A DNA stretch of 13,771 nt from an uncultured archaeon (GTDB lineage Archaea > Aenigmatarchaeota > Aenigmatarchaeia > CG10238-14). The notes below the pieces were generated by a model. That model ran no database searches. It was not told the origin of the DNA and was given only the letters and a program-made list of their open reading frames with translations. The DNA is taken from assembly GCA_964392445.1 (NCBI GenBank), contig CAYMPD010000028.1, positions 1 to 13,771 of the forward strand, read 5' to 3'. Below are positions 1 through 13,771 of this stretch, piece after piece. The stretch's first letter is position 1, and each line of letters opens with the position of its first letter. The position numbers and the translations under genes are program-made.

Positions 1-192
1 ACCAGAATGATTGCCTGTCTGACTATTGCTGGGACTCAGACGGGGATTCTGATTTGGAATGTAATTCCGGTACGACCGATGGTAACTCAACCGGTATAAT
101 GGCCTCAGAGGTCAACGACTGTTCTTCATCTGCATGTTTCTACAACGGAAGATGTTATTCTGATGGAAGTACTGAGACCATACAGGGGGAGA
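1..192 (+). repeat. Exact 192-bp direct repeat, copy 1 (runs off the left edge)
   Basis: Base-by-base identical to 2686..2877. The offset is 2685 bp (895 codons, in frame). The copies diverge at 193/2878 (gagAAccag vs gagAGcaaa). Confidence 0.97.
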
Positions 193-3100
193 ACCAGGTA
201 TGTGGCTCTGGGTATTGGGAAGGGCTGAGAACAGGTCCAGCAAAACCGATCAAGATGAATACCCACATGAACATCACCCAACAGAACTTAACCTTTGAGA
301 TAGGAATCAACGCTTCCAGCATAAGTGCGGGCGACGGCATAAAGATCAATTACACCGTAAGAAACCTGGACCCATACTGTTCTGAAAATCCTGATACAGG
401 TTACTGTTACAGGAACAAAGACAGCTACATAAACCTGACCCAGATAAGACTCTGGTTCGGTGACAATTTAACCTATTATGATTTGGATAAAGACCTTTAC
501 GGTTACGAAATAAAGAGTGGAGAATTCGACAAAACAATCCCAGACATAGATTCATCCTGCTACGACATAAGGGCAGAGTTAGTCTACATAGACGGCAATG
601 ATGGTGATGAATACAGATTCCAATCTTCCAACCTCATACAAAGAGGGACATGTCTATCCAGAAATTCAACTGACCAACCCTGTTCCCATTCCACAGAGTG
701 TGACCAGGGTTTGTACTGCCTGGACACAGATGATGACAACATCTTGGATACCTGCAAACAATCCTCAACCAGCTATGGTTACCTGTGTGAGAAAAGAGGT
801 GTTGGTACAAAGGAAAGAGTGTCCACAGATGGTGATTGCAAGTGGGCAGCACCTGCAGCACAGAACTACAGCATACCTGACGGTTTAGAATGTGAATATG
901 AAGAAGATTGTGTTAACACTTATTGCTGGGATGATGATTCAGACGGGGCAAGGGAGTGTGATTCCAACCCAACAACCGGAAGTGCATCTGGAGTAAATGC
1001 TTCAGACCAGTCCTGCCACCCATCATCCTGTTTCTATGCAGGCAGGTGTTATTCAAACGGAACAACCGTAGACTTGCATTCAGAAGGTGTTAATGAGGAA
1101 TGTATAGACGGGAAATGGCATAAAAGAGTTGCCCTTGAACTGGAAGTCCCGGATACAATAACACCAGGCTCATCGGTTGACATCAACTACACAATAAGGA
1201 ATTTATACCGGTTGTGTGAATCACCTGAGGAAACTTGTATAGAATTACCCAACCACACCTTAACCCTATCCAAACTAACCTTCCAGATAGCCGAACATAG
1301 AGTGAATGAATCCATTTCAGGAACACTGAAAGGTTTCGAGAACAAGACAGACACAATATCAGTGACTGTTCCCGTTATAAACCACACCGACTGCTTCGAT
1401 ATCAAAGGATTCCTATATTTCACAAGGGACGGTAACTCTGAAATAACCAGCTCTGATCCATACATAAGGGGAACCTGTTGGTACCAGAAAACATCAGGTT
1501 CATGTGACAAAGGACCTGAAGGTGATATAGATTACTTCTGTCTATACGACAGCCAGACAGACCCAACACCCGGAACCGTAAGTTCCTCATCCACAGATTA
1601 CGGTAACCTATGTGACCGTTCTTTGGGTACTTCTGTAGCACAGAGGGTATCAGAAATAGACGACAACTGCAGGCCAGCAAGATGGTCACTCGAAAACCAG
1701 AACATTCCCCTAAACATGAGGTGCAGGTATGATGACGATTGTATATCTGGATATTGTAGGGACTATGATGGAGACGGGAAATATGTATGTGTGAGCGGTT
1801 TAGCCCAAGAGGGAGCCATTTGTACTTTGGAAACAGAATGTGATGCAGACTTCTGCTGGGACTCCGACGGTGATGGATTAAAAGAGTGTAACTCCACACC
1901 CAATGAAGGAAACTCAACCGGTATAATGACCAGCTTCCAGTCCTGCCACCCATCAGCCTGTTATTACGACTCCAATCCCGACCTACCTTTAGAGGAAAGA
2001 TGTTACTCAGACGGTTCAACCCTTGATCTATTCTCGGATGGTGAGACAGAGACCTGTCATGACGGTAAGTGGCTGAGGAATGTAAGCCTTACATTGGAAA
2101 TACCAGATGAATTCCAACCAAACCAGGAAGTTACGGTCAATTACACCGTACATAACCTGATGCCCATGTGTGAATGGGAAGAGGGTGTTTGCCAGGAGAT
2201 AGAATCCAACATAATAACCCTGTCCAACCTTACCATCTACGTCACTGACCTTCATGTCTACGACGACACAATCTCCCATGAAATAATAGGCCATCACTCC
2301 ATCAACAATTCATTTACGTTCACAGTACCTGGCATTAACCACACCACTTGCTACGATATCAAAGGCATCCTGAAATACACCAGAGACGGTTCAACCCTTG
2401 AGACTGGGACAGATTCTGCAATAAGGGGTTCATGCAGGTACAACAAAACGTCCGGATATTGTATAAGAGGTCCTGAAGCAGAGACGGGTTACTTCTGTTC
2501 CTACGATTCCCAAACCAATCCAACAAACGGGACCATTAACACATCAACAGATGATTACGGTTATGTCTGTGACCGTCAATTAAGTACGGGTGTGATACAG
2601 AGGGTGACAGAGAATGGTGGTGAGTGCCTTGAAGCAAGGACTTCATCCAAACACAAGAACATCCCTGATAGCATGGATTGTGCTTACCAGAATGATTGCC
2701 TGTCTGACTATTGCTGGGACTCAGACGGGGATTCTGATTTGGAATGTAATTCCGGTACGACCGATGGTAACTCAACCGGTATAATGGCCTCAGAGGTCAA
2801 CGACTGTTCTTCATCTGCATGTTTCTACAACGGAAGATGTTATTCTGATGGAAGTACTGAGACCATACAGGGGGAGAGCAAAATATGTTCTAATGGATTT
2901 TGGTCATTTGAAATAATAGGTGACATAATAGCAGAATACAGAGACATAACCTATGAGTTCAAAGATATGGAACTTAATGATACACATATAAATACGAACG
3001 TTACACTTACAAATAATGAAGGATCAAGTTTAACTCTATTTGACACTTATTTTTACCTTGGAGATACTATTCAAGAAAAGAGAGAAATAGATATTTCAAT

Positions 3101-5537
3101 TGATTCTGGATCTTCTGACACAAGATCATTTTCTATAGAAAAACCTACAGAAACCCCACCAACTTATTATATATTCCATGTGGAGAGTTTAATATATATA
3201 AATGATGAAGGATTTTGGGCTACGTCTGACTTTGGAACTTATGATGCTGTTAAAGATCAGATAAAAGCTGAACTCACTCCCCCATTATGGAACGATACAG
3301 ATGGTTATCTAGGGGGTAACGCCAGTAAAATAGATCAGGGTGATTCTGTTCTACTCTATGGTATGGGTTATGATGAGACAGCTCTAGATTGGGCTGTACT
3401 TTCGACTAATGAGAGCAGTAGCTGGGAGAATAAAACATCTGATTACTCCTCACCACAGGACATGTCAGATGCATCAGAAACATGGATTTGGTCAAACTTC
3501 ACTTGGATCAATTCATCTGTTCCAAAGGGAACAATAGTTGGATGGAGAATCTTTTACAACGATACTAGCGGCAATGAGAACGGAACTGATATTCAATCTT
3601 TTAAAATCAATCAGATTCCCCAATGGTCTAATAAAATAACGTCTCCATCTTCACCAGCAGATTACTCACCCGGACAGTCCTACCAGCTCAATATCACTTG
3701 GGTAAGTGATATAGGATTAGATACAGTTAAAATAGAACACAATCTTACAGGTTCAACATCACCACATAATGACTCATTTACTGGTAACGAAGATGGAGAA
3801 TACTATTTCAATGTTTCTGACTTAGCAGCGGGTACTTATGTCTGGAGATCATTTGCTAATGATACTAATGGGGATGAAAATGTCACTGATCAGTGGAGTT
3901 ATGTTGTTAGCAAGGGTTCTCCCAATCCAGTTAAATTATATTTGAACGGAACAGAGGGCTCGAACAAAACGATCACTTATCCAGAAAATGCGAATGCTAC
4001 TGGTATTGCTCTTTACTCGAATGCCGGGACCGCTCATTTATTTAGAGATGGAATTGAAGTGGATTCTGGAGCTGATAAAGTTAACGAGACTATACTTTTG
4101 GGAAATGGTACCTATGCTTACAAAGTCAATATAACTGGTAATCATAACTACAGTTCTAACTCCACTGGGTTGACCTTCTATTTGACCGTCCACAAGGGAT
4201 CACCATCTCTTTCAGTAGATTTTTCCCCCTCCTCATTAGAGACCTATGGAACCGAAACAATAACTAGTTGTTCCATCGAAGAAGGTGATTCTACAGCTAC
4301 ATTAACGTTATTTAGGAACAGTTCACAGGTCAAACAGGGTTCTGGTAATCAGTTTGAACAAATAACTCTTGGTGCAGGTGTTTGGAATTATTCTTGTAAT
4401 TACAGCGAGTCAGAGAATTATACCTCTTCTTCAACTTTAGATAATTATTTAACTATTAGAAAAGCCTCCTCTACAGTTAATCTTCTTTTGAATGGGACAG
4501 ATTCGGATAGAACATATAATTTAAATGAAACCATAAACAGTTCAGTACAATTAACCACACCATCAGGAACAAATGAAGAGCTGTTTTTAGATACTAATAT
4601 TACAGGATGGACAACAGATTCCGGAACGACCCCCTTTGAAAACATGACTTCTATTTCATCAGTTGGGAAGTATAATTTCACGGGTTCTTGGGGTGGGAAT
4701 GAGAACTACAGCAGTGGCTATGAAACTCATTATGTAACAATCCAAGAGCCCGCATATCTTGAAGTATCACTGATAACACCTCCGCCCACGTTAAGTGTAA
4801 CTCGGTATACCAATTTCACAGTAAATGCGACAGTTCATTGTAGAGATGCTAACTGTGGTCATGTAGAAGCAATAGTTCAATATAATCTTTCCTCAGTAGA
4901 TCCAGATACACCTGTAAACACAACTACCGGAGATACACCACTCTACGTTCAAAGTCTCCCACAAGACGCTTTGAAATCATGTCCAAATAATCCTTTAGAT
5001 CAGGATGAATTCTGTAATTTAACTTGGGTATTAAATGCCACAGGAGCGGAAAATTCTGAATGGAAAGTGGGGACATTATTTAATACATCCAAATCAGGAA
5101 TAGATGATAATCATACTGACAATTCAACAATAACCATTATCCATTGCTCATCTGATATAACTCTCTGGACTCCAGCGACAATAGACTTTGGAACTATAAA
5201 TCCAAATACAAATGAGAATGAAGCAACAGGTAATTCAGGGAATGATTACAACATAACCATAAATGAAGGGAGTTGTAAGAGTAATTTATGGATAAAGGGG
5301 GAAGATTTGACAAATACAACTTATGGTACCTCAATTAATGTGGGTAATTTAACTTGGGGTAATTCCACCAACAATTATAATACATCCTATAATATGGCAG
5401 CCGAATATGCCTCTGTCAACAAAAGCGTTGCTGAAAGAAAGAAAGTCACAACTTATTACTGGTTAAATGTCCCGCCGATTTTAGCAGGTAAATACACTGG
5501 TAATGTTACTATTTTCGCTAATGAGACTGGAAGTTAA
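3..5537 (+). CDS. Giant modular surface protein / putative tip adhesin, 5'-truncated (at least 1844 aa): Cys-rich Ca-loop/Ig repeats, Big_3-like repeats, C-terminal pilin-like domain
   Basis: The frame is open from base 3 (QNDCLSDYCWDSDGDSDLEC...), so the TTG at 54 in the ORF track is an internal Leu. The true start and signal peptide lie left of the window. Repeated C-x5-C-x4/5-C and DxDxDG motifs, beta-rich Ig-like segments, very dense N-x-S/T sequons, no C-terminal TM helix. Confidence 0.85.
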   Translation, partial: QNDCLSDYCWDSDGDSDLECNSGTTDGNSTGIMASEVNDCSSSACFYNGRCYSDGSTETIQGENQVCGSGYWEGLRTGPAKPIKMNTHMNITQQNLTFEIGINASSISAGDGIKINYTVRNLDPYCSENPDTGYCYRNKDSYINLTQIRLWFGDNLTYYDLDKDLYGYEIKSGEFDKTIPDIDSSCYDIRAELVYIDGNDGDEYRFQSSNLIQRGTCLSRNSTDQPCSHSTECDQGLYCLDTDDDNILDTCKQSSTSYGYLCEKRGVGTKERVSTDGDCKWAAPAAQNYSIPDGLECEYEEDCVNTYCWDDDSDGARECDSNPTTGSASGVNASDQSCHPSSCFYAGRCYSNGTTVDLHSEGVNEECIDGKWHKRVALELEVPDTITPGSSVDINYTIRNLYRLCESPEETCIELPNHTLTLSKLTFQIAEHRVNESISGTLKGFENKTDTISVTVPVINHTDCFDIKGFLYFTRDGNSEITSSDPYIRGTCWYQKTSGSCDKGPEGDIDYFCLYDSQTDPTPGTVSSSSTDYGNLCDRSLGTSVAQRVSEIDDNCRPARWSLENQNIPLNMRCRYDDDCISGYCRDYDGDGKYVCVSGLAQEGAICTLETECDADFCWDSDGDGLKECNSTPNEGNSTGIMTSFQSCHPSACYYDSNPDLPLEERCYSDGSTLDLFSDGETETCHDGKWLRNVSLTLEIPDEFQPNQEVTVNYTVHNLMPMCEWEEGVCQEIESNIITLSNLTIYVTDLHVYDDTISHEIIGHHSINNSFTFTVPGINHTTCYDIKGILKYTRDGSTLETGTDSAIRGSCRYNKTSGYCIRGPEAETGYFCSYDSQTNPTNGTINTSTDDYGYVCDRQLSTGVIQRVTENGGECLEARTSSKHKNIPDSMDCAYQNDCLSDYCWDSDGDSDLECNSGTTDGNSTGIMASEVNDCSSSACFYNGRCYSDGSTETIQGESKICSNGFWSFEIIGDIIAEYRDITYEFKDMELNDTHINTNVTLTNNEGSSLTLFDTYFYLGDTIQEKREIDISIDSGSSDTRSFSIEKPTETPPTYYIFHVESLIYINDEGFWATSDFGTYDAVKDQIKAELTPPLWNDTDGYLGGNASKIDQGDSVLLYGMGYDETALDWAVLSTNESSSWENKTSDYSSPQDMSDASETWIWSNFTWINSSVPKGTIVGWRIFYNDTSGNENGTDIQSFKINQIPQWSNKITSPSSPADYSPGQSYQLNITWVSDIGLDTVKIEHNLTGSTSPHNDSFTGNEDGEYYFNVSDLAAGTYVWRSFANDTNGDENVTDQWSYVVSKGSPNPVKLYLNGTEGSNKTITYPENANATGIALYSNAGTAHLFRDGIEVDSGADKVNETILLGNGTYAYKVNITGNHNYSSNSTGLTFYLTVHKGSPSLSVDFSPSSLETYGTETITSCSIEEGDSTATLTLFRNSSQVKQGSGNQFEQITLGAGVWNYSCNYSESENYTSSSTLDNYLTIRKASSTVNLLLNGTDSDRTYNLNETINSSVQLTTPSGTNEELFLDTNITGWTTDSGTTPFENMTSISSVGKYNFTGSWGGNENYSSGYETHYVTIQEPAYLEVSLITPPPTLSVTRYTNFTVNATVHCRDANCGHVEAIVQYNLSSVDPDTPVNTTTGDTPLYVQSLPQDALKSCPNNPLDQDEFCNLTWVLNATGAENSEWKVGTLFNTSKSGIDDNHTDNSTITIIHCSSDITLWTPATIDFGTINPNTNENEATGNSGNDYNITINEGSCKSNLWIKGEDLTNTTYGTSINVGNLTWGNSTNNYNTSYNMAAEYASVNKSVAERKKVTTYYWLNVPPILAGKYTGNVTIFANETGS
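60..2904 (+). repeat. Tandem ~290-310-aa protein modules: units 60-956, 957-1886, 1887-2744 and a partial unit from 2745
   Basis: Each unit runs C-(N/D)S..G..(S/T)G..S...C..S.C(F/Y)Y..RCYS(D/N)G(S/T)T, then an Ig-like domain with (I/V)NYT(V/I)(R/H)NL, then RG(T/S)C, YG.(L/V)C.R....(E/Q)RV, and ends N.(S/N)IP....C....DC...YC.D.D.D. Confidence 0.9.
2686..2877 (+). repeat. Exact 192-bp direct repeat, copy 2
   Basis: Identical to 1..192; encodes QNDCLSDYCWDSDGDSDLECNSGTTDGNSTGIMASEVNDCSSSACFYNGRCYSDGSTETIQGE. Confidence 0.97.
3912..4742 (+). repeat. Three tandem ~90-aa bacterial Ig-like (Big_3-like) repeats
   Basis: The units start KGSPNP (3912), KGSPSL (4194) and KASSTV (4461). They end GNHNYSS / ESENYTS / GNENYSS followed by Y(L/V)T(V/I), matching the G-x-x-N-Y pattern of Big_3-type domains. 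Confidence 0.65.
5118..5534 (+). other. C-terminal pilin/WxL-like beta-sandwich domain of the giant protein
   Basis: Begins DNSTITIIHCSSDITLWTPATIDFGTINP and ends YYWLNVPPILAGKYTGNVTIFA. Both ends align with the termini of the mature 7009..7917 protein. Confidence 0.6.
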
Positions 5538-5555
5538 AAAAATAACTGTGCAGAG

Positions 5556-5571
5556 TTTTATACATATAAAA
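5556..5571 (+). promoter_or_regulatory. Candidate TATA box / inverted repeat TTTTATA-CA-TATAAAA upstream of the 5595 gene
   Basis: 7-bp-arm inverted repeat. TATAAAA lies about 24-30 nt before the ATG with no SD, as expected for a leaderless archaeal transcript. The AT-rich context lowers specificity. Confidence 0.4.
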
Positions 5572-5594
5572 TCATAATTTTTAAATAGTTTGTT

Positions 5595-6239
5595 ATGAGA
5601 GAAATGTTAACTTTAGTCACAATAATTCTTTTAATACCTTTAGTCTACTCTTTCAATTTTGGGACAGTACCTAAAAATAATTACGAAAAAATTCAACAAG
5701 GTCAAAGTACTCACTACACAATCTTATTTTGGAATCTTGGTCAGTCATCTTATCCTGTAAGTGTAGAAATGTTGACAGAACTACCCGGTTGGGATATAAT
5801 AGTAAGACCCCAGAATTTCATTTTAAAACCCACATCCACAGCTAAGCCACCTTATGGGGATGGTGAATATATAGAAATACCGGAGAGAGGTATAGTTGAA
5901 GTGGAAACATTAAGGGTTTTTGTAAAAACTCCCAATTATGTAGAACCTGGGACATATGAACTAGTTTTAGTTGCGAGAGCAGGGGATCTAACTGATCAAG
6001 TATCAGTTCTTCAGGAAAGAGAATTTAAGTTAAAATTGGAGGTAGAGAAAAATCCCACAGTTTTTGAAAGAACCTACGAATCATTAAAATTGACGGGTAA
6101 AAAGGTGGTGGAAAGAAGTAAAGAGGTAAAGAATACTGCTACAGGTATGGTAACTAGCACAAATTTTAGCCCTTTACTTGTTTTCATAGGAGGTTTAATT
6201 CTTATTTTATTGATTATTTTATTAGTTGTGGTTAAATAA
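5595..6239 (+). CDS. Exported single Ig-fold (NEW3/DUF916-like) protein with C-terminal TM anchor, 214 aa
   Basis: Signal peptide MREMLTLVTIILLIPLVYS; motif LRVFVKTPNYVEPGTYELVLVA; TGMVT motif followed by hydrophobic LLVFIGGLILILLIILLVVVK at the C-terminus. Confidence 0.75.
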   Translation: MREMLTLVTIILLIPLVYSFNFGTVPKNNYEKIQQGQSTHYTILFWNLGQSSYPVSVEMLTELPGWDIIVRPQNFILKPTSTAKPPYGDGEYIEIPERGIVEVETLRVFVKTPNYVEPGTYELVLVARAGDLTDQVSVLQEREFKLKLEVEKNPTVFERTYESLKLTGKKVVERSKEVKNTATGMVTSTNFSPLLVFIGGLILILLIILLVVVK

Positions 6240-6300
6240 AAAGAATTTAAGATGTAACTAATTAACATTTATTATACAAAACTATTTAGTCTAACTTTTA

Positions 6301-6312
6301 AACAATATTGTT
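6301..6312. promoter_or_regulatory. Perfect 12-bp palindrome AACAATATTGTT abutting the PqqD-family ATG; possible operator
   Basis: The palindrome is seen directly and ends at the base before ATG 6313. Its function is inferred only. Confidence 0.35.
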
Positions 6313-6594
6313 ATGGAGTATGATATACTTTCTAAAAAACCTTTAAAATCTCCTAATCTTAAGATTATTGATCATGTAGGAATACTTTATGGTACAGTAA
6401 ACGGTGAAAAACTCTGGGAAGTGGACAAAGTAGCTTGGGAAGTTCTAAAAATGTGCGATGGAGATAAAACCGTGGATCAAATAATATGGTCTGTCTCAAA
6501 AAAATTCCAGATAGAAATGGAAGAAGTTAAACCTATAGTGGTAGCAATATTCAAGGAACTGAAAAGAATAGATTTTATAGAATATAAAGACTAG
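6313..6594 (+). CDS. PqqD-family (RRE-fold) protein, 93 aa
   Basis: Hallmark W-x-x-L-x-x-CDG-x-KTV-x-QI segment (AWEVLKMCDGDKTVDQII), then the amphipathic helix VKPIVVAIFKELKRIDFI; size typical of a stand-alone PqqD. Confidence 0.85.
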   Translation: MEYDILSKKPLKSPNLKIIDHVGILYGTVNGEKLWEVDKVAWEVLKMCDGDKTVDQIIWSVSKKFQIEMEEVKPIVVAIFKELKRIDFIEYKD

Positions 6595-6845
6595 TCCATT
6601 TTACTTTTAATTTTATCAAGAACATCCTTTTCTTTTACCATATTAACAAATCTTTCTTTGGGATAGCAGAGTTTTGCCACACCTACTTTTCTTTGGTGCA
6701 CTTTTCCCTCTCCTATTAATTCATGAATATATTTTGTAGCTGTAATTCTACTCATATCTACCATTTCTGATATTTTTTGAATTGTTAATCCTTCAGGATG
6801 ACTTTTGACAGCCTCTAAGATTTTTTCTTTTTGTCCATTCTCTAT
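6591..6845 (-). CDS. Winged helix-turn-helix DNA-binding protein, 84 aa, apparent ATA start; absent from the ORF track
   Basis: Manual translation: IENGQKEKILEAVKSHPEGLTIQKISEMVDMSRITATKYIHELIGEGKVHQRKVGVAKLCYPKERFVNMVKEKDVLDKIKSKMD*. This is a classic wHTH (GLT..I...., SR.T..KY...L...GKV, wing KVG.AKL). An in-frame TAA immediately precedes ATA, and SD-like GGGGT lies 7 nt upstream. Confidence 0.85.
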   Translation of the reverse strand: MENGQKEKILEAVKSHPEGLTIQKISEMVDMSRITATKYIHELIGEGKVHQRKVGVAKLCYPKERFVNMVKEKDVLDKIKSKMD

Positions 6846-6921
6846 TTAATCTACCCCATTTAAATACTATGTCTATTTTATAATATTTAGTAAGTAATTT
6901 TATTAATATATTATGGTTAAC

Positions 6922-6937
6922 AGTAATATTTAAATAT
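6922..6937 (+). promoter_or_regulatory. Candidate BRE (AGTAAT) plus TATA box (TTTAAATA) for the 7009 operon, within the palindrome ATATTTAAATAT
   Basis: Matches the archaeal BRE RNWAAW followed by TTTAWATA; predicted TSS about 6958-6963. It lies in the divergent intergenic region 6846..7008. Confidence 0.5.
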
Positions 6938-6996
6938 AACATATCTCTATAATTTATGCATAAGTTTAATATGGAAAAGAACCAAAACTATTAGTA

Positions 6997-7002
6997 GGAG
7001 GT
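6997..7002 (+). promoter_or_regulatory. Strong Shine-Dalgarno GGAGGT
   Basis: GGAGGTaaataa-ATG(7009): a consensus SD 6 nt before the start and the best SD in the window. Confidence 0.8.
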
Positions 7003-7008
7003 AAATAA

Positions 7009-7917
7009 ATGAAAATTCGATTGGAGTTCGCATTTTTGATCTTTTTTATAGGAATTTTGGCCTTTTTATCACCAAATTTTGTCTTATCAGCTACAGTTTC
7101 TGACAACGCTACGGTAGATGTTACAATATCTGCTGTTACTGAGATTACCCTAAATACATCGACATTATCTTGGGGTGCTGCTACGCCAGGATCTAACACT
7201 TCATCTATAGAAGTAACAGTAACAAACACAGGATCTACTCAGGTAAATAATATTTATTCTCATGTGGACACAATCGACGTAGAAAGTAGTAACCCTTGGG
7301 ATTCGTCAGGGACCGCGAGTGGCTGGTCGGCTGCAACATTCTTAGATGTTGGTAATGGGACAGTAGCTTCCGATCCAAGTTATTACTATGTTGGTCATGT
7401 AGAGTGGAATAAAAGTGATGACACAGATGCTTCAGGTTATACATTAAACTCATCTGGTACAGGATGGAAATTATCTTATGGTAGACTTTGGTTAGATGGA
7501 ACTGATGCAAGTGATTTCTACTATTGGCAATTGGTAAATGGTAGTGATGGAACATGTAAGTCTGCTGATACTGTTTTTAAAGTACAACAAACTAGAGATA
7601 GTAAAAATGTTGATGGAGGTACAGAAGCTGATGCAGAAGCTCAGAGTGGTGATTGGGCGACTTGGACTTTAGCTTCAGGAGTTGGATCAGAATATTGTAT
7701 AGCGACTTATACTGATTGCACAAAGTTTGTGTTGCATAGATACGACTATAACACGACATTTCCAACTTGTTCAAATAGAGAATATATAATAGATGGGGGA
7801 CCAATGAGTCCGAGTGATTACATAACCCTATCATTAAGAGCAAGAGTAGAGGCAGGTCATATAGAAGGAGCTGCAAGTACTGGTAATCTAAGGATTTATG
7901 CAAGTTCAGTAGCATAA
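7009..7917 (+). CDS. Secreted beta-rich protein, candidate major fimbrial subunit, 302 aa
   Basis: Sec-type signal peptide (~27 aa); mature N-terminal strand ATVSDNATVDVTISAVTEITL, then LSWG..TPG and V-T-N-T-G; 4 Cys; ends TGNLRIYA with no TM anchor. First gene of the operon, with the strongest SD. Confidence 0.7.
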   Translation: MKIRLEFAFLIFFIGILAFLSPNFVLSATVSDNATVDVTISAVTEITLNTSTLSWGAATPGSNTSSIEVTVTNTGSTQVNNIYSHVDTIDVESSNPWDSSGTASGWSAATFLDVGNGTVASDPSYYYVGHVEWNKSDDTDASGYTLNSSGTGWKLSYGRLWLDGTDASDFYYWQLVNGSDGTCKSADTVFKVQQTRDSKNVDGGTEADAEAQSGDWATWTLASGVGSEYCIATYTDCTKFVLHRYDYNTTFPTCSNREYIIDGGPMSPSDYITLSLRARVEAGHIEGAASTGNLRIYASSVA

Positions 7918-7927
7918 ACCTAATAAC

Positions 7928-7946
7928 TTTTATTTCTCTAATTTCT
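7928..7946 (+). terminator. Possible oligo-T (pyrimidine-rich) archaeal terminator/attenuator after the candidate major subunit
   Basis: TTTTATTTCTCTAATTTCT in the 40-nt gap 7918..7957, the largest gap inside the operon. Confidence 0.3.
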
Positions 7947-7957
7947 AATACATAGAC

Positions 7958-8923
7958 ATGAAATTATCTAATAGATTATTTTTCAGTTTTTTAATATCAA
8001 GTATAGTTCTTCTACCTCTAGTCAGCAGTGTATCAGTAGGTATATCCCCGGGGCATTTAAATCTGGGAGAGATTGAACCTGGTGATTCTAAAATTGCTAG
8101 ATTTTATTTAGTTACTTCCTCTAAAGAGAAGATGATAGTTCACCTTAGTTCTACAGAAGGAAACATGAACATTTATGATAGAGAGGAATACAGAGATTTG
8201 AGAAAGAATCATTCTGAGGAAGACATTAGTTCTTGGGTAGAATTCATCAATAATCCCACGGAATTATTACCTCCAAGTCAGGTTTCAGCAAAGATGAAAG
8301 AGGGATTGAATGTTGAACAACTAAGAGAAGTTAAATTCGTTTTAAGGATACCAGAGGATGCCGAACCTGGTTATCATACTGGGATTATATATATGGATCC
8401 TAAAGTAACAAAAGATGAGGAAGCAAATGTTTTTGTGAAATCTATCGTACCTCTAACTTATATTTTCAAAGTTAAAGGGAAAGCGATTAGAAGTGGAAAT
8501 ATAATAGACATAATTCACAAAACTAATAGTTTTGGTAGGAAGTGGGTACAAGTTTTTTATGAAAATAATGGAACAGTAACAACTTATGTAAATCGAGGAA
8601 GTATTATCTTTTATAATGAGAAGGGTAGAATAATTTTTGATAAAAAAACAGACGCTAGATTTGTAAAACCCGGAGAAATAAGAGAATTCAATACTTTTAT
8701 AAGACCTGGAGAGTTAGAAGATGGCGAATATGATGTTAAGGTCACTTTTGATTATACCACAGACTCTGTAACAAGAGATTTGAGACTCGATCTAGGTACA
8801 ATCTCTGAGTCACCAACTGGAAAAGTTACCGAAGAGATTCAGGGGAGGTGGGAAATACCATGGAAAATAATAATAGTAATTCTTATTATAATTTTAATAA
8901 CCTATATTATTTACAAGGGATGA
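7958..8923 (+). CDS. Two-domain exported protein with C-terminal TM anchor, DUF916/DUF3324 (WxL-interacting protein)-like, 321 aa
   Basis: Signal peptide; mature start SVGISPGHLNLGEIEPG; VKFVLRIPEDAEPGYHTGII; second domain with YENNGTV and LEDGEYDVKVTFDY; TM KIIIVILIIILITYII then YKG. The architecture parallels WxLIP/CscA-type proteins. Confidence 0.65.
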   Translation: MKLSNRLFFSFLISSIVLLPLVSSVSVGISPGHLNLGEIEPGDSKIARFYLVTSSKEKMIVHLSSTEGNMNIYDREEYRDLRKNHSEEDISSWVEFINNPTELLPPSQVSAKMKEGLNVEQLREVKFVLRIPEDAEPGYHTGIIYMDPKVTKDEEANVFVKSIVPLTYIFKVKGKAIRSGNIIDIIHKTNSFGRKWVQVFYENNGTVTTYVNRGSIIFYNEKGRIIFDKKTDARFVKPGEIREFNTFIRPGELEDGEYDVKVTFDYTTDSVTRDLRLDLGTISESPTGKVTEEIQGRWEIPWKIIIVILIIILITYIIYKG

Positions 8924-8926
8924 ATA

Positions 8927-9463
8927 ATGGAAAGAAAAATTTTAGTAATCATTTTTTTCTTAATTTCTCTAATCTTTGTTTTTTTTGTTATACTTTCTGA
9001 ATATTCAACTCCTGAATTAAAAGGCGTAGATGGATTTGAAAACGGAACATTTGAAAAAAAAGAAAACCCGTTTTTTACCCATGAGATAATAAAATATTTT
9101 ACTACAGCCGAGATTACAGAATTTGAGCCTAATGCATCAAAACAGAAAATAGGTGTGAATGTTGATCAGAATTATATTGGATTTGGGAAAATACCACAAA
9201 CTTCTGGTAGTAAAAGGACGCTTGTACTGAATAATACTAAAGATATATCTTATAGAATAAGATTCTTTGTATATGGGAATATAAGTGGGTTAGTTAGTTT
9301 TGGGAGAAGAGATTTTCTAATAAAACCAGGAGAGGGAATCGAAGTTCCTGTGAATTTAAACACATATAGGAATAGCAAACCGGGTATTTATACTGGAGAG
9401 ATAGGCATCGTAATTTCTATACCTAAAAATTTAATTTCTAAGAGTTTCCAGAGGTGGGTTTGA
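8927..9463 (+). CDS. N-terminally anchored/exported Ig-fold protein, candidate minor subunit, 178 aa
   Basis: Hydrophobic N-terminus ILVIIFFLISLIFVFFVIL; YIGFGKIP motif (cf. IDFGTINP); ends VPVNLNT...KPGIYTGEIGIV. Confidence 0.7.
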   Translation: MERKILVIIFFLISLIFVFFVILSEYSTPELKGVDGFENGTFEKKENPFFTHEIIKYFTTAEITEFEPNASKQKIGVNVDQNYIGFGKIPQTSGSKRTLVLNNTKDISYRIRFFVYGNISGLVSFGRRDFLIKPGEGIEVPVNLNTYRNSKPGIYTGEIGIVISIPKNLISKSFQRWV

Positions 9464-10243
9464 ATTAAATTACTTTATTTTACTCTTATTTTCATATTAG
9501 TTCTTGTTTCATGTTCTTATTCTCTCAAAGTTTTTCTAAACTTAGCTGAGGTATTAGAAGGAAGTTTATCACAAATAAATTATAAAAATTTAATAAAAAA
9601 TGAGATTTTTAAGTTAAGTTTCAGATTTCTTAATTCTGGAAGTGTAGGATATAAGTTGAGAGGAAGGTTGGATATATTTGACCAAGAGAGCAATTGGATT
9701 TTTACAGCTTGGACTCAAGAGGTTGATTTTTATCCTGGAACAGATAAGATTCTTAGCATCTATTACTATCCTCTTAATATTACTGGAAATTTTAATGGTA
9801 GATTAAGAGTGTATTATGGTAATGAAATTCTTGAAGACTTTTCTATAAGATTCAGAGTTGAGTCTCCAATAAGACCAAAAGAAATTGTCAATATTTCTAA
9901 TATAAAAGTTTACGATAATGTAATAGTAATGGATATAAAATCTAATAAAAATTTAACTAATGTTCTTATTGTCCCATCAAACTATCCCTTGGGTTGGATT
10001 TTTGAACAGAAAAAAATTCATGAACTTAAAGCTAATGAAATCGAACGTATATCTATTGATTATGAACCCACTCTTTGGATACCAGAAAGAAATGTTAGTT
10101 TTTATATAGTTACAGAAGATGGTAAGTATTTCGGAAGTAAAACCTTCACCTTAGAAAAAGAGAGTGGCTTAGAGAGATTTCTATATTCAACTAATAAGTG
10201 GTTAGAGAATTTTCTGTCGAAAATTTATAATCCCAAAAACTAA
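9464..10243 (+). CDS. Exported two-Ig-domain protein, 259 aa, apparent ATT start (the ORF track truncates it at TTG 9656)
   Basis: The frame is open from 9464: (M)KLLYFTLIFILVLVSCSYSLKVF..., a signal peptide. SD GAGGTG at 9451..9456 lies 7 nt before ATT. F-L-N-S-G-S-V Ig-type motif; amphipathic C-terminus. Confidence 0.75.
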   Translation: MKLLYFTLIFILVLVSCSYSLKVFLNLAEVLEGSLSQINYKNLIKNEIFKLSFRFLNSGSVGYKLRGRLDIFDQESNWIFTAWTQEVDFYPGTDKILSIYYYPLNITGNFNGRLRVYYGNEILEDFSIRFRVESPIRPKEIVNISNIKVYDNVIVMDIKSNKNLTNVLIVPSNYPLGWIFEQKKIHELKANEIERISIDYEPTLWIPERNVSFYIVTEDGKYFGSKTFTLEKESGLERFLYSTNKWLENFLSKIYNPKN

Positions 10244-10254
10244 AAACTATACAT

Positions 10255-11004
10255 ATGTATTCAAGGATAATTGGTGTGATTTCGGGGAAAGGTGGTGTGG
10301 GAAAAACAACCACTGTAATTAATCTTTCTGCGGCTTTAAATCAAATGAACAAGAATGTTATAGCACTTGATGCTGATGTCAAAATGTCAGGACTTGGCCT
10401 ACAGTTGGGAATGTATTATTTTCCTGTTACTCTAAACGATGTTCTCAAAAATACCAAGAATCTTTACCAAGCAATGTATATCCATTCTTCTGGTTTGAGA
10501 ATAATTCCAGCATCACTATGTCTCAGGGAATGTAATCTATCTAATTTTGAAAAGATCTTAAATAACCCTCTCTTAGAAAACAACATGATTTTGGTTGATG
10601 GGCCACCTGGTTTGGAAGAAAATGCAATATCAGTTATGAAAGCTTGTCAAAGAACTTTAATAGTTACAGAACCTGAATTACCTGCGATTTCAGATGTTAT
10701 GAAAATAATAAAACTGAGCAAAGAAAGAGAAATTAAACCCTTAGGGATAATAATTAACAAGTATAGAAAAGGAAAAAATCAGATAACCAAAAACGAGATT
10801 CAATCCACCTGTAATCTTCCAATTATTGGAGTTATTCCTGAAGATAAAGATGTTAAAAAAAGTATTTTTCAAAGAAAACCTGTTGTATTTTCGAGTCCAT
10901 ATTCACCCGCTTCAATAGCTTATAAGAAAATCGCTGCTAGATTGATTGGACAGGAGTATGAAGATGATAGGAATTTATTGAAAAGGTTTTTGTCAAGGTT
11001 TTGA
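10255..11004 (+). CDS. minD: Archaeal MinD-family (ParA/MinD) ATPase, 249 aa
   Basis: Deviant Walker A GKGGVGKTT (10285..), DAD switch I, DGPPG switch II, IPED..V and SPAS motifs, C-terminal amphipathic membrane-targeting-like helix LLKRFLSRF. Confidence 0.92.
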   Translation: MYSRIIGVISGKGGVGKTTTVINLSAALNQMNKNVIALDADVKMSGLGLQLGMYYFPVTLNDVLKNTKNLYQAMYIHSSGLRIIPASLCLRECNLSNFEKILNNPLLENNMILVDGPPGLEENAISVMKACQRTLIVTEPELPAISDVMKIIKLSKEREIKPLGIIINKYRKGKNQITKNEIQSTCNLPIIGVIPEDKDVKKSIFQRKPVVFSSPYSPASIAYKKIAARLIGQEYEDDRNLLKRFLSRF

Positions 11005-11005
11005 T

Positions 11006-13390
11006 ATGAGGAAATTATTGTTATCACTAACATTTTTGGTAATTTTAGCTAGTATTTCAGAGGCAAAACCAGTAATTTCTAATTTAACAGTAGACCCGAC
11101 TAGTTTATGGTTGGGTGAAAGTGCGACTATATCTTTGAACTGTATAGATGATAATGAAAACAACACAATAATCAAGACTTATCTAAACATTTCAGGACCT
11201 GATATTTTTATCTCTGATTGGGATATGGAAGTAATTCAGGGAAACAAATACTCATTGACAATCGATAATTCTTATCTTTATAAGACTGGAGACTATGAAG
11301 TTAATGTTTACTGTGAAAATGTTGCAGGTGATACTGAGACTGACAAGGTAACTTTCAGAATATCCAATCTTATAAATGAAATCAATGAAATTTCGCCTGA
11401 CCCAGCTTATCTAGGTGATCAACTGGAAATAGATGTTTTTGTCAAGAAAGATGACATTAAACTTAATTCTGGTGTCAACTTTACTGTGGAAATAGGAGAT
11501 TATAAGAAAACCTTCAGTCAAGATCCACCACCTCTTTATGATGGAGGGCGAGGGTGGATATTAAAGATAGATATTCCGGATTCTATTGGGGTATATGATT
11601 TAGTGGTTCAGTCAAAGTATGATAGGGCTCAAGCGACGGTACAGGATCAAATAGAAATCAAGCAACCTCTTCAGTTTGACTTGGTTAATATAGATAAAAA
11701 ATATCTTAAAGACAGTGAGAATATAACTTTAACATTCCAGAATTCTTATAAAGGGGAGTTATTTGACCTTTCTAAAAATAATCTTAAAATATGGATCGAC
11801 AATACCGATTGTGAGATATTAGAAACATCCAGAACAGGGAGTTATTCTTATGTGAAGATAAAAGTACCTAATCTTTCTCCAGGTGAATACGATCTTAGAA
11901 TAAGACTAACTTATGAAGATTTAGATACGAAGAGTACCAATTACTTCGTCAAAGAAATCAAAGAAAAAGTTAATTATATTGTCACGGTTTCAGGGGATAT
12001 AATAGATGCTGATGATAATCCTGTGAAGACATCAATTGATTTCAAGAATAGTAGGGTGAACAAAAAAATTTATACAGATGGAGAGGGACATTATTCTGCA
12101 GAAATACCTATAGGGGATTATGAGATTAAATTAGATTTCCCAGGATCAACTATAATATTAACAGGAGTCGATATTGGAGATTTTGAAGATCCTATAAGAT
12201 ATGATGAAGTATCTTCTGGCATTAATATAGAAGGTATAGGTGTCGTAGAGATTTTTGTCTATGAATTTGCTTTGGATTTTGAAGAAGCTTATATTGAAAT
12301 GGAGTATGATGATAGTAAAATACCAGATGAAAATAGGATTTCTCTTTATAGATGCGAGAGTTGGAATTTTGGGAGAAGAGAATGTAATAGTGAATGGAAT
12401 AAAATTAGCGCTAATGCCGATGATATCAGAAATTATGTTAAACTAAATACAACTACTCTTTCAACTTTCCTTGTAGGTTATAAAAAGGAGATGTTAGTTG
12501 ATGCTAATATTGAGAAGGAACAATATTATCTTAACGATATAATAAAAATTCTTGGTATAGTTGAGGACGAGGAACAAAGAGCAGTTAGTGGAGCAGAAAT
12601 AAAAGGAAGAATCGAAGGTACTAATATAGAGTTTAAAACTGAGTCTGATGATGGGGGAGTTTTTTCAAAAGAGTTCCAAGGACCAAACAAAGAAGGAATT
12701 TATAATATTACCCTTACAGCTGATAAATCTCCTTATGGAAAGGTAAATCAAACAATAAATTTGGAAGTGGTCAGAAGTAAAAAACTTACATTGACAGTTC
12801 CTAGTAGCATAAAAGTAAGGAAAGGGGAAAACAAAACTTCAGAATTCCTTATTAACAATATTGGTCAAACAGATTTTCAGAATTTAGTTCTTTCGATAGA
12901 GGGAATACCTGATTACTATAATATTATAGATGGAGAAATATCTGAGCTTAAAACTGGGGAAAAAAAGATCGTGCCGGTTATCCTCCAAATTCCCAAAGGA
13001 GCTAGAATAGAAACTTATTCTGGTAAGGCGAGAGTAGACTATGATAATGTAAGCTTAGAAGAAAAATTTCTTTTAAATATTTTAGAAATGGAGGAAAATC
13101 AAACTACTGGGGAAGTACAAGGCGATGATCAAAAAGAACCAGAATTTAGTTTACCTTCTGCTAAAATTGTTATACCTAGTTTTTCCATAGAGACAATTTT
13201 AATTTCTATATTCGGTGTTTTATCAGTGGGGAGTGCTGCTTGGTTCAGAAGGAAAAAAAATATACCAGATGAAGAGAGAAAGGATGTTAAAAATTTACTT
13301 TTAGATATTAAGAGAGAGATAGAAAGAGAACATACAGATTCTAAGAAAAAATCTAATAAAAGGAAAGAGCAAATTAATTATGCTAGTTGA
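11006..13390 (+). CDS. Large multi-Ig-domain membrane-anchored surface protein, 794 aa
   Basis: Signal peptide ending ISEA. Several Ig-like domains, including two carboxypeptidase-regulatory-like domains (VSGDIIDADDNPV...YTDGEGHY; GIVEDEEQRAVSGA...ESDDGGVF), a PGF-pre-PGF-like segment (YDDSKI...LYRC..W.....C..EW...TLSTFLVG) and a NEW3-like domain. TM ILISIFGVLSVGSAAWF, then RRKK and a charged cytoplasmic tail. Confidence 0.8.
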   Translation: MRKLLLSLTFLVILASISEAKPVISNLTVDPTSLWLGESATISLNCIDDNENNTIIKTYLNISGPDIFISDWDMEVIQGNKYSLTIDNSYLYKTGDYEVNVYCENVAGDTETDKVTFRISNLINEINEISPDPAYLGDQLEIDVFVKKDDIKLNSGVNFTVEIGDYKKTFSQDPPPLYDGGRGWILKIDIPDSIGVYDLVVQSKYDRAQATVQDQIEIKQPLQFDLVNIDKKYLKDSENITLTFQNSYKGELFDLSKNNLKIWIDNTDCEILETSRTGSYSYVKIKVPNLSPGEYDLRIRLTYEDLDTKSTNYFVKEIKEKVNYIVTVSGDIIDADDNPVKTSIDFKNSRVNKKIYTDGEGHYSAEIPIGDYEIKLDFPGSTIILTGVDIGDFEDPIRYDEVSSGINIEGIGVVEIFVYEFALDFEEAYIEMEYDDSKIPDENRISLYRCESWNFGRRECNSEWNKISANADDIRNYVKLNTTTLSTFLVGYKKEMLVDANIEKEQYYLNDIIKILGIVEDEEQRAVSGAEIKGRIEGTNIEFKTESDDGGVFSKEFQGPNKEGIYNITLTADKSPYGKVNQTINLEVVRSKKLTLTVPSSIKVRKGENKTSEFLINNIGQTDFQNLVLSIEGIPDYYNIIDGEISELKTGEKKIVPVILQIPKGARIETYSGKARVDYDNVSLEEKFLLNILEMEENQTTGEVQGDDQKEPEFSLPSAKIVIPSFSIETILISIFGVLSVGSAAWFRRKKNIPDEERKDVKNLLLDIKREIEREHTDSKKKSNKRKEQINYAS

Positions 13391-13770
13391 TGAGAAAAAA
13401 ACTTTATTCTAGTAATCCCAATTATTTCTTGAAATACATGGTTTCAATTAAAACTATCTTGATATTAAATATAATTCTCCTATGTTTAGCTTTAATTTAC
13501 TATTTTAGAGTTGAAATAACGGGCTTTGTCTCCGATGTTGCGACTGTTTCTTTGAGTATAGGTGGTGCAGAGGTTAGATTAACAATCTATAATGAAAAAT
13601 CAAAATACTGTCCAAATGAAAGTGCTACTATAGCTAATATAATTCAAAATACGGGGATATTAGATACTTCTGGAAATCTTTCAACCACTATCAGTTCTCC
13701 TGATGGTGAGGTTATTCTTTCAGATAATTGGAATAATATTGATTTACCTGTTGACGAAACAAAAGAATTC
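13390..13770 (+). CDS. Exported Ig-fold protein with N-terminal TM segment, 3'-truncated; absent from the ORF track
   Basis: ATG at 13390 overlaps the upstream TGA (TGATG coupling); an alternative in-frame ATG is at 13438. Translation MRKKLYSSNPNYFLKYMVSIKTILILNIILLCLALIYYFRVEITGFVSDVATVSLSIGG...IQNTG..., open to the window end. Confidence 0.8.
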   Translation, partial: MRKKLYSSNPNYFLKYMVSIKTILILNIILLCLALIYYFRVEITGFVSDVATVSLSIGGAEVRLTIYNEKSKYCPNESATIANIIQNTGILDTSGNLSTTISSPDGEVILSDNWNNIDLPVDETKEF

Positions 13771-13771
13771 A

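Follow-up and report, generated by a model that had tools for sequence, protein, structure and literature searches.

How is a very large secreted protein held at the cell that exports it when no transmembrane (TM)-like segment is seen in it? This question is raised by the window, i.e., the whole 13,771-nucleotide stretch of archaeal DNA that was analysed, in which the gene of a giant protein runs in from the contig edge and the gene of a small secreted protein lies downstream. The original prediction held that the giant ends in a domain homologous to the small protein, and that this domain probably mounts a large passenger on a filament of which the small protein is the major subunit. The labels “major subunit” and “filament” for the small protein are ones that we infer. 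The parts concerned are:

3 to 5537, plus strand: giant secreted glycoprotein, candidate distal adhesin; at least 1844 aa (open reading frame list and translation), 5′ end open at the contig edge
5091 to 5534, plus strand: 148-residue tail domain of the giant (residues 1697-1844), aligned as A3; candidate for a docking domain, i.e., a pilin-type acceptor
7009 to 7917, plus strand: 302-aa secreted protein P0002, a candidate subunit or adaptor of a fibre; its family is aligned as A1 and A5

In the part of the giant that lies within the window, we found 79 N-glycosylation sequons, 69 Cys and no TM-like window, and in complete homologues (1851-3502 aa) the sole hydrophobic segment is N-terminal and signal-like, in agreement with the claim that the giant lacks a TM anchor. 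The predicted large passenger is likewise present, with at least 1696 residues upstream of the tail domain in the window and the reading frame open at its 5′ end. Open reading frames of up to 12,864 aa occur among 201 genomes of the class. A phmmer search of 1.84 billion cluster representatives retrieved the tail domain in 239 proteins of 81-3502 aa (E ≤ 1e-3), and in 145 of 145 full-length matches the domain ended 0-8 residues from the C terminus. The 302-aa protein has a signal-like N terminus and no further TM segment.

The kinship of the two proteins had been proposed from two pairs of short motifs, whose coordinates, residues and flanking residue counts all proved exact. In the giant, DNSTITIIHCSSDITLWTPATIDFGTINP begins at 5118, which is residue 1706; in the 302-aa protein, DNATVDVTISAVTEITLNTSTLSWGAATP begins at 7102, which is residue 32. 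The strands at issue are:

5109 to 5141, plus strand: N-terminal segment of the tail domain, N-H-T-D-N-S-T-I-T-I-I, which aligns with the small-protein donor strand
5496 to 5519, plus strand: last strand of the giant, TGNVTIFA, with 5 residues more before the stop; one wall of a predicted groove
7093 to 7137, plus strand: predicted donor strand, residues 29-43 of the 302-aa protein, directly after the signal peptide
7879 to 7902, plus strand: last strand of the 302-aa protein, TGNLRIYA, with 4 residues more before the stop; counterpart of the last strand of the giant

In BLASTP of the giant against the 302-aa protein, the N-terminal stretch reached E = 4.5 and the C-terminal stretch E = 1.3, both within chance, and neither protein retrieved the other when each was searched against its own genome (E ≤ 10). 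The N-terminal motif reads N-x-T-x-N-[AS]-T-[IV]-x-I in the giant-tail family and [ST]-D-[TN]-[VA]-T-[IV]-D-[VI] in the small-protein family, the C-terminal motif G-[TN]-[IVL]-T-[IV] and G-T-L-T-[IV], respectively. Judged by these alignments, the motifs correspond to the first and the last strand, conserved in each family, and the resemblance between the giant tail and the 302-aa protein exceeds chance at the family level, not as a single pair. Across 144 tail-domain sequences, the N-terminal segment is conserved at N7 (97%), T9 (97%), N11 (83%), T13 (83%) and I16 (93%), and it kept one register in repeated hhalign comparisons; elsewhere in the tail domain, F33 is 98% conserved and, near the last strand, Y135 100% and G137 92%. 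In the small-protein family (68 sequences), the hydrophobic positions 34, 36, 38 and 40 of the donor strand alternate and are conserved, and the last strand follows the motif G-T-L-T-[IV]-x-A.

Comparing the families as profiles, we obtained an hhalign probability of 69% (P 4.4e-5) for A3 against the unmodified A1, and a drop to 14-28% against the deeper A5, also unmodified. The N-terminal halves of both families align (P 4e-5 to 2e-3), and the C-terminal strands yield a separate, collinear alignment of tail-domain positions 110-145 with residues 263-300 of the small protein (P 1e-3 to 8e-5). Between these two lies a stretch of the 302-aa protein that has no counterpart in the tail domain:

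7363 to 7770, plus strand: central insert of the 302-aa protein, ~135 residues (approximately residues 119-254; boundaries approximate)

With this insert removed, the alignment ran end to end over tail-domain positions 7-147 of 148 at a probability of 86-90% and a score of 39-42, as compared to a mean of 12 (SD 2, maximum 18.6) for 60 column shuffles; the insert limits were chosen from the local alignments, and three boundary choices agree on the 86-90%. Against the small-protein family, the three Ig-like domains that precede the tail in these giants scored only 7-8. Taken alone, the N-terminal hairpin motif is generic in part, as the 321-aa family described below reaches ~35 against the small-protein family over 20-33 columns. 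A further family (A4), consisting of ~200-aa secreted proteins encoded directly downstream of giant genes in sister lineages, forms a bridge, with a probability of 99.7% (E 1.8e-25) against the giant tail domain and 90-94% against the 302-aa family. By these profiles, the ~200-aa form in the sister lineages is clearly the same domain as the giant tail, and the homology that had been predicted between the tail domain and the core of the 302-aa protein is supported once the ~135-residue insert is allowed for. Neither the giant tail nor the 302-aa protein had a Pfam, NCBIfam or PDB sequence match.

We modeled the tail domain together with the 302-aa protein using ESMFold2, and obtained ipSAE values of 0.79, 0.80 and 0.79, as opposed to 0.02 for the best of three controls (0.00-0.02 for the pairs with unrelated partners). 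The mark for this score is reached by 58 of 80 solved complexes and by 2 of 110 mismatched pairs, counts that apply only roughly since custom alignments were used, and the score is a model confidence, no measurement. The runs have at least 98% of contacts in common, with a pLDDT of 87-88 for the tail domain (chain 1) and 83-85 for its partner. In the predicted complex, residues 29-43 of the 302-aa protein form most of the interface and lie against tail-domain residues 20-39 and 127-145, where the donor strand sits between the last strand (137-145) and an early one (25-33):

5163 to 5189, plus strand: tail-domain strand L-W-T-P-A-T-I-D-F, predicted to form the second wall of the acceptor groove

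Tail residues 25-33 touch small-protein residues 32-38 in parallel, with an expected error of 1.0-1.3 Å, and tail residues 138-141 run antiparallel to small-protein residues 32-36 (contacts 141/32, 140/33, 139/34 and 138/35-36). In WxL and chaperone-usher pili, the donor strand is antiparallel to the last strand of the acceptor (bioRxiv 10.64898/2026.10.17.759780), and the predicted interface thus agrees with the subunit-subunit geometry described for both. In silico, the model supports the proposal that the domain is a mounting point that works by strand exchange. The N-terminal segment of the tail domain falls outside the predicted interface. AlphaFold2 modelled each domain on its own only poorly (pLDDT 53 and 45), and fold searches with a poor model matched TasA, cannula, FimA, CS17/CS20, AbpA, Tafi, thread subunits and WxLIP at Z 5.4-6.8; all fold matches had Z ≤ 7.5, a range common for such searches.

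The two families also travel together in genomes. Among the 201 genomes of the class, 67 carry the tail domain and 56 the small-protein family; both occur in 49, the small protein alone in 7 and the tail domain alone in 18, and 32 of the 49 have both genes on one contig, at most 21 kb apart. The cassette order is conserved in L005, where a homologue of the 214-aa protein comes after the giant. In a genome of the same genus, the giant gene and the subunit cassette are on separate contigs, and a 21.5-kb cassette contig has no adjoining giant. The gene for the small protein is single-copy in the present genome and occurs as two to three tandem copies in several relatives. The cassette includes three membrane-anchored proteins, as well as PqqD-like, HTH and MinD-type genes. 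Two of its membrane-anchored proteins are:

5595 to 6239, plus strand: 214-aa protein, encoded immediately behind the giant; signal peptide, beta-sandwich, C-terminal TM helix
7958 to 8923, plus strand: 321-aa protein; signal peptide, two beta-rich domains, C-terminal TM helix

The 321-aa protein, with TM-like windows at residues 3 and 296, is a candidate membrane-anchored chaperone or assembly partner. Its family occurs in 56 of the 201 genomes, and 50 of these 56 also have the small-protein family, usually as the adjacent gene. Its language-model features are nearest to clusters of WxLIP, the membrane-anchored DUF916/DUF3324 chaperone of the WxL system (0.93; 213 of 256 features), and the clusters ranked second and third belong to Minisyncoccota, a CPR phylum. 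The 321-aa protein had no Pfam or PDB sequence match, PF06030 (WxLIP) did not match its gene, and 30 members of its family matched neither the WxLIP and PapD families of Pfam nor a PDB chaperone. The 214-aa protein, which shows a weak similarity (18.9%) to the 321-aa family, may be a second membrane-anchored helper.

Taken as a whole, we consider it probable that the locus encodes a donor-strand fibre in which the giant is the distal adhesin on the 302-aa protein, and in which the giant tail is a pilin-type incomplete Ig-like domain of one family with the 302-aa core. What was computed in favor of this reading is the conservation and terminal position of the domain, the family similarity, the genomic linkage and a predicted interface that passed its controls. 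The giant and the 302-aa protein would both be exported via their signal peptides, after which the amphipathic residues 29-43 of the 302-aa protein would enter the groove of the tail domain. Inserted between the early and the last strand, and antiparallel to the latter, this segment would complete the domain by donor-strand complementation and attach the giant non-covalently as a distal, acceptor-only element. More copies of the 302-aa protein would join likewise, and polymerise into a thin fibre with the giant at its tip, where it could adhere to a host or a surface. The 321-aa protein, and possibly the 214-aa protein too, might act as chaperones that keep the subunits exchange-ready, like ElrE in the WxL system or PamC/PamD in the Pam system. 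Counting against a tip position, the giant tail retains the conserved donor-like segment, which would be superfluous in an acceptor-only tip adhesin. If the reading is right, a tiny symbiont-type DPANN archaeon (Aenigmatarchaeota-like) probably carries its adhesin on a surface fibre built by strand swapping, a type described so far in bacteria only.

Could the 302-aa protein instead be a single adaptor, like FimG or ElrC, within a short display complex that forms no polymer? It would then join the giant tail to the membrane-anchored 321-aa, 214-aa or 13387 product, and one or two strand-complemented joints would hold the adhesin at the membrane. The modelled interaction is that of the giant tail with the small protein only, there is one copy of the small-protein gene here as compared to two or three tandem copies in several relatives, and the cassette does supply three membrane-anchored proteins. 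However, the small protein has by homology both a donor strand and a groove-forming last strand, as self-polymerising subunits require, and the equivalent small proteins of the closest analogues (ElrD and PamA/B) build long polymers, which leaves the display complex, in our estimate, rather unlikely. We give still less credit to a mere likeness of beta-sandwiches, in which the tail would have no kinship to the 302-aa protein and would serve to anchor the giant at the surface or to bind glycans or the S-layer, the motifs would reflect common Ig-like strand patterns, and the predicted interface would be an artefact of strand augmentation. The non-significant BLASTP results, the raw hhalign probability of down to 14%, the lack of Pfam, NCBIfam or PDB sequence matches for either protein and the low Z of the fold matches (≤7.5) all fit such a likeness, as does the N-terminal motif, which the 321-aa family matches about equally well. 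Yet it would have to accommodate two separate collinear alignments, one per end, an end-to-end alignment far over the shuffles and over real upstream Ig-like domains, a bridge family that reaches 99.7% and 90%, unrelated control partners at 0.00-0.02 as opposed to 0.79, and the co-occurrence and linkage of the two families (49 genomes carry both).

The donor-like segment of the giant allows for another arrangement, where the giant sits inside the fibre and does not cap it: the tail would accept a strand and also donate its own N-x-T-x-N-x-T-[IV]-x-I segment, resulting in internal or multiple adhesins per fibre or in giant-giant links. Conservation in this segment is 83-97%, its alignment partner in the small family is the donor strand, and an E. 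faecium adhesin that was modelled internally provides a precedent (bioRxiv 10.64898/2026.10.17.759780). In that precedent, however, attachment is by a domain at the N terminus, whose donor strand is free, whereas the segment of the giant is not a free end because more than 1690 residues precede it. It also lies outside the predicted interface and may be a mere linker strand or glycosylation site, and we regard a giant inside the fibre as very improbable.

The proposed donor-strand fibre with the giant as its distal adhesin resembles in layout the WxL/Elr pilus of Enterococcus faecalis and the WxL clusters of Bacillota, for which we drew on bioRxiv 10.64898/2026.10.17.759780 and on Protein Sci 2023 (PMC10599100). 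The WxL cassette combines a small secreted subunit, with a donor strand ahead of an incomplete Ig-like domain, with a large adhesin that carries the domain of the subunit as its most C-terminal module behind a variable payload; the 302-aa protein and the giant, whose tail domain is likewise terminal, are candidates for these two parts. Both cassettes also encode an adjoining ~320-aa protein in which two beta domains precede a C-terminal TM helix, and the donor strand is antiparallel to the last strand of the acceptor, as predicted in silico in the present case. The WxL system has been reported to be confined to Bacillota (bioRxiv 10.64898/2026.10.17.759780), whereas the host here is archaeal and DPANN-type, has no peptidoglycan, has PqqD-like, HTH and MinD-type genes in the cassette, and has a subunit with a ~135-residue insert that is heavily N-glycosylation-prone. 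There are 4.3 sequons per 100 aa in the giant and 2.6 in the 302-aa subunit, as compared to 0.5-0.6 in the 214-aa and 321-aa proteins. The WxL profile PF13731 matched nothing in the whole genome at E ≤ 10, with Lactococcus lactis as a positive control, and WxL found no match among 144 tail domains, 68 small proteins and 15 bridge proteins (E ≤ 0.1-1). A conserved dual Trp-x-Leu motif is missing: the tail of the giant has no Trp-x-Leu, nor do 131 of 144 tail domains; at least two W-x-L occur in just 4 of 68 small-family members, and the three in the 302-aa protein of the window are unconserved (present in 1, 22 and 1 of 68). In the WxL system, sortase attaches an LPxTG base subunit to peptidoglycan; a Pfam scan of the ten window proteins matched no sortase family. 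The WxL likeness that had been proposed thus stands for the architecture and not for family membership, for which the WxL and WxLIP profiles gave no match; the TasA profile gave none either.

The Pam pilus of CPR bacteria (PMC13278184) likewise belongs to an ultrasmall episymbiont-type host with a single membrane. Its tip subunit is acceptor-only, as is proposed for the giant, a membrane anchor donates its N-terminal strand, and its chaperones have a C-terminal TM helix, which the candidate helpers here match in architecture only. Pam pilins, reported to be exclusive to CPR bacteria, have two domains, of which the C-terminal, Ig-like one is truncated, with a donor strand as linker, and are served by PapD-fold chaperones (PMC13278184). 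Unlike the present giant, the tip protein PamT is a small single domain and no giant adhesin. We found no relation in sequence to the Pam proteins: our PDB profile searches matched no pilin, in a copy of the PDB from which the Pam structures are possibly absent. Chaperone-usher pili (FimH/FimG; PapD/FimC) offer a two-part adhesin in which a binding part is joined to a C-terminal pilin domain, and the next subunit fills the groove of this domain with its N-terminal extension, antiparallel to the last strand. Here, in contrast, outer membrane and usher are both lacking, the candidate helpers carry a membrane anchor, and the passenger exceeds 1690 residues, as opposed to a single lectin domain. 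Of the Pfam families Usher, PapD and Fimbrial, none matched the ten window proteins or the family alignments. In the fold searches with the pLDDT 53 model, chaperone-usher structures (FimA, the FimH pilin domain, PapE/F/H, Caf1, CS17 and CS20) reached Z 5.4-6.6, and an Atlas Fimbrial cluster is entered in its row with a TM-score of 0.59.

Archaeal filaments of the TasA superfamily likewise consist of Sec- or Tat-exported subunits with a beta-sandwich (jelly-roll) fold that are joined by N-terminal donor strands. They comprise the S. acidocaldarius 0406 threads, the bundling pili (AbpA), the CanX cannulae and Tat-dependent pili; the cannulae are described as chaperone-free homopolymers, and AbpA, CanX and the thread subunit have homologues mainly within Thermoproteota (PMC9715654, PMC12518558, PMC12337348). 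The abstracts on other archaeal TasA-superfamily filaments mention no giant adhesin that shares the domain of the subunit. Searched with the A3 and A5 profiles at E ≤ 10, the PDB chains of TasA, AbpA, cannulae and threads gave no match, and Peptidase_M73 matched 1 of 68 small-family members (E 0.23). The low-confidence fold model matched 8AUR at Z 6.8 (141 aligned), 9H8B at 6.7 and 7UEG at 6.1, and, within the same superfamily, 9P0A and 7PNB at Z 5.5 each.

The window is one entire 13.8-kb contig (C28) of a 1.2-Mb genome that is 95% complete. The main genes discussed here all lie on the + strand, in the order giant, 214 aa, PqqD-like, 302 aa, 321 aa, 178 aa, 195 aa, MinD, 794 aa, and an ORF open at its 3′ end, as follows.

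Genes of the window (position, strand, product)
3-5537, +, giant ORF, 1844 aa, 5′ end open at the contig edge
5595-6239, +, 214-aa protein, directly after the giant
6313-6594, +, PqqD-like (RRE-type) protein, 93 aa, Pfam E 7.5e-8
adjoining 6313-6594, -, small HTH gene, lying with the PqqD-like gene between the giant and the subunit gene
7009-7917, +, 302-aa protein, the candidate fibre subunit
7958-8923, +, 321-aa protein, the candidate membrane-anchored chaperone
9656-10243, +, 195-aa product, listed start TTG
10255-11004, +, MinD ATPase of archaeal type (TIGR01969, 223 bits)
11006-13390, +, 794-aa protein with a CarboxypepD_reg domain
13387-13770, +, ORF leaving the 3′ end, with a donor-like strand at 13531-13560

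The tail of the giant is a defined, widespread, and strictly terminal domain. Upon searching 1.84 billion representative sequences with its last 145 residues (phmmer), we found the domain in 239 proteins of 81 to 3502 aa at E ≤ 1e-3, and in each of the 145 proteins matched over its full length it ended 0 to 8 residues from the C terminus. Apparent stand-alone tail domains of 150 to 260 aa from the same search turned out to be fragments of genes, starting within the Ig-like domain that precedes the tail, and we rejected them as evidence; genuine stand-alone relatives came from our survey of class genomes. When all window proteins and family members were scanned against Pfam and NCBIfam, no match was obtained for the giant’s tail or for the 302-aa, 214-aa, and 321-aa proteins. 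A sequence search of the PDB likewise gave no meaningful match for the tail, the 302-aa protein, or the family profiles A3, A5, and A6, and no paralogue of either protein was found in their own genome. That the giant lacks a transmembrane anchor, as originally predicted, was borne out: its part within the window has no TM-like segment, and complete homologues carry an N-terminal signal-like segment only. The giant contains 79 N-glycosylation sequons, which is what one would expect of an archaeal protein exposed at the cell surface. Tail-domain matches in other class genomes close very long ORFs, of 12,864 aa in G145 (match at G145:C1:101959-102402), 6215 aa in G100, 4826 aa in G011, and 4301 aa in G108. 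The window’s giant gene also carries a direct repeat of 218 nt (1-218 versus 2686-2903, 95% identity) at a spacing of 2685 nt, i.e., 895 codons in frame. Because the first copy reaches the contig edge, the repeat probably lies behind the assembly break, with the giant gene extending further upstream.

The original prediction held that this tail is homologous to the neighboring 302-aa candidate subunit. The four motifs on which it was based were located exactly where they had been placed, with the stop codons following after 5 and 4 residues. The pairwise likeness itself was not significant (BLASTP E values of 4.5 and 1.3 for the N- and C-terminal stretches, respectively), and neither protein found the other in a six-frame search of their own genome at E ≤ 10, so that the two sequences alone could not have told a reader that the likeness is real. 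We therefore rely on family alignments: A3, with 144 tail domains; A1 and later A5, with 4 and 68 sequences of the 302-aa family; and A4, with 15 small secreted proteins (~180 to 215 aa) that gave weak tail-domain matches in the class survey and are encoded directly downstream of giant genes, in lineages mostly without the 302-aa family.

Comparisons among the family alignments
A4 versus A3 (profile-profile): 99.7%, E 1.8e-25
A4 versus A5 (profile-profile): 90-94%, E 2e-7 to 2e-6
A3 versus A1 (profile-profile): 69%, P 4.4e-5
A3 versus A5 (profile-profile): 14-28%, P 6e-4 to 2e-3
A3 versus C-terminal half of A5: 18%, P 1.3e-3
C-terminal pieces, A3 95-148 versus A5 150-302 or 240-302: 46-61%, P 2e-4 to 8e-5
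A3 versus A5, central insert removed: 86-90%, score 39-42

The claim of homology was supported at the level of family profiles: the full-length 302-aa family reached 14-69% against the tail, removal of the central insert yielded an end-to-end match, and the A4 proteins bridged the two families. For three choices of insert boundary, the tail profile aligned over positions 7-147 of its 148, and when the N-terminal half of A5 was cut off, the whole tail profile best matched the last two strands in order (110-145 versus 263-300). The N-terminal register originally proposed recurred in every alignment of A3 with A1 and A5. Column shuffles scored 13 ± 2 for full A1 and A5 (100 shuffles, maximum 20-23) and 12 ± 2 for the insert-removed A5 core against A3 (60 shuffles, maximum 18.6), reversed alignments scored 15-22, and the three Ig-like domains that precede the tail within these giants scored 7-8 against A5. 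The N-terminal hairpin motif alone is partly generic, since the 321-aa family scores ~35 against A5 over 20-33 columns. With moderate, not high, confidence, we read the 302-aa protein as a tail-type domain into which a subdomain of ~135 residues has been inserted. The motifs shared by the two families show that the two signatures originally noticed correspond to the strands that open and close the domain.

Strand motifs of the two families
First strand, 302-aa family: [ST]-D-[TN]-[VA]-T-[IV]-D-[VI]-x-[VI], right behind the signal peptide, alternate positions conserved hydrophobic
First strand, giant tail: N-x-T-x-N-[AS]-T-[IV]-x-I, 83-97% conserved
Last strand, 302-aa family: G-T-L-T-[IV]-x-A
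Last strand, giant tail: G-[TN]-[IVL]-T-[IV]

In sister lineages (loci L024-L040), we observed one or two tandem secreted tail homologues of ~200 aa behind the giant gene, e.g., L024:1538-2149:- and L024:2206-2829:-, directly downstream of the giant ORF. Most of these ~200-aa proteins have an [ILV]-T-G-[AS] motif after an N-terminal hydrophobic segment and a Cys at the C-terminal end, and this may point to a separate site of processing or linkage.

Complex modeling agreed with the suggestion of strand exchange, placing the N-terminal strand of the 302-aa protein in a groove of the tail. We modeled the 148-aa tail domain together with residues 29-302 of the 302-aa protein, using deep alignments and three runs, and obtained ipSAE values of 0.79, 0.80, and 0.79, versus 0.02 for the best of three controls. 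For comparison, 58 of 80 solved complexes and 2 of 110 mismatched pairs reached the ipSAE mark, counts that apply only roughly here because the pair was modeled with our own alignments. The partner chain had a pLDDT of 83-85 and the other chain 87-88, and at least 98% of the contacts were common to the runs. In the model, residues 29-43 of the 302-aa protein make up most of the interface on their side, facing residues 20-39 and 127-145 of the tail. The closest pairs (tail/302-aa 141/32, 140/33, 139/34, and 138/35-36) set the 302-aa strand antiparallel to the giant’s last strand, and the same strand runs parallel to tail strand 25-33 (contacts 25/32, 31/35-37, 32/36, and 32/38). The docking geometry is a prediction rather than a measurement; it is the one by which subunits exchange donor strands with each other in chaperone-usher and WxL pili (bioRxiv 10.64898/2026.10.17.759780). 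AlphaFold2 monomer models, which predate the deep alignments, were poor (pLDDT 53 for the 302-aa protein with 4 sequences, 45 for the tail domain with 11). Searches with such a poor monomer model gave nothing at E ≤ 0.001 with Foldseek against the PDB, middling Z values of at most 7.5 with VIA-align wide, and TM values of 0.25-0.39, reckoned by the query, in the Atlas shape search.

The two families also travel together across genomes. Among 201 sampled genomes of the class, the tail domain occurs in 67, the 302-aa family in 56, and both in 49; 7 genomes have the 302-aa family without the tail and 18 the tail without the 302-aa family, the latter being largely those with A4-type small proteins beside their giants. 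Both genes lie at most 21 kb apart on one contig in 32 of the 49 genomes, the remainder being mostly fragmented assemblies. We attach no statistic to these counts because related genomes are not independent. Of the 56 genomes in which the 321-aa family occurs, 50 carry the 302-aa family too, and in most cases the two genes are neighbors. The order of the cassette is conserved in another MAG, on a contig of 487 kb (locus L005): the giant, proteins of 207 and 394 aa, a 302-aa homologue in inverted orientation, HTH, and PqqD, then 318, 168, and 253 aa, MinD, and 794 aa. A homologue of the 302-aa protein (53% identity, MAG Candidatus Aenigmatarchaeota archaeon) is encoded in G017, a genome of the window’s own genus. 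The same-genus MAG has the cassette without a giant alongside and the tail domain on another contig, so linkage of the giant and the 302-aa gene is common but not obligatory.

In the assembly that we propose, the giant and the 302-aa protein would be exported by Sec, the groove of the giant’s tail would be filled by the 302-aa N-terminal strand as in the model, and further 302-aa copies might join likewise, giving a thin fibre with the giant at its distal end. The 321-aa protein, perhaps together with the 214-aa protein, would act as a membrane-tethered chaperone. The computations bear on the first joint only, and the remaining steps are proposed by analogy with ElrE/ElrD and PamC/PamD. Both putative helpers have a signal peptide, a C-terminal TM helix, and few sequons. 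Sequon density is 4.3 per 100 aa in the giant, 2.6 in the 302-aa protein, and 0.5-0.6 in the 214- and 321-aa proteins, a contrast that fits exposed fibre parts versus membrane-proximal helpers. In a language-model look-alike search, the 321-aa protein fell near WxLIP (DUF916/DUF3324) clusters (score 0.93, 213 of 256 features) and also near Minisyncoccota clusters; HMM tests for its membership in WxLIP or PapD failed. None of the 214, 178, 195, 794, and 13387 products could be convincingly related to the tail domain or to the 302-aa family.

WxL clusters (PMC10599100) combine a small WxL protein with a large one that carries a WxL domain at its C terminus and with a membrane protein of the DUF916/DUF3324 type, and the cassette has the same architecture. 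It also matches that of the Elr pilus, for which a study of October 2026 showed assembly through donor-strand exchange guided by a chaperone and reported a distribution confined to Bacillota (bioRxiv 10.64898/2026.10.17.759780); Pam pilins are reported as exclusive to CPR bacteria (PMC13278184). By the defining sequence features, the window cassette does not belong to the WxL systems, since it gave no PF13731 or PF06030 match and lacks a conserved dual W-x-L motif. A dual W-x-L motif in the window’s 302-aa protein is not conserved and was set aside as a chance occurrence. Archaeal cannulae are described as chaperone-free, and the abstracts consulted on archaeal threads, bundling pili, cannulae, and Tat-dependent pili mention no giant adhesin with the subunit’s domain; our profiles matched none of the sequences of archaeal strand-complemented filaments. 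A full-text literature search returned no description of a DPANN system of this kind.

Most of the ultrasmall DPANN archaea have not been cultured, and many of them spend their lives attached to other cells; to our knowledge, their mode of attachment is largely unknown. We tentatively propose, as a possibility that we hold at somewhat less than even, that the cassette encodes a chaperone-assisted donor-strand-exchange pilus with an ancestry in common with the WxL pili of Bacillota and the Pam pili of CPR bacteria, with a giant modular glycoprotein adhesin at its tip, serving as the main host-holding device of these DPANN cells. If this is true, the tail would be a universal socket by which any payload could be plugged onto the same fibre. 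The conserved candidate socket ends giant putative adhesins in about one-third of the 201 sampled class genomes and, combined with a small subunit that is predicted to fill it with its first strand, would make a concrete, testable attachment apparatus. The tail domain offers a good sequence handle for the adhesin repertoire of class genomes, and the strand-groove interface is a defined target for binding and mutation tests. Such a system would also bring to Archaea a chaperone-type donor-strand assembly known so far from the chaperone-usher pili of Gram-negative bacteria and, through preprints of 2026, from the WxL/Elr pili of Bacillota and the Pam pili of CPR bacteria.

Further observations concern the flanking genes. 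The PqqD-like and HTH pair is kept at both related loci, L004 and L005; a radical SAM or peptide-maturation partner for the PqqD-like protein was not visible within the window. MinD and the 794-aa protein are part of the conserved cassette in L005, and L004 has the 794-aa homologue with no MinD between the neighboring genes. The 13387-13770 product, which has a 685-aa homologue in L004, begins with a TM segment followed by E-I-T-G-F-V and then S-D-V-A-T-V-S-L-S-I, the latter resembling the 302-aa donor strand. Its hhalign comparison with pilin families was not significant; by analogy with PamR or ElrB, it could be a membrane anchor donating the last strand. By hhalign, the 195-aa product and the second domain of the 321-aa protein are related (92.6%, residues 3-65 versus 214-278). 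Homologues of the 195-aa product at L004 and L005 have 30-65 additional N-terminal residues, so its true start may lie upstream of the listed TTG.
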